Assembly: GCA_963728205.1 (NCBI GenBank)
Contig: CAVSIV010000004.1
Location: forward strand, 96,001-160,000
DNA length: 64,000 nucleotides
Origin: an uncultured Chloroflexia bacterium
Lineage (GTDB): Bacteria; Chloroflexota; Dehalococcoidia; UBA2979
Reading direction: 5' to 3'
Shown here one piece after another: positions 1-64,000 of the stretch. How positions within the stretch are numbered: position 1 is the stretch's first letter; each line of letters opens with the position of its first letter. The notes beneath the pieces are model-generated. The model searched no databases, was not told the origin of the DNA, and saw only the letters and a program-made list of their open reading frames with translations. The position numbers and the translations under genes were made by a program.

Positions 1-435
1 CTCGACGGCGTCGTGCCGCGCACCCGCCTGCCCGACGTCATGCACCAGGTGATGACGCTCTCGGCGCGCTACGGCTTCCGCTGCGCGAACATCTTCCACG
101 CCGGCGACGGCAACCTGCACCCAAACATCATGTTCGACCCCGACGTCCCGGGAGCGACCGAGCGCGTGCTCGAGCTCGGCGGCGAGATCATGCGCGCGTG
201 CGTCGACGCCGGTGGCTCAATCACGGGCGAGCACGGGATCGGTTACGAGAAGCGGTCATACATGGAGTGGATCTTCAACGCGGCAGACCTCGACGCGATG
301 GAGCGCGTGCGCTTCGCCTTCGGCGGCGCCGACCGCTTCAACCCGTGCAAGGTGCTCCCGACCGGTCACGGCTGCGCGACCGGGCACTCGGCCGACGTGC
401 GCCGAGCGATCGCGACGCCGGGCGTCTACATTTAG
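1..435 (+). CDS. glcD: Glycolate oxidase subunit GlcD (C-terminal part, truncated by window start)
   Basis: Frame open from base 1; FAD-oxidase C-terminal motifs FHAGDGNLHP and GSITGEHGIG..K, NPCK; followed by glcE/glcF-like genes. Confidence 0.85.
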   Translation, partial: LDGVVPRTRLPDVMHQVMTLSARYGFRCANIFHAGDGNLHPNIMFDPDVPGATERVLELGGEIMRACVDAGGSITGEHGIGYEKRSYMEWIFNAADLDAMERVRFAFGGADRFNPCKVLPTGHGCATGHSADVRRAIATPGVYI

Positions 436-501
436 AGGCGCACGCACGCGCGACGCCCCGCCGCGCGGCATCCGGGCGCCCCACAGCAAGCAAGGGCTGC
501 G

Positions 502-1755
502 ATGAGCAACGCCGACCCGATCGACGCACTGCTGCGCCTCGCGCCGGACGATACGGAGCGCTCCGTACACGACTTCCCGCTCGACGGCCTCCTCCCGCGC
601 GCCGCGATCAGTCCCGGCACGCGTGACGAGGTCGCCGATCTGCTGCACGCCGCAGCGGAGCGCGACCTCGTCGTCGTGCCGCAGGGCGCGCGCACCGCGC
701 TCGCGCTCGGAAGGCCGGTGGACCGCTACGACGTCGCCCTCGACCTCACCGGCCTGCATCGCGTCGTGGAGTACGTACCCGACGACCTCACGGTGACCGT
801 GGAGGCCGGCCTCACGCTGCGCGACCTCCAGCGCACGCTCGCCGAGCACGGCCAGTACCTCCCCGTCGACCCGCCGCCCGGCGACGACGTCACCGTCGGC
901 GGGATGCTCGCGACCGCGCGCCCCGGCGCGTGGCGCGGCCATACGCCCGGCGTGCGCGACATCGTGCTGGGCCTCACCGCGGCGATGCCGGACGGCCGGC
1001 TCGCGAAGTCGGGCGGGCGCGTGGTGAAGAACGTGAGCGGGTACGACCTGCACCGGCTGCACACGGGCGCGCTCGGCGCGTTCGGCGTGATCGTGGAGGC
1101 GTCGTTCAAGCTCGCCCCGCTCCCGGCCGCGACGCGCACCGTCGCGCTCCGCTTCGGCGCGCCGGCCGACGCCGCGCGCGCCGCCCTCGAGCTGCGCGAC
1201 GCCGACCTCGCCGTGCGCGCGCTCGCGGTGCTCGCGCCGCGCGCCGCCGGGCACGCGGGGCTGCCGCACGAGCCGCACGTGCTGGTCGAGCTCGCCGGTG
1301 TGCCGGCCGCCGTCGAGCGCTCGGCCGCGGACATCACCACGCACGCCTCGCGCGCCGGCTTCGCGCCGGATGCCCCGGGCGACGCCCCGTGGGCGCGCCT
1401 GCGCGCGCTCGCCGGCGACCAGGACGCCACCGTCATCCGCGTCGGCGTGCCGCCGACGGCGCTCGCCGAGACGCTCGAAGCGGTCGTCGCCGCCGACTGC
1501 CTCGCCTGGGCACACGCCGCGACCGGCACGGTCTTCGGTCACGCCACCGCCGGCCTGCAACCCGACGCCGTCGCCGCGCTGCGCGCGCACGCGAAAGCAC
1601 GCGGCGGCTACCTTCAGGTCGAGTCGGCCTCGCCGGAGCTGCGCCGCCGCATCGACCCGTTCGACCTCGACGAGCTCACGCTCGTGCGCAGCCTCAAGGA
1701 GCAGTTCGACCCGGGCCACGCGATCAACCGGGGCCGGTGGGCGGAGGGCCTGTGA
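502..1755 (+). CDS. glcE: Glycolate oxidase FAD-binding subunit GlcE
   Basis: DLTVTVEAG, TVGG and GGRVVKNVSGYDL motifs; ends ...FDP..IN.GR. Confidence 0.85.
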   Translation: MSNADPIDALLRLAPDDTERSVHDFPLDGLLPRAAISPGTRDEVADLLHAAAERDLVVVPQGARTALALGRPVDRYDVALDLTGLHRVVEYVPDDLTVTVEAGLTLRDLQRTLAEHGQYLPVDPPPGDDVTVGGMLATARPGAWRGHTPGVRDIVLGLTAAMPDGRLAKSGGRVVKNVSGYDLHRLHTGALGAFGVIVEASFKLAPLPAATRTVALRFGAPADAARAALELRDADLAVRALAVLAPRAAGHAGLPHEPHVLVELAGVPAAVERSAADITTHASRAGFAPDAPGDAPWARLRALAGDQDATVIRVGVPPTALAETLEAVVAADCLAWAHAATGTVFGHATAGLQPDAVAALRAHAKARGGYLQVESASPELRRRIDPFDLDELTLVRSLKEQFDPGHAINRGRWAEGL

Positions 1756-3086
1756 CCGCGATCGACCCCGAGGCGCCGGCCGGCGTCGTGGTGCCCGCCC
1801 CGGGGCTGCGCTTCGTCGGCGCCGACATCCCGGCGCTCGCCGATCTCCAGAACTGCATCCACTGCGGGTTCTGCCTGCCCTCGTGCCCGACGTACGTCGC
1901 GACCGGCCAGGAGCTCGAGTCGCCGCGCGGCCGGCTGCACCTGATCAACGCCGTCGTCACGGGTCGCGCCGAGGTCACCGACCGGCTGCTCGGCCACCTC
2001 GACCTCTGCCTGCAGTGCCGTGCGTGCGAGACGGCGTGCCCGTCGTCCGTCCCCTACGGGCGGATCATGGAGGACGCGCGTGCGTCGATCATGGCGAACC
2101 CGGCGCGGCGCCAGCCGCGCGCCTGGCGCGCGCGGTCCTTCGTGCTGCGGCACGTGGTCGCGCGGCCGCGCGTGCTGCGCGCGGTCACCGGGCTGGGGCG
2201 GCTCTACGCGCGCAGCGGCATGCAGCGGCTCGTGCGCGGCCCGCTCGGCCGGCTGCTGCCGGCCGCGCTGCGGCGCATCGAGGCCAGCGCGCCCACCGTG
2301 CCGCCGCGCCCGTTCCGCCGCTCCGGCACGCTCGCCACGCCGCCCGCCGCGCGCACGCGCGTCGCGATGCTCACCGGCTGCATCGCCGGCGAGCTCACGC
2401 CGCGCATGCACGAGTCGACCGTGCGCGTGCTCGCGCGGCTCGGCTGCGAGGTCGTCGCGCCGCCCGACCAGGCGTGCTGCGGCGCGCTGCACAGCCACGC
2501 GGGCGATGCCGAGGCCGCGCGCGACCTCGCCCGGCGCAACATCGCCGCGTTCGAGGTGGCGGCCGTGGACGCCGTGATCGTGAACGCCGCCGGCTGCGGC
2601 GCCGCGATGAAGGAGTACGGCCGGCTGCTGCGCCACGACCCGCGCTGGGCCGAGCGCGCCGAGCGCTTCGTCGCCTCCGTGCGCGACGTCCTCGAGTTCG
2701 TCGCCGACCAGGACTTCGCGACGGGGCTCGGCCGCGTCGACGCCGACGTCACGCTGCAGGACGCCTGTCACCTGGCGCACGCGCAGGGCATCCGGGAGGC
2801 GCCGCGCCGCATCCTCCGCGCCATTCCCGGGGTGCGCCTCCACGAGATGGCGACGCCCGACCGCTGCTGCGGCTCCGCCGGCCTGTACTCGATGGTGCAG
2901 CCCGGCATGTCGAACGCCGTGCTCGATGCGAAGCTGCGCGACGTGACCGCGACGGGCGCGAGCGTCGTCTGCACGGAGAACCCGGGCTGTACGCTGCAGC
3001 TCCAGGCCGGCGTCCGCCGCGCGGGCCTCGACGCGGAGGTCCGGCACGTGATCGAGCTGCTGGACGCGTCCTACCGCGCCCCCTAG
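1752..3086 (+). CDS. glcF: Glycolate oxidase iron-sulfur subunit GlcF
   Basis: GTG start overlapping the glcE stop (GTGA); CIHCGFCLPSCPTY, ESPRGR, CLQCRACETACPS and two CCG domains. Confidence 0.9.
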   Translation: MTAIDPEAPAGVVVPAPGLRFVGADIPALADLQNCIHCGFCLPSCPTYVATGQELESPRGRLHLINAVVTGRAEVTDRLLGHLDLCLQCRACETACPSSVPYGRIMEDARASIMANPARRQPRAWRARSFVLRHVVARPRVLRAVTGLGRLYARSGMQRLVRGPLGRLLPAALRRIEASAPTVPPRPFRRSGTLATPPAARTRVAMLTGCIAGELTPRMHESTVRVLARLGCEVVAPPDQACCGALHSHAGDAEAARDLARRNIAAFEVAAVDAVIVNAAGCGAAMKEYGRLLRHDPRWAERAERFVASVRDVLEFVADQDFATGLGRVDADVTLQDACHLAHAQGIREAPRRILRAIPGVRLHEMATPDRCCGSAGLYSMVQPGMSNAVLDAKLRDVTATGASVVCTENPGCTLQLQAGVRRAGLDAEVRHVIELLDASYRAP

Positions 3087-4756
3087 GTCGGCGTCGCCGT
3101 CGGCAGGGACGCGGTGGTGGTCCAGCTCGACGCGAGCCACGCCATGTTGAAGTCGTACGCGCCGTACTCGTAGCCGGTGACGCGGCTCGTGACGCGCGCC
3201 TCCTCCACCGGCGCGGCGATGGGGAACATCGCCGGTACGTCGTCGAGGAGCAGTCGCTGCGCCTTGCGCGACTCGCGGGCGCGGTCGGCGGGGTTGAGCT
3301 GCGACAGCGCCGTGCGCACGGCCGCGTCGTAAACGGGGTTCGAGTAGCCCCACAGCGAGTAGCGGCCGTCGACGCCGCTCGCGGTGTGCAGGCGCAGCCC
3401 GAGGTCCGGGGTCGTCAGCCCGCTCATCTCGAAGACGGCGGCTTCGAAGTCGCCGGCGTTGAACGTGGCCTCCCAGCCCTTCGTGTCCTGGACGAGCGGG
3501 TGCGGGTCGAAGCCCGCCTCCGCCAGCTGCTCGGCGACGAGCTGGCCGTAACCGCGCAGCGGGTCGAGGTCGGGCAGCTGGATGCGAAACGAGAGCTTCT
3601 CCTGGCCGGCGGCCTGCAGCAGTGAGTGCGCCCGCGCGACGTCGCGCTGGTACACCGCGTTGGCGGCAAGCTCCGCCTGCGGCAGCGCGTCGGAGGCATG
3701 CGCCGGACCGACCGGGCCGCTGGTCATGCTGGGGTCGACGGCGAGCAGTGCGGGCCGGTCGAGCGCGAGCGCGATCGCCTGCCGCACGCGCTGATCCTGG
3801 AAGGCCTCGACGTGGCGCACCTGCGTGCCGCCGCGCTGGGGAAGCAGCGAGAGCCCGAGCCCCCGCATGCGCGTGGCGGGTCGGGTCATGCGCTGGACGC
3901 CCGGCGCCGGCGTGCCGACGGGCGACTGCGTCGCGGACTGCGCCCAGACGTCGAGCAGCCCGCTCGCGAAGCGCGCCGCCCAGTCCGCGTCGCTGCGAAA
4001 GTGGGCAACCGTGAGGGACGACAGCCGCGGGTAGCCCTTCTGGTGGTAGCCGGGGTGGCGCGACAGCGTGACCGTGCCGTCGCTGACGCTGCTCTGCGTC
4101 GGTATGAACGGCCCGCTCCCGAGGGGCTCCTGGAACGCGGCATAGCTCTGCTCCGACCGCACCCCGGCAGCGTGCGATCCGAGCAGCTCGAAGAGCAGGC
4201 AGAACGGGCCCTTCAGGTGCAGCGTCAGGACGTTCGAGTGGGTCTCGACCTTGTCGATGACCTGCGTGAAGAGAAACTCGCCCGCGGCGGCGCGGCGTTC
4301 GAAGTCGAACTGGATGTCGGATGCCCGCAGCGGCTGTGCGTGGCCATCGGCGCCGGGGTGAAAGTGCGCGTCGTTCGTCAGCGTGAAGTTCACCGTGACG
4401 GCGTCGGGGGCCTCGACCTTCGTCGCGAGGTCGCCGTAGATCGTCGCGGAGCGCGGGTCGACGGCAACGAGCCGCGAGTAGGCGTAGAAGCGGGTGTCGT
4501 CGGAGAGGTGGGCGGGATCGAGGGTGGTGCTGTCGAGCACGCCGAGGCGCGCGACGCCTGTGGGGGCGGGGGTCTGAGCCCTGGCGCGCGGCTGGAGCTC
4601 GAGTTTCCGGGGCAGGCCCGCGTCGTCGGGCGTACCGGATGGTACGGCGCCCCCGCCGCCGCAAGCGGCGGTGAAGAGGGCGGCGCCGGTGGCTCCGGCT
4701 CCGAGGCGCAGCGCGGCGCGACGGCTGTAGCGACGAGACACCCGTCGGCGCTCCAT
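3083..4756 (-). CDS. ABC transporter solute-binding protein family 5 (OppA/DppA-like), Tat-exported lipoprotein
   Basis: Start MERRRVSRRYSRRAALRLG with lipobox FTAAC; GSGPF, FQDQRVRQAIALALDR and YSNP motifs; orphan (no permeases adjacent). Confidence 0.8.
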   Translation of the reverse strand: MERRRVSRRYSRRAALRLGAGATGAALFTAACGGGGAVPSGTPDDAGLPRKLELQPRARAQTPAPTGVARLGVLDSTTLDPAHLSDDTRFYAYSRLVAVDPRSATIYGDLATKVEAPDAVTVNFTLTNDAHFHPGADGHAQPLRASDIQFDFERRAAAGEFLFTQVIDKVETHSNVLTLHLKGPFCLLFELLGSHAAGVRSEQSYAAFQEPLGSGPFIPTQSSVSDGTVTLSRHPGYHQKGYPRLSSLTVAHFRSDADWAARFASGLLDVWAQSATQSPVGTPAPGVQRMTRPATRMRGLGLSLLPQRGGTQVRHVEAFQDQRVRQAIALALDRPALLAVDPSMTSGPVGPAHASDALPQAELAANAVYQRDVARAHSLLQAAGQEKLSFRIQLPDLDPLRGYGQLVAEQLAEAGFDPHPLVQDTKGWEATFNAGDFEAAVFEMSGLTTPDLGLRLHTASGVDGRYSLWGYSNPVYDAAVRTALSQLNPADRARESRKAQRLLLDDVPAMFPIAAPVEEARVTSRVTGYEYGAYDFNMAWLASSWTTTASLPTATPT

Positions 4757-4895
4757 CCCGGTCTGGCTCCAGCGCGGCGGGGAGTGACGGGCGTCATCGT
4801 AGGGGCGGGGTGCGCCTCGGACCAGCGCTGCGCGCTGCGAACGCCCGGTCGTCCTGGCGTGCGCGAGATGGCCGTGGCCCCGTAGGATCACCGCC

Positions 4896-5534
4896 GTGCG
4901 TGAGATCGACGAGACCCCCGATTCCACCCGTCCGCGCAACGTCTGGCCGCGGCTGCTCGCGTTCGCGTTCGTGGTCGTCGGTGCCGGCGTCGCCGTGATC
5001 GCGTGCGTCGCTGCGTTCGCGCGCAGCGTGCCGCCGCGCGAGCTGACCGTGCCCCTCGCGCAGCTGGAGCCGGGGCGGCCGCAGCTGCTGGCGGTGACGA
5101 CCTGGGGCGCCGACCGCGGCGGCCACACCTTCGGCGCGTGGGTCGTGATCATGCCCGAGAGCGGCGACGCGCACGCCTACCTCTCGCGCGATCCGGCCAC
5201 CGGGTGCCAGGTCGTATGGCGCGTGGTCGCGCAGGCCGGCCGGCCGACGCACGACGCGTTCGTCGACGCGTGCGACGCGAGCGTGGAGTTCGGGCTCGAC
5301 GGGACGCCATCGGGCACGGCGGCGCCGCCGCCGCGCGCGCTCGATCACTTCGAGGTTGCGGTGGCGAACGGCAAGCTCACGGTCCCGATCGAGCAGGTCC
5401 AGCTCGGCGACTGCGTGCCCGGGGCGACGGGAGCGGCGTACGACAGCGCCGGCTGCTCGAGCGCGGGCGCGCCCCGATTCAAGAACCTCCCCGCCGGCCC
5501 GCTGGCCGGCGACGAGGGCCTGCGCCAGCACTGA
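4896..5534 (+). CDS. Membrane-anchored Rieske-like protein with degenerate cluster ligands
   Basis: N-terminal TM helix; RDPATGC...FVDACDASVEF.LDG...PPPRALDHFEV aligns by eye to Rieske boxes CTHLGC / CPCHGS.F..DG...PAPR.L. Confidence 0.55.
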   Translation: MREIDETPDSTRPRNVWPRLLAFAFVVVGAGVAVIACVAAFARSVPPRELTVPLAQLEPGRPQLLAVTTWGADRGGHTFGAWVVIMPESGDAHAYLSRDPATGCQVVWRVVAQAGRPTHDAFVDACDASVEFGLDGTPSGTAAPPPRALDHFEVAVANGKLTVPIEQVQLGDCVPGATGAAYDSAGCSSAGAPRFKNLPAGPLAGDEGLRQH

Positions 5535-5562
5535 TCGCCCGCCTGCGGGCTGACGGACCACA

Positions 5563-5589
5563 CAACGGCCGCCCCGAGGGCGGCCGTTG
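5563..5589. terminator. Hairpin between convergent genes (probable end of suf operon)
   Basis: Perfect 12-bp inverted repeat CAACGGCCGCCC-cga-GGGCGGCCGTTG. Confidence 0.7.
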
Positions 5590-5613
5590 CGGTGAGCGGA
5601 CGCAGAGGCGCGG

Positions 5614-5940
5614 CTACCAGATGCCGAGCGCCATCTTCACATCCTCGGAAGCCATGGTGCGCGGGTCCCAGGGCGGGCTCCAGACGAGGTTGACCTCGAC
5701 GTCTTCCACGCCCTCCATCTGCGAGACCTGGTGATAAATCATCCCCTGCAGCATGGGCCCAATCGGGCAGGCCGGCGACGTGAGCGTCATGTCCACCGTC
5801 ACCATCCCCTGGTCGTCGATCTCGACCCCGTAGACCAGGCCGAGCTCGGTGATCGGCATGCGCAGCTCAGGGTCCTCGACCCCGCGTAGCACCTCGCGGA
5901 TCTCGTCGACCGTCGGTCGAGTGGTCGTCGTCTCACTCAT
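5614..5940 (-). CDS. sufT: Fe-S assembly protein SufT (DUF59)
   Basis: DPEL..I.ELGLVY, MTLTSPACP and VWSPPW motifs; last gene of suf operon. Confidence 0.9.
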   Translation of the reverse strand: MSETTTTRPTVDEIREVLRGVEDPELRMPITELGLVYGVEIDDQGMVTVDMTLTSPACPIGPMLQGMIYHQVSQMEGVEDVEVNLVWSPPWDPRTMASEDVKMALGIW

Positions 5941-6406
5941 CTCCGGGGCTCCTCTCGTCGGTTGTGACAGGCCCGCCCATCTCGGGGTGTTCGAGCGCCT
6001 GTCGCAGCGTCTTCCACGCGAGCGATGCGCACTTCACGCGCGCCGGGAACTTCGCCACGCCGACCAGCGCCTCGATGTCGCCGAAGTCGTCCACCGGCGG
6101 CTTGCCGGTGACCATCATCGACTGGAAGTCATCGATCGCCTGCTCGGCGCGCTCGACCGACCGGCCCTGCACGTACTCGGTCATCATCGAGGCGGAGGCC
6201 TGGGAGATGGAGCAGCCCGTGCCGGTGAACTCGACCTCGCGCAGGAGACCGTCCTCGACGTCCACGTCGAGGTGGATCTGGTCGCCGCACAGCGGGTTCG
6301 CGCCGTCCGCCGAGCACGTCGGCGCGGGCATCGACCCCTTGTGGCGTGGATTGCGGTAGTGGTCGAGGAGGATCTCGCGGTAGAGGTCTTCCATCAGGTC
6401 AGGCAT
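5933..6406 (-). CDS. sufU: SUF system sulfur-transfer/scaffold protein SufU
   Basis: LYREILLDHYRNP, NPLCGD, GCSISQASASMM and RVKCA motifs. Confidence 0.93.
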   Translation of the reverse strand: MPDLMEDLYREILLDHYRNPRHKGSMPAPTCSADGANPLCGDQIHLDVDVEDGLLREVEFTGTGCSISQASASMMTEYVQGRSVERAEQAIDDFQSMMVTGKPPVDDFGDIEALVGVAKFPARVKCASLAWKTLRQALEHPEMGGPVTTDERSPGDE

Positions 6407-7664
6407 GCACGCCTCCAAAGAACCGCGCTGCCTCCTCGATGGCGTCGGCGAGCACGTCGATCTCGCCCTTCGTGTTGTAGAGATAGAACGAGGCGCGCGC
6501 GGTGGCGGGGACCTTGAGCTTCGCCATGACGGGCTGCGCACAGTGGTGCCCCGCGCGCACCGCCACGCCGCGGCTGTCCAGCACCTGGCCGACGTCGTGC
6601 GGGTGCACGTCCTCGACGGCGAACGACACGACGCCGCCACGATCGTCCGCGCTGGGTGGACCGAAGATGGTCACGCCCGGCAGATCGCCGAGGCGCCGCA
6701 GCGCGTAGTCGACGAGCTCGTGCTCGTGCCGGCGGATGTGATCCATGCCGAGCGCCTGCAGGTAGTCGATCGCGGCCGCGAAGCCGATCACGCCCGCAAT
6801 GTTGGGGGTTCCGGCCTCGAACTTGTACGGGACCTCATTCCAGGTCGACTGCTCCATGGATACGGTGAGGATCATCTCGCCGCCGCCCATGAAGGGATCC
6901 ATCGACTCGAGCAGCTCCTGCCGGCCCCACAGGACGCCGACACCCGTGGGGCCCAGCATCTTGTGAGCCGAGAAAGCGAGGAAGTCCGCGCCCAGCGCCT
7001 GCACGTCGACCGGGAGGTGCGGCACGCTCTGCGCACCGTCGACCAGCACCGTGGCGCCCTGCGCCTTCGCGAGCGGGATCAGCTCCGCGAGCGGGACGAT
7101 CGTGCCCAGCGCGTTCGACATCGCCGTGATCGCGAACAGCTTCGTGCGCGGACCGATGAGGACGCGCGCCGCTTCCATGTCGAGCGTGCCGTCGGGGAGC
7201 ATGGGGATGTACTTGAGCACGATGCCGCGCTCGTCGCGAAGCATCTGCCACGGGACGATGTTCGAGTGGTGCTCGAGCTCAGTGATCAGCACCTCGTCGC
7301 CGGCGCGCAGGAACTTCCGCCCCCAGGCGTGGGCGACCAGGTTGATCGACTCGGTCGTGTTTCGCGTGAAGACGATCTCGGTGGCGCGCGGGGCGTTGAT
7401 GAACGCCGCGACCTTCGCGCGCGCGTCCTCGAACATCTCGCTCGCCTCCATCGAGAGCGCATGCACGCCCCGGTGGATGTTCGCGTTGTGGTCGCGGTAG
7501 AAGCGCGTGATCTCGGCGATCACCTGCACGGGGCGCTGCGACGTCGCGGCGTTGTCGAGGTAGACCAGAGGCACGTCGCCGTTCACCAGGCGCTTGAGCA
7601 CCGGGAAGTCGCGCCGGATCAGATCCAGGTCGAACGGGCGGTGGCCGTTTTCCCGTGCCGTCAT
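6399..7664 (-). CDS. sufS: Cysteine desulfurase SufS
   Basis: YLDNAATSQRP, FSAHKMLGPTG (PLP Lys) and RAGHHCA (type II) motifs. Confidence 0.95.
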   Translation of the reverse strand: MTARENGHRPFDLDLIRRDFPVLKRLVNGDVPLVYLDNAATSQRPVQVIAEITRFYRDHNANIHRGVHALSMEASEMFEDARAKVAAFINAPRATEIVFTRNTTESINLVAHAWGRKFLRAGDEVLITELEHHSNIVPWQMLRDERGIVLKYIPMLPDGTLDMEAARVLIGPRTKLFAITAMSNALGTIVPLAELIPLAKAQGATVLVDGAQSVPHLPVDVQALGADFLAFSAHKMLGPTGVGVLWGRQELLESMDPFMGGGEMILTVSMEQSTWNEVPYKFEAGTPNIAGVIGFAAAIDYLQALGMDHIRRHEHELVDYALRRLGDLPGVTIFGPPSADDRGGVVSFAVEDVHPHDVGQVLDSRGVAVRAGHHCAQPVMAKLKVPATARASFYLYNTKGEIDVLADAIEEAARFFGGVHA

Positions 7665-7708
7665 CGTCGTCTTCGATTCGTTCGTCGTCGTCGTTCCTCG
7701 TCAGGCGC

Positions 7709-8035
7709 TCAGTCGCCGCACTCGATATAGACGTCGTCCCCGTCGACGGCGACGTCATAGGCCCGCACGTCGCGCACGGCCGGCAGACTGAGCACCTTGC
7801 CGGTCTTCGCGTCGAAGGCCGCGCCGTGGCGCGGGCAGATCACGCGCCCGCGCTGCAGCCGGCCCTCGCCGAGCGGTCCGTTGTCGTGGGTGCACCGGTT
7901 GTCGATTGCGTACAGCGTGCCGTCCACGTTGCTGACCGCCAGCGACTGCTCGCCACACGCCATCACTCGCACCTGGCCCTCGGGCACGTCGTCCTTCGCG
8001 CACACACGTTGCCTGGTCACGAAATGCCTCTCCAT
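7709..8035 (-). CDS. Rieske-type ferredoxin of suf operon
   Basis: CTH and CPRHG ligands intact; position between sufD and sufS. Confidence 0.9.
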   Translation of the reverse strand: MERHFVTRQRVCAKDDVPEGQVRVMACGEQSLAVSNVDGTLYAIDNRCTHDNGPLGEGRLQRGRVICPRHGAAFDAKTGKVLSLPAVRDVRAYDVAVDGDDVYIECGD

Positions 8036-8062
8036 ACACGCGCGGCGCCGGCTGCGGCGCTC

Positions 8063-9322
8063 CTAGAGCTCCGCCGTCTCGAGCTTCGCGTGGACCGCCG
8101 ACTCCAGCTCCTCGTCGAGCCCCTCCACGTTCATGTCCGCGAGGACGGAGTGGAAGAAGCCCGCGACGATGAGCTGCAGCGCCTGGCGCTCGTGGAGCCC
8201 GCGGCTCTGGAGGTAGAACAGCGCATCGCGGTCCACCGGACCCACCGTCGCGCCGTGGCCGCAGCGGATGACGTCGGACGTCAGGATCTCGAGCACCGGA
8301 TCGGAATCGGCCTTCGCGTGCCCCGACAGCAGCAGGTTGCGGTTCTCCTGCTGCGCGTTCGCGCCGGCCGCCGTCTCCTCGACGCGCGTGACGCCGTAGT
8401 AGACGGACTTCGACGCGCCGGCGAGCGCCGACTTGATCTGGACGTCCGACTGCGTATGCGGGCCGATGTGATCCTGCAGCGTCACGAAGTCGAAGTGCTG
8501 GTCGCCGGCGCCGAGCGCCGCGCCGCGAATCGTCGACTGCCCGCCTTCGCCCTCGACGAGCGACTCGAGCGTCTGCTTCACCAGCGCGCCGCCGATCGCC
8601 AGCGACGCGACCTGGACGTGCGCGCCGCGCCCGACGCGCGAGCGAAGGGTCGCAAACTCCTGCGTCGCGCCGCCCCAGCGCTCGTCGAGCACGAGCCGCA
8701 CGATGGCGTCGGCGCCGGCGACGACCTCGATCACCGGCACGGCCAGCAGCGCCGTCTCGTTCGAGCGGCTGCGGACGTGGATGGTGACCTCGGACGCCGG
8801 CTCCGCGACGATCAGCAGCCGCGGCAGGAACGCCTGCTGTGCGCCGGGCGACGCGTCGACGTGCACCCCCACTGGCTGCTCGAAGCGCCCGCCGCGCGGC
8901 GCGTGCACGAAGACCCCGCCGCTCCAGAGGGCCGCGTTCATCGCCGGGAACTTGCCCTCGGTGGCGCGCACGAGCGTGCCGAGGTGCGCGCGCACCATCT
9001 CCGCGTGCGCGTCATCGTCGAGCGCGCCCGCGAGCGACCCTGCGTACCCGCCCGCCGGCACCGTCGCCTCGACGGTCGTCCAACCGGCGGCATCCGCCGC
9101 CGGATACGCGTCGAGCGCCAGCCCGGTGACGTCGGTGTACTTCCACGGGCGCAGCTTCGGCGTCGGCATCGGCGTCGCCGCGTACGCGCGCGCCGCCTCC
9201 AGCCGCTGCTCGACAAGCCACCCCGGCTCGCCGCGACCCTCGGCCGCCGCGCGGATTGCCGCCTCGGCGAACGCACCGCCCGGCCCCGTGGCCGCCGCCG
9301 TCCCAGTCGTCGGTTCCGCCAT
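8063..9322 (-). CDS. sufD: Fe-S assembly protein SufD
   Basis: C-terminal part of ORF 8063..10741 from MAEPTTG; WKYTD, NRNLLLS, P.LEI...[10 protein letters not shown] and LFYLQSRG motifs. Confidence 0.9.
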
Positions 9323-9324
9323 GG

Positions 9325-10741
9325 CTAGCCGACCGACCCTTCCATCTGCAGCTCGATCAGGCGGTTCAGCTCGATCGCGTACTCCATCGGGAGTTCCTTC
9401 ACGATCGGCTCGACGAAGCCGTTCACGACCATCTTGGCCGCGCTCTCCTCGTCGATCCCCCGCGACATCAGGTAGAAGAGCTGATCCTCGCCGAGCTTCG
9501 AGACCGACGCCTCGTGCCCGATGTTCACCCGCTCCTCGTCGATCTCCATCGTGGGGTAGGTGTCCGACCGCGAGTTCTCGTCGAGCAGCAGCGCGTCGCA
9601 GCGCACCGTCGACGACGAGTTCACCGCGCCTTCGTAGACCTTGAGCAGGCCGCGATACGAGGTGCGCCCGTTCCCGCGCGAGACCGACTTCGACACGATC
9701 GCCGACGACGTGTCGGGCGCGACGTGGATCACCTTGCCGCCCGCGTCCTGGTGCTGCCCCTCGCCGGCGAAGGCGAGCGAGAGGATCTCGCCGTGCGCCC
9801 GCGGCCCCATGAGGTACACCGACGGGTACTTCATCGTGAGCATGGAGCCGAGGTTGCCGTCGACCCACTCCATGATCGGCGTCCTCGTACGCGTAGGCGC
9901 GCTTCGTCACGAGGTTGTAGACGTTGTTCGACCAGTTCTGGATCGTCGTGTAGCGGACGCGCGCGCCCTTCTTCACGACGATCTCCACGACCGCCGAGTG
10001 CAGCGACGCGGTGCTGTAGATCGGGGCCGTGCAGCCCTCGACGTAGTGCACCTGCGAGCCCTCGTCCGCGATGATCAGCGTCCGCTCGAACTGGCCCATG
10101 TTCTCGGTGTTGATGCGGAAGTAGGCCTGGAGCGGGATGTCGACCTTCACGCCCTTCGGCACGTAGATGAACGAGCCGCCGGACCACACCGCGGAGTTCA
10201 GCGCGGCGAACCTGTTGTCGCCGGGCGGGATGATCGTGCCGAAGTACTCCTCGACGATCTCCGGGTGCTCCGCGAGCCCCTGGTCCATGCCGAGGAAGAG
10301 CACGCCCTGCTTCTCGAGGTCCTCGCGGATGTTGTGGTAGACGACCTCGGAGTCGTACTGCGCGCCGGCGCCGGCGAGGAACTTCCGCTCCGCCTCCGGG
10401 ATGCCCAGCTTGTCGAAGGTGTTCTTGATGTACTCCGGGACGTCGTCCCAGTTCGTCGAGTCCTTGTCCGTGGCACGGACGTAGTAGCGGATATTGTCGA
10501 AGTCGATCGCGTCGAGCAGCTCGGGGCTGCCGGCCCACGACGGGTTCTCGAGCTCGAGGAAGCGGTGGTAGGCGTCGAGACGGAAGTCGAGCATCCACTG
10601 CGGCTCGTTCTTCGTCTTCGACATCGCGCGGATCACGCCTTCGTTGAGGCCGCGTTCCGACATGAACAGCGGCACTTCCGTGTCGTGGAAGCCCCACTTG
10701 TACTCGCCGACGATGCTCCGGTTCTGCTTCGCGGTCGTCAC
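9325..10741 (-). CDS. sufB: Fe-S assembly protein SufB (one apparent +1 frameshift near 9878)
   Basis: [17 protein letters not shown] and YNLVTKRA in one frame; [10 protein letters not shown]...[20 protein letters not shown] in the next. Confidence 0.92.
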
Positions 10742-11522
10742 GACGTCACTGCCTCTCCGACCATCCCCAGCTCGCTGAGGATGGGGTCGTAGCCGTTCGC
10801 TTCGATCTGCTGCGCGAGCTCCGCGCCGCCGGAACGGACGATCTTGCCCGCCACCAGCACGTGCACGAAGTCCGGCGTGATGTAGTTCAGGATGCGCTGG
10901 TAGTGCGTGATGATGAGTACGCCGATCTCGGGCGTGCGCAGCGCGTTCACGCCCTCCGCGACCGTGCGCAGCGCGTCGACGTCGAGGCCCGAGTCCGTCT
11001 CGTCGAGGATCGCGAGCTCCGGCTTGAGCATGCCGAGCTGCAGGATCTCGGCGCGCTTCTTCTCACCGCCGGAGAAGCCCTCGTTCACGTAGCGACGCGC
11101 GAACGACTCGTCCATCTTCAGCGTGCTGCAGCGTCCCGCGGAGCTCCTGGAGGAACTCCCGCGGTCGGGACGTCCTCGCCGCGGCGGGCCTTCAAGGCCT
11201 CGCGCAGCAGGTTCACCATCGTCACGCCGGGAATCGACGTCGGGTACTGGAACGAGAGGAAGAGCCCGAGGCGCGCTCGGGCGTCGGCCTTCAGTGCCGT
11301 GATGTCCTCGCCCTTGAAGAGGATCTGGCCGCCGTCGACCGTGTACTCCGGGCTGCCGGCGATCGTGCTGGCGAGCGTGCTCTTGCCGGAGCCGTTCGGG
11401 CCCATCAGCGCGTGCACCTCGCCCGGGCGGATCGTCAGGTCGACGCCCTTCACGATCTGCGTTTCCGGCAGCTTGGTGATGCTGACCTTGAGGTCACGCA
11501 ACTCCAGGATTGGTTCCGTCAT
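10738..11522 (-). CDS. sufC: Fe-S assembly ATPase SufC (two apparent +1 frameshifts at ~11125-11162)
   Basis: Walker [40 protein letters not shown] and ITHYQR motifs; SD-like GAAGGGGA upstream of ATG. Confidence 0.9.
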
Positions 11523-11551
11523 CGCTGTCGCTGTCCCCTTCTGTTCGCCGC

Positions 11552-12251
11552 TTAGCGGGCCTGCGACAGCGGAGCCGTCGCCTCGGTGTGTGCTCGGATC
11601 CGCCGCCGCCGCGACGGGCTTCGCCACGAGGTACTCGCAGCTGGTGCCGCCGCGAGCGACGGTGTTGAGCTGGACGACCGGCATGCCGATCAGCAGCTCG
11701 ATGGTCTGGCGGTCCGCGTCGCACGGCGCGTGGTGATCCGTCGCGCACGAGCGGTACGGGCAGCCGACGTTGCGCAGGCGAAACGCGTCGCCCTCGTCCT
11801 CGACCTCGCTGAGGATGCCCTCGCCGCGCAGCGCGACGGTCACCTGCGCGACGCGCTCGTCGAGCCGCTGCGCGCTCACCTCCGACGCGTACTCGCGCGC
11901 CCGGGCCGCGCCGACCTCGGCGAAGAGGCGCTGCAGCACGGTGCGCCCGTCCTGCCCGTCGACGTCGTTCGCCGACAGGCTGTTCAGCGCCGGGTACAGA
12001 CGGTCGAGCAGCCGCGAATAGTACGCGGAGGCGCTGACCTCCTCGCCGCCCTCAGTCAGCGAGTAGCGCGTGAGCGGGCGGCCGCGGCGCTGGCGCACCA
12101 GTTGCGCGCGCACCAGCCCATCCGCCGCCATCAGGTCGAGGTGCCGCCGGATCGACCCCTCGGAGACGCCGACCGCATCCGCGAGGTCGGCCACGGAGCA
12201 CTCACCCCGCGTATGCAGGAGGTGCATCACCTCGTCGCGCGTTCGTTCCAT
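11552..12251 (-). CDS. sufR: Fe-S cluster transcriptional regulator SufR (apparent fusion to sufC probably a 1-nt insertion artefact)
   Basis: N-terminal wHTH (IRRHLD.M...G..RGRP..Y.LT), C-terminal GCPY...C..D...SCEY; TAA at 11552-11554 in the +1 frame. Confidence 0.82.
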
Positions 12252-12298
12252 CGGAGTTCCCGTCCGGCGCGCACCGCACGCCTTCCCTCGTGAGATCG

Positions 12299-12327
12299 AG
12301 GCTAGGCACGGCCGCCAGCAATGTCAA
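12299..12327 (-). promoter_or_regulatory. Sigma70-type promoter of suf operon
   Basis: Minus strand TTGACA-17 nt-TAGCCT, preceded by an AT-rich tract. Confidence 0.7.
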
Positions 12328-12487
12328 CGATTAATGCATTTTATAGCGTAGAAGTGCGTATATTCGCCCTCGCACCGGGAAAACGACCACCCGGCGGCTA
12401 TCCTTGTTCGCGGCGAAGGCGTGCTCGTACCATGCGCGCCGCGACGGGCCGCCCGGCCCGCGCCCGGCGGGCGAAGGAGCGGGAACG

Positions 12488-12910
12488 ATGAGCGACGACG
12501 TGCTGGGACTGAAGGTGGGCTCGACCGCGAGCTTCACGAAGCAGGTCACGGCCGAGGACATCAACGAGTTCGCCCACGCCACCGGCGACGACCAGCCCCT
12601 TCACTCGGATCCCGAGTTCGCCGCGCGCACCCGTTTCAAGCAGCCGATTGCTCATGGCATGCTGGGCGCCGGCATCATCTCCGCCGCGCTCGGCACGCAG
12701 CTCGCGCCGGGGCTCGTCGTCATCTACATGGCGCAGAATCTGCAGTTCCGCGCTCCGGTCATGGCCGGCGACACCGTGACCGCGACGGTGACCGTCACGC
12801 GCGCCGACACGGAGCGCAGCCGACTGTCGCTGGATACACTCGTCACCAAGCAGGACGGCACCGAGGTCATCCGCGGCGACGCGCTGGTGATGGTGGAAGC
12901 GCCGCGCTGA
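12488..12910 (+). CDS. MaoC-family (R)-specific enoyl-CoA hydratase (PhaJ/CroR-like)
   Basis: FA..TGD.QPLH.D...A..T.F..PIAHGML hydratase motif; GAAGGAG SD. Confidence 0.88.
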
Positions 12911-12971
12911 GCGCCCACCACCCGCGTCCCGCACGGTCGACGCCTCGCCCGCCAGCGGACGGAGTTCCCGC

Positions 12972-14711
12972 ATGACGAACACGCAGACCGACGCGACCGC
13001 CCGTGCGAACGGCGCCGGCGCCAACGCGTCCGACGGGCCGAACGCCGCTCCGGAGGCGATCGCCGCCGCCCGCCGCGAGTGGGAGGACCGCACGCTGCGC
13101 AAGGTGCTCGAGCGCTTCCCCGAGCGCCGCAAGTCGTTCGAGGCCTCCTCCGCAGCGGTCGAGCGCCTCTACACCCCGCTCGAACGTCGCGGGCATCGAC
13201 TACCTGCAGGACATCGGCTTCCCCGGCCAGTACCCGTTCACCCGCGGCGTGCAGCCGACGATGTACCGCGGTCGCCTCTGGTCCATGCGCCAGTACGCCG
13301 GCTTCGGCACTGCGCGCGAGACCAACGAGCGCTTCCAGCACCTGATCGAGAACGGCCAGACCGGCCTCTCCACCGCGTTCGATCTCCCGACGCAGACCGG
13401 CTACGACTCCGACGACCCGATGTCCGCGGGCGAGGTCGGCCAGGTCGGCGTCGCCATCGACTCGCTCGCCGACATGGAGACGCTGTTCGACGGCATCCCG
13501 CTCGATCGAGATCTCCACGTCGATGACGATCAACGCGCCCGCGTCGATCCTCGTCGCGATGTACATGGTCGCCGCCGAGAAGCAGGGGCACGAGCGCGCG
13601 GTCGTGATGGGCACCGCGCAGAACGACGTACTCAAGGAGTACGTGGCGCGCGGCACCTACATCTTCCCGCCGCAGCAGTCGGTCCGGCTGGCCGCAAACC
13701 TGATCAGCTTCTGCGCGACCGAGGCGCCGAAGTTCAACTCCATCTCGGTCTCCGGCTACCACATCCGCGAGGCCGGCTCGACCGCCGCGCAGGAGATCGC
13801 CTTCGCGTTCTCGAACGCGATCGCGTACGTGGAGGAGTGCGTGCGTCAGGGCGCCGACGTCGACGCGGTCGCCGGCCGCATCTCCTGGATCTTCAACACG
13901 CACAACAACTTCTTCGAGGAGATCGCGAAGTACCGCGCGCTGCGACGTATGTGGGCGCGGCTGATGCGCGAGCGCTTCGGCGCGAAGCAGCCGTCGTCGT
14001 GGATGCTGCGCACGCACACGCAGACCGGTGGCTCGACGCTCACGGCGCAGCAGCCGAAGAACAACATCGCGCGCGCGGCCGATCCAGGCGCTGGCGGCGG
14101 TGGTCGGCGGGGTGCAGTCGCTCGCGCTCTCCTGCTACGACGAGGCGCTCGCGCTGCCGACCGAGGAGGCGCAGCAGATCGCGCTGCGCACGCAGCAGAT
14201 CATCGCGCACGAGTCGGGCGCGGCGGACACGGTCGACCCCATCGCCGGCTCGTACTACGTGGAGTCGCTGACGAACACGCTCGAGCAGGAAGCGCAGAAG
14301 ATCATGGACCGCGTCGACGATCTCGGCGGGGCGGTGGCCGCGATCGAGAGCGGCTACATGCAGTCCGAGATCCAGGAGGCGTCGGTCGCCTACCAGCGCG
14401 AGGTGGAGTCGGGCGAGCGCGTCGTGGTCGGCGTGAACCAGTACATCGACGAGAACGAGAACGCGACGCCGATCTTCCGCCCGAACCTCGAGGTGGCGCG
14501 CGCGCAGCTCGAGCAGCTGGCGAAGGTGCGCGCCGGGCGCGACCAGGCGGCGGTCGACGCGTCGCTCACGCGCCTGCGCGACGCCGCCCGCGGCGACATC
14601 AACCTGATGGAGCCGATCATGGAGGCCGTCCGCACGTACGCCACGCTCGGCGAGATGTGCGGTGTGCTGCGCGAGGAGTGGGGCGAGTACACGCCGCCGA
14701 CGGCCGTGTAG
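12972..14711 (+). CDS. B12-dependent acyl-CoA mutase large subunit (methylmalonyl-CoA mutase family; three apparent +1 frameshifts at ~13184, ~13508, ~14079)
   Basis: [61 protein letters not shown] and ATLGEM motifs spread across four ORFs; no B12-binding domain. Confidence 0.9.
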
Positions 14712-14730
14712 GCGCCGGGCGCCTGTGGCA

Positions 14731-14829
14731 AGCGGCGGCGGACACGCCGCCGATGCCGTCGGCGTCGTCCTGTCGCCGGCCCGCGGGCAGGGTGCCCGCG
14801 GGGATATCGGCGGCGTATCCGCCGCCGCT
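14731..14829. repeat. REPIN-like inverted doublet of palindromes
   Basis: 24-bp arms (14731-14754 / 14806-14829, 1 mismatch), each itself a GGCGGCG-N4-CGCCGCC hairpin, enclosing a 10-bp inner hairpin (14780-14802). Confidence 0.7.
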
Positions 14830-14928
14830 CGCCGCGGATCTGCCGTTGCTCCCCACGCCGCGATCCGCTAACAACACCGGGGCCGGCACGTGCCGGCGAG
14901 CGAGCACGCATACCAGGGGGAGGCAGAG

Positions 14929-15675
14929 ATGGCAGGGGCACTCGACGGCCAGGTCGCGGTCGTGACCGGCGCCAGCCGCGGGATCGGGCGCGCCTGCGCC
15001 ATCGAGCTCGCGAGACACGGCGCGAACGTCGTCGTCAACTACACCGCGAACGAGGACGCCGCCAACGCCACGAAGAACGAGATCGAGGCGCTCGGCGCGA
15101 AGGCGTTCGTCGTGCAGGCCGACGTCTCGAAGGCCGACCAGGCGAAGGCGCTGATCGAGGCCGCCGAGAAGGAGTTCGGCAAGGTCGACATCCTCGTCAA
15201 CAACGCCGGCGTCAACCGCGACCGTACGATCCAGCGCATGTCGCCGGCCGAGTGGGACGAGGTGATCGAGACCGACCTCTCCTCGATGTTCTACTGCACC
15301 AACGCGGCGGTGACCGGCATGCGCGAGCGCAACTACGGCCGCATCATCAACATGTCGTCGATCATCGGGCAGATGGGGAACCTGGGGCAGGCGAACTACG
15401 CCGCCGCCAAGGCCGGCATGATCGCCTTCACGAAGTCGGCCGCGAAGGAACTGGCGCGCTTCAACATCACGGTGAACGCGGTGTGCCCCGGCTTCATCGA
15501 GACCGACATGGTGTCCGCGCTCGCCGACGACATCAAGAAGAACCTGATCGCGCAGATCCCGCTCGGCCGCTTCGGCACCGCCGAGGAAGTCGCGACGACC
15601 GTGCGCTTTCTCTGCACGGAGGGCGGGTTCTACACGGGCTCGCAGCTGAGCCTCAACGGCGGGCAGTACATGTAG
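14929..15675 (+). CDS. SDR acetoacetyl-CoA / 3-oxoacyl reductase (PhaB/FabG-like)
   Basis: [23 protein letters not shown] and PGFIETDM motifs; C-terminus LSLNGGQYM resembles PhaB. Confidence 0.88.
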
Positions 15676-15696
15676 GCGGAGAGCGCCGCCACGGGG

Positions 15697-15731
15697 GAGA
15701 ACGGAGGCCGCCTGCGGGCGGCCGTTCTCTT
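15697..15731 (+). terminator. Probable intrinsic terminator
   Basis: GGCCGCC-tgcg-GGCGGCC stem extended by GAGAAC/GTTCTC, followed by TT. Confidence 0.55.
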
Positions 15732-15866
15732 CGGCGGGCACGCGGCGTGATGGCGGCGCGCGCCGCCATCCGCGACAATGATCGCCGCACCGGGTCACCA
15801 AGGACCGCCCGCCGACGTCGCGGGCCGTGTTCGCGTGCGCGCATCCGCGCGGAGGGGGCGAGCGGC

Positions 15867-16439
15867 ATGGCATCGATCGGGCGGCGCGTCGTCGTGATCG
15901 GGAACACCAACGCGGGGAAGAGCACGCTCGCCGCCGAGCTCGCGCGACGGCTCGACGTGCCGTTCGTCGAGCTCGACGCCCTGTTCTGGGAGCCGAACTG
16001 GGTCGAGAGCGACAACGACACCTTCCGCGCGCGCGTCTCCACCGCGATCGCCGGCGACGGCTGGAGCGTCGCGGGCAACTACACCTCGCGGATCCAGGAC
16101 CTGGTATGGCCGCGCGCCGAGACCGTGATCTTTCTCGACTACCCGCTGCCACTGGTGCTGCGCCGCGTGCTCACGCGCTCCTGGCGGCGCTGGCGCTCGC
16201 ACGAGGTGCTCTGGGGCACGAACACGGAGTCGTTCTGGAAGCACCTCACCTCCTGGAACGACTCGCTCTTCACCTGGGCCGTGCGCTCGCACGGGAAGCA
16301 CCGCGAGCGCTGGCCGGACCTCGTCGCCGACCCGCGCTGGGCGCACATTCGCTTCCTGCGCTTCTGCACGCCGGACGAGACGGCACGCTGGCTCGCCACG
16401 GCGGTGCCCGCGCCCGCGGGACCCGCGCCTGTAAGCTGA
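15867..16439 (+). CDS. P-loop kinase (adenylate kinase / topology modulation protein-like)
   Basis: VIGNTNAGKSTLA, ELDALFW.PNW, W...GNY and FLDYP motifs. Confidence 0.8.
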   Translation: MASIGRRVVVIGNTNAGKSTLAAELARRLDVPFVELDALFWEPNWVESDNDTFRARVSTAIAGDGWSVAGNYTSRIQDLVWPRAETVIFLDYPLPLVLRRVLTRSWRRWRSHEVLWGTNTESFWKHLTSWNDSLFTWAVRSHGKHRERWPDLVADPRWAHIRFLRFCTPDETARWLATAVPAPAGPAPVS

Positions 16440-16473
16440 TCGACACCCCCGCCCGCCGCCGACCGGAGTCGCG

Positions 16474-18210
16474 ATGCTCTCCTTCGTCGCCTACGCGTAC
16501 CGCTGGCTCCGCTGGCTCGTCGCCTGGCCGTTCCGCCTGCGCCGGCCGCCGGCGTGGATCGCGTTCACGCTCGAGGGCGCCTACCCGGACTACCCGCGCC
16601 CGGCCCCCAACCTGCTCCTGCGCCTCGTCCAGCCGCAGCGCGCGAGCCTCTTCGAGCTGCGCGAGCAGTTCCGCGAGGTGGCCCATGACCGCCGCGTCGA
16701 GGGCGTCGTGCTGCACTTGCGGCCACTCCAGCTCGCCGGCTCGCAGGTCGACTCGCTGCGCGACGCGATCACCGAGCTGCGCCGCGCCGGCAAGCGCGTC
16801 GTCGCCTGGTCCTACCACTGGTCGCGCGCGAACTATCTCGTCGCGTGCGCGGCGGACGAAGTGCTCCTGCAGCCGGGCGGCTCCGTCGACGCGCTGGCGA
16901 TCGGCGCCACGCACGTCTTCCTCGCGGAGGCCCTCGCCCGCATCGGCGTGCGCGCCGACGTCATCCCGATCAGCGGCTACAAGTCCGCGCTCGAGATGTT
17001 CACGTCGAACGCCCTGTCCGACGAGTCGCGCGAGATGGAGAACTGGCTGCTCGACGCCGCCGCGTCCGAGACCGTGGCCGCGATCGCGCGAGGCCGCCAC
17101 GTCGACGAGGACGCGGCGCGCGCGCTGATCGACGCGACGCCGTGCACCGACGAGCGTGCGCGCGAGCTCGGGCTCGTGGACGCCGTCGTCTCCGGCGAGG
17201 ACCTGCCGGCGCACCTCGGGTCCCCCGGCACGCCGGCCGAGGTCGAGCCGTTCGACACCGCGCGCGGCCGCCTGCGGCAGGCGGCGCCATCGGTGCCCCG
17301 CCGCCGTCGTGTCGCGCTGATCCCGATCGAGGGCACGATCGTCGACGGCGACAGCGGCCGTCCGCCCGTGGCGCCGCCGGTGCCGGTGCCGGTGCTGTTC
17401 AGCCCGCGCGCCGGCGACGTCACCGTCGTGCAGGCGATCCGCGAGGCGGCGCGCGACCCGGGCGTCGGCGCGGTCGTCGTCTACGTGAACTCGCCGGGCG
17501 GTTCGGCGACGGCCTCGGAGGCGATCCACGCGGCGCTGCAGCGGCTCAACGCGGAGAAGCCGGTCGTCGTGGCGATGGGGCCGGTCGCGGCGTCGGGCGG
17601 CTACTACGTCGCGACGCCGGCGCGCCGCGTCTACGCGCAGCCGCGGACGATCACCGGCTCGATCGGCGTGGTGACGGCGAAGTTCGTCGCCGGCGACCTG
17701 CTCGACCGGCTGTCGGTGCACCGCGAGTCGCTGCGGCGGGGGCGCCACGCGCTGCTCGGCTCCGCCGAGCGGCCGTTCAGCGACGAGGAGCGCGCGCTGG
17801 TGTGGGCGCAGGTGCAGCGCATCTACGCGCTGTTCGTCGACCGCGTCGCGGCGGACCGCCGGATGTCGGCCGAGGCGGTCGACGCCGTCGCCCGCGGCCG
17901 CGTGTGGACGGGCCGCCAGGCGCGCGAGCGCGGGCTCGTCGACGCGTTCGGCGGGCTGTGGGAGGCGGTCGAGCGCGCGAAGGCGCTCGCGCGCCTGCCG
18001 GACGACGCGCCGATGCGCGTCGCGACGCCGGGCCGCGCGACCCTCGCGCCGGCCGCGGCCGCGCCGCTCCCGGCGGCGCTGCGCGCGCTGCTCGGCGGCG
18101 CGCTCGGCGCGGACGTCTCGGTGGCCGCCTACGCGCTGGAGGGGATCGCGGCGCTGAGCGGCGGGACGCCGCTCACGCTCTCGTCCGTGTTCGCCCGCGA
18201 CCTGCGCTGA
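16474..18210 (+). CDS. sppA: Signal peptide peptidase SppA (two-domain type)
   Basis: GYKSA, NSPGGSA, AASGGYY, TITGSIGV and GRVWTGRQA motifs. Confidence 0.9.
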   Translation: MLSFVAYAYRWLRWLVAWPFRLRRPPAWIAFTLEGAYPDYPRPAPNLLLRLVQPQRASLFELREQFREVAHDRRVEGVVLHLRPLQLAGSQVDSLRDAITELRRAGKRVVAWSYHWSRANYLVACAADEVLLQPGGSVDALAIGATHVFLAEALARIGVRADVIPISGYKSALEMFTSNALSDESREMENWLLDAAASETVAAIARGRHVDEDAARALIDATPCTDERARELGLVDAVVSGEDLPAHLGSPGTPAEVEPFDTARGRLRQAAPSVPRRRRVALIPIEGTIVDGDSGRPPVAPPVPVPVLFSPRAGDVTVVQAIREAARDPGVGAVVVYVNSPGGSATASEAIHAALQRLNAEKPVVVAMGPVAASGGYYVATPARRVYAQPRTITGSIGVVTAKFVAGDLLDRLSVHRESLRRGRHALLGSAERPFSDEERALVWAQVQRIYALFVDRVAADRRMSAEAVDAVARGRVWTGRQARERGLVDAFGGLWEAVERAKALARLPDDAPMRVATPGRATLAPAAAAPLPAALRALLGGALGADVSVAAYALEGIAALSGGTPLTLSSVFARDLR

Positions 18211-18225
18211 GAGGGGCCACCGCGC

Positions 18226-19218
18226 TCAGGCGCTCGCGCTCGTCCCACCCGCGCGCATCGCGGCGTCGACCCGCGCCACGCCATCGGCGTGGAGCGGCCC
18301 ATCGGCCTCGGCGCGCAGGCACTCGTCGAGCTCGGCGCGGTTCTTCACGCCCAGCACCACCGTGTCGACGCCGTCCATCGCGAGCGCGTAGCGGTGCGCG
18401 AGCGCGGCGGCCGTCGTCCCGAGCTCGCGGGCGAGGGCGCGCAGCGGCGCCGCCCGTTCGAAGTCGCGGCGCTCGGGGTGGTCGGCCGGGAGGTCGCGGT
18501 CGAGCGCGTCGGTGAGCGCGCCGCCCTGCACGGCGCGAATCCCCATCACCCCGGCGCCGCGCGACTGCGCCGCCGCGATCACCTCGCGCGGCCGGGGCGG
18601 CTCCTCGTAGCGCGCGAGCCCGCCCGGCGAGTCGAGCAGGTTGGCGATGCACTGCACGACGGCCGGCGCCGGGTCCTCGCGGATCGTCTCGATCACGGCG
18701 GTCGGCACGCCGATCCCGGTGATGCCCCACGCGCCGACGCGCCCCTCGGCGACCAGCCGCTCGAACGCCGGGCGCACGGCCTCGACGAACAGCGAGCGCG
18801 GCGTCCCCGGCGCGAAGCCGCGGCCGCTGCCGCGTTCCGCGCGCTCGTCCGGCACGATCATGCCGTGGAGGAAGAAGACGTCGACGCGCGCGAGCCGCGT
18901 CCGCTCCAGCGAGCCCTCGAGGCTCTCGCGCAGCCGGTCGTACACCTCCGCCGCCGGCGGCGCGCCGAGCACGTGCTTCGTCGTGACGTGCACGCCGTCC
19001 GGCAGGCGCCCGTCGAACGCCTCCCCCACCACGCGCTCCGCCTCGCCGTCGCCGTACGACGGCGCGAGGTCGAGCAGCGTGATGCCGCGCTCGACCGCCT
19101 CGCGCACGACCGCGACGGACTCGGCGCGCGTCGTCTCGCCCCACACCTGCCCGATGCCGCCGCCGCCGAGCGTCAGAGCGCTCACCGGCCACAGCCGACC
19201 CAGCCTTCGTGTCTCCAT
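18226..19218 (-). CDS. Aldo/keto reductase
   Basis: LTLGGG, DLAPSYG.GEAE, TTK and SLE.SLER..L..VD.FFLH motifs. Confidence 0.85.
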   Translation of the reverse strand: METRRLGRLWPVSALTLGGGGIGQVWGETTRAESVAVVREAVERGITLLDLAPSYGDGEAERVVGEAFDGRLPDGVHVTTKHVLGAPPAAEVYDRLRESLEGSLERTRLARVDVFFLHGMIVPDERAERGSGRGFAPGTPRSLFVEAVRPAFERLVAEGRVGAWGITGIGVPTAVIETIREDPAPAVVQCIANLLDSPGGLARYEEPPRPREVIAAAQSRGAGVMGIRAVQGGALTDALDRDLPADHPERRDFERAAPLRALARELGTTAAALAHRYALAMDGVDTVVLGVKNRAELDECLRAEADGPLHADGVARVDAAMRAGGTSASA

Positions 19219-19242
19219 GCCTGCCGCCTTCCGTGCGTCCGC

Positions 19243-20094
19243 CTAGGAGTGCTCGCGCAGAAACGCGCGGATGGTCTCGATGGTCGCGGGCTTCTTCGCG
19301 TCCGAGCGCGCATCGACGTCGAGGCAGCGCGCGTCCGGCGCCAGCTCGCAGATGCGCCGGCCGACACCGGTCGGGTGGAAGGGGTCGTTGCCCGGGATGA
19401 TCAGCAGCGGCGCCGGGCAGGTGCGCAGCCAGTCCTCGGTCACGCTCATGAACGGCGGTCGCTCCGGCCACACGCCGTCCGCGAAGCGCTCGATCAGCGC
19501 GACGTAGTCGTCCGCGCTCATCGCTTCGATCTCCGCACGGAACGCCGCGTCGGCGTGGATGCGCCGCGCGAACGGTCCGCCGCCGTTGTTCTGCACGAAG
19601 ACCGGGTTCTCCATCGCCGCCGCCACCACCGCGGCCGCGCCCTGCGCGCGCGCCAGCTCGAGCGTCGGCTGGAACATCGCCATGAAGACGGCGATGGAGT
19701 TCGTCGCGTCGAGCCCGACCGGGTCCTGGCCGACCACCGCGCGGATGCGATCGGGCGCGGTCTGCACCAGGTGCAGCGCGTGCGCGACGCCGATGCAGCC
19801 GCCCCACACGTGCGCGCGGTCGACGCCGACGGCGTCGAGCACCGCGAGCTGGTCGCCCGAGGTGAGCTCGTAGGAGAAGTCGGGCGGCGCCTGCCAGGAC
19901 GCGCCGGCGTGGCGCTGATCCATGCCGATCACGAGGAACTCCGACTGGAGCTCCGCGATCGGGTTGATCGCGCTGCGCTGCCAGAAGGCGATCTCGCTGT
20001 TCACGCCGCCGAGGGCAATCAGCAGGATCGGCGTCCCGCTGCCCCACGTCTCGTAGTGGATTACGGCGCCGTCGGGGCCGCGTGTCTCGGGCAT
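19243..20094 (-). CDS. Alpha/beta hydrolase (Cys nucleophile, GGCIG)
   Basis: IHYE..GSG, DQR.AG.S, WGGCIG elbow and PGNDPFHP motifs. Confidence 0.8.
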   Translation of the reverse strand: MPETRGPDGAVIHYETWGSGTPILLIALGGVNSEIAFWQRSAINPIAELQSEFLVIGMDQRHAGASWQAPPDFSYELTSGDQLAVLDAVGVDRAHVWGGCIGVAHALHLVQTAPDRIRAVVGQDPVGLDATNSIAVFMAMFQPTLELARAQGAAAVVAAAMENPVFVQNNGGGPFARRIHADAAFRAEIEAMSADDYVALIERFADGVWPERPPFMSVTEDWLRTCPAPLLIIPGNDPFHPTGVGRRICELAPDARCLDVDARSDAKKPATIETIRAFLREHS

Positions 20095-20245
20095 CGGGCT
20101 CTCGCTTTCACGGCATCGGCCTGCTTCGAGCGGCGCCGGGTCACGGCACCGGTCGTCTCGTGGGAACCGATCGGCGCGTTCACCACGCGCCGCTCGAAGC
20201 GTGCATTGTAGATACGATGGCCGATGGCCCGGGGGAGGACACGCG

Positions 20246-20881
<636 letters not shown>

Positions 20882-20920
20882 CGGTCACGGCGGGTTGGCA
20901 CGGGGCGAGACACTGGACGC

Positions 20921-21363
20921 ATGAGTGACTGTGTCTTCTGCCGAATCATCAGCAACGACGAGCCGGCGAGCCTCGTCCACCGCGACGACCGCGTGACGGC
21001 GTTCCTGGATCACGCGCCGGTCAACGACGGCCACACCGTGATCGCCGCCAACGAGCACACGGCCACCGTGGCCGACCTCGACCCCGAGGTCGGCGCGCAG
21101 ATGTTTCGCGTCGCGCTCCGGGTCTCGCGCGCGCTGCGCGCGTCCGAGGCGCTGCGGTGCGACGGCGTCGACATGTGGCTCGCGGACGGCGAGGCCGCGT
21201 TCGGGCGCGTCGCGCACCCGCACCTGCACGTCTTCCCGCGCTACCGCGGCGACGGCTTCGCGATCACCCGTCGCAACTGGAGCCGCGCGTCGCGCGAGGC
21301 GCTGGAGTCGGCCGCCGAGCCGCTGCGCGAGGCGCTCGGGGAGCCGCGGCCGGCGCGGACACG

Positions 21364-21367
<4 letters not shown>
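20921..21367 (+). CDS. HIT family hydrolase
   Basis: CVFC, GHT and HPHLHVFPR histidine triad. Confidence 0.9.
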
Positions 21368-22566
<1,199 letters not shown>

Positions 22567-22597
22567 CGCGGTCCCCCTCCGGGCTCCGAGGAGCCGG

Positions 22598-23560
22598 CTA
22601 TCCCTTCGTCGCCCCCGCCAGGATCCCCTCGACGAAGTAGCGCTGGAACGCGAAGAACACCACCAGCGGGATCGCCATCGAGACGAAGGCGGCGGCCGTC
22701 AGCAGCTGGTACGAGGAGCCGAACGAGCTGACGAGGTTGGTGATCTGCAGGGTCATCGGCGCGAGATTCGGGTTGCCGAGCAGCACCAGCGCGATCAGCA
22801 GATCGTTCCAGGTCCAGAGGAACTGGAAGATCGCGAGCGCGGCGAGCGCCGGCACCGATAACGGCAGCGCGACGCGCCGGAAGATCGTGAGCGACGAGGC
22901 CCCGTCGAGCTGCGCAGCCTCGATCAGCTCGCGCGGCAGTCCCACGAAGAAGTTGCGCATGAGGAACACGGCGAACGGCAGCCCGTACGCGGTATGCGCG
23001 AGCCAGATGCCGGGGAAGCTGCTGACGCCGAAGAGGTTGCCGCCGATCAGCGGCACCGACACGTGCACGGTGAGGTGGCCGTAGAGCCGCAGCACCGGGA
23101 TCAGGGTCGACTCCAGCGGCACGACGAGCAGCGCGACGACGAGCAGCAGCAGCGGCGTGCGCGCCGGAAAGCGCATCCACGCGAACGCGAAGCCGGCCAT
23201 CGATGCGACGAGCAGCACGATCAACGTGGCCGGGATGCTGATCAGCAGACTGTTGATGAAGGCGCGCCCCATGCCCTGCTGCGAGAGCACCGCGCGGTAG
23301 TTGGAGAGCGTGAACGGCGAGCCGAGCGCGTGCCACCATCCGCTCGACGCGATCGCCGATGGATCGCGGAACGACGAGACGAGCAGTGCGAACGTCGGGA
23401 CGCTCCAGATCACCGCAAGGCCGATCAGCACGAGGTGCAGCGGAAGGCGGCGCCAGAGCCGCCTCGCCCAGCGGCCGCGATCGGCGCCCGACCGCGGGCC
23501 GGACGAGAGCGGCGAACCGGCGCCGGGTGGCGTGCGGGCCGCGACCTGCGTGTGCGTCAT
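22598..23560 (-). CDS. Carbohydrate ABC permease (MalG/AglG-like)
   Basis: EAA loop LPRELIEAAQLDGAS; FLWTWNDLL. Confidence 0.9.
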   Translation of the reverse strand: MTHTQVAARTPPGAGSPLSSGPRSGADRGRWARRLWRRLPLHLVLIGLAVIWSVPTFALLVSSFRDPSAIASSGWWHALGSPFTLSNYRAVLSQQGMGRAFINSLLISIPATLIVLLVASMAGFAFAWMRFPARTPLLLLVVALLVVPLESTLIPVLRLYGHLTVHVSVPLIGGNLFGVSSFPGIWLAHTAYGLPFAVFLMRNFFVGLPRELIEAAQLDGASSLTIFRRVALPLSVPALAALAIFQFLWTWNDLLIALVLLGNPNLAPMTLQITNLVSSFGSSYQLLTAAAFVSMAIPLVVFFAFQRYFVEGILAGATKG

Positions 23561-24486
23561 CAGGCCGCCTCCTGCGCCTGGAAGCGACGGATCGTGAGCG
23601 ACATGATCGGCACGACCGCGGCCAGCAGGATGAACGCCAGCGCCGAGCCGACGCCGAGGTCCTGGTTGATGAACGCCTCCTTGAAGAACAGCGTCGGCAC
23701 GACGTCCGTCCCGAACCGTCCGCCGGTCATGACCCAGACCAGGTCGAACACCTTCAGCGCCTGGATCAGCAGCGTGGTCGACACCACGACGATCACCGGT
23801 CGCAGCGTCGGCACGATGATCCGCCAGAAGATCTGCCACTCGTTCGCGCCGTCGACGCGCGCCGCCTCGAGCATCTCCTTCGAGATGCCCTTGAGCCCGG
23901 CCGAGAGGACGACCATCGAGAAGCCGGTCCACATCCAGGTCCCGACGCCGATCAGGACGAAGTTGTTCAGCTGCAGCGGGCCGGGCAGCGTCTGCGGACC
24001 GAGCGAGGTCAGCCAGGTCCAGGGCGCGTTCGTGTTCTGCAGCCAGGCGGTCGACGCTCCGCCGAGCTCCGTGACGACCGCGTTCACCGTCCCGATCTCC
24101 GGGTTGTACTGGAGCATGAAGCGCCAGATCACCGACGCCGCGACGAACGAGATCGCCATCGGGATGAAGATGGCCGACTTCGCGACCGACTCGTAGCGCA
24201 CGCGGCCGGTGAGCACCGCGAGCACGAGCCCGAGCGGCACCGTGAGGCCGGTGAACACGACGATCCACATCACGCCGTTGAGCAGCGCCTGGTGCGTGTC
24301 CGCGACCAGCGGATTCGGGTTGTGGGCGATGTACGCGTAGTTGTCGAGCCCGACGAAGTGCTGCGAGCGCGGGCCGAGGAAGCTCCGCCGCAGCGTGTCG
24401 AGCGACGGGTAGACCAGGAAGACACCGACCTCGATCAGCGCCGGCGCGAGCCACAACCACGGCACCCAGCGTCGACGGACGATCAC
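23560..24486 (-). CDS. Carbohydrate ABC permease (MalF/AglF-like)
   Basis: FVGLDNY, PMAISFV, EAARVDGANEWQ and LKVFD motifs. Confidence 0.9.
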   Translation of the reverse strand: MIVRRRWVPWLWLAPALIEVGVFLVYPSLDTLRRSFLGPRSQHFVGLDNYAYIAHNPNPLVADTHQALLNGVMWIVVFTGLTVPLGLVLAVLTGRVRYESVAKSAIFIPMAISFVAASVIWRFMLQYNPEIGTVNAVVTELGGASTAWLQNTNAPWTWLTSLGPQTLPGPLQLNNFVLIGVGTWMWTGFSMVVLSAGLKGISKEMLEAARVDGANEWQIFWRIIVPTLRPVIVVVSTTLLIQALKVFDLVWVMTGGRFGTDVVPTLFFKEAFINQDLGVGSALAFILLAAVVPIMSLTIRRFQAQEAA

Positions 24487-24543
24487 GGCGGCCTCCCGCG
24501 TCCGCGGCGGGGCGCCCGTCGCGCCCCGCCGCTCGCCTCGCGG

Positions 24544-25971
24544 CTACGAGCCCCGGGCCTTCTCGATCGATGCCAGGATGCTGTCCAGCTGATCCGGGTT
24601 CGCGAGGTACTGCGTGATCCCCTTGAAGTACGCCTGCTGCAGCGCCCCGCCGATGGCGTCGTCGAGGTCGAAGCGGAACAGGCTGGCCTGCGTCAGCTGT
24701 TGCGCCTGCTTCTTCGCGATCGCGTCCGGGTAGGCGTCCAGGCTGACCTGCTTGTTCACCGACGTGAAGCCGCCCTTCTTCACCCAGACTTCCTGCGCCT
24801 TCGCCGACGCCAGGTAGGACATGAGCGACTTCGTGGTCGGCTGGGCGTCGAAGGCGTAGACGATGTTCGCGCCGACCGGTCACGCCCCCGCCCGGCCACG
24901 GCATGAAGTCGAAGTCCGTCGCCCGCCTTGAGGTCGGGGAACTGTGACGTGATGAAGCCGGCCGCGAACCCGCCCATGTAGACCATGGCCGCCTTCGGCG
25001 GGTTGTCGAACGGGAGATACGTCGAGTCCTGGAAGTTCGTGGCGTTGATGCCCGCGCCGCCCTTCTGCGCGGTCATCCCGTCGCCGAGCGCGATCGCGCC
25101 GAACTTCTGCCAGGCGTCCTTCATCTTCGGGTCGGTGAACTTGATCGACCCATCGACGATGCCGTCGTAGGTGTCGCCACCGGCCTCGTTCAGGATGATC
25201 TGCTGGATCCAGTCCGTGCCCGGCCAGCCGCTGGATCCCGCCGGCCTCGACGCCGATCGACCACGGCGCCATCGACCCCTCGTCCTTGATCTTCTTGGAC
25301 AGCGTCATCAGGTCGTCCCACGTGCTGTCCGTCTTGAGCGGCTTCCAGCCCTTGTCCTTGAACACCTTCGGGTTGTACCAGATGGTCGCCTTCGTATCGG
25401 CTTTCATGAAGAAGCCGTACAGGGTGCCGTCGACCGTCCCGAGGTCGACGAAGCCCTTGGGATAGTTCGACTGCACGTCCTGCGCGACCCCGAGGTCGGA
25501 GAGCGACGTCACCTTCTTCTCGCCGACGAACTGCTTGAAGAGACCGACCTCGGCGGGGATCGCGATGTCCGGGGCATTGTTGCCCTCGACGCGCGTCGTC
25601 AGGATCGCCGTCGTGTCGCGCGTGCCGGTGAAGTCGACCTTCCCGCCGGTGCTGTCCTCCCACGGCTTGACCATCGCGCGGAAGTTGTCGAGCTCGCTCG
25701 AGCCCCAGATGCCGATGACGCTGGCGGTGCCCATCTTGCCGCCGGCCGCGGCAGTGCCGCTGGCCGCGGCCGTGCCTGCCGCGGTGCCCGCGGCGGTCCC
25801 GCTGGCCGCCGGCGCGATCGTCGCCGCGGGTGTCGGGGTGCTGGAGCTGTTGCTGCATCCGATCAGGGCCGCCCCCGCGAGCCCCGTGGTGGCAATGCCG
25901 GCCGCCCGCAGGAAGCCCCGGCGGCTGTAGCGCTGTCTCCGCGATCCACTGCTCTGCGTTCCACTGCGCAT
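24544..25971 (-). CDS. Carbohydrate-binding lipoprotein (AglE-like), Tat signal; three apparent +1 frameshifts (~25238, ~24921, ~24877)
   Basis: RYSRRGFLR plus lipobox LIGC; PDIA.P, K..IWYNP and FRFD..D motifs; continuous after removing three single bases. Confidence 0.85.
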
Positions 25972-26252
25972 GGTGCGTTTCCCCCGTCTCGCTCCGTCCG
26001 TGAGCGTGTGGTGGTGAACGGCCCTCTTCTCCATGTTCCAAGCGCGGTCAACCGGCGAGGCGGTCCCAGACCGCGCATTTCCGCTCGTCACGCAGTGGCG
26101 CCGCCTCCGCCGAACTCACACCGACCGTAGGCGGAGGCCCCCCTATACTGACCGCCGGTCGCGCCCGCGAACGCACCCCGCGGCGCCGCCGGGCGCAGCG
26201 CGAGGTATCCCGCGCCGCGCCGACCCGCTCGCGACCATGGTGAGGACCGGAC

Positions 26253-27158
26253 ATGCGGATCGTGCTCTTCGGGCAGGCGGCCTTCGGCCGCGACGTCTTC
26301 CAGGCACTGCGCGAGGCCGGCGAGGAGGTGGTCGCCGTCTCCACCCCGCGCCAGGGCACGCGCCCCGACCCCCTGTTCGAAGCCGCCACCGAGGCCAGTC
26401 TGCCCGTCATCGAGACGCCGTCGCTGCGGCAGGACGGGCCCTTCCAGCAGTACCTCGACCTCAAGCCCGATTTGCTCGTGTTCGCCTTCGTCACCGACAT
26501 CGTGCGCAAGCGCGTGCTCGACGCGGCGACCCACGGCGCGATCCAGTACCACCCGTCACTGTTGCCGCTGCACCGCGGCCGCACCGCGATGAACTGGGCG
26601 CTGATCGCCGGCCGCCGCACCACCGGCATCTCGATCTTCTGGGTCGACGAGGGCATCGACACCGGCCCGATCCTGCTCCAGCGCGAGGTCGAGATCGCGC
26701 CCGACGACAGCGTCGGCTCGCTCTACTTCGAGCGGCTCTACCCCATGGGCGTCGAGACGCTCGTCGAGGCCACGCGCATGGTGCGCGAGGGCACCGCGCC
26801 GCGCATCGAACAGGATCACGCGCTGGCGACGTACGAGGCACCGTGCGGCCCCGAGCACGCGCGCATCGACTGGCACCACCACGCGCAGGTCGTGTTCAAC
26901 CTGATTCGCGGCTGTGACCCGCAGCCCGGCGCGTCGAGCGTCGTCGGCGGGCGCACCGTCCGACTGTTCGACGCGCGCTACCGGCCGGGCGCGCCCGACG
27001 AGCCGCCCGGCACCGTGATGGCGATCGTCGACGACAGGGCTGAGATCGCCGCCGTCGGCGGCACCATCGTCGTCGGTCGCGTGCAGCCCGAGGACGGCCG
27101 CAAGGTCGCCGCAAGCGAGGTGCTCACCGTGGGCGACGTCCTGGAGCGACCCGCATGA
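26253..27158 (+). CDS. Formyltransferase-fold protein (10-formyl-THF hydrolase / Fmt-like)
   Basis: YHPSLLP.HRG..AMNW, SIFWVDEGIDTGPILLQ and IRGCDPQPGA motifs; N-terminus GQAAFG resembles the ALDH1L1 hydrolase domain rather than the Fmt GTP.FA. Confidence 0.8.
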   Translation: MRIVLFGQAAFGRDVFQALREAGEEVVAVSTPRQGTRPDPLFEAATEASLPVIETPSLRQDGPFQQYLDLKPDLLVFAFVTDIVRKRVLDAATHGAIQYHPSLLPLHRGRTAMNWALIAGRRTTGISIFWVDEGIDTGPILLQREVEIAPDDSVGSLYFERLYPMGVETLVEATRMVREGTAPRIEQDHALATYEAPCGPEHARIDWHHHAQVVFNLIRGCDPQPGASSVVGGRTVRLFDARYRPGAPDEPPGTVMAIVDDRAEIAAVGGTIVVGRVQPEDGRKVAASEVLTVGDVLERPA

Positions 27159-28273
27159 TCGTCGCCACCGTCAAGGAGACGAAGCTCGAGGAGTATCGCG
27201 TCGCCCTCACGCCCGAAGGCGTGGCCAACATCGTGCACGCCGGCCACCACGTGCTGGTCGAGACGCACGCCGGCGAGGGCTCGAACTACACGGACGACGA
27301 GTACCGCGCGGCCGGCGCCGAGATGATCGCGACGCCCGAAGAGGTCTACGCGCGCGCCGAGCTGATATGCGAGGTGAAGGAGCCGCAGCCGTCGGAGTAC
27401 GGCCTGCTGCGCGCCGACCAGGTGCTCTTCACCTACCTGCACCTCGCGGCGGAGCCCGACGTCACCGACGCCATCGTCGACTCGCGCTGCATCGCGATCG
27501 GCTACGAGACGGTGATGCGCGATGACGGCTTTCTGCCGCTGCTCGCCCCGATGTCCGAGGTCGCCGGCCGCATGGCCGTCGAGATCGGTGCGCACTTCCT
27601 GAAGCGGCCCGGGCCGGGGCGCGGCATGCTGCTCGGCGGCCTGCCGGGCGTGCCGCCCGCGCACGTCGTCGTCGTGGGCTCCGGGAACGTCGGCAAGAAC
27701 TCCGTGCGCGCCGCGGTCGGCTTCGGCGCGCGCGTGACCGTGATCTCGATCGACGAGGACCAGCTCCGCGCGCTGGAGGAGCTGTACGCCGGACGCATCG
27801 AGACGCGACTCTCTTCGCCGCAGACGATCGCCGACGCCGTCCGCAGCGCGGACCTGCTCGTCGGCGCGGTGCTCGTGCAGGGCAAGCGCGCGCCGGTGAT
27901 CGTCTCCCGCGACATGGTGCGGACGATGGGGCCGGGCGCCGTGATCGTCGACGTCGCGGTCGACCAGGGCGGCTGCATCGAGACGACGCGCCCGACCGAC
28001 CACGTGCACCCGATCTACGTGGACGAGGGGGTCGTGCACTACGCCGTCCCGAACATGCCCGGCGCCGTGCCGCGCACGTCGTCGCGGGCGCTGACCGGGC
28101 TCACGCTGCCGTACATCCTCAAGGTCGCGAACCAGGGCGTGGACGCGGCCATCCGCGGCGACCGTGCGCTGGCGCGGGGCGTGAACGTCTATCGCGGGGA
28201 GATCACCCACCAGGGCGTGGCGGAGTCGCTCGCTCGGCCGTGGAAGCCGCTCGAGGCGGTGCTGCGGGCGTAA
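27155..28273 (+). CDS. ald: Alanine dehydrogenase
   Basis: KETK..EYRVALTP, FTYLHLAA, LLAPMSEVAGR, DVAVDQGGC and HYAVPNMPGAV motifs. Confidence 0.92.
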   Translation: MIVATVKETKLEEYRVALTPEGVANIVHAGHHVLVETHAGEGSNYTDDEYRAAGAEMIATPEEVYARAELICEVKEPQPSEYGLLRADQVLFTYLHLAAEPDVTDAIVDSRCIAIGYETVMRDDGFLPLLAPMSEVAGRMAVEIGAHFLKRPGPGRGMLLGGLPGVPPAHVVVVGSGNVGKNSVRAAVGFGARVTVISIDEDQLRALEELYAGRIETRLSSPQTIADAVRSADLLVGAVLVQGKRAPVIVSRDMVRTMGPGAVIVDVAVDQGGCIETTRPTDHVHPIYVDEGVVHYAVPNMPGAVPRTSSRALTGLTLPYILKVANQGVDAAIRGDRALARGVNVYRGEITHQGVAESLARPWKPLEAVLRA

Positions 28274-28606
28274 CCCCGGCAGGCCCCGTCCGGCCCGGCC
28301 GGCGCCGCGCGCCCACGGCGCGCGCGCAGGCGTGTCAGCCTCATCGGACGTCAAAGCGGCGCCAGACAGGGCGCCGACAGGAGCGCGGCGTCAGCCGCGG
28401 ACTGCGTCCGCGTGGGTGTCGGCGGCATCATCTGCCGCCGCTGCGCTGACGTTCATGGACGCACGGCGCACCCGGCATGGTGACTGCGGCGAACTCCCCC
28501 GCGCCGCCGGCAGCATGAGTACCCCCCCGCCGGCGCCCCGGCACGCGACGGGGCGAGCGGGTACCATCGCCCGCGCCCCGCGCCCGAGCGACGTGACGGA
28601 GGCCGC

Positions 28607-29914
28607 GTGACCGAGACCCCGCGCCCCCCGGCGCGTTCGCCCCTGCGGCGCCTGCTGCGCGGGATTGCCCTGCTCCGAGAGCAGGAGCGCCTGCTCATGA
28701 TCTGCATCGCGACCGTGCTGGTGATGGCCGGCCAGGGCGTGATCAGCCCGATCCTGCCCCTGTTCGCGCAGGCCTTCGGCGTCGGCACCGCCGCCGTTGG
28801 GCTCACGCTGACGACCTTCGCGCTGGCGCGGCTGCTCCTCAACGTCCCGCTCGGCGCGGCGTCGGACCGCTACGGTCGCCGCCTGCTGCTGATCGGCGGG
28901 CCGATCGTGACGGCCGTCGGGATGATCGGCTCGGGCTTCGCGCTGAACATCGAGCAGCTGCTCGCGTGGCGGTTCATCGCGGGCGCGGGCTCCGGCATGT
29001 ACATGACCGGCGCGCAGATCTACCTCGTCGACATCTCGACGGCCGAGAACCGCGCGCGCTTCATCGGGACGAACCAGGGCGCGCTGTTGCTGGGGACGGC
29101 CATCGGGCCGGCGCTCGGCGGCCTGATCGCGCAGCTCTGGGGGCTGCGCGCGCCGTTCTGGTTCGTCGGCGTCGGCGCGCTGGTGGCGGCGTTCTACTCG
29201 TGGGCACGGCTGCCGGAGACGCGCGGACCCGCCGAGCGGCAGGCGGAGGCCGAGGCGCGCCGCGCGGAGCAGTCGCGGCCGGAGGCGGCGCCGCGCGAGC
29301 CGCATGCGTGGTGGCGGATGATGCGCTCGCGCGACTTCATGGCCGTGTCGCTGATCACGATGGCGGTCTTCTTCACACGCACCGCGTCACGCAACACGCT
29401 GATGCCGGTGATGGCCTCCGACCGCCTCGGCATCTCGGCCGGCGGCCTGGGCGCGCTGTTTACGGCGATGTCGGTAGTGAACATGGTGCTGATCGCGCCC
29501 GCCTCGATGATCGCCGACCGTTTCGGCCGCAAGTGGGCGATCGTGCCCAGCGGCCTGCTGATGGCAGGCTCACTGCTGATGATGGGGACGGCGCAGGGGT
29601 ACGCGATGCTGATCCTCGGCGCGATGGTGCTCTCGGTGGGCACCGGGATCGCCGGCCCGGCGCCGGCGGCCTACGCCGCGGACATCGCACCGCCGGAGCT
29701 GCGGGGCCTGGCGATGGGGCTGTACCGCTCGTCGGGCGACATCGGGTTCGTGATCGGCCCGCCGCTCCTCGGCGCGCTCGCCGACGCCACGTCGTTCGCC
29801 TGGGGCTTCGCCGCGAACGCGATCCTGCTGGGGGCCGCGTCGCTGTTCTTTCTCGTGGTCGCGCGCGAGACGCTGCAGCGCCCCACGCCGGCGGCCGCCG
29901 CGGGAGCGGGGTAG
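28607..29914 (+). CDS. MFS transporter
   Basis: 12 hydrophobic segments; G..SDRYGRR and ADRFGRK motifs. Confidence 0.9.
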   Translation: MTETPRPPARSPLRRLLRGIALLREQERLLMICIATVLVMAGQGVISPILPLFAQAFGVGTAAVGLTLTTFALARLLLNVPLGAASDRYGRRLLLIGGPIVTAVGMIGSGFALNIEQLLAWRFIAGAGSGMYMTGAQIYLVDISTAENRARFIGTNQGALLLGTAIGPALGGLIAQLWGLRAPFWFVGVGALVAAFYSWARLPETRGPAERQAEAEARRAEQSRPEAAPREPHAWWRMMRSRDFMAVSLITMAVFFTRTASRNTLMPVMASDRLGISAGGLGALFTAMSVVNMVLIAPASMIADRFGRKWAIVPSGLLMAGSLLMMGTAQGYAMLILGAMVLSVGTGIAGPAPAAYAADIAPPELRGLAMGLYRSSGDIGFVIGPPLLGALADATSFAWGFAANAILLGAASLFFLVVARETLQRPTPAAAAGAG

Positions 29915-30038
29915 TCGCCTCGACGCGTGGCCACCTCCCCGGCGCCATCCCGCGCGACCGTCGTCGCGGGGGAAGGGGGCGTGTCGTGACATCCGGAGTC
30001 GGGACGCAGCAGCCTGTTGGCGCCCTGCTCACCCCGGA

Positions 30039-30503
30039 TCAGCGCACGTCCCAGCCGATCGCGCGCATCAGCTCCGCCTCGCGGTCGGGCGGCACCCGGA
30101 GGAACAGCGCCGTCGCCTCGGCGATGCGCTCGCCGCCAGCCGCGTCGATTGTCGCGCCCACCTCGATGCGGCGGCCGCGCACGCGCGTCACCCGGCCGGT
30201 GAGCGCGAGGGTGTCGTCGAGCGACGCCGAGCGGCGATAGCGCACCTCGAGTTTCGCGGTCACCCCAAGCGCGTACGCCTCCGCGTACATCGCCCATGCC
30301 ATCGCCTCGTCGAGCAGCGTGACGAGCACGCCGCCGTGCACCGCGCCGGGGAACCCGACGTCCTCGTCGCGCGGCGTATAGAGCGCGCGCACGCCGCCGG
30401 CGGCACGCACGAAGCGCAGCTGCAGGCCGATCGGGTTCCGGCGGCCGCACGCGAAGCAATACTGCTCGTAGAGCGCGGGATCGAACGGCGCATCGTCCGC
30501 CAT
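30039..30503 (-). CDS. PaaI-family thioesterase
   Basis: CFACG..NP.GL, HGG...TLLDE and TA.LEVRYR motifs. Confidence 0.88.
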   Translation of the reverse strand: MADDAPFDPALYEQYCFACGRRNPIGLQLRFVRAAGGVRALYTPRDEDVGFPGAVHGGVLVTLLDEAMAWAMYAEAYALGVTAKLEVRYRRSASLDDTLALTGRVTRVRGRRIEVGATIDAAGGERIAEATALFLRVPPDREAELMRAIGWDVR

Positions 30504-30515
30504 CGCGCGACGCGT

Positions 30516-30908
30516 TCAGCCCAGCGGCGCGGATGCGATGCCGGTGAGCAGCACCTCGCCGCCCTCGGTCTCGCATACGACGTCGTAGGTCGCGCTGCCG
30601 CCGGCGACGCCCCGCAGCGCGGTGCGCGCCGTGACCGTGACGGGCGGCACCGCGGGCGCGCGCCAGCGCACCTTGAGCGCGCCGCCGGCCGCCCAGCGCT
30701 CGCCGAACGCACGCGTCATCGCCTCGGACACGAGCGCGAGCACGAGCATGCCGTGCGCGATCGGCCGGCCGAACTGGCTCGCACGCGCCTCGGGAGTGTC
30801 GCGGTGGATCGGGTTCGGGTCGCGCGCGGCCGCCGCGTAGCGGTCGACGCGCGGCTGGTCGAGCCGGCGCGAGACGGACGGCACCTCCGGCGCGACGGGA
30901 TCGCTCAC
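30516..30908 (-). CDS. MaoC dehydratase, catalytic half (HadB-like)
   Basis: YAAA..DPNPIH.D...[14 protein letters not shown] start overlapping the upstream stop. Confidence 0.85.
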   Translation of the reverse strand: MSDPVAPEVPSVSRRLDQPRVDRYAAAARDPNPIHRDTPEARASQFGRPIAHGMLVLALVSEAMTRAFGERWAAGGALKVRWRAPAVPPVTVTARTALRGVAGGSATYDVVCETEGGEVLLTGIASAPLG

Positions 30909-31336
30909 GCGTCGCCTCCTGTCGCGTCGACGCCCGGCGGCGCGAGCAGCACGGTCGTGCGCGCCGTTCCGACGACCTCGTCGCCCGCGCGCCACTCGCT
31001 GTCGAACGCGGTGATCACGGCGCCGCGGCGCTCCGAGCGCTGCCCCACGGTGATCGCCACCTCGAGCGGCTCGTCGTACCGCACCGGCCGCGCGAACGCG
31101 TACTCCTGGCCGGTGTGCAGGATGCCCGCGGGGACCTCGACGCGCTCCATCAGCCCGGCCAGCGCGAAGGCGCCGAGCGCGAGGGGCGGCACGTGCCGCT
31201 CCCAGGTCGCCGGGTCCTCGCCGGTCGCGTCCAGGTAGTCGCGCACCTCGACGGCGGAGATGCGCAGCGGGAAGGGGGCGATGCGGTCGCCCTTCTGCAG
31301 CTGCTCGAGCCGCGGACGCACCGGGTCGGCCGTCAC
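30905..31336 (-). CDS. MaoC dehydratase N-terminal-type subunit (HadA-like)
   Basis: VRDYL.ATGE and ILHTGQEY.F.RP motifs; translationally coupled to the HadB-like gene. Confidence 0.75.
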   Translation of the reverse strand: MTADPVRPRLEQLQKGDRIAPFPLRISAVEVRDYLDATGEDPATWERHVPPLALGAFALAGLMERVEVPAGILHTGQEYAFARPVRYDEPLEVAITVGQRSERRGAVITAFDSEWRAGDEVVGTARTTVLLAPPGVDATGGDA

Positions 31337-31710
31337 CGGTCGCCGATCGCCGTGCCGGCCGCGCGCGCCACGGACTCGTCATCGACGAGATGGCGCCGGC
31401 CCCATGTCGCCAGCGGCTGCAGCGCACGGCCGAGCTCGGCGCCGCGCTCCGTGAGCTCGTACTCGACCCACGGCGGCATCGTCGCAACGATGCGTCGCGA
31501 CACGATGCCGAGCTCCTCGAGCGCCTTGAGGCGGTCGCGCAGCGTGCGCGAGTTGCAGCCGCCGACCTCCGTCGCCAGCTCGTTGAAGCGCAGCTTGCCG
31601 TCCATGAGCTGGTAGACGATGTGCGGCACCCACTTCTGCCCGACCAGCGCCAGCGTGGCGCGGACGGGGCAGTAGTCGCCGTCGGGCGTGCTCGTCAGCT
31701 TCGGCTCCAT
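31333..31710 (-). CDS. HxlR-family transcriptional regulator
   Basis: CPV..TL.LVGQKW, RFNEL and PP.VEYELT motifs. Confidence 0.9.
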   Translation of the reverse strand: MEPKLTSTPDGDYCPVRATLALVGQKWVPHIVYQLMDGKLRFNELATEVGGCNSRTLRDRLKALEELGIVSRRIVATMPPWVEYELTERGAELGRALQPLATWGRRHLVDDESVARAAGTAIGDR

Positions 31711-31719
31711 GGCGAACCC

Positions 31720-32166
31720 CTACTTGATGTGCTCCGCCACCTGCGAGTGGTCGCGGGCGTTCGGGATCGGGTTCTTCGTGTAGTAGGCGACCTTGCCATC
31801 CCGGTCGATCACGATCGTCGCGCGCTCGGCCGCGCCGACCGCCTCGTTCCAGGTGTCGTACTTCCGCGCGGCTTCGCCCTTCATGTCGGAGAGCAGCGTG
31901 TGGTTGAAGTGCTGCTGCTCCTTGAACGCGGCGTGCGCGAAGCGGCTGTCGCGGCTGATGCCGAAGACCTTCGCGCCCTTGCCCATCCACACGTCGTAGT
32001 AATTGTCGCGGATCTCGCAGTTCTCGGCCGTGCAGACACCCGAGAAGTCGAACGGATAGAAGACGAGCACGACCGGACTGCCGCGGAGCGCGGAGAGCGT
32101 CACTTCCTCGTTGTTCTCGTCGCGGAGCGTGAAGTCCGGGGCGTCCTGTCCTACCTCGATGGCCAT
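31720..32166 (-). CDS. Peroxiredoxin (AhpE/BCP-like)
   Basis: GQDAPDFTL, FYPFDFSGVCTAE, GISRD and ERAT motifs. Confidence 0.88.
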   Translation of the reverse strand: MAIEVGQDAPDFTLRDENNEEVTLSALRGSPVVLVFYPFDFSGVCTAENCEIRDNYYDVWMGKGAKVFGISRDSRFAHAAFKEQQHFNHTLLSDMKGEAARKYDTWNEAVGAAERATIVIDRDGKVAYYTKNPIPNARDHSQVAEHIK

Positions 32167-32317
32167 GGGGCGGCACCTTTCCGTGCGGGGTTCGGGCGCG
32201 GCCGCCCGGGGACGAACGGCGCCGAGTGCGCCGTGCGGCCGGGGCGCCGCTGGGTGGGGGCGGTCGTGTCTGCCGGGGGACGAGTGTACCAGCGACACGC
32301 GGCGAGGACGGGCGAGG

Positions 32318-33775
32318 CTACCAGCGCCCCGTGCGCAGGAACTCGTCGATCGCGCCGGCGGCCCGCTGGCCGTCGGCGAGCGCGGTCACCACCAGGTCGG
32401 CGCCGTTCACGTCGTCGCCGCCGGCGAAGACGCCGTGGATGTTCGTCTTCATCGTCTCCGGGTCGACCACGACACGGTGCCACCGGTCGCGCGTCATCTC
32501 CGGGACGACGTCGCCCCACTCCTCGCCGACGTTGTAGCCGATGGCCACCACGATCGTGTCGGCGTCGACGTCGAACTCGGAACCGGGCTCCGGGACCGGG
32601 CGACGCCGTCCGCTCTCGTCGGCGTCGCCGAGGTGCATGCGCTGGCAGCGCAGCCCGCGCACGTGACCGTCGTCGTCCACCAGCACCTCGAGCGGCGCGG
32701 TGAGGTACTCGAAGTCGACGCCCTCCTCGACGGCGTGGTGGCGCTCCTCCGCGCGACCCTGCATCTCCGCCTCGGTGCGGCGGTAGATGAGCGTCACGTG
32801 CTCCGCGCCGAGCCGGCGCGCCGAGCGCACGCAGTCCATCGAGGTGTCGCCGCCGCCGACCACGACGACGTTGCGCATCGCCGGCAGCGGCGCGCGCAGG
32901 TCTTCGCTGAGCGCGTCGGGCGGCAGGTTGGCGCGCACGAGGAACGGCGTCGCCAGGTGCACGCCGACGGCGTCCTCGCCCGGGATGCCGAGCCGCGAGC
33001 CAACGGGCGCGCCGAAGCCGAGGAAGATCGCGTCGTGCTGAGCGTCCAGGTCGTCCCACGAGACGTCCTTGCCCACCTCGACGCCGCAGCGCACCTCGAC
33101 CCCGAGGGCGCGCAGATCGTCGAACTTGCGGGCGACGGCCGCCTTGTTCTGCTTGAACGTCGGGATGCCGTAGAGCAGCACGCCGCCCGGCTCGGGCCAC
33201 GACTCGTAGATCACGACCTGGTGGCCGGCCAGGGCGAGCCGCTCCGCCGCGCCGATCCCGGCGGGGCCGCTGCCCACGACCGCGACGCTCTTGCCGCTCG
33301 GGGGGGCCGGCGGCGTGCGCGGCGGAATGCCGCCATGGGCGCGCTGCCACTCGGTGGTGAACATCTCGAGCTTGCCGATCGCCACCGGGAGCGCGTTCTT
33401 GCCGACGACGCAATGGCCCTCGCAGAGCCGCTCCTGCGGGCAGAGGCGGCCGCACATCTCCGGCAGGCCGCTCGTCTCGCGGAAGACGTCGGCCGCGCCA
33501 CTGAAATCGCCCTGCTCGATGAGCCAGAACGCGCCGGGGATGTCGTTGTGGACCGGGCACGCGCGCTGGCAGGGCGCGGCCGGGCACTGGATGCAGCGCA
33601 TCGCTTCCGCCTGCGCCGTTGCTTCATCGAACGGGAAGTAGACCTCGTCCCAGTTGTGGACCCGCTCCGTGGGATCCTGCTTGGCGGGGCGATGCGCCGG
33701 GACCTGGAGGCGCTCCTTACGGTTGATCTGCTTCGGATCGGGCTTCTGTCGGGGGGGCATTGGTGCTTCGATCAT
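32318..33775 (-). CDS. GltD/NfnB-like NAD(P)H-dependent Fe-S flavoprotein
   Basis: RCIQC..APC..ACP, CGRLCPQERLCEG.C, GSGPAG, GGGDTSMD and YRR motifs; no gltB or nfnA partner adjacent. Confidence 0.88.
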   Translation of the reverse strand: MIEAPMPPRQKPDPKQINRKERLQVPAHRPAKQDPTERVHNWDEVYFPFDEATAQAEAMRCIQCPAAPCQRACPVHNDIPGAFWLIEQGDFSGAADVFRETSGLPEMCGRLCPQERLCEGHCVVGKNALPVAIGKLEMFTTEWQRAHGGIPPRTPPAPPSGKSVAVVGSGPAGIGAAERLALAGHQVVIYESWPEPGGVLLYGIPTFKQNKAAVARKFDDLRALGVEVRCGVEVGKDVSWDDLDAQHDAIFLGFGAPVGSRLGIPGEDAVGVHLATPFLVRANLPPDALSEDLRAPLPAMRNVVVVGGGDTSMDCVRSARRLGAEHVTLIYRRTEAEMQGRAEERHHAVEEGVDFEYLTAPLEVLVDDDGHVRGLRCQRMHLGDADESGRRRPVPEPGSEFDVDADTIVVAIGYNVGEEWGDVVPEMTRDRWHRVVVDPETMKTNIHGVFAGGDDVNGADLVVTALADGQRAAGAIDEFLRTGRW

Positions 33776-33983
33776 GGTGAAACCAGCCTAGGCAGCGGCG
33801 ATCGTCTCGCTCAATGACCAAAGTCCCGAGTTGCCCCGGAAGGACGGTCCGCAATTCGGGCGATCCTCGCGCATCCCGCGTCTCGGCCCGTTCGACTCGC
33901 CGCGCGATCGCGTCACGGCACGTCTTCAGGCAGGATCATCGACGCGTCGCCCACGCCCGCGGAGGCCCCGAAGGAGGCTCGCC

Positions 33984-34925
33984 ATGAGCGAGAGCATCGG
34001 TCTCGGCATCGCCCAGTTCCCGTTTTCGAGCATGCGCGCCTTCTGGCGCTGGGTCGAGATGTGCGAGACCGGAGACGTCGACTCGTTGTGGCAGAGCGAC
34101 CGGCTCGTCTCGGCACAGCCCATGCTCGAGCCGATGAGCCTGCTCGCCGCGCTCGCGGGCGGCACCGAGCGCCTGCAGTTCGGCATGAACGTGGTCGTGC
34201 TGCCGCTGCGCGACCCACTGCTGCTCGCGAAACAGTGCGCGACGATCGACTACCTCAGCGCGGGGCGGCTGCTGCCGGCGTTCGGCGTCGGCGGCGACGC
34301 GATCCCCGAGTGGCGCGCGAGCGGGCGCTCGCCGGCGCACCGGGGTGCGATCGCCGACGAGATGCTCGAGATCATGACGCGGCTGTGGACCGGCGAGGAG
34401 CTGACGTACGCGGGCCGGCACTTCCAGTACGCCGGCGCGCGCATCGCCCCGCTGCCGGTGCGGCAGCCGTTGCCGTGCTGGATTGGCGGCAGCTCGCCGG
34501 CGGCGCAGCGCCGCACCGCGCGGCTGGGCACGGGCTGGCTGTCCGGGATCGCGACGCCGGCGCGCGTCGCGCCGGTCGTGGCCGGCATCAAGCGCGAGGC
34601 CGTCCGCGCCGGCCGCACGATCGACGACGACCACTACGGCGCCGGCTTCCCGTTCCGCTTCGGCGCGTGGGACGAGCCGTTCGTGCAGCGTTCCGCCGCG
34701 GCAATGCACCGCTTCCCGGAGGTCGACGACCCGCGCGACTACCTCGCCGTCGGCGACGAGGGCGACATCCTCGCGCGGATCGACGAGTACCGTCGCGCCG
34801 GCGTGTCGAAGTTCGTGCTGCGCCCGCTCGCGGAGAGCGAGGACGAGGTGCTGGACCAGACGCGGCGCCTGATCGAGACGGTGATCCCGGCGGTGCACGG
34901 GAGGCGGCGGGCGGCGGCGACCTGA
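33984..34925 (+). CDS. LLM-class flavin/F420-dependent oxidoreductase
   Basis: DSLW.SDR, LPLRDP.LLAK..AT.D.LS.GR and WIGG motifs. Confidence 0.88.
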   Translation: MSESIGLGIAQFPFSSMRAFWRWVEMCETGDVDSLWQSDRLVSAQPMLEPMSLLAALAGGTERLQFGMNVVVLPLRDPLLLAKQCATIDYLSAGRLLPAFGVGGDAIPEWRASGRSPAHRGAIADEMLEIMTRLWTGEELTYAGRHFQYAGARIAPLPVRQPLPCWIGGSSPAAQRRTARLGTGWLSGIATPARVAPVVAGIKREAVRAGRTIDDDHYGAGFPFRFGAWDEPFVQRSAAAMHRFPEVDDPRDYLAVGDEGDILARIDEYRRAGVSKFVLRPLAESEDEVLDQTRRLIETVIPAVHGRRRAAAT

Positions 34926-34954
34926 GGCGCGGCACGGCCGGCCCTCAGCGGCGG

Positions 34955-35386
34955 CTAGTGGAGTGCGGGCTCCAGCCGCGCGCGGCACGCATCGCAGCGC
35001 CCGTAGAGTTCGAGCCGGTGCGAGTCGATCTCGAAGCCCGTGCGACGGCCGAGCTCGTCGAGCAGGTCCTCGATGTCGTGCGAGCTGAAATCGCTCACCG
35101 CGCCGCAGTCGGAGCACACGATGTGGTGGTGGTGCTCGCCGCTCGCGAGGCGGTACGCCGTCGCGCCGTCGTCGAGCACGACCTGGCAGACCACGCCGAG
35201 CTCCTGCATCAGGCGCAGCGTGCGGAACACGGTGGCGCGCCCCACCCCGGGAGAGGCGGCGACCACCTGGTCGGCCGTGAAGCGGTCACCCAGCTCGTCC
35301 ATCACCTCGAGCAGGTGGCGGCGCGGCGAGGTCAGCCGGTGGCCAGAGCGGACGATCGTGCGTTCCAGGGCGTCGATCGCGGTCAT
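34955..35386 (-). CDS. Fur-family metalloregulator
   Basis: RLT.PR, ATVFRTL, HHHHIVCSDCG and H.LELYG.C..C motifs; TTGACA-18-GACGAT lies 7 nt before the ATG. Confidence 0.9.
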   Translation of the reverse strand: MTAIDALERTIVRSGHRLTSPRRHLLEVMDELGDRFTADQVVAASPGVGRATVFRTLRLMQELGVVCQVVLDDGATAYRLASGEHHHHIVCSDCGAVSDFSSHDIEDLLDELGRRTGFEIDSHRLELYGRCDACRARLEPALH

Positions 35387-35488
35387 GAGAGCCATCGTCC
35401 GCGCGTCCGGTCGCGGCTGTCAACGTGGGCGCGTAGCGGCTCCGGCGGCGGCGCTGCTCGCACTCGCGCGATCGGCGACAATGCGACG

Positions 35489-36679
35489 ATGACCACTCAA
35501 CGCTGGCGCATCGTGCTCTGGGGCTCGATGCTCTTCGTCGTCCTCTATCTCGCGTGGCATGCGAAGAGCGCCCTGCTGCCCTTCGCCTTCGGCGCCGTGC
35601 TCGCCTACGCGCTCACCCCGATCGTCGATCGGCTCGCCTCGATGATCCCCGCGCGCAGTCACCAGGCCGACGTCCTGCGTCGTGGCGTCGTGGTGTTCTT
35701 CCTCTACGCGGTCGCAATCGGACTGCTGGCCGTCGCGGCCGCCGCGATCATCCCGCTCGCGATCGACCAGACCACGCAGTTTGTGAACACCCTGCCGACG
35801 CTGATGAAGCACGCGCGCGAGCAGAGCAACCACTGGCTCGTGCAGTACCACTCGCGCGTGCCGCAGGACGTGCAGGCGCGGCTGGACTCGCTCTCGCAGG
35901 ATGCGACGAGCACGGTCGCCAGCGCGGCGGCGGGGTGGATGGCCGGCTCGGTCTCGTTTCTCACGCAGACGCTCACGGCGCTGCTCACGTTCTTCGTCGT
36001 TCCCGTCTGGATGTTCTGGGCGCTGCGCGACCGCCACTTCGTCGGCCGCAACTTCATGAACGCCGTGCCGGAGGCGGGGCGCGACGACATCGCGAACATG
36101 CTGCGCATCGCTGACCAGCTGATGGGCCGCTACATCCGCGGTCAGCTGCTGCTCGCGCTGGTGGTCGGCGTCGCCGTCGGGATCAGCCTCACGGTGCTGC
36201 GGGTGCAGCTCTCGGTCGCACTGGGCGTCTGGGCCGGCGTCACGGAGCTGATCCCGATCCTCGGGCCGTGGCTGGGCGCGATCCCTGGGCTGATCATCGT
36301 GCTGGCCACCGACCCGGGGCTCTTCATCTGGGTGGCGCTCGTCTACATCCTCGTGCAGCAGCTCGAGAACAACCTGCTCGTGCCGCGCATCCAGGGGCAC
36401 GCCGTGGAGATCCACCCGGCGATGATCATCCTGCTGCTCACCATCGGTGGGACGGCGTTCGGCTTCATCGGCCTGCTCGCGATCGTCCCGGTCACGGCGA
36501 TCCTGCGTGAGCTGTTCTGGTACCTCGACCGGCGCCTGCGCGGCAATCCGCCGACCGAGTCATTCGCGGCGAGCCTGATCGGACGCCAGTTGCGAGCGCA
36601 CGCGGAAGAGCAGCAGACGGCGGCCGCCGCGGCCGAGACCGCCGCCGCTCGGGGGCACGACGTACCGGAGGAGGACTAG
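35489..36679 (+). CDS. AI-2E (PerM) family transporter
   Basis: LAY.L.P.V, RYIRGQ, LIP.LGP, QQLENNLL.P and IHP motifs. Confidence 0.9.
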   Translation: MTTQRWRIVLWGSMLFVVLYLAWHAKSALLPFAFGAVLAYALTPIVDRLASMIPARSHQADVLRRGVVVFFLYAVAIGLLAVAAAAIIPLAIDQTTQFVNTLPTLMKHAREQSNHWLVQYHSRVPQDVQARLDSLSQDATSTVASAAAGWMAGSVSFLTQTLTALLTFFVVPVWMFWALRDRHFVGRNFMNAVPEAGRDDIANMLRIADQLMGRYIRGQLLLALVVGVAVGISLTVLRVQLSVALGVWAGVTELIPILGPWLGAIPGLIIVLATDPGLFIWVALVYILVQQLENNLLVPRIQGHAVEIHPAMIILLLTIGGTAFGFIGLLAIVPVTAILRELFWYLDRRLRGNPPTESFAASLIGRQLRAHAEEQQTAAAAAETAAARGHDVPEED

Positions 36680-36687
36680 CGGCCGCC

Positions 36688-37554
36688 CTACGGCGTCGGC
36701 TGGTCGCGGTTCGTCGGGCTCGCGGTCGCCTGCAACACGACCGGACCCTCCACCGTCTGCGAGTCGCGGCTCGAGGTCGCGACGATGTAGACGCGCGCCG
36801 GCGACTGTCCGCTCTTCGTGTGCAGCAGCACCTGCGCGTTGCCCAGCGAGTCGGGCACGAAGGTGGTCGCCGCGACGAGGCCGGACGCGCCGTCCTCGAG
36901 CCAGATGCGGTAGACGTCGCCGAACGGCAGCTGGGGGAGGTCGTGCGCCACGACCACCGCGGCCCCCGCCGACGCGCTCCAGAGGTAGCGGCCCCCGGCG
37001 CCGTGGCCGTAGACGGTGGGCTCGAGGTCCATCGTCTGCACAGCCGGGTCCGTCTGGACGGCGGCAATCACCTGTTGCTCCTGTAGCGCGTTCGCGAGCT
37101 GGAGGCTGAGCGACTTCGAGCCGGTGTCGGCGTTCGAGATGCCCTCGATGGAGTCCAGCCGCTTGGCATTGGACTCGACGAGCGCGGTGAGCGTGGCGGA
37201 CTCGCTCTGCACCTGGTGCAGCGCCGAGCGCAGGCTCACGGCCCACAGCGAGACGACGAGGAGCGCCGCGGCCAGGCCGGCGACCGGGAGCAGGCTGCGC
37301 AGGCGCGGCGCGACGAAGCGGCGGCGGCGCGGCTCGCGCCGGGCCGCGGCGAGCACCCGCTCGCGCAGGTGCGGATCGGCGCGGCCGAGCGGCACGGAGA
37401 GCGCGATGAGGTCGACGAGCTCGTGGTAGGCGGCGAGATCCGCCGCGGCCTCGGCGTCCGAGGCGACGAGCGCCTCGGCGTCGGCGGCGTCCGGCGCGCT
37501 CAGCGTGCCGAGCGCGTAGCCCGCGAGGAGGTCTTCGCGTTCATCCGGCGTCAT
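36688..37554 (-). CDS. Anti-sigma factor (RskA-like)
   Basis: LLAGYALG.L, P.LRERVL, a single TM helix and a C-terminal LP......Y.IW motif; coupled to the ECF sigma. Confidence 0.8.
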   Translation of the reverse strand: MTPDEREDLLAGYALGTLSAPDAADAEALVASDAEAAADLAAYHELVDLIALSVPLGRADPHLRERVLAAARREPRRRRFVAPRLRSLLPVAGLAAALLVVSLWAVSLRSALHQVQSESATLTALVESNAKRLDSIEGISNADTGSKSLSLQLANALQEQQVIAAVQTDPAVQTMDLEPTVYGHGAGGRYLWSASAGAAVVVAHDLPQLPFGDVYRIWLEDGASGLVAATTFVPDSLGNAQVLLHTKSGQSPARVYIVATSSRDSQTVEGPVVLQATASPTNRDQPTP

Positions 37555-38303
37555 CGATCACCCCCGCCGGCCCCTGCACCCGGCCCACCCGGTTCGCGCG
37601 TCACGTCGGCGAGCAGCTCGCGCAGCTTGCGCATCCCGAGCCGTACGCGCGTCTTCACCGTTCCGAGCGGATCGCCCGTGCGCTCCGCGATCTCCGTCTG
37701 CGTGAGCCCACCGAAGTAGGCCAGCTCAAGCACGCGCCGCTGCGACGGCGGGAGGCGCGTCATCGCCTCGCGCACCGTGCGTCGAAGCTCCGCCACCGCC
37801 AGCCCCAGCTGGGGATCGCCGCTGCGGTCACCGGACGCCAGCGGTGAGGCGTCCCCGTCCTCGATCCCCTCGACCCGCCGCCGCCGCGCCGTCCGCCGCC
37901 ACTCGTCCAGCGCGCGGTTGCGCGTCACCGACATCAGCCACGTCACGAACCGCCCGCGCTCCGGGTCGAACGACGCCGGGCGACGCCACAGCCGCAGGAA
38001 CACCTCCTGCGTGACGTCCTCCGCGAGCTGCCGGTCGTGCAGCACGCGCACCCCGACCGAGAACACCAGGTTCGCGTAGCGGTCGTACACCGCTTCCAGC
38101 GCCCGCAGCTCGCCGGCGGCGACGCGCGCCATCAGCTGCTCGTCGGTCGGCGCGTCCGCGACCTGCGCAACGTCGGCAGTCGCGTCGGCCTCGTGCGGCG
38201 TCGATCGAGGTACGTCGCCGAGGCGCGCGCGGATTCCTCGCCGGTCGAGCGGGATCGGGCGGCGGTCGCCCGGGCCGGGGATGGGAGCGGGGGTCTCGGG
38301 CAC
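37551..38303 (-). CDS. ECF RNA polymerase sigma factor (SigK-like); start uncertain
   Basis: AEDVTQEVF, FDP.RG.F..W, RNRALD and LAYFGGLTQTEIA....PLGTVKTR motifs. Confidence 0.88.
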   Translation of the reverse strand: MPETPAPIPGPGDRRPIPLDRRGIRARLGDVPRSTPHEADATADVAQVADAPTDEQLMARVAAGELRALEAVYDRYANLVFSVGVRVLHDRQLAEDVTQEVFLRLWRRPASFDPERGRFVTWLMSVTRNRALDEWRRTARRRRVEGIEDGDASPLASGDRSGDPQLGLAVAELRRTVREAMTRLPPSQRRVLELAYFGGLTQTEIAERTGDPLGTVKTRVRLGMRKLRELLADVTREPGGPGAGAGGGDR

Positions 38304-38362
38304 CGCGGTCCTCCGAGAGCGTGGCCGGGGAGTGCGGTGGGCCTCGTGGATTGTACGGGGGA

Positions 38363-39193
38363 TCAGACGGGGAGACCGGTGCTGAACAGGATGCCGCGCG
38401 CCAGCACTTCCCCGGCCAGAACCGTGCCGAGCGCGATGTACAGCAGTCCGGTCGCGGACATCATGCCCCGGATGCGCGCCGCGCGCCAAGCCAGCAGCGC
38501 CAGGAACGCGGGGAAGACCAGGCCGACGGCGATGCGCAGCCAGTACGCCGGGTTCTGCGCCAGACCGACCCCGAAGCCCTCGGTCAACGGCACGTCGCGC
38601 GCCGGCAGCGCGCTGCCCACGACGACGAGCACCGCCTGCACGACGAGCGCCCCGAGCACGACGAGCGACATCTGCTCCATCGGCTCCTTCGGGAGCCGGC
38701 CGGAGGTGAGGTACCAGTGCCCCCACATCATCGCCATCAGCGCCCCGCCCAGCACGGCGGCGGAGGCGAAGATGCTCGCGAGCATCCCGGCGTACGACCA
38801 CGTCGGCGCGGCCACGAGGCCGGCGAGCGCGGCGAGCGCGACCACCCCCGCGGCGCAGCCGAGTGCCCCGGCGACGAGCGTCGCCCGGCGCCGCTCGACG
38901 AACGCGCCCAGCAGGTGCGCGACGGCGAACGCGACGAAGACGACGAGCGCGGCGCGGAACGGCCCGAGCCACCGCGGCGCGAGCACGTAGCCGTCGAGCT
39001 CGCTGCGCCCGCCGAGTCCGGCGGCGACCCACAGCGCAAGCAGCGCGAGCGGGACGATGGTGATGCCGGCGGCCTTGACGTACCCGGTCGTGACTTGGCG
39101 GCGGGCGTCGAAGACGGTGGCCATGGCGAGCGACCCGACCGCCAGCTCGACCAGCAGGATGAGCACGGCGTAGGGCAGAGAGGCGGCACTCAC
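38363..39193 (-). CDS. Polytopic membrane protein (~8 TM, GHWYL motif), function unknown
   Basis: Hydrophobic segments; AMMWGHWYL and SATGLLY motifs. Confidence 0.65.
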   Translation of the reverse strand: MSAASLPYAVLILLVELAVGSLAMATVFDARRQVTTGYVKAAGITIVPLALLALWVAAGLGGRSELDGYVLAPRWLGPFRAALVVFVAFAVAHLLGAFVERRRATLVAGALGCAAGVVALAALAGLVAAPTWSYAGMLASIFASAAVLGGALMAMMWGHWYLTSGRLPKEPMEQMSLVVLGALVVQAVLVVVGSALPARDVPLTEGFGVGLAQNPAYWLRIAVGLVFPAFLALLAWRAARIRGMMSATGLLYIALGTVLAGEVLARGILFSTGLPV

Positions 39194-39265
39194 GGGAGCG
39201 CAATCGTAGGGAGCGGCACCGGGAGGGGCAACGCGGCCCGCCCGGGGGGTGTCCCCATCATCCAG

Positions 39266-40477
39266 TCAAGCGGCGACGCGCGAGCGCATGGTGTGTGTTG
39301 CGTCGTAGGCGGTGCCGGACTTGAGCATCGCAAGGATCACGTCGCAGCGACGGCGAGCGAGGCAGATGACGGCGGCGTTGTGCTTCTTCCCCTGAGCGCG
39401 CTTGCGGTCGTAGAAGGCTCGGGAGGGCGGATGCCGCAGGGAGCAGAAGGCCGCGAGGAAGAGTGCATTCTTCAGCCGGTGGTTCCCCCGGCGGCTCCGC
39501 TTCTCGCCCCGGATGCTGGTACCCGACTGGCGCGTGACCGGAGCCAGTCCCGCGTAGCTCGCGAGCTGGGCGCCTGTGGCGAAGCGAGCGCCGTCACCGA
39601 TCTCGGCGAGGATCTTCGCGCCGGTCCTGGGGCCCACGCCGGGGAGCGATATCAGGACCGGCCCCAGAGGGTGGCTGCGGAAGACCTCCTCGATCTGAAC
39701 GAGGATCCGGCTGCGTCTGGCGTCGAGCCGGCCGAGTTCGGTGGCGAGCTCTGCAACGATCGGTCCAATGCGCCGCTCGCTTTGTACGGTGATCGTCTGG
39801 GCGTCGAGTGCGCTGAAGACCTCGTCCGCGAGGCGCGCGGCGACTCGGGGCGCCTGCCGCCGAAGCAGTCGCAGCACGGGACCACGGCCGGCCGCGCGGA
39901 GAGCCGACGGGGTGGGGTAGCGGGCAAGCAGCGCCCACGCCGCGGGGTGATCCAGTCGTGGACCGAGCACGGCCTCGAGTGGTGGATGCACGCTCGTGAG
40001 CATGTCGCGCAGCCGGTTCACCAGGCGGACTCGGTCCGCGGCGAGGTCATCGTCGTACCCCGAGAGGAGGCGCAGCTCCTCGAGCAGCTCGTCGCCGACG
40101 GCCAGCCAGCGCAGGTTCCCTGGGTGGGTTCGTGCGAAGTCGGCAAGGACGAAGCTGTCGCGGACGTCCGTCTTCGCCTCGCCCGGGTAGAGATCTGCGG
40201 CTCGTCGCATGACCAGCCCGGGCACGTAGGCGACAGGGACACCGATCTCTCGGCACACGGCAAGCGTCAGCGCGGCAATCGACCCCGGCTGGTCCAACAC
40301 CACTCCGGCATGCCCGATCGACGCTGCCGTCGACAGCAGCGCCTGAAGATCGGCCTGCTGATTCCGAACCGCGCGGGACGACAGCACCTCGCCGCCACCG
40401 TTGATCAGCGTTGCGTGGTGCTCGGTCTTTCCGACGTCGAGCCCAATGAACACATCGACCCGTGCCTCGGTCGGCAT
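39266..40477 (-). CDS. IS110 family DEDD transposase/recombinase
   Basis: IGLDVGK, VLDQPG, KTD.RD, SLPGVGP and LASYAGLAP.TRQSGTS (catalytic Ser) motifs; GGAGG SD. Confidence 0.95.
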   Translation of the reverse strand: MPTEARVDVFIGLDVGKTEHHATLINGGGEVLSSRAVRNQQADLQALLSTAASIGHAGVVLDQPGSIAALTLAVCREIGVPVAYVPGLVMRRAADLYPGEAKTDVRDSFVLADFARTHPGNLRWLAVGDELLEELRLLSGYDDDLAADRVRLVNRLRDMLTSVHPPLEAVLGPRLDHPAAWALLARYPTPSALRAAGRGPVLRLLRRQAPRVAARLADEVFSALDAQTITVQSERRIGPIVAELATELGRLDARRSRILVQIEEVFRSHPLGPVLISLPGVGPRTGAKILAEIGDGARFATGAQLASYAGLAPVTRQSGTSIRGEKRSRRGNHRLKNALFLAAFCSLRHPPSRAFYDRKRAQGKKHNAAVICLARRRCDVILAMLKSGTAYDATHTMRSRVAA

Positions 40478-40489
40478 GCGCCCTCCGAT

Positions 40490-40695
40490 CGCGACCGCGC
40501 TTTGCGCATCCGACCGGGTGCCTCGGCCTGCATCCACCTTACGAACGAGCGCTCACGGCGCCGGTCCCCATCAGCGGTCCACGGCACCCAGCATCACCGG
40601 TGGCAACACCCCCCAGGTCCTCGAACAGACAGGGGGCAGATGAGCCATGCCGGCGACGCCGGATGTGATCACGGGCCGCGGTCAGCCCGGCGATC
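40490..40695 (-). ncRNA. Putative bridge RNA of the IS110 element (boundaries approximate)
   Basis: Contains donor-matching segments (40564-40573, 40535-40542) and target-matching segments (40606-40614, 40631-40639) in the target-loop then donor-loop order. Confidence 0.72.
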
Positions 40696-40841
40696 GCGAA
40701 GAAGGTAAGGGGGAGGGCGGCGGAGGGCGGCGTGAGCTCTCCGGGCGGTCGCCCGTCGCGGGACGCGAGCACGAGCGCGTTTGCCGCACGCGAGCACTCT
40801 CGGCCTGCGGCGCCGGGAACGGCTGGCGCCGCCCTGCTCGC

Positions 40842-41222
40842 CTACGCCCCACGCAGCTCTTCGACGCTGACCCCGTACTGGTACACCGCCACCGGGTTGC
40901 CGTCCGGGTCGCGGAACGCGAGTGTCACGCCGCCGGGGATGTCGTGGTAGTCGCGCGTGATGGCGACGCCGGCGGCCTTCAGGCCGCGCTTCACGGCCGC
41001 GATGTCGGCGACGCGGAATCCCGGCTCCCAGCCGGCGCTCCCGCCCGCAGCGTGAATGCCGACGTCGACGTTCGCCAGGCGCACCATCGCCCACCGCGGC
41101 GAGACCGACTGCACCGTCGCACCCAGCACGTCACGGTAGAACGCCACGGCCGCGGCCACGTCTGCGGCCGGCACCTGCAGGTGGTCCAGCAGACCGATCT
41201 CGACGCGCGGCTCGTCGCTCAT
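40842..41222 (-). CDS. VOC/glyoxalase family protein
   Basis: DH......D...AVAFYRDVLG, F.VAD and F.DPDGN motifs. Confidence 0.85.
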   Translation of the reverse strand: MSDEPRVEIGLLDHLQVPAADVAAAVAFYRDVLGATVQSVSPRWAMVRLANVDVGIHAAGGSAGWEPGFRVADIAAVKRGLKAAGVAITRDYHDIPGGVTLAFRDPDGNPVAVYQYGVSVEELRGA

Positions 41223-41323
41223 CGCTCGCTCGCTCCCATGCGCAGCACCCCCGGCGTCGGGCCAGCGTAGCCCGGCGCGCGAAACGTTGACAGGCGATCC
41301 GGGCGGCCGGACGATGACCGGCG

Positions 41324-41848
41324 ATGCCGCGCTACATCGCCGCACAGTACGGGGATCGGCGGCGCTACCTCCTCAAGGGGCTCCGTGAGATCGCCCATCG
41401 CATCGCGGAGCTCGTCGGCGACCTCGACGAGCGCCAGCTCTCCGCGCGCCCGAGCGAGCTCGACGAAGAGTGGTGCGTGAAGGAGATCGTCGGCTTCCTG
41501 CGCGACAGCGAGCGCGAGGACCTGCAGGCGATCGAGGCGATGCTCCGGCGCAACGGCGCCGCGCTGACCCCGCGACGCGCCCAGTACGGCCCCCTCGATC
41601 ACGACTACCGCTCCGCGTCCACGCACGTCGAGGAGCTGGTCTGGGACTTCCTTGCGCTGCGCGAGGAGGTGGTCTGGACGCTCCGTGGCGAGCCCGAGGC
41701 GTGGGAGCGCACCGGGCGCGACCCGGTTCGCGGCGAGGTGACGATGGTCCGCCACGTGCAGGAGATGAACGAGCGGGACCTGGACGCCATGTGGCGCATC
41801 CAGCGGATCGCGGATCACCTCGCCCCGCGGTCCCGCCGGGGCGCCTGA
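41324..41848 (+). CDS. DinB/YfiT-like protein
   Basis: W.VKEIVG.LRD.E, F.ALR and W.RTG motifs; the usual metal-binding His residues appear replaced. Confidence 0.65.
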   Translation: MPRYIAAQYGDRRRYLLKGLREIAHRIAELVGDLDERQLSARPSELDEEWCVKEIVGFLRDSEREDLQAIEAMLRRNGAALTPRRAQYGPLDHDYRSASTHVEELVWDFLALREEVVWTLRGEPEAWERTGRDPVRGEVTMVRHVQEMNERDLDAMWRIQRIADHLAPRSRRGA

Positions 41849-41873
41849 GCCGGGTGCTCGCGGCGATCGGGAG

Positions 41874-43721
41874 TCAGGCGGTCGGCGCCGCCAGCGCGTC
41901 GTCGACCGCGTGCATCAGCTGATCCGGATCCGTCAGTGCCGCTGAGCACAGGTGGCCGACACAGACGTACGCCACACGCGCTCGGTCGTGCGGCAGCCCC
42001 AGCTGGTCGAGTAGGTCGACGTCGCCGTCCCGGTAGAGGCGCTGCACGGTGCGCGACGCGAGCGGCAGGCGCAGCGCGCGCTCGAAGAGCGGGTCGGCGA
42101 CGCGGTCCGGTTCGCCGGGCGGCGTCTCCGCCACGATCTTGAACTCGGGCTCGGCGGAGAGCAGGCGATCGGCGACACGCGCGAAGTCGGCGTCGTCGGC
42201 GCCGCGTTCGCGGAATGAGCCCGCGAACTCCGCGAGGACCTGCTGCGCGGTGCGCAGGAAGCGGTCGTCGTGCGTGAGGCGCCCGAGCCACAGCAGCGCC
42301 TCGGCCATCGCGGCGTTGTCGACGACGGGCTTGCGGCCCTCGGCCAGCAGGCCGGTCGTGTCGTGCTGTTCGGCCGTGTCCCAGAACGCCCCCGCCGGAT
42401 CGCGCCACTCGCGTTCGACGATGCGCGCGAGGTTGCGCGCCTGGTCGAGGTACGCCTGCGCCCCTGTGACCTCGTACGCGTGCAGCAGCGCGAGCAACAT
42501 CTGCGCCTGGTCGGCGAGCAGGCCGAGCGTGTGCGCGGCGCCACCCTCCCAGACGTGGTACATGCCGGCTTCGCCGGCCCGCATGTTCGACGCCAGGAAG
42601 TCGACCGCGACGCAGCCGCGCTCGACCCAGTCGTGCCGCTGGAAGGCAATCCCGCACTGGATCAGGCCGCGAGCGAGGGCAGCGGTTGACGCCGTGTAAA
42701 CGCGACGGTCGACCTCGGGCGAGCCGTGCGCCGAGCGGCCGGCTTCGTCCTTCGCGTAGTAGGCGGGGTCGGCGTCCTGCGCGGCGTGGAAGCCGCCGCT
42801 GGCCTCGCCGAGCACGCGCGTGAGGTACCCGATCGTCTGCTCGACGACAGGCATCGCCCACTCGCGGGCGTCCTCGTCGACCAGCGCGAGCTCGCCGAGC
42901 GCCAGCAGCAGGCCGCCCTGGTCGCGCGCGCGCTTCTCGAACTCCGGCTCACCCCAGTCCGCGCGGCCCGCCGCGCGGAAGAAGCCGCCCTCGGTCGCGT
43001 CGTACAGCGCGCTGCGCGTCAGCTCGTTGAGCGTGAAGCGCGCGTGCGCGAGCGCGCCGGTGTCGCCGCGGCGGCGGTGCGCGTAGAGGAGGAGTCGCAG
43101 CGCGCCGGGGTCGGTCAGCTTGCGCGCGTCGCCCTCGGCCGGCGCGACCGCATCGGCCGCCGGCTCCGGGTGGAAGCCGCCGTGCTCCCGGTCGTAGCGC
43201 TGCTCGAGCGCCGCCAGTGCGGCGTCCAGGGACTCCGGCGTGAGGTATCCGCCCGTCGTGGCGAGCATCAGCCCCTGGTGCCGGCGCGTCCGCTCCGCCT
43301 CGATATCCTCGGCGATCACCGCGCGCTCCGCCCGCCACCGCGCGCCCACGCGCTCGAGCAGCTCGAGCATGGCGTCGGGGCGCAGGAACCGCGCGGCGGT
43401 GATCACGTCGCCGTCGGCGGTGAGGATGGCCGTCGTCGGCCAGCCACCGGCGTTGTATCGCGCATCAAGATCCGGGCGCTCGTCGGCGTCCACGCGGACC
43501 GGCACGAACTCGCGAGTGAGCAGATCAATCACGCGGTCGTCGGAGTACGTCGTTTCGTCCATCGCGTGGCACCAGTACGACCACGAGGCCGAGATCGCGA
43601 GCAGCACCGGCCGGTCGCTCTCGCGCGCACGCGCGAGCGCGTCGGCGCCCCATTCCAGCCACGGAATGGCCTCCGCGCGGTTGGGGCGCGGCGAGAAGTG
43701 GAATAGGTTGGGCTGCGTCAT
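41874..43721 (-). CDS. Thioredoxin-domain (DUF255/YyaL/SPATA20-like) protein
   Basis: I.W.EWG, W..WCH.M..TTY, VD.DERPDLD, GGWPTT, GGFFR, FEK...DQ and AYVC...CS motifs. Confidence 0.88.
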   Translation of the reverse strand: MTQPNLFHFSPRPNRAEAIPWLEWGADALARARESDRPVLLAISASWSYWCHAMDETTYSDDRVIDLLTREFVPVRVDADERPDLDARYNAGGWPTTAILTADGDVITAARFLRPDAMLELLERVGARWRAERAVIAEDIEAERTRRHQGLMLATTGGYLTPESLDAALAALEQRYDREHGGFHPEPAADAVAPAEGDARKLTDPGALRLLLYAHRRRGDTGALAHARFTLNELTRSALYDATEGGFFRAAGRADWGEPEFEKRARDQGGLLLALGELALVDEDAREWAMPVVEQTIGYLTRVLGEASGGFHAAQDADPAYYAKDEAGRSAHGSPEVDRRVYTASTAALARGLIQCGIAFQRHDWVERGCVAVDFLASNMRAGEAGMYHVWEGGAAHTLGLLADQAQMLLALLHAYEVTGAQAYLDQARNLARIVEREWRDPAGAFWDTAEQHDTTGLLAEGRKPVVDNAAMAEALLWLGRLTHDDRFLRTAQQVLAEFAGSFRERGADDADFARVADRLLSAEPEFKIVAETPPGEPDRVADPLFERALRLPLASRTVQRLYRDGDVDLLDQLGLPHDRARVAYVCVGHLCSAALTDPDQLMHAVDDALAAPTA

Positions 43722-43875
43722 CACGAGCAGACCTCCGTCGTCCCCGCCTCTCGATCGTAACAGGGGGAGGCCGTGCGAGCGCGGGCCATCATTCCCATTG
43801 TGGTAGGACCAACGGCACGCTGGCGATGCGGGATGCCCCGATGCCGCCCGCACCGCGGCGCGGGGCGCGGTGGCG

Positions 43876-45777
43876 CTACGCCTCGGCGGCGCGCCGCACC
43901 ATCTCGGCCGCGACTTCGTAGCGGCCGAACGACGGCATGATGTAGATGCCGGAGACGAACTCGAGCGCGCGCGTCTCGGCAACGTGCTCGAGCGCGATCT
44001 CGATCCCGGCGGCGACGCCCTGCTCGCCGGCGGCGCGCATCCGCGCGCGGATCGCCGCCGGGACCGTCACGCCGGCGAGCTCGTTGTGGATGAACTCCGC
44101 GTGCCGCGAGGACATCAGGGGCAGCACTCCGAGCAGCACCGGCACGTCGACCGGGCCCAGCGCGTCGAAGAACGCGTGGACGGTCGCGGCGTCGTAGACG
44201 GGCTGCGTCATCAGCAGGTCGGCGCCGGCGTCCAGCTTCGCGCGCACGCGGCGCAGCTCGAGCGCGACGTCCTCGGCGGTGGGGTTCGCGGCGCAGGCGA
44301 CGAAGAAGTCGGTCGCGCGGCCAATCGAGTTGCCGCTGAAGTCGACGCCCTCGTTCAGTCGCTTGAGGACGCGGATGAAGCCGATCGAGTCGACGTCCCA
44401 GACGGCGGATGAGCGCGAGGCCTCGGATGGTGGGTCGCCGGTGAGCGCGATGATGTTGCGGATGCCGAGCGCGTAGGCGCCCAGCAGGTCCGACTGCAGC
44501 GCCATCAGGTTCCGGTCGCGCGTGGTCTGGTGGATGATCGTCTCGATCCCCACCTGCTGCTGGATCTGCACGGCGAGCGAGAGCGCGCTCATGCGCACGC
44601 GCGCCATCGGCGAGTCGCCGATGTTGATCGCGTCGGCGCCGGCGTCGCGCAGCTCGCGCGCGCCCTGGATCGCCTTGCGCGGGTTCACGCCGCGGGGCGG
44701 GTCGATCTCGACGGAGATCACGAACTTGCCGGCGGCGAGCTTCTCGCGCAGCAGCGGCGTCTCGTGGGCGGCCGCGGGCTCACGCGGCTCGGGCGGCCCC
44801 TCCGCGGCGGCCATCGCGCCGCGCGTGTCGACGGCCTCGCCGACCGGCGCGGCTACCCGGTCGCCGACCTCGACGACGCCGGCGCCGGAGAGCGCCGCGC
44901 GCATCGCCGCGACGTGCGCCGGGGTGGTGCCGCAGCAACCGCCGACGAAGGCGGCGCCGAGGTCCTTCGCGCGCAACGCGAAGTCGGCGAGGTACTCGGG
45001 CGTCGACGGGTAGACGAGGTCGCCGCCGGCGACGCGCGGCATGCCGGCGTTCGGCTTCACCGCGAGCGGCGCAAGCTCCGGGTGCCCGGCGAGCTGCTGC
45101 ATGATGTCGAGCGCCGCCTGCGGGCCGACACCGCAGTTCACGCCGACGAGGTCGGCGCCGGCCGCGGTCAGCGCGCGCGCGCCGTCGAGCAGCGACTCGC
45201 CGGAGACCGTCGTCAGCCCCGCGGTGAAGTTCAGCATCGCAATCGCGGGAAGATCGCAAAGGCGTCGCGCGACGCCCAGCGCGGCGAGCGCCTCCGCCAG
45301 CGACGGCATCGTCTCGATCACGACCAGGTCGACGCCGCCCTCCAGCAGCGCGCCGATCTGCTCCTCGAACGCCGCCTCCGCGTCCCCGAGCGTAATTGCG
45401 CCGATCGCGAGATCGCGTCCCACCGGGCCGACCGAGCCCGCGACGAAGACGGGGCTGCCCTGGATCTCGCGCGCGTCGCGGGCGAGCCGCGCGGCCTGGA
45501 AGTTCGCCTCGCGGACGCGGTCGGCGAGGCCGTCGCGCCGCATCAGGTAGCGGTTCGCGGTGAAGGTGTTCGTGAGCAGGAGGTCGGCGCCCGCGGCGAT
45601 GTAGTCCTCGTGCAGCCGGCGCACGAGATCGGGCTGTTCGAGCACGGCCAGGTCATTGCGACCGTGCCACCCGCGCTGGCGGAGCGCGGTTCCGGTGGCG
45701 CCGTCGCCCAGCACCACGCCGTGCTCGACGGCACGGAGGAACGGGTGCGTCAGGCGCGTGGATGACGTAGGCGGCAC
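43876..45777 (-). CDS. Bifunctional homocysteine S-methyltransferase / methylenetetrahydrofolate reductase (YitJ-like)
   Basis: DGA.GT, TNTF.AN, GVNC, PNAG.P and GGCCGTTP motifs, then VEIDPP, RDRNL, LTGDP and TQPVY. Confidence 0.92.
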   Translation of the reverse strand: MPPTSSTRLTHPFLRAVEHGVVLGDGATGTALRQRGWHGRNDLAVLEQPDLVRRLHEDYIAAGADLLLTNTFTANRYLMRRDGLADRVREANFQAARLARDAREIQGSPVFVAGSVGPVGRDLAIGAITLGDAEAAFEEQIGALLEGGVDLVVIETMPSLAEALAALGVARRLCDLPAIAMLNFTAGLTTVSGESLLDGARALTAAGADLVGVNCGVGPQAALDIMQQLAGHPELAPLAVKPNAGMPRVAGGDLVYPSTPEYLADFALRAKDLGAAFVGGCCGTTPAHVAAMRAALSGAGVVEVGDRVAAPVGEAVDTRGAMAAAEGPPEPREPAAAHETPLLREKLAAGKFVISVEIDPPRGVNPRKAIQGARELRDAGADAINIGDSPMARVRMSALSLAVQIQQQVGIETIIHQTTRDRNLMALQSDLLGAYALGIRNIIALTGDPPSEASRSSAVWDVDSIGFIRVLKRLNEGVDFSGNSIGRATDFFVACAANPTAEDVALELRRVRAKLDAGADLLMTQPVYDAATVHAFFDALGPVDVPVLLGVLPLMSSRHAEFIHNELAGVTVPAAIRARMRAAGEQGVAAGIEIALEHVAETRALEFVSGIYIMPSFGRYEVAAEMVRRAAEA

Positions 45778-45796
45778 GGGCGCGACCTCGGAGCCT

Positions 45797-46210
45797 TCAG
45801 GATGCGTGCGAGTCGCGCGAGCGCAGCACGAGCCACGCGAGCAGGATCAGGACGACCCACACGGGGAGCGAGAAGCGCGTGATGTGGAAGCTCGCGATGC
45901 TGAACCACGCGAAGCCGCTGGCGATCACCACCACGAGGAGGATCGCGAGCAGCACGAGCAGCGCCTGCCCCGAGCGCGGGCCGGCCGGGCCGGCCGCGCC
46001 GGCGGCCGGCGCATCCCCGCGCGGCTCCGGCATCACGATCCAGAGCACGATGTATGCCACCAGGGCGCCGCCGCCGAGCAGGGCCAGGGCGACGAATGCG
46101 AGGCGCACGAGCGTGGGGTCGAGATCGAAGTACTCCGCGATGCCCGCTGCGACGCCCGCCACCTTGCGATCGTGGCTGCGGGTCAGGCGCCGCGGGGGGG
46201 TGTCGGCCAT
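45797..46210 (-). CDS. PspC domain membrane protein
   Basis: LTRS.DRKVAGVAAGIAEYFDLDPTLVRL...YIVLWIVMP. Confidence 0.88.
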   Translation of the reverse strand: MADTPPRRLTRSHDRKVAGVAAGIAEYFDLDPTLVRLAFVALALLGGGALVAYIVLWIVMPEPRGDAPAAGAAGPAGPRSGQALLVLLAILLVVVIASGFAWFSIASFHITRFSLPVWVVLILLAWLVLRSRDSHAS

Positions 46211-46272
46211 ACACGCATGGTAGCGGAGCCGGGGCGCAGCCTCGACCGCCGCCGCCGCGCGCACCGGCCGGC

Positions 46273-46728
46273 TCAGGCCGGCTGCGCCGCGCGCTCGCGG
46301 AGCAGTCGCTCAATCGTCGCGTAGTCCGCGTCCGAGATCTTGTGCAGGTTGCCGCGAAACGCCATGCCCAGCTTCTTCGGGCCGAGCTTCCGCGTCTTGT
46401 CCAGCAGGTCGGTGATCTCTCGCACGTCGATGTACTCGCCCGCGGGCGGCACGACCACCGGCTTCGTCGTGATGCGGTAGGGGAAGTCCTCGTCGGGCTT
46501 GCCCTCCGATGCGAGTCCGATGTCCTTGTGGTCCTCGTACGCCTCGCCCGTCACCTCGACGATGCCGCCGAACTCGACGACGCCGGTGAGATAGAAGACG
46601 AGCCGGTCGCCGGGCGCCATCTGGCTCGACTCGCGACGGCGGCTGGACTTGAACGCGCAGACGTCGAATCCGCGCTCGCGTAGGACTTCGAAGTTGTCGG
46701 GCGAGCCGACCACGATCCAGGGCTGCAT
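46273..46728 (-). CDS. EVE (PUA-like) domain protein
   Basis: WI.VGSPDNF, M.PGD.LVFY, FPYR and IS..DY motifs. Confidence 0.75.
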   Translation of the reverse strand: MQPWIVVGSPDNFEVLRERGFDVCAFKSSRRRESSQMAPGDRLVFYLTGVVEFGGIVEVTGEAYEDHKDIGLASEGKPDEDFPYRITTKPVVVPPAGEYIDVREITDLLDKTRKLGPKKLGMAFRGNLHKISDADYATIERLLRERAAQPA

Positions 46729-46801
46729 CGCACCCTCCCTCCGGGGAAGCAGGGTCAGGATATCGGAGCGCGGGCGCGACGGCGCAACGACAGGGGAAAC
46801 A

Positions 46802-46829
46802 ACGGGGCCCCGCTCGAGCGGGGCCCCGT
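46802..46829 (-). terminator. Intrinsic terminator after iscA
   Basis: ACGGGGCCCC...GGGGCCCCGT inverted repeat followed by TGTTT on the minus strand. Confidence 0.7.
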
Positions 46830-46852
46830 GTGCGTTCGGGCGGGTGGTGGCG

Positions 46853-47284
46853 CTACGCGCAGGGGCGCGGCGTGCCGGGGTTCGCGGCGGTCTGGAACGA
46901 CGAGCCGCACGCGCAGGAGGAGACGGCGTTCGGGTTGTAGATCGTGAAGCCGGCCTTCATCAGGTCCTCGACGTAGTCGATCTCGGCGCCCTGGATCATG
47001 GACACGGAGTCGGAATCGACGACGACGCGCACGCCGCTGCCGGCGTCCACGATGCGGTCGTCGGCGTCGGCCTCGTCGGCGATTGCCATGCCGTACTGGT
47101 AGCCGGAGCAGCCCCCGCCGACGACGAAGACGCGGAGCATGCCTTCGGCGTGCCCACGGTCGGCGAGGAGTTGCTTTGCGCGGCCGGCGGCGCGCTCCGT
47201 GATCGAGACAAGACTGCCAGCGACCTCGGGCTCAGGAGCCGCCTGCCGGGTGATCGGCGCGCCCATGCCGGGAATGCTCGTCAT
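46853..47284 (-). CDS. A-type Fe-S carrier (IscA/ErpA/HesB)
   Basis: GGGCSGYQY, IDY and NPNA..SCACGSSF motifs. Confidence 0.93.
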   Translation of the reverse strand: MTSIPGMGAPITRQAAPEPEVAGSLVSITERAAGRAKQLLADRGHAEGMLRVFVVGGGCSGYQYGMAIADEADADDRIVDAGSGVRVVVDSDSVSMIQGAEIDYVEDLMKAGFTIYNPNAVSSCACGSSFQTAANPGTPRPCA

Positions 47285-47452
47285 CTGTAGCCGCCCTTCG
47301 GTCAAGTGTTCGGTCTGCTCAGCCGATGCCATCGCACGTCGGCCGCGACCGTCCCATTATACGGTGCGCCGCCCATCCGTCGAATTGCGCAGCCGCGGGT
47401 TCGCTTTCTACGCGGATCGCGCGCACTCCCACGGCGGCCGGCCGCCGGCGCG

Positions 47453-48154
47453 CTACGCGCCCTCAGGCGCCCCGCCGTCGCGCACCACGTACCCGCAGAG
47501 GAACTCGTGGGGAATCTCGTCGGGAGGGAGCAGCGCGACGGACGCGCGGAGCACATGCTCGAGCATCCGCCGGTCGTGATCGCAGGCCTGATCGGCGACG
47601 CCGGCGGCGCCGAGGCGCGTGCACGGGCAGCCGCGGCCGAAGAGCCGCACCTCCGTCGCGCCGTCCGCCCGCTCCGCCTCCGTGACCTCGAAGTCGATGC
47701 CCTCGTCGCGAATCAGCGCCACGGCGGAGCGTGCGCGAGCGGCGAGCGTGTCGCCACTCACGAGCGGCGCGTACTCGTGCGCGATGCGCTCGGACATCTT
47801 CTCGAACACGAGGTTCGCGATCTCGCCGCCCGCGCGCCCGGCGGTCTCGCCGGGGCCGAGCGCAACGATCTCCTCGAGCAGGCGATGCGTGAGGCGCACG
47901 TAGTGGTGGGGAAAGAGCTCTTCGCCGGACTCGGTCAGCGAGAAGAGGTGACGCGGGCGCCCCGTGCGTCCGCGCGCCTGCGTGACACCGACGTAGCTAT
48001 CGCGAAGGAGCACGTCGAGGTGGCGACGGACGGTCGCGCCGGTGAGATCGAGCTCGCGGGCCAGCTCGTCGACGGAGACGCCGCCGCCCCGCCGCCGCAG
48101 GATGTTGAGGATCTCCTGGCGCGTGCCCTCGATCCGGCCGCCGATGGTGGTCAT
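47453..48154 (-). CDS. Second SufR-like wHTH regulator
   Basis: VRRHLD.L...GRP...F.LT..G...FP..Y and GCPC...C..D...C.Y motifs; upstream of iscA. Confidence 0.8.
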   Translation of the reverse strand: MTTIGGRIEGTRQEILNILRRRGGGVSVDELARELDLTGATVRRHLDVLLRDSYVGVTQARGRTGRPRHLFSLTESGEELFPHHYVRLTHRLLEEIVALGPGETAGRAGGEIANLVFEKMSERIAHEYAPLVSGDTLAARARSAVALIRDEGIDFEVTEAERADGATEVRLFGRGCPCTRLGAAGVADQACDHDRRMLEHVLRASVALLPPDEIPHEFLCGYVVRDGGAPEGA

Positions 48155-48220
48155 CGTGCTCAGGATAGCAGGTTTCTCGACTTTAGCAGCGAATAACGTG
48201 CAAAAGTGGGCACGGGGCGG

Positions 48221-48703
48221 TCACTCCCCGGGGCACGCGGCGCGCGCTGCCCAGCTTCCGGGCCGCGTCCAATCGACGTTGCCGGGGGGAGTGAGCAGTG
48301 CCGCCATGCCTGCCGCCACGACGGTGAGGACGCAGGCGACGGTCGCGCCGAAGAGTCCCCAGGTCGCCGTCGTCGGCACGCCCACGTTCGCGGTCGTCGC
48401 AATCATTCGCCAGTACCCGGCGCACATCACGAGCACATAGGCGGCAGAGCCGGCGGCGACTGCGAGCGGCCACCGCCGCTCCGCGATACCCGCGTACCAC
48501 GCCACGAACATCGCGAGGACGACGGCGCCGATCACGATACCCGCGACGGGCGCCTCCAGATCGAGATCGGTCACGATAGGTCCATCGCTGCGGATCAGCC
48601 AGGCGTCGTTCAAGAAGCCAGCGCAGAACAGGAGCACGCCGCAGCCCGCGCCGACGACGAAGACGGCATGGTGTGCCGGGGTACGGAAGCGGGGACGCCG
48701 CAT
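48221..48703 (-). CDS. Hypothetical 4-TM membrane protein
   Basis: Four hydrophobic segments in the C-terminal part of the long shadow ORF; fills the gap between two real genes. Confidence 0.45.
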   Translation of the reverse strand: MRRPRFRTPAHHAVFVVGAGCGVLLFCAGFLNDAWLIRSDGPIVTDLDLEAPVAGIVIGAVVLAMFVAWYAGIAERRWPLAVAAGSAAYVLVMCAGYWRMIATTANVGVPTTATWGLFGATVACVLTVVAAGMAALLTPPGNVDWTRPGSWAARAACPGE

Positions 48704-48751
48704 GAGCCCGAGTCTAGACCGGCGCGGCCGGGCCCGGGGTATGCTCGCTGC

Positions 48752-50050
48752 GTGACGTCGACACCGCCCCCGCACTCGCCCCGCACCGCGAACGGCGACC
48801 TCCAGCACGGCCGCTCCGCGCCCTCCGAGCGCGTCTATCTCGACCATGCGGCGACCACGCCGCCCGACCCCGCGGTCGTCGACTCCATGCTCCCTTACCT
48901 GCGCGAGCACTGGCACAACCCCTCGTCGATCTACGTGGAGGCGCAGCGGGCCGCGCAGGCGCTCGACGAGTCGCGTGCGACCGTAGCGCGCGCCATTGGC
49001 GCCGCGCCGGACGAGATCGTGTTCACCTCGGGCGGCTCGGAGTCGGACAGCCTCGCGTTGCGCGGCGTGCTCGCGGCGGCGGCGCGGCGGGGTCGGCACC
49101 TCGTCACCACCACGGTCGAGCACCACGCCGTGCTCGACACCGTCGAGCAGCTCGAGCGGGACGGCGCGGCCGAGGTCACGCGCGTGCCGGTCGGCGCGGA
49201 CGGCCGCGTCGACCCCTCCGCCGTCGAGGCGGCGGTGCGCGACGACACCGTGCTCGTCTCGGTGATGCACGCGAACAACGAGGTCGGCGCCGTCAACGAC
49301 CTCGCCGAGATCGCGCGGCGCGTGCACGCGCGCAACCCGCGCATCGCGGTGCACACGGACGCCGTGCAGTCCGCCGCGCACCTCGGCGTGCACGTCGACC
49401 GACTCGGCGTCGACCTGCTGACCTTCACCGCGCACAAGCTCTACGGCCCGCGCGGCGCGGGCGCGCTCTACGTGCGCGCCGGCACGCCGCTCGCCGCGCA
49501 GATCATCGGCGGCGGCCAGGAGCGCCGGCTGCGCGCCGGCACCGAGAACACGCCGGCCATTGTCGGCTTCGCGACGGCGGTTGCGCTCGCGGCCGAGCGG
49601 CGCGAGGCGGACCTCGCGCACGAGCGCGCGCTGCAGGCGCGGCTGATCGACGAGCTGCCGCGGCGCGTGCCGCTGGTCGGCATCACGGGCCCGCGCGGCG
49701 TCGACGACCGCCTGCCCGGCAACGTCTCGTGCGTGGTCGCCTTCGTCGAGGGCGAGTCGATCCTGCTCGCGCTCGACCTCGCCGGCGTGGCTGCGTCGTC
49801 GGGCTCGGCGTGCACGACGGGCTCCGTCGAGCCGAGCCACGTGCTCGTCGCGATGGGCCTGCCGGCGGAGCTCGCGCGCGGCTCGCTGCGCTTCACGCTC
49901 GGCCGCCAGAACACCGACGCCGACATCGACCGCCTGCTGGCGGTGCTGCCGCCCATCGTCGCGCGGCTCCGCGCGCTCTCGCCGGTGCCCACGACGGAGG
50001 CCCCGCCCGAGTACGCGCCGTGGCTCGACCGTGCAGGCGCGCCGCGCTAA
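48752..50050 (+). CDS. iscS: Cysteine desulfurase IscS/NifS type
   Basis: YLDHAATTP, FTSGGSE, ANNEVG, AHKLYGP and SSGSAC (type I) motifs. Confidence 0.92.
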   Translation: MTSTPPPHSPRTANGDLQHGRSAPSERVYLDHAATTPPDPAVVDSMLPYLREHWHNPSSIYVEAQRAAQALDESRATVARAIGAAPDEIVFTSGGSESDSLALRGVLAAAARRGRHLVTTTVEHHAVLDTVEQLERDGAAEVTRVPVGADGRVDPSAVEAAVRDDTVLVSVMHANNEVGAVNDLAEIARRVHARNPRIAVHTDAVQSAAHLGVHVDRLGVDLLTFTAHKLYGPRGAGALYVRAGTPLAAQIIGGGQERRLRAGTENTPAIVGFATAVALAAERREADLAHERALQARLIDELPRRVPLVGITGPRGVDDRLPGNVSCVVAFVEGESILLALDLAGVAASSGSACTTGSVEPSHVLVAMGLPAELARGSLRFTLGRQNTDADIDRLLAVLPPIVARLRALSPVPTTEAPPEYAPWLDRAGAPR

Positions 50051-50197
50051 CTTGCTGCGCGACGCCCCCGAGCGCCGGCTCGCACGCGGCGGCGCGTGAC
50101 CGCGAGCCCGCGCGCCGGGGTACGATCCGGGGGACGGTCGCGCACCTCGCGACCGCGCCGCCCCGGGCGGCATCGTGCGAGAAGCGGGGACTGCCTC

Positions 50198-50896
50198 ATG
50201 ACCACCGCCCCCAACGTCGGGCTCGGCAACCCGGCCCTCGGCCGCATCCGCGACACCACCTCCGTCGAGGAGGAGATCCGCAAGAACGTCCTCGTGACGT
50301 CGGTCGACGGGCTCCTGAACTGGGCCCGCTCGTCGTCGCTGTGGCCCGCAACCTTCGGGCTCGCCTGCTGCGCCATCGAGATGATCGCCTCGGCGGCCTC
50401 GCGCTACGACATCGCGCGCTTCGGCTCGGAGGTCTTCCGCGCGTCGCCGCGCCAGGCCGACCTGATGATCGTGGCCGGCACGGTGACATGGAAGATGTCC
50501 CCGGTGCTGCGCCGCATCTACATGCAGATGCCCGACCCGAAGTGGGTGATCTCGATGGGCGGCTGCGCGACGATGGGCGGCCCCTTCGCCTTCGCGTACT
50601 CGGTGCTGCCGGGCGTGAACCTCGTCGCGCCGGTCGACGTCTACGTGCCGGGCTGCCCGCCGCGGCCGGAGTCGCTGCTGCAGGGCCTGATGATGCTGCA
50701 GGAGAAGATCCGGCACTTCGAGGTCACCGGTCAGCGCGCGCGCCCCGAGCCGAACGGCGACTTCTCGCCGTACCTGCCCGAGGGCGATCCGATCCGCAGG
50801 GAGCTCGAGTCGCTGTTCCCGCCGTTCGAGGGGCTCAACGACCCGTCGCGCCGCACCGGGGGCGTCCCGCTCAGCGATCTCATCGAGCACCAGTAG
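50198..50896 (+). CDS. nuoB: NADH-quinone oxidoreductase subunit B (stand-alone)
   Basis: [25 protein letters not shown] and [10 protein letters not shown] motifs. Confidence 0.92.
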
Positions 50897-51076
50897 CGGC
50901 CTCTCCCGCGCTGTCGCGTTCGCGCGAATGCTTCGAGCCCCGCTGGTCGGGGCTCGTATCCTTGATCCGCGGTCGCGCGGCGGCGGTCCCCGATTTGACA
51001 CGGTCGAGGCTCGTGGCGAACATCGCCCGCGGCCCAGGCGGCAAAACGGTATGTGGCTAGCTGCGAGGAGAGCCCC

Positions 51077-51511
51077 GTGAAGATTCGAAGCGCCTTCGAA
51101 GCCTTGATCCGGCCGAGCGAGGTCGGCTACGCGCACTGCGACCTGCCCTGCGGCGTGTACGACCCCGCGCAGGCGCGCATCGAGGCCGAGTCCGTGAAGG
51201 CGATCCAAGAGCGCTACCAGAACGCCGAGAGCGCGAAGAGCGCGGCCGAGACGGTGGACGACTACCGCGGCCGCTGCGTCTCGATCAAGGAGCAGCGCGC
51301 GCACATCGTGAAGGAGCACCTGTGGGTGCTCTGGACCGACTACTTCAAGCCGAACCACCTCGAGAAGTACCCGCAGCTGCACGAGCTGTTCTGGAACGCG
51401 ACGAAGGAAGCCGGCCTGGCGAAGAAGTCCGAGGACCCCGCGCAGGGCCAGAAGCTGCTCGACCTGATCGGCGAGATCGACAAGATCTTCTGGGAGACGA
51501 AGAAGGCCTAG
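51077..51511 (+). CDS. sodN: Nickel superoxide dismutase precursor
   Basis: Ni-hook AHCDLPCGVYDP; LWTDYFK and IFWETK motifs. Confidence 0.95.
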   Translation: MKIRSAFEALIRPSEVGYAHCDLPCGVYDPAQARIEAESVKAIQERYQNAESAKSAAETVDDYRGRCVSIKEQRAHIVKEHLWVLWTDYFKPNHLEKYPQLHELFWNATKEAGLAKKSEDPAQGQKLLDLIGEIDKIFWETKKA

Positions 51512-51538
51512 TCCCGCTCCGCGCGGCGCTCCCATCCC

Positions 51539-52201
51539 ATGAACCGGCGGCTGCGATCGGCGCGTGCGCTGCTCGCAGCCGCCGCTGCGTTGTGCGGCGC
51601 CGCGGTCGGCGTGCTGGCGCTGCGACGCGGCTGGTTCCGCGTGGCGGTCGCCGGCGAGAGCATGTCGCCGGCGCTGCGGCCCGGCGACTTCCTCGTGCTG
51701 CGGCGCGGCGGCCCCCCTTCCGGGGCACGGGCATTCGGGCGCATCGTCGCGGCGGAGGCGCCCGGCGGCCGGCTCGTCCTCAAGCGCGTGATCGGCCTGC
51801 CCGGCGAGTCGCTGCGTGTCGGCACGGCCGTGCAGATCAACGGCCGGGTCCTGCTCGAGCCCTACGCGCACGGCGCGACCCCGCCACACCAGTTCCGCGG
51901 ACTGAACCGGCTGGGCGATGACGAATACTTCCTGATCGGCGACGCTCGCGACGCCTCCACGGACAGCCGCGACTTTGGTCCCGTGGCGCGCAGCGCGATC
52001 ATGGGCGTCGTGGTGGGACGCTACTGGCCGCTCGGCCGCGCGTGCCGGCTGCGAGCGCCGGCACGCGAGCTCACCGGCGTCGAGCGCGGGCCGACCCCGG
52101 TGCCGTCCGGCATCATCGGTGCGTCGCGCGGCGTGGTCCCCGTCCGCAACGGCAACCCCCCGGCCGAGCAGCATGTCGACCGAGAATCAGGGGATTCCTG
52201 A
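51539..52201 (+). CDS. sodX: S26 peptidase, probable NiSOD maturation protease
   Basis: GESM.P.L.PGD, LKRVIG, GD...STDSR.FGPV motifs; immediately after sodN. Confidence 0.8.
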   Translation: MNRRLRSARALLAAAAALCGAAVGVLALRRGWFRVAVAGESMSPALRPGDFLVLRRGGPPSGARAFGRIVAAEAPGGRLVLKRVIGLPGESLRVGTAVQINGRVLLEPYAHGATPPHQFRGLNRLGDDEYFLIGDARDASTDSRDFGPVARSAIMGVVVGRYWPLGRACRLRAPARELTGVERGPTPVPSGIIGASRGVVPVRNGNPPAEQHVDRESGDS

Positions 52202-52304
52202 CTGCGTCGCCCGGCGCGACCGGGCGACGATGCAGATCGAACCGTGCATCGATCGCTCCTCGCCGGCTCCCCGCCGGCCCGCGAGGCGGCCGGGAGTCCT
52301 GCCC

Positions 52305-53183
52305 ATGACGCCGTCGATCCCTCCACCCGGATACCCGCTGCAGCCCGCGGTCGACGAGCTCGTCACCGAGATCGCCGAGCTGCGACCGCTGCCGGCGATC
52401 GCGGTGCGGATCATGCGGCTCGCCGAGTCCGATCGCTTCAGCGCACAGGAGCTCGCGACGCTGATCACGAGCGACCAGGTGATGACCGCCAAGCTGCTGC
52501 GGCTGGCCAACTCGCCCTACTACGGCTTCGCGCGCCGTATCGGCACCGTGCGCGACGCGGTCGTGCTCGTCGGCTTTCGCGCCGTGCGGTCCGTGGCGCT
52601 CGTGTCGTGCGTGATCGATACGGTTCGCGCGACGTCGAACCTGGACGGCGCGCAGGCGTGGCAGTTCTCGGTCGGCGTCGGCGTGATCGCCGAGACGCTG
52701 GCGCGCGTCGAGGGCGTGGATCCCGAGCAGGCGTTCACCGCGGGGGTGCTCCACAATATCGGCTTGATCGCGCTGGACCAGCACCGGCCGCGCGCGCTGC
52801 GCGAGGTGCTGCACGAGGTGCGCCTGAACGGTCGCTCGCTCCAGGAAGCGGAGCGCGTCGTGCTCGGGTTCACCGACGGCGAGCTCGGCGGCGCGCTGGC
52901 GGAGCACTGGGGGTTCCCCCCGGCGCTCGTCGACCCCATCCGCGACCATGCGGCGGCGCTCGACCATCCGCCGGCGCGCGGCACGCTCACGGCGTGCGTA
53001 CTGCGCGCGCGCGTGCTCGCGCGGGCGAACGGGTTGGCCGACGGCGTCGACCGCGAGCCATCCGCGCCGGCGCCCGACCCCGACTGGCTCGTCCCGCCAC
53101 TCTCAACGGCAATCGGGCGATCCGGCGGTGTCGCCGCCGCGCTGGTACGCGCCGAGGCGTTCTTCGACTCGACGATCGGCTGA
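52305..53183 (+). CDS. Stand-alone HDOD domain protein (copy 1)
   Basis: LP.IA, DQ.MTAKLLRLANSPYYG, AFTAGVLHNIG and LAEHWGFP motifs. Confidence 0.85.
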   Translation: MTPSIPPPGYPLQPAVDELVTEIAELRPLPAIAVRIMRLAESDRFSAQELATLITSDQVMTAKLLRLANSPYYGFARRIGTVRDAVVLVGFRAVRSVALVSCVIDTVRATSNLDGAQAWQFSVGVGVIAETLARVEGVDPEQAFTAGVLHNIGLIALDQHRPRALREVLHEVRLNGRSLQEAERVVLGFTDGELGGALAEHWGFPPALVDPIRDHAAALDHPPARGTLTACVLRARVLARANGLADGVDREPSAPAPDPDWLVPPLSTAIGRSGGVAAALVRAEAFFDSTIG

Positions 53184-53349
53184 TTCGCGCTCGCCTGCGC
53201 CCCCCGCCGCGGGCGCCGATGATCACCGCGTACGCGGCGCCAGTGCGCCGCTCCGTCGCCAACGTCTGGCCACGCGGCGGCAGACGTGCCGCCGACAGCT
53301 CGCGGCCGCATGAGCCGCGTTGGTATCGGCGGCGCATCTGCACCCAAGA

Positions 53350-54267
53350 ATGGCGTCGGATGACGTTCCGACGCGGACCGCGGCGCGAAGGGATCGCGAG
53401 ACGGTGACGCTCGCAGAGCAGCAGCCCTCACTCGCCTCGGTCGTGCACGAGATCGCCGAGCTCCGCCCCTTGCCGGGGGTGGCATCAGCGGCGCTGCACA
53501 TCACGGACGGCGACCGCTTCTCGGCGCACGAGCTGGCGAAGGTGATCTCCGCCGACCAGGCGCTGACGGCGAAGGTGCTGCGCCTGTCGAACTCGGCGTA
53601 CTACGGCTTCCCGCGCCGCATCGGCACGGTGCGCGACGCGATCGTCCTGATCGGCTTCCGCGCCGTGCGGTCCGCGGTGCTCGCGTCGTCGGTGATGGAG
53701 GTTCACCGCTCGCCGCGCATGATCGACTACCGCGGTTTCTGGCGGTTCTCGGTGACGGTCGGCGTGCTCGCGGAGGTCGTCGCGCAGAGCGAACGCGGCG
53801 CCTACGAGGAGGCGTTCACCGCGGGGGTGCTGCACAACATCGGACGGCTCGCGCTCGACCAGCACCTCCCCGAGCGCTTCCGCGCGGCCGTCCGGCGCGC
53901 CGAGCAGGAGCAGGTGCCGCTGCACGAGGCGGAGCGCGAACTGCTCGGGTTCACGGACGCGCAGCTGGGCGCGGCGCTGGCACGCCACTGGAACTTCCCG
54001 GGGGAGCTGTGCGACGCCGTCGCAAACCACCCGCTGAACGCGTATGCGATCCCGGACGAGATGGGGTCGCTCACGGCCTACGTGGTGGGCGCGCGCCGCT
54101 TCGCGCGCGCCTACGGGCTATCCGACGGCGTGGAGGTAGCGGCCGCCGGGCCGCCGCCGCGCGAATGGTCGGCGGCGCCGCTCGCCGATGCGCTCGCACG
54201 ATCGGGCGGCATGGACGGCGTCCTCGAGCGCGTGCGCGCCTTCCTGGAGGCGACGATCGCCCCCTAG
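53350..54267 (+). CDS. Stand-alone HDOD domain protein (copy 2); start uncertain
   Basis: Same motifs: DQALTAKVLRLSNSAYYG, AFTAGVLHNIG, LARHWNFP. Confidence 0.85.
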   Translation: MASDDVPTRTAARRDRETVTLAEQQPSLASVVHEIAELRPLPGVASAALHITDGDRFSAHELAKVISADQALTAKVLRLSNSAYYGFPRRIGTVRDAIVLIGFRAVRSAVLASSVMEVHRSPRMIDYRGFWRFSVTVGVLAEVVAQSERGAYEEAFTAGVLHNIGRLALDQHLPERFRAAVRRAEQEQVPLHEAERELLGFTDAQLGAALARHWNFPGELCDAVANHPLNAYAIPDEMGSLTAYVVGARRFARAYGLSDGVEVAAAGPPPREWSAAPLADALARSGGMDGVLERVRAFLEATIAP

Positions 54268-54359
54268 CGCCCGGCCCGGGGCGAGTGATTACGTCAACGC
54301 GCGTGCGGTCCGCGTCTCCGCAACGGGCGCCCCGCCCCCGTTGCCGCGAGCATGCCCCC

Positions 54360-54388
54360 TTGCACCACGCGTCGCGATTCTGTACAAC
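54360..54388 (+). promoter_or_regulatory. Putative groEL promoter
   Basis: TTGCAC-17 nt-TACAAC directly upstream of CIRCE. Confidence 0.55.
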
Positions 54389-54390
54389 CT

Positions 54391-56105
<1,715 letters not shown>

Positions 56106-56106
56106 A

Positions 56107-56166
56107 CGATCGGCTGCGCGCAGCCGATCGGGGCCCGGTCCGCGGTGGACCGGGCCCCTCTGTTTT
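56107..56166 (+). terminator. Twin hairpins / intrinsic terminator after groEL
   Basis: CGATCGGCTG..CAGCCGATCG followed by GGGGCCCGGTCC-N5-GGACCGGGCCCC and TCTGTTTT. Confidence 0.8.
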
Positions 56167-56184
56167 GCGGAGCGCGGAGAGAGC

Positions 56185-56640
56185 ATGTTCGGCGACAACG
56201 GCATCGTGATCGACATCGGCTCCATGGGAAGCGCCGTGCGCGAAGCCGATGTGATCGTGGTGGGGTTCGAGTTCTGGCCCGAGCGCCTGCTGATCGACCT
56301 GCGCCCGGATCCCGACCGCCAGACCCCTCCGCTGATCGAGATCGTGGATCCGTTGCCCGGCGTGCAGGAGCGCAACATCTGGCTGAGCGCGCGGCGACCC
56401 GGCGTTACCCCGCCCGACCAGTTCCTCTTCTTCACGTGGCCGCACAGCATCGGCTTCCTCGAGGAGTCGCCGCTGCCGCGCGGCGTCGCGCGGCGCGTGC
56501 AGCGCGAGCAGGGGCTCGACGTGCGCGCGCAGATCGGAGACGTGCTCGCGGAGCTCGCGCGCATCGAGGCGCGCGAGGCGCTGGCCGCGGTCCACGGTGG
56601 CGAGGGCTACGAGACGGTGTGGAGTCGCGAAGACCGCTGA
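56185..56640 (+). CDS. Hypothetical protein
   Basis: GGAG SD, normal amino-acid composition and GC3-rich codons; no family recognised. Confidence 0.7.
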   Translation: MFGDNGIVIDIGSMGSAVREADVIVVGFEFWPERLLIDLRPDPDRQTPPLIEIVDPLPGVQERNIWLSARRPGVTPPDQFLFFTWPHSIGFLEESPLPRGVARRVQREQGLDVRAQIGDVLAELARIEAREALAAVHGGEGYETVWSREDR

Positions 56641-56768
56641 CCGCAGTGGCGTGCTTCGAGCGGCACCCGGCGAGCGTGCTGAGATGGCGGTGGGCGGCGA
56701 CGCGGCCGCACCGCCCTGCGCGAGCCGCTCAGGGCGGTGCGGCCGCGTACCGCTCGAAGCGACTTCCG

Positions 56769-58256
56769 TCAGGCGACCGTCCACCACGGCTCGACGTTCG
56801 ACTCCGGGTCGCCGCGGCCGACGAACCACGCGATCGCCGCGGCGAGCACCATGACCAGCGCGGCGACGACGAAGACGTCGTGAAACGTCGAGACCTGCGC
56901 TTCCTCCACCAGGCGCCGGAAGTCGGGGCTGTCGAACGGCACGGTGCCCACGCGCGCGTAGAAGCGGCCGAGGCCCGTCGACGTCAGCAGCGACGCGCCG
57001 ACGAGCATCCCGGCGATGCGACAGAGCACGAGCCACGACGACGCGGTCGCGCGCTCGTGCTCGGAGACGCGCTGGAGCACCGCCGTGGCGAGCGGCGCGA
57101 TCACGAGCCCGAAGCCGAAGCCGCCCACCACCTGCGGCAGCGTGCGTAGCCACTGCGCCAGCGGCTCGTTCCACGCCTGCAGCCCGGCGAATCCGAGCGC
57201 CGCGAGCAGCATGCCGGCAGCGGCGGGCACGCGCAGCGGCAAGCGACCGGCGAGCAGCCCGCCGGCGAGCGCGCCGAGCGGCACCCCCACCGTCAGCCGC
57301 ATCAGCGTGAGCCCGCCCTGCAGCGCGGGCTCCACGAGCACGAGGTTGACGAACAGCGGCACGCCGATCAGCGCGGTGATCAGCCCGCCACCCACGAAGA
57401 CGTTCGCGAGGTTGGCGGCGGCGACGGCGCGCGGGCGGAACATCGAGAGCCGCACCATGGGCATGCGCGTGCGCAGCTCGTGCCACGCGAAGACGCCGCC
57501 GATCGCCGCGGCACCCGCGATCATCGCCGCCGTCACACCGAGCGGCCGCGGCGCGTTCGGGTCGTCGACCAGCGCGAACGTGAGCAGCGCGAGCGCCGCG
57601 CCGAGCAGCGCCGCGCCCGGCCAGTCGACGGGGCCGCGACGACCGCCGCGACCGCCGAGCCGCCACACGCCGACGAGCACCGGGGCGAGCATGGGCAGGT
57701 TGATCCAGAACACCCAGCGCCAGCCGGCGAGCTCGGTGATCGCGCCGCCCCACAGCGGCCCGATCAACGCGCCCGCCTCCGCCGCCGCCGCGATCGCGCC
57801 GAGCCCCAGCGCACGCTGCCGGGGCGGCAGCTCGCCGACGACGATCGCCATCGCCACCGGCACCACGCCGCCGCCGCCGATCGCCTGCACGCCGCGCGCG
57901 ATCACGATCGCCTCGAAGCTCGGCGCCACCGCCACCGCCGCGCTCCCGATCAGGAAGAGGCCCACGGCGACGGCGAAGACGCGTGCATGGCCGTATACGT
58001 CGGCGACCCGCCCGAGCAGCGGCAGCGCGACGAGGTAGCCCAGCAGGTAGCTGTTGACGATCCACGACGCGCGATAGAAGTCACTGACCGGCAGGTGGAT
58101 GTCATGCAGGATCGCCGGGAGCACGGTGACGATGGTCGTCTGGTCATCGGCGGCGATGAAGACGCCCGCGGCGATCGCCAGGAGGAGCCAGCGCTGCGTG
58201 CGCGCCACGCGGCGCGGCTCCTCGGCGGGACCGGGAAGCGGGGCCGCGCCGGTCAT
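56769..58256 (-). CDS. 14-TM MFS transporter (P55/Rv1410c-like)
   Basis: D.T.IVTVLP, WIVNSYLLGY....PLLGR.AD, G.LIGPL.GG and WRWVFWINLP motifs; paired with an LppX/LprG gene. Confidence 0.85.
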   Translation of the reverse strand: MTGAAPLPGPAEEPRRVARTQRWLLLAIAAGVFIAADDQTTIVTVLPAILHDIHLPVSDFYRASWIVNSYLLGYLVALPLLGRVADVYGHARVFAVAVGLFLIGSAAVAVAPSFEAIVIARGVQAIGGGGVVPVAMAIVVGELPPRQRALGLGAIAAAAEAGALIGPLWGGAITELAGWRWVFWINLPMLAPVLVGVWRLGGRGGRRGPVDWPGAALLGAALALLTFALVDDPNAPRPLGVTAAMIAGAAAIGGVFAWHELRTRMPMVRLSMFRPRAVAAANLANVFVGGGLITALIGVPLFVNLVLVEPALQGGLTLMRLTVGVPLGALAGGLLAGRLPLRVPAAAGMLLAALGFAGLQAWNEPLAQWLRTLPQVVGGFGFGLVIAPLATAVLQRVSEHERATASSWLVLCRIAGMLVGASLLTSTGLGRFYARVGTVPFDSPDFRRLVEEAQVSTFHDVFVVAALVMVLAAAIAWFVGRGDPESNVEPWWTVA

Positions 58257-58293
58257 CGCGCGGCCACGGTCGCTGCGGGGAGGTCGGGTCGCG

Positions 58294-59019
58294 TCACTGC
58301 TGCGGCGGCTGGATGTCGATGTTCGCGCCGATGTCGGTCAGCGTGAGCGTGCGCACCAGGTTGGACGGCTCGTTCGCCGTGATCCCGCCCACGATCTCGA
58401 TGCGGTGCACGAGCGGGTCGTCCTTGCCGATCCATGCGCGCGCCTGCAGCTGCTTGCCCGACGACGCGCCGCTCGTGAAGAGCGACAGGGAGCCCGAGTC
58501 GACGGTCGCCTCGACGACCCAGGTGTCCGCGCCGTCGACCTTCTCGCTGCCCGTGATCTTCGGGTTCGTCACGTCGCGCATGAGCGCCGGGACGCCCTTG
58601 GTCGGGTCGAAGAACTGCGCGACCTGCACGTCCTGCCTCTCCCAGCGGCCGGTCAGCGGGTTGGTCACCCACGACTGATCGGGGAGCACGATGATCTTCA
58701 CGGTCGCGCTGATCGGTCCGGCCTGAACGTCGGCGTCGATCGAGAGCCGGTTCGGGCCGGCGACCGCGCCCTTCGCGCTCGTCATCATCAGGCCGTTGAG
58801 GATCTCGGACGCGCCGTTCTGGTGCTCGAGGTCGAAGCGCAGCGACTGCACCTCCGCCATGCGGTCGGCGGCGCGGTGCAGCAGGTCGGCGGGGGTCACC
58901 GTCGGGGTCGGCGTCGCCTTCGCGCCGCTGTGGCAGGCGGTCAGCGCGAGCGCCAGCGCGACCACCGCGAGCAGCGCCAGCGCCCGCGAGGCGACGCGAG
59001 AACGGGCGACCGCGCGCAT
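58294..59019 (-). CDS. LppX/LprAFG family lipoprotein
   Basis: Lipobox LALTAC; FFDP.KGV..L, GSEKVDG.DT and a terminal V.I..P-like motif. Confidence 0.75.
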   Translation of the reverse strand: MRAVARSRVASRALALLAVVALALALTACHSGAKATPTPTVTPADLLHRAADRMAEVQSLRFDLEHQNGASEILNGLMMTSAKGAVAGPNRLSIDADVQAGPISATVKIIVLPDQSWVTNPLTGRWERQDVQVAQFFDPTKGVPALMRDVTNPKITGSEKVDGADTWVVEATVDSGSLSLFTSGASSGKQLQARAWIGKDDPLVHRIEIVGGITANEPSNLVRTLTLTDIGANIDIQPPQQ

Positions 59020-60074
59020 CAGCGCACCACCACCACGGGGTCGCCCGGCTCGATGGCACCGACGATCCAGCAGCCGCCGGTCTCGGCCTCGATCCGCGCG
59101 CGCAGCGCCTCCGCCTGGTCCGCGGGGAGCGCGATGAGCAGCCCGCCGGACGTCTGCGGGTCGTAGAGCAGATTGGCGAGCGGCGGCGCGACGCTCTCCG
59201 GCACGCGCGCCCCCGCGCCGAGCTGGTCACGGTTGCGGGCGCCGCCGCCCGTCGTGGCGCCCTCCGCGGCGAAGCGAAGCGCGTCGGGGAGGAGGGGCAC
59301 GGCGGCCGCGTCGATCGCAACGGTGGCGCCGGCGCCGGCGGCGATCTCCTGCGCGTGCCCCAGCAGACCGAAGCCGGTGACGTCGGTCATCGCGCGCACG
59401 CCGGCCGCCCGAGCGAGGTGCGATGCGTGGCGGTTGAGCGCCAGCATCGACTCCACGGCGGCGGCCAGCGCCGGCTCATGGCCGGTGCGCCGCTCCTTCG
59501 CCGCGGTCAGCACCACTCCCGTGCCGATGGGCTTCGTCAGCAGCAGCGCGTCGCCCGGCCGCGCGCCCGCGGTGCGGATGATCGCGTCGGGGTGAACGGT
59601 GCCGGTCACGGCGAGCCCGTACTTCGGCTCGCGGTCGATCACGGTGTGCCCGCCCGCGATCACGCCGCCGGCCTCGGCGACCTTCTGCGCGCCGCCGCGG
59701 AAGATCTCGGCGAGGATGGCGGGGTCCAGGTCCTCGGGGAACGCGACGATCTGCAGCGCCATCGCGACCTCGCCACCCATCGCGTAGACGTCCGACATCG
59801 CGTTCGCGGCGGCCACCTGGCCGAAGGTGAACGGGTCGTCGACAACGGGCGGGAAGAAATCGAGCGTCTGCACGATAGCGAGGTCGTCGGACACGCGAAG
59901 GACCGCAGCGTCGTCCGGCCCGTCGAGACCGACGAGCAGCTGCGGGAAGCGCTCCGGCGGGAAGGCGTCTTGCAGAGGGCGCAGCACCTGCGCCAGGGTC
60001 GCGAGACCCATCTTGCCCGCTCAACCCGCGCAGGAGGCCAGATCCGTGAGGCGAACGATGTCCTCGCGCGTCAT
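59019..60074 (-). CDS. selD: Selenide, water dikinase (selenoprotein; in-frame UGA at 60021-60023)
   Basis: MTREDIVRLTDLASCAG[TGA]AGKM continues in frame into DDAAV, TLDFF, ANAMSDVYAMGG, GGHT, TDVTGFGL and DPQTSGGLL. Confidence 0.95.
59996..60009 (-). promoter_or_regulatory. Putative bacterial SECIS hairpin
   Basis: GGGUC-UCGC-GACCC begins 11 nt downstream of the UGA. Confidence 0.6.
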
Positions 60075-60198
60075 GCGCACCATCGTCGCATCGCGCGTGA
60101 AGCCCGTCGAGCAGCGCGCGGGCCGAGCGTCGCGGCAGGCGGCCGTTGCAGGGCGCGCCCGCAGCGGGCGACGATCACGGGCCAATGCGTCGACTTCC

Positions 60199-60234
60199 GT
60201 GTGATTTGTGGTGTGATCCGATATGGGTTAGAGT
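60199..60234 (+). promoter_or_regulatory. Promoter/operator of the toxin-antitoxin operon
   Basis: TTGTGG-17-TAGAGT with GTGTGAT direct repeats (60199-60205, 60211-60217) flanking the -35; locally AT-rich. Confidence 0.5.
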
Positions 60235-60259
60235 TGTGAATCAGGGAGTGGAGGGGCAC

Positions 60260-60652
60260 ATGGCCACGCTGACGCCGTCTCGGCCGGATCACGCCGCACA
60301 CGCGCGCGCCATGCGCGCGGACTTCGCAGAGGTCGTCGGCGCGTTGCGCGCCATCCTAGGCGCGCGGCTGTGCGCGTACATCGGCTCCGTGAAGGAGACG
60401 CGTGCCGTGAACGAGTGGATGAGCGGCAAGCGCGCACCCGGGCCGGACACGCAGCGGCGGCTGCGCGTGGCGCTGCAGATCGCGGATCCCATCGCCGCGG
60501 CGGACGGCGAACGAGTCGCGCAGGTGTGGTTCCAGGGCCTGAACCCCCAGCTGGAGGACCGGTCGCCGGCACGGCTGCTGCGGGAGGGCGACCTGGACGA
60601 GGTCGGCCCCGCGGTGATCGGGGCGGCGCGGGCGTTTCTCGCCGGCGGATGA
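60260..60652 (+). CDS. Antitoxin (Xre/MbcA/ParS-like)
   Basis: HTH-like LG..L.AYI....TRAV..W..G and C-terminal WFQGLNPQL.D.SP..LL; GGAGG SD; ATGA overlap with the RES gene. Confidence 0.8.
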   Translation: MATLTPSRPDHAAHARAMRADFAEVVGALRAILGARLCAYIGSVKETRAVNEWMSGKRAPGPDTQRRLRVALQIADPIAAADGERVAQVWFQGLNPQLEDRSPARLLREGDLDEVGPAVIGAARAFLAGG

Positions 60653-61338
60653 GCTGCGACTTCGACGCGGTCGAGCCGGACCGGACGGTGTACCGGCTGG
60701 GCCGCACGCCCGATCCCTGGGCGTGGCCCGACTGGAGCCGCGCGGCGCCCGACGGCACGTTCGGCAACCGGTGGGACGACCCCGACGGTGAGTTCCGCGT
60801 GCTCTACGCGGCTTCCGAGCGGGTCGGCGCGTTCGTCGAGACGCTTGCGCGCTTCCGTCCCGACCTGCAGCTGCTCGCGGAGCTCGACGCGATCGATGGC
60901 ACCGCCGACGCGCTGCCTGCCGGCACGATCCCGCGAGAGTGGCTCGACGTGCGGCGGCTCGGCGTTGCGCGCCTCGGCGGCCGCTTTGCCATCGCCGGCA
61001 CGGCGCGCTCGCTCGCGACCGTGCGCGCCGCGCTCGCCTCGAGCGCGATCCGCCACGGTCTCGCCGAGATCGACGCCTCCACGATCCGCGTGGTCGCGCC
61101 GCGCGCGTTCACGCAGGACGTGTCGCGCCACATCTTCGAGTGCGCCGACGCCGACGGCCGCCCGTTCGACGGCATCTGCTATCGCTCGCGACTCGGCGAC
61201 GAGTTCGAGAACTGGGCCGTCTTCGAGAGCGTGCCGCCCGACGAGGCACCCCTGGCGGGCGCGCGCGCCGAGCGGGTCGTGGTGAGTGACCCCGATCTCC
61301 AGCACGCGATCGCGCTGCTGGGGCTGCGCATCGACTGA
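60649..61338 (+). CDS. RES domain toxin (NAD+ phosphorylase-type)
   Basis: R (GNRWDDP), E (AFVETLA) and S (GICYRSR) motifs, plus NWAVFE. Confidence 0.82.
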   Translation: MSCDFDAVEPDRTVYRLGRTPDPWAWPDWSRAAPDGTFGNRWDDPDGEFRVLYAASERVGAFVETLARFRPDLQLLAELDAIDGTADALPAGTIPREWLDVRRLGVARLGGRFAIAGTARSLATVRAALASSAIRHGLAEIDASTIRVVAPRAFTQDVSRHIFECADADGRPFDGICYRSRLGDEFENWAVFESVPPDEAPLAGARAERVVVSDPDLQHAIALLGLRID

Positions 61339-61398
61339 CCCGCCGGCGCTCCGCGTCCGGCCCTGCCGCCCGACGGGGGCGGCCCCTACCATCGCCGC

Positions 61399-62082
61399 AT
61401 GCCGACCCGAGCACAGTCCACGACCCCGCCGCGCTGGACGCCCGCGGAGATCATCGAGCTGCTCGACGCGCGCTACGGCCGCGCGCCGCAGCAGCTGTCC
61501 AACGAGCCGGTGTTCGAGCTCGTGCTGACGCTGCTGTCGCAGCACACTTCGGACCACAACTCCGGCCAGGCGATGCACCGCCTGCTCGAGCGCTTCCCCA
61601 CGTGGGACGCGATCCTCGCCGCGCGCGTCTCCGAGGTGGAGGACGCCATTCGCCCGGGCGGGCTCGCACCGACGAAGTCGAAGCGGCTGCAGGAGCTGCT
61701 CGCGGAGGTGAAGGAGCGGCGACCGGGCTGGGACCTCGCGCTGCTGCGCGACCTGCCGCTGGACGACGCGAAACGCTGGCTCACGAGCCTCCCCGGCGTC
61801 GGCCCGAAGACCGCCGCGTGTGTGCTGCTGTTCTCGCTCGGCCGGCCGGCGCTGCCGGTCGACACGCACGTCGAGCGCGTGGCAAAGCGCCTCGGGCTCG
61901 TCCCGCCGAAGATGCCGGCCGACCGTGCGCACGCGCACCTCGAGGAAACGCTCGAGCCGGACGAGGTGTACGCGTTTCACGTCGACCTGATCCAGCACGG
62001 CCGCCGCACGTGCCACGCGCGCAGGCCGCTGTGCGACGAGTGCGTGCTCGAGCCGCGCTGCCCGCGCGTCGGGGTGAAGTGA
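61399..62082 (+). CDS. nth: Endonuclease III
   Basis: LLSQHTSD, LPGVGPKTA, VDTHV and C.ARRP.C..C.L...C motifs. Confidence 0.92.
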   Translation: MPTRAQSTTPPRWTPAEIIELLDARYGRAPQQLSNEPVFELVLTLLSQHTSDHNSGQAMHRLLERFPTWDAILAARVSEVEDAIRPGGLAPTKSKRLQELLAEVKERRPGWDLALLRDLPLDDAKRWLTSLPGVGPKTAACVLLFSLGRPALPVDTHVERVAKRLGLVPPKMPADRAHAHLEETLEPDEVYAFHVDLIQHGRRTCHARRPLCDECVLEPRCPRVGVK

Positions 62083-62096
62083 GCGACGCCCAGGGC

Positions 62097-62630
62097 CTAC
62101 TCCCCCGGACGCAGCTGGGGCTCGCCCAGCATCAGCTCCATCTCGACGGACGAGCGCCAGCGATCGAACTTGCGCCCGGTCTCGCGCTCCGTGCCCACCA
62201 CCTGGTACCCCAGCGCGCGGTGTAGCTCGATGCTCGCTACGTTCTCGGCGTCGATGAACGCCACGATCGCGTGCAGCCCCAGCCCACCCCCGAGCGCCAC
62301 GAGGTGCTCGAGCAGCGCTCGTCCCACGCCGCGGCGCTGGTGCGCGGGGTCCACGAACACCGTGTTCTCGCGCGTGAACCGATAGCCGCGGCGGCCCCGG
62401 TACTTCGTGAGATACCCGAACCCGATGACCTCGCCGCCGGCGTGCGCGGCAATCACGGGCTCCTCATGATCGCGATCGCGCGCGCGGAACCAGGCGATGC
62501 GCTGCTCGAGCGGCCACGGGTCGAGCTCCCAGGTCGCGAACCCTTCCTCGACCTCGCGGTTGTAGATGCGGTTGATCGCGGGGAGGTCCGCCTCCGTTGC
62601 CGGCCAGACCTCGACATCGCTGCGATCCAT
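62097..62630 (-). CDS. GNAT acetyltransferase (phosphinothricin/MSX acetyltransferase-like)
   Basis: I.RIYN, E..VFV....RRGVG, N..SI.LH..LGY and GRKFDRW motifs. Confidence 0.88.
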   Translation of the reverse strand: MDRSDVEVWPATEADLPAINRIYNREVEEGFATWELDPWPLEQRIAWFRARDRDHEEPVIAAHAGGEVIGFGYLTKYRGRRGYRFTRENTVFVDPAHQRRGVGRALLEHLVALGGGLGLHAIVAFIDAENVASIELHRALGYQVVGTERETGRKFDRWRSSVEMELMLGEPQLRPGE

Positions 62631-62777
62631 GCAGGCCTCCCTGCCGGGGCCGTCGGCGCCTGAGGGCCGAAGATGGGCGATTCTACCCGGGGCCGCGTGA
62701 ACGCGTACATCGATGCGGATGATTGCACCCCGACCCTTCGATATACTCCGCCCCTCGCACCGAAGGGACGGGCCACG

Positions 62778-62876
62778 ATGACGACACTGCCGATCCGGCA
62801 CGCGGGAGCCGCGCTCGAGGCGTGCTCGCGCCGTCGTCGCGGCCAGCGCACGCCCCGCGGGTGCGCCCGGGCGTAA
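62778..62876 (+). CDS. Candidate Arg-rich leader peptide (32 aa) upstream of argJ
   Basis: MTTLPIRHAGAALEACSRRRRGQRTPRGCARA*; SD-like GAAGGGA; TATACT upstream; ends 11 nt before argJ. Confidence 0.35.
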   Translation: MTTLPIRHAGAALEACSRRRRGQRTPRGCARA

Positions 62877-62887
62877 CGGCCACCCCC

Positions 62888-64000
62888 ATGGCAGAACTCG
62901 ACTGGATCGAAGACGGCGGCATCACCACGCCCGCCGGGTTCGTCGCGGGCGGCATCTACACCGGGGTGAAGCGCTACGGCGACGAGCCGCGGCTCGACCT
63001 CGGAGTGCTGGCGTGGGGCCGGCCGGCACCCGTCGCCGGCGTCTTCACGACGAACGCGGTCGTCGGCGAGTCCGTGACGTGGAATCGCGCGATCGTCGGG
63101 CCGGGACGGCCCGCCGGCGCGCTCGTCTGCAACTCCGGCAACGCGAACACCGTCACCGGCGACCAGGGCACGCGGGACTGCCGCCGCATGGCCGAGCTCA
63201 CGGCGTCGAAGCTCGGACTGCAGCCCGAGGAGGTGCTCGTCGGCTCCACCGGCGTGATCGGCCGGCTGCTCCCGATGGACCTGATCGAGGCCGGCATCCG
63301 CGGCGTGGAGCTGTCGGAGGACGGCGGCACGGCCTTCGCCCGCGCGATTATGACCACCGACACGCACCCGAAGCAGGTCGCCGCGCGCGTGAAGATCGGC
63401 GGGCAGACGTACACGATCGGCGGCTGCGCCAAGGGATCGGGGATGATCCACCCGAACATGGCGACGATGTTCGCGTTCCTCACGACGGACGCCCCGGCCG
63501 CGCCGGCCTGGCTGCAGACCACGCTGCGCGCGGTGGCCGATCGCACCTTCAACATGATCGACATCGACCAGGACACGTCGACCAGCGACACCGGCCTGCT
63601 GATCGCGAGCGGCGCCGCCGGGGGGCAGCCGTTCGACGGCGCGCATCCCCACGAGGCGGAGCTCGCCGAGGCGATCGAGGCGGTGGCGCGCCGCCTGGCG
63701 CGCGCCGTCGCGCGCGACGGCGAGGGCGCGCGGGCGCTGATCGAGGCGGTCGCGGAGGGCGCGGCGAACGTGGAGGACGCGCGGCGCGCCGCGCGCACGA
63801 TCGTGGCCTCGCCGCTGGTGAAGACGATGGTCGTCGGACGCGACCCGAACTGGGGGCGCGTGATGATGGCGGCCGGCCGCTCCGGCGCGAAGGTCGATCA
63901 GCGCCGGGCGAGCGTGTGGATCGGCGAGCACCGCGTGCTCGACGCCGGCACGCCGACGGCCGTCGATCTCGCGCTGGTGTCGAAGGCGATGGACTCCGAG
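62888..64000 (+). CDS. argJ: Bifunctional ornithine acetyltransferase ArgJ (runs off window end; absent from the ORF track)
   Basis: My translation: MAELDWIEDGGITTPAGF..., NSGNAN, STGVIG, IMTTDT, AKGSGMIHPNMATM, DGEGA, SPLVKT, DPNWGR. Confidence 0.93.
   Translation, partial: MAELDWIEDGGITTPAGFVAGGIYTGVKRYGDEPRLDLGVLAWGRPAPVAGVFTTNAVVGESVTWNRAIVGPGRPAGALVCNSGNANTVTGDQGTRDCRRMAELTASKLGLQPEEVLVGSTGVIGRLLPMDLIEAGIRGVELSEDGGTAFARAIMTTDTHPKQVAARVKIGGQTYTIGGCAKGSGMIHPNMATMFAFLTTDAPAAPAWLQTTLRAVADRTFNMIDIDQDTSTSDTGLLIASGAAGGQPFDGAHPHEAELAEAIEAVARRLARAVARDGEGARALIEAVAEGAANVEDARRAARTIVASPLVKTMVVGRDPNWGRVMMAAGRSGAKVDQRRASVWIGEHRVLDAGTPTAVDLALVSKAMDSE

What the first reader, a model, noticed from the sequence alone, without database searches (positions are those of the whole stretch)
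39244..40713. IS110 element with a directly readable bridge RNA: guides for both its donor junction and its target
Seen (element on the minus strand): the right end reads ...TGATGGGGACA-CC|CCCC and the left end CCC|CC-TTACCTT. Inside the 230-nt non-coding left end, plus-strand 40564-40573 GTCCCCATCA is identical to 39251-39260 (left donor guide). Segment 40535-40542 CACCTTAC equals the sequence that exists only after joining the ends (GACA-CC-TTAC), in the opposite orientation (right donor guide). Segment 40606-40614 ACACCCCCC is the reverse complement of the right junction 39244-39252 (right target guide plus possible handshake bases). Segment 40631-40639 AGGGGGCAG resembles the left junction AGGGGGAG (left target guide). 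Order and orientation match the target-loop/donor-loop layout established for IS621 bridge RNA. Inference: an intact programmable RNA-guided recombinase of the actinobacterial-like DQPG subgroup, with a CC core and a poly-C target, distinct from the characterised CT-core system.
Basis: partly seen in the sequence, partly recalled or inferred. Interest (0 to 1): 0.85.

Follow-up and report, generated by a model that had tools for sequence, protein, structure and literature searches.

The report
IS110 element with readable bridge RNA
This is an intact 1.46-kb IS110-family insertion sequence whose left end encodes a bridge RNA that matches both the element's own joined ends and its rare poly-C insertion site; it is a clear new example of an RNA-guided recombinase type described in 2024.

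Summary
On the minus strand, 39249-40708 is a 1460-bp IS110-family element. It consists of a 231-nt non-coding left end, a 403-aa transposase (NCBIfam "IS110 family RNA-guided transposase", 231 bits) and a very short right end. A second copy has an identical left end, and a 42-nt left-end remnant lies elsewhere in the genome.

Three are exact matches. The left target guide is only five C.

A covariance model built on 79 homologous left ends supports two stem/internal-loop modules: 93.9% of cells pair, and 20 of 30 pairs show compensatory changes. The four segments lie in the loops.

Across homologues the guides covary with DNA:
- The right target guide matches the right flank 5/5 in 59 of 64 elements, over four target classes.
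- The donor guides track the element ends in 65 of 65 and 69 of 71 elements.
- A -35/-10 pair is rebuilt across the joined ends in 65 of 65.

So this is a bridge-RNA recombinase with a poly-C target, a new member of a known kind.

The "CC core" is only partly supported. Family data show one shared C. The next base stays with its own arm (0 of 37 distinct left flanks swapped).

No RNA, circle junction or exact empty site could be obtained.

The parts
39249..40708 (-). The IS110-family element, 1460 bp counting one copy of the shared C. The exact ends are ambiguous within the flanking C runs.
   Evidence: Two genomic copies are 99% identical and diverge outside these points. Homologous elements are 1443-1514 bp, or longer with extra right-end DNA.
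40709..40713 (-). Left flank CCCCC, the left half of the target including the shared C.
   Evidence: Present at all three left junctions in this genome: copy 1, copy 2 and the remnant L003.
39244..39249 (-). Right flank CCCCCC, the shared C plus the right half of the target. Copy 2 has CCTCCC here.
40702..40707 (-). TACCTT, a -10-like hexamer at the start of the left end.
   Evidence: With the -35 in the right end it forms TTGACT-N17-TACCTT once the ends are joined. The arrangement is conserved in 65 of 65 homologues with a located right end.
40664..40697 (-). Predicted 5' part of the RNA with a 5' hairpin (GGGC...GCCC).
   Evidence: Sequence. The equivalent hairpin in relatives keeps pairing through changes on both sides, seen by eye in the sequences (for example L042, L052, L078). 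It was not counted formally.
40644..40663 (-). Target-binding module, 5' strand of the basal stem.
   Evidence: Helix 1 has 18 pairs, 95.3% of cells paired and 10 pairs with changes on both sides. Coordinates.
40631..40643 (-). 5' side of the target loop. The left target guide is CCCCC at 40636-40632, the same sense as the left flank.
   Evidence: In relatives with targets that are not poly-C, this loop repeats 7-10 nt of the left flank (L022, L042, L054, L067, L072, L078).
40617..40630 (-). Small hairpin inside the target loop (GUC...GAC).
   Evidence: Helix 2, 97.3% of cells paired.
40605..40616 (-). 3' side of the target loop. The right target guide is GGGGGG (40614-40609). It is followed by UGU (40608-40606), which is complementary to the last bases ACA of the element (handshake position).
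   Evidence: It is the reverse complement of 39252-39244. In 59 of 64 homologues the 5 nt next to the C-pairing G pair perfectly with the first 5 nt of the right flank. This covers four target classes: CCCCC, TTTTT, CTTTT and CCTTT.
40587..40604 (-). Target-binding module, 3' strand of the basal stem.
40583..40589 (-). Donor-binding module, 5' strand of the basal stem (GGGUGCC). Its first three G can alternatively close the target stem.
   Evidence: Helix 3 has 5 pairs, all with changes on both sides, and 98.1% of cells paired. Fold of the module.
40564..40573 (-). Left donor guide UGAUGGGGAC, identical to the right end at 39260-39251.
   Evidence: In 65 of 65 homologues the element's own right-end variant (6 variants) gives the longest match to this loop, 1 of them a tie.
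40546..40563 (-). Hairpin inside the donor loop (GGCGC-CGUGA-GCGCU).
   Evidence: Fold. The equivalent helix 4 in the family has 79.9% of cells paired and 4 of 4 pairs with changes on both sides.
40534..40542 (-). Right donor guide GUAAGG, followed by UGG. It is complementary to the joined ends (CA-CC-TTAC).
   Evidence: The variable base after GUAA is complementary to the base before TTAC in 69 of 71 homologues, over three states.
40516..40522 (-). Donor-binding module, 3' strand of the basal stem (GGCACCC). This is the predicted end of a roughly 180-nt RNA.
40481..40486 (-). GGAGGG, the likely ribosome-binding site of the transposase gene.
   Evidence: It lies a few bases before the ATG at 40477.
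39266..40477 (-). Transposase gene, 403 aa.
   Evidence: PF01548 147 bits and PF02371 87.5 bits. NF033542 231 bits against a cut-off of 140. IS621 transposase 8wt6 at E 3.9e-20. D14, D62, D104, D107 and S318 sit at the positions of the catalytic residues.
39264..39269 (-). TTGACT, a -35-like hexamer that overlaps the stop codon TGA (39268-39266).
39250..39260 (-). Right end TGATGGGGACA, the left donor half-site.

Best explanation
This is a complete IS110-group insertion sequence. It moves by bridge-RNA-guided recombination of the kind shown for IS621.

When the two ends are joined (the excised form), TTGACT in the right end and TACCTT in the left end come to lie 17 nt apart. Together they should drive a roughly 180-nt RNA from the left end.

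That RNA has a 5' hairpin and two stem/internal-loop modules.
- First loop (target). It carries CCCCC, the same sense as the left half of the target, and GGGGGG, complementary to the right half. It therefore selects a run of about nine or more C. The following UG(U) can pair with the last bases of the element after strand exchange.
- Second loop (donor). It carries UGAUGGGGAC, the same as the right end, and GUAAGG, complementary to the shared C plus CTTAC of the left end. It therefore recognises the joined ends.

The 403-aa transposase has a RuvC-like domain with acidic residues D14, D62, D104 and D107, and a Tnp domain with Ser318. It would cut and rejoin at the shared C.

Shown here: the element's anatomy, its copies, the RNA structure by covariation, guide-DNA covariation across relatives, and the conserved junction promoter.

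Inferred: transcription, the circular form, catalysis and current activity.
For: - Family membership.
- Copies: two copies with identical 231-nt left ends and right ends, and 5 substitutions, all inside the open reading frame. These are the only two transposase genes and two RNA-model matches in the genome.
- Recent arrival: the insertion is missing between the same two genes in 3 of 3 same-genus genomes, so it arrived recently.
- RNA structure on 79 matches, 73 distinct: 93.9% of cells paired, against 81.2% in shuffles (0 of 500 reach it) and 33-46% when partners are slid. 20 of 30 pairs changed on both sides.
- Guide-DNA covariation:
  - right target guide 5/5 in 59 of 64 elements, with four target classes each matched
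  - right donor guide base complementary in 69 of 71
  - left donor guide best with its own end in 65 of 65, mean longest match 7.2 nt against 3.8 nt for other ends
  - left target guide repeats 7-10 nt of non-poly-C left flanks in 6 elements.
- Junction promoter: 65 of 65 have at least 4/6 matches to TTGACA, and 62 have at least 5/6. The spacer is 17-18 nt, with a TANNNT-type -10.
- Orientation rules are taken from PMC11208160 (passages) and PMC11208158 (passages).
- Target rarity: C or G runs of 8 or more occur only 4 times in 4.1 Mb at 72.5% GC, where base composition alone would give about 1566. This fits the low copy number.
Against: - No RNA data exist for this organism, and no circle junction or exact empty site was recovered.
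- In this element the left target guide is only C5 and is not above chance on its own.
- The left donor guide ends two bases before the shared C.
- The bases after the right donor guide (UGG) pair better with the donor's own CA than with the target's CC. In IS621 this kind of cognate pairing hinders strand exchange (PMC11208158).
- In the free RNA the two target guides pair with each other, CCCCC with GGGGG, so the loop must be opened.
- The residue at the place of IS621 Glu60 is Asp. That part of the alignment scores only 2.9 bits.
- The individual window-only matches are modest (38, 97 and 207 of 5000 shuffles).
Confidence: 0.88

Rival explanations
1. Same element and same RNA, but the shared 'core' is a single C rather than the dinucleotide CC. 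The strand is cut and joined directly after that C. The base that follows belongs to the left end (donor) or to the right half of the target, and need not match between them. This fits transfer of one strand rather than a two-base overlap.
For: - The test used relatives whose right donor guide predicts G or A before TTAC. Among them, 35 of 37 distinct left flanks carry that donor base and 0 carry the target's C or T. 37 of 39 distinct right flanks begin with the base that the right target guide predicts, and only 1 with the donor base.
- A two-base overlap with unlike second bases should give swapped junctions in about half of insertions.
- Two preprints report mainly single-strand (top-strand) excision or insertion for other IS110 elements: 10.1101/2025.10.25.684509 and 10.64898/2026.08.31.748434 (abstracts only).
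Against: - For this element and its 14 closest relatives, donor and target both read CC, so the two models cannot be told apart here.
- Biased repair, or selection against swapped products, could also remove them.
- No cleavage site was measured.
- Some left target guides do extend over the base after the C (L042, L067), as with a two-base core.
Confidence: 0.5
2. The element is a correct IS110 copy with a bridge RNA gene but is no longer mobile in this genome, that is, a recently dead or silenced element.
For: - There are only two full copies plus one 42-nt remnant.
- The copies differ by 5 substitutions, all inside the transposase frame.
- Two free runs of nine G/C and two sites like the target of copy 2 remain unoccupied.
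- The target loop is self-paired in the free RNA.
Against: - Both reading frames are open, and all candidate catalytic residues are present.
- The 231-nt left end and the right end are identical in both copies.
- The insertion is younger than the split from same-genus genomes.
Confidence: 0.15
3. The repeated segments are DNA sites bound by the transposase (subterminal repeats), not RNA guides. The similarity to flanks comes from low-complexity C/G runs.
For: The 10-nt direct repeat of the right end inside the left end could in principle be a protein-binding site. The target-side matches in this element are homopolymer runs, and the C5 match is at chance level.
Against: - In relatives the target-side segments change to A runs of exactly matching length when the flank changes to T runs. 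The left-side segments copy unrelated 7-10-nt flanks. A fixed protein site cannot do that.
- The segments sit in the unpaired sides of two stems that are kept by compensatory changes.
- The strand rule (same sense on the 5' side, complement on the 3' side) is the one solved for IS621.
Confidence: 0.03

Closest known systems
IS621 of Escherichia coli (bridge recombinase; structures 8wt6-8wt9)
   Same: - Two-domain transposase. The C-terminal domain aligns at E 3.9e-20, and the catalytic Ser region is conserved.
- Long non-coding left end and short right end.
- RNA of about 180 nt with a 5' hairpin, a target loop and a donor loop.
- The 5' side of each loop has the sense of the left half-site, and the 3' side is complementary to the right half-site.
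- Two bases after the right target guide pair with the end of the donor.
- A promoter is rebuilt across the joined ends (rules from PMC11208160 and PMC11208158, passages).
   Different: - The N-terminal domain is barely alignable (2.9 bits), and Asp stands at the place of Glu60.
- The protein has 403 aa, against a 328-aa chain for IS621.
- No Rfam family and no sequence likeness of the RNA.
- The shared base is C, or CC, instead of CT.
- The target is a homopolymer, so the two target guides are complementary to each other.
- The left donor guide does not reach the core.
- The bases after the right donor guide do not fit the target.
ISCro4 transposase (PDB 9t56) and IS622
   Same: The same family. 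ISCro4 aligns over the C-terminal domain at E 2.8e-17. IS622 is named as a bridge recombinase in a search listing (10.1101/2025.05.14.653916).
   Different: Distant in sequence. Their RNAs and targets were not compared here.
Homologous elements in Chloroflexota, Acidimicrobiia, Thermoleophilia and Streptomyces/Actinomycetes genomes (L004-L083)
   Same: - Transposases are 52-81% identical.
- The RNA architecture is the same (79 matches to the model).
- The ends are of the same type: TTACC... to ...GGGG(A)CA.
- The junction promoter is the same.
- Most also target poly-C.
   Different: - Some have re-targeted guides (C-T5, CC-T4, CCC-T3 with specific left halves).
- The base before TTAC is G or A instead of C.
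- Many Streptomyces copies carry 150-700 bp of extra DNA between the gene and the right end (lengths 1613-2173 bp).
IS1111 group of the IS110 family
   Same: A DEDD-type transposase and an RNA guide (PMC11208160, section 12).
   Different: IS1111 elements have a short left end, a long right end that holds the RNA, and 7-17-bp subterminal inverted repeats. Here the RNA is in a 231-nt left end, and only 16 nt lie between the stop codon and the shared C.

Membership tests
IS110 family, IS110 group (bridge-RNA recombinases) | N-terminal RuvC-like DEDD domain | tested here: met
   PF01548 at 147.4 bits over residues 11-165. D14, D104 and D107 are present. Asp62 stands where IS621 has Glu60, by a weak local alignment.
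IS110 family, IS110 group (bridge-RNA recombinases) | C-terminal Tnp domain with catalytic serine | tested here: met
   PF02371 at 87.5 bits. Residues 246-395 align with IS621 residues 174-322, and Ser318 in RQSGTS lies opposite the Ser of YESGSS. The identity of that Ser as S241 rests on an assumed two-residue offset of the chain.
IS110 family, IS110 group (bridge-RNA recombinases) | Curated family model above its cut-off | tested here: met
   NF033542 'IS110 family RNA-guided transposase' at 231.1 bits, cut-off 140.
IS110 family, IS110 group (bridge-RNA recombinases) | Long non-coding left end, short right end, no terminal inverted repeats | tested here: met
   The left end is 231 nt and the right end 16 nt after the stop codon. 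No inverted terminal repeat is seen in the end sequences (by eye).
IS110 family, IS110 group (bridge-RNA recombinases) | Left-end RNA with a 5' hairpin and two stem/internal-loop modules | tested here: met
IS110 family, IS110 group (bridge-RNA recombinases) | Loop segments pair with target and donor, and covary with them | tested here: met
   59 of 64, 69 of 71 and 65 of 65, plus 6 elements with specific left target guides.
IS110 family, IS110 group (bridge-RNA recombinases) | Short core shared by donor and target (CT in IS621) | tested here: inconclusive
   One C is shared in all elements. In this element CC is shared. In relatives the second base differs between donor and target and does not swap.
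IS110 family, IS110 group (bridge-RNA recombinases) | Handshake bases after each 3' guide that pair with the other DNA | tested here: inconclusive
   Target loop: UG(U) fits the donor's (A)CA in all elements, but it never varies, so there is no covariation. Donor loop: UGG fits the target's CCC at 2 of 3 positions and fits the donor's own CA.
IS110 family, IS110 group (bridge-RNA recombinases) | [quoted passage not shown] | tested here: met
   TTGACT-N17-TACCTT, conserved in 65 of 65. This is a sequence-level finding only.
IS110 family, IS110 group (bridge-RNA recombinases) | Circular intermediate, RNA expression and RNA-dependent recombination | not testable with these tools
   No RNA run was listed. 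Only short contigs of the element's interior turned up in one soil study.
IS1111 group | RNA in a long right end, and 7-17-bp subterminal inverted repeats | tested here: not met
   The right end is 16 nt, and the RNA model matches the left end.

The most novel reading that the evidence does not exclude
In this clade (Chloroflexota, Acidimicrobiia, Streptomyces) the exchange point is a single conserved C, and DNA is cut directly after it. The neighbouring bases on both sides belong to their own arms and may differ between donor and target.

That pattern is what transfer of one strand would leave. It differs from the two-base CT overlap and Holliday-junction route drawn for IS621.

In addition, because the target is a homopolymer, the two target guides close on each other in the free RNA. 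This could act as a built-in brake that the protein or the target must open.
Probability: 0.35. Interest if true: 0.55.

Novelty: new member of a known kind. Interest (0 to 1): 0.33.

Why it matters
The element adds a clean, natural example of bridge-RNA guidance from very GC-rich soil bacteria. All four guides, the junction promoter and natural re-targeting (G run to A runs of matching length) can be read straight from genomes.

For tool builders, it offers a recombinase that is only distantly related to IS621. It works with a C or CC core and a rare poly-C landing site.

For mechanism, the junctions of 37-39 independent insertions give a free natural experiment on how wide the exchanged core is. 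This bears on the current dispute between double-strand and single-strand transfer.

It does not change the picture of what IS110 elements are. NCBI's family model already names the protein an RNA-guided transposase. Bridge RNAs were predicted for 85.7% of catalogued IS110-group elements (PMC11208160, section 12).

Tried and rejected
Rfam. The scan of 38800-41200 at E up to 10 gave only six chance-level matches, the best at 21 bits against a 46-bit threshold. No bridge-RNA family matched.

Exact empty site.
- The two flanking genes are adjacent without the element in 3 of 3 same-genus genomes (gaps of 27-85 nt).
- Those genes are only 71-75% identical, and the spacer does not align at the insertion point. 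The number of C in the empty site could therefore not be read.

Public runs.
- No RNA holder was listed.
- Two runs of one soil study hold three short contigs (151, 171 and 207 nt) identical to 40292-40442, 40467-40637 and 40357-40563.
- No contig crosses either end.
- The only joint listed (40100 to 40962 in X3, 21-nt side, 29 other letters between) looks unrelated.

Structure.
- RNAalifold on the MAFFT alignment found the target stem but missed the donor stem, because the 3' strand was shifted by one column between groups. Re-alignment to a covariance model solved this.
- The minimum-energy fold of the whole left end (z -2.65) pairs the two target guides with each other and pairs the far 5' with the far 3' end. 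I did not rely on it.

Script corrections.
- A first regex extraction of guides and ends mis-anchored many loci. It was replaced by column-based extraction.
- A first build of the joined ends lacked one C and was corrected.
- One search was an unfinished script and produced nothing used.

Rows dropped.
- Of 80 fetched loci plus 2 own copies, 71 had both anchor motifs and entered the tables.
- Lacking an anchor: L005, L016, L017, L032, L034, L041, L051, L060, L064, L069 and L079.
- 65 of the 71 had a located right end, and 64 of those had at least 5 nt of right flank.

Two-base overlap models. Both the version C plus the next base and the version previous base plus C were considered. They are disfavoured for the clade because swapped junctions are essentially absent. 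Possible single exceptions are L065, whose right end lacks the A, and L059, whose contig starts with AC before GTTACC.

Literature.
- A search for IS110 + bridge RNA + Streptomyces gave 6 papers.
- A search for IS110 + core dinucleotide + orthologs listed 15 of 148.
- Neither listing showed a paper on this clade or on a poly-C target. This rests on titles and abstract starts only.

No earlier notes were seen.
Full report
WHAT IS THERE

On the minus strand the window holds a compact mobile element.
- Its left end starts with TTACCTT at 40708, after a run of five C (40713-40709).
- A 231-nt stretch without a long open frame follows.
- Then come a GGAGGG ribosome site and an ATG at 40477, which opens a 403-codon frame ending at 39266.
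- The stop codon lies inside TTGACT.
- Sixteen bases later the element ends with TGATGGGGACA (39260-39250), followed by six C (39249-39244).

The protein matches both Pfam domains of IS110 transposases (147 and 87.5 bits). It also matches NCBI's model 'IS110 family RNA-guided transposase' (231 bits, cut-off 140).

Its C-terminal domain aligns with the IS621 transposase of the solved synaptic complexes (8wt6, E 3.9e-20). A Ser (S318, RQSGTS) lies opposite the Ser of YESGSS. The N-terminal part aligns only weakly (2.9 bits), with D14, D104 and D107 in place and Asp62 where IS621 has Glu60.

ARE THE ENDS REAL?

The assembly (6 contigs, 4.1 Mb, 72.5% GC) has a second copy (L002) that is 99% identical.
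- Likeness begins and ends at the same bases, with other flanks: GG-CCCCCC before TTACC, and CC-TCCCCGCC after ...GACA.
- The copies differ by five substitutions, all inside the gene. Left and right ends are identical and there are no indels.
- A 42-nt remnant of the left end, again preceded by CCCCC, sits in a tandem repeat on contig 6.
- These are the only two transposase genes of the family and the only two matches to the RNA model in the genome.
- In three same-genus genomes the two neighbouring genes are adjacent with no element between them. One encodes a glyoxalase-fold protein, the other a membrane protein of no known family.
- The spacer is too diverged to read the empty site base by base.

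THE FOUR SEGMENTS

By the IS621 rules the 5' side of each loop has the sense of the left half-site, and the 3' side is complementary to the right half-site (PMC11208160 section 7; PMC11208158). Read that way:
- CCCCC (40636-40632) is the left target guide.
- GGGGGG (40614-40609) is the right target guide. The following UGU is complementary to the element's last ACA.
- UGAUGGGGAC (40573-40564) is the left donor guide.
- GUAAGG(UG) (40542-40535) is the right donor guide, complementary to the joined ends.

Within this window alone the matches are only moderately unusual. They were reached in 38, 97 and 207 of 5000 dinucleotide shuffles. The first two together were reached in 2 of 5000. The C5 match is at chance, 4943 of 5000.

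COMPARATIVE TEST

A scan of one genome per species returned 516 confirmed relatives, of which the best 80 were kept.
- One Chloroflexota genome carries a relative at 81% identity.
- Acidimicrobiia, Thermoleophilia and Dehalococcoidia genomes carry relatives at 59-65%.
- Streptomyces and other actinomycetes carry relatives at 52-57%.

Of the 80 loci plus the 2 own copies, 71 had both anchor motifs and were tabulated.

A covariance model built from 64 distinct left ends found 79 matches. On that alignment the structure is a long basal stem, an internal loop with a small hairpin, then a second stem and a second internal loop with a hairpin:
- 93.9% of cells are paired, against 81.2% after shuffling (0 of 500 reach it) and 33-46% when partners are slid by 1-3 columns.
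- 20 of 30 pairs show changes on both sides.

The four segments fall in the four unpaired sides of the two loops.

The guides follow the DNA:
- Right target guide. In 59 of 64 elements the five bases next to the C-pairing G are perfectly complementary to the first five bases of the right flank. Four different targets (CCCCC, TTTTT, CTTTT, CCTTT) are each met by GGGGG, AAAAA, AAAAG and AAAGG.
- The five imperfect cases are explained as follows. Copy 2 of this genome has one G-T wobble. L061 and L083 have one mismatch each. L063 abuts another element. L066 has a right end joined to a left-end-like GTTACGG.
- Left target guide. In six elements with specific left flanks the loop repeats 7-10 nt of that flank, for example ten bases in L078 and L067.
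- Left donor guide. For 65 of 65 elements, their own right-end variant out of six gives the longest match (one tie). The mean is 7.2 nt, against 3.8 nt for foreign variants.
- Right donor guide. The one variable base is complementary to the base before TTAC in 69 of 71 elements (C/G 15, G/C 41, A/U 13, two misfits).

PROMOTER

When the right end is placed before the left end, a -35-like hexamer lies 17-18 nt before a TAC..T hexamer in all 65 elements with a located right end.
- The -35 has at least 5 of 6 matches to TTGACA in 62 of the 65, and 4 of 6 in the other 3.
- Here the arrangement is TTGACT-N17-TACCTT.

This is the arrangement reported for IS621 (PMC11208160 section 5). It predicts an RNA of about 180 nt, close to the 177 nt of IS621.

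TARGET

The deduced site of copy 1 is a run of nine C. That of copy 2 is C6-T-C4.

Runs of eight or more C or G are extremely rare in this genome: two of 8 and two of 9. Base composition alone would give about 1566. The element therefore aims at a scarce, intergenic kind of site. Two free runs of nine and two C6-T-C4-like sites remain.

A side effect follows. The two target guides are complementary to each other and pair in the predicted free RNA.

THE CORE

The clade says more.

The base after the first C is C, G or A in different element lineages and covaries with the right donor guide. At the right junction the base after the C is C or T and covaries with the right target guide.

The informative elements are those whose donor base is G or A:
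- 35 of 37 distinct left flanks carry the donor base, and none carries the target's base.
- 37 of 39 distinct right flanks start with the base the target guide predicts.

If two bases were exchanged as an overlap, unlike second bases would give swapped junctions in about half of insertions. Likewise the base before the C is A at right junctions and C at left junctions.

So only one C is demonstrably common, and the joining point lies directly after it. This is what one-strand transfer would leave, as two preprints propose for other IS110 elements (abstracts only). Biased repair cannot be excluded, and no cut site was measured.

DIFFERENCES FROM IS621, BESIDES SEQUENCE DISTANCE
- The left donor guide stops before the core here.
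- The bases after the right donor guide fit the donor's own CA rather than the target.
- An Asp stands at the second acidic position.

VERDICT

This is a bridge-RNA recombinase element with a poly-C target.

It is a new member of a known kind. Bridge RNAs were predicted for 85.7% of catalogued IS110-group elements and for thousands of orthologues (PMC11208160, sections 6 and 12), and the protein family model already bears the name.

The 'CC core' should be read as 'one shared C, here followed by a second C on both partners'.

Nothing here shows expression or activity.

I saw passages of the two Nature papers, two abstracts and three search listings. Supplementary tables were closed and may already list relatives.

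Noticed in passing
L003 1501-1542 (G000 contig 6, 1656057-1656098): A 42-nt remnant of the left end (CCCCC plus the first 37 nt) sits inside an array of direct repeats with a unit of about 82 nt. The remnant ends at GCGGCCCG, an 8-nt string that also occurs in the repeat unit. A deletion between these two short identical strings probably removed the rest of the element.
   Followed up: partly
whole genome G000: Runs of C or G are strongly avoided: 915 of length 6, 107 of length 7, 2 of length 8 and 2 of length 9. Base composition alone would give about 1566 runs of 8 or more. Free runs of nine lie at contig 6 positions 312366 and 1838111.
   Followed up: partly
L021, L024, L025, L030, L031, L033, L035-L040, L043-L045, L053, L056-L058, L061, L068, L071, L074, L076, L083: Many Streptomyces relatives carry 150-700 bp of extra DNA between the transposase stop codon and the right end (element lengths 1613-2173 bp against about 1455 bp). 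Several loci share this extra DNA. Its content was not analysed.
   Followed up: no
L060 about 60-110; L063 about 2690-2720; L027 about 1815-1850: A right end is followed, after only a few C, by the left end of another copy or of a different relative. These are head-to-tail neighbours, as expected if each insertion recreates a poly-C site on both sides.
   Followed up: no
L066 about 2712-2735: The right end of this Streptomyces element is joined to GTTACGG, which resembles the start of a left end, and not to the CCTTTT that its target guide predicts. It is possibly an insertion guided by the donor loop alone, or a remnant of a second copy.
   Followed up: no
left and right flanks of L022, L042, L054, L066, L072, L077, L078, L059, L070, L080: The relatives that target C-T runs sit in flanks that resemble one another across different genomes. 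One example is ...GGATTCGG.CC.GTCA... on the left. They seem to aim at a conserved site of some other repeated sequence.
   Followed up: no
L065 about 2700-2715; L059 1-8: Two odd junctions. L065's right end reads ...TAGGGGC followed directly by C, lacking the usual A. The L059 contig begins with AC before GTTACC. Either could be a rare swapped or circle-type junction, or an assembly effect.
   Followed up: no
window 40605-40643 (minus strand): Because the target is a homopolymer, the left and right target guides (CCCCC and GGGGGG) pair with each other in the predicted free RNA, closing the target loop. The same holds for all poly-C-targeting relatives.
   Followed up: partly
L107 (G012 contig 35, 138260-142462) and L004: The 81%-identical relative found in a same-family genome lies at the same coordinates as the named record behind L004, labelled a Chloroflexota bacterium. 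The window's host is therefore probably a Chloroflexota member, not an actinobacterium.
   Followed up: partly
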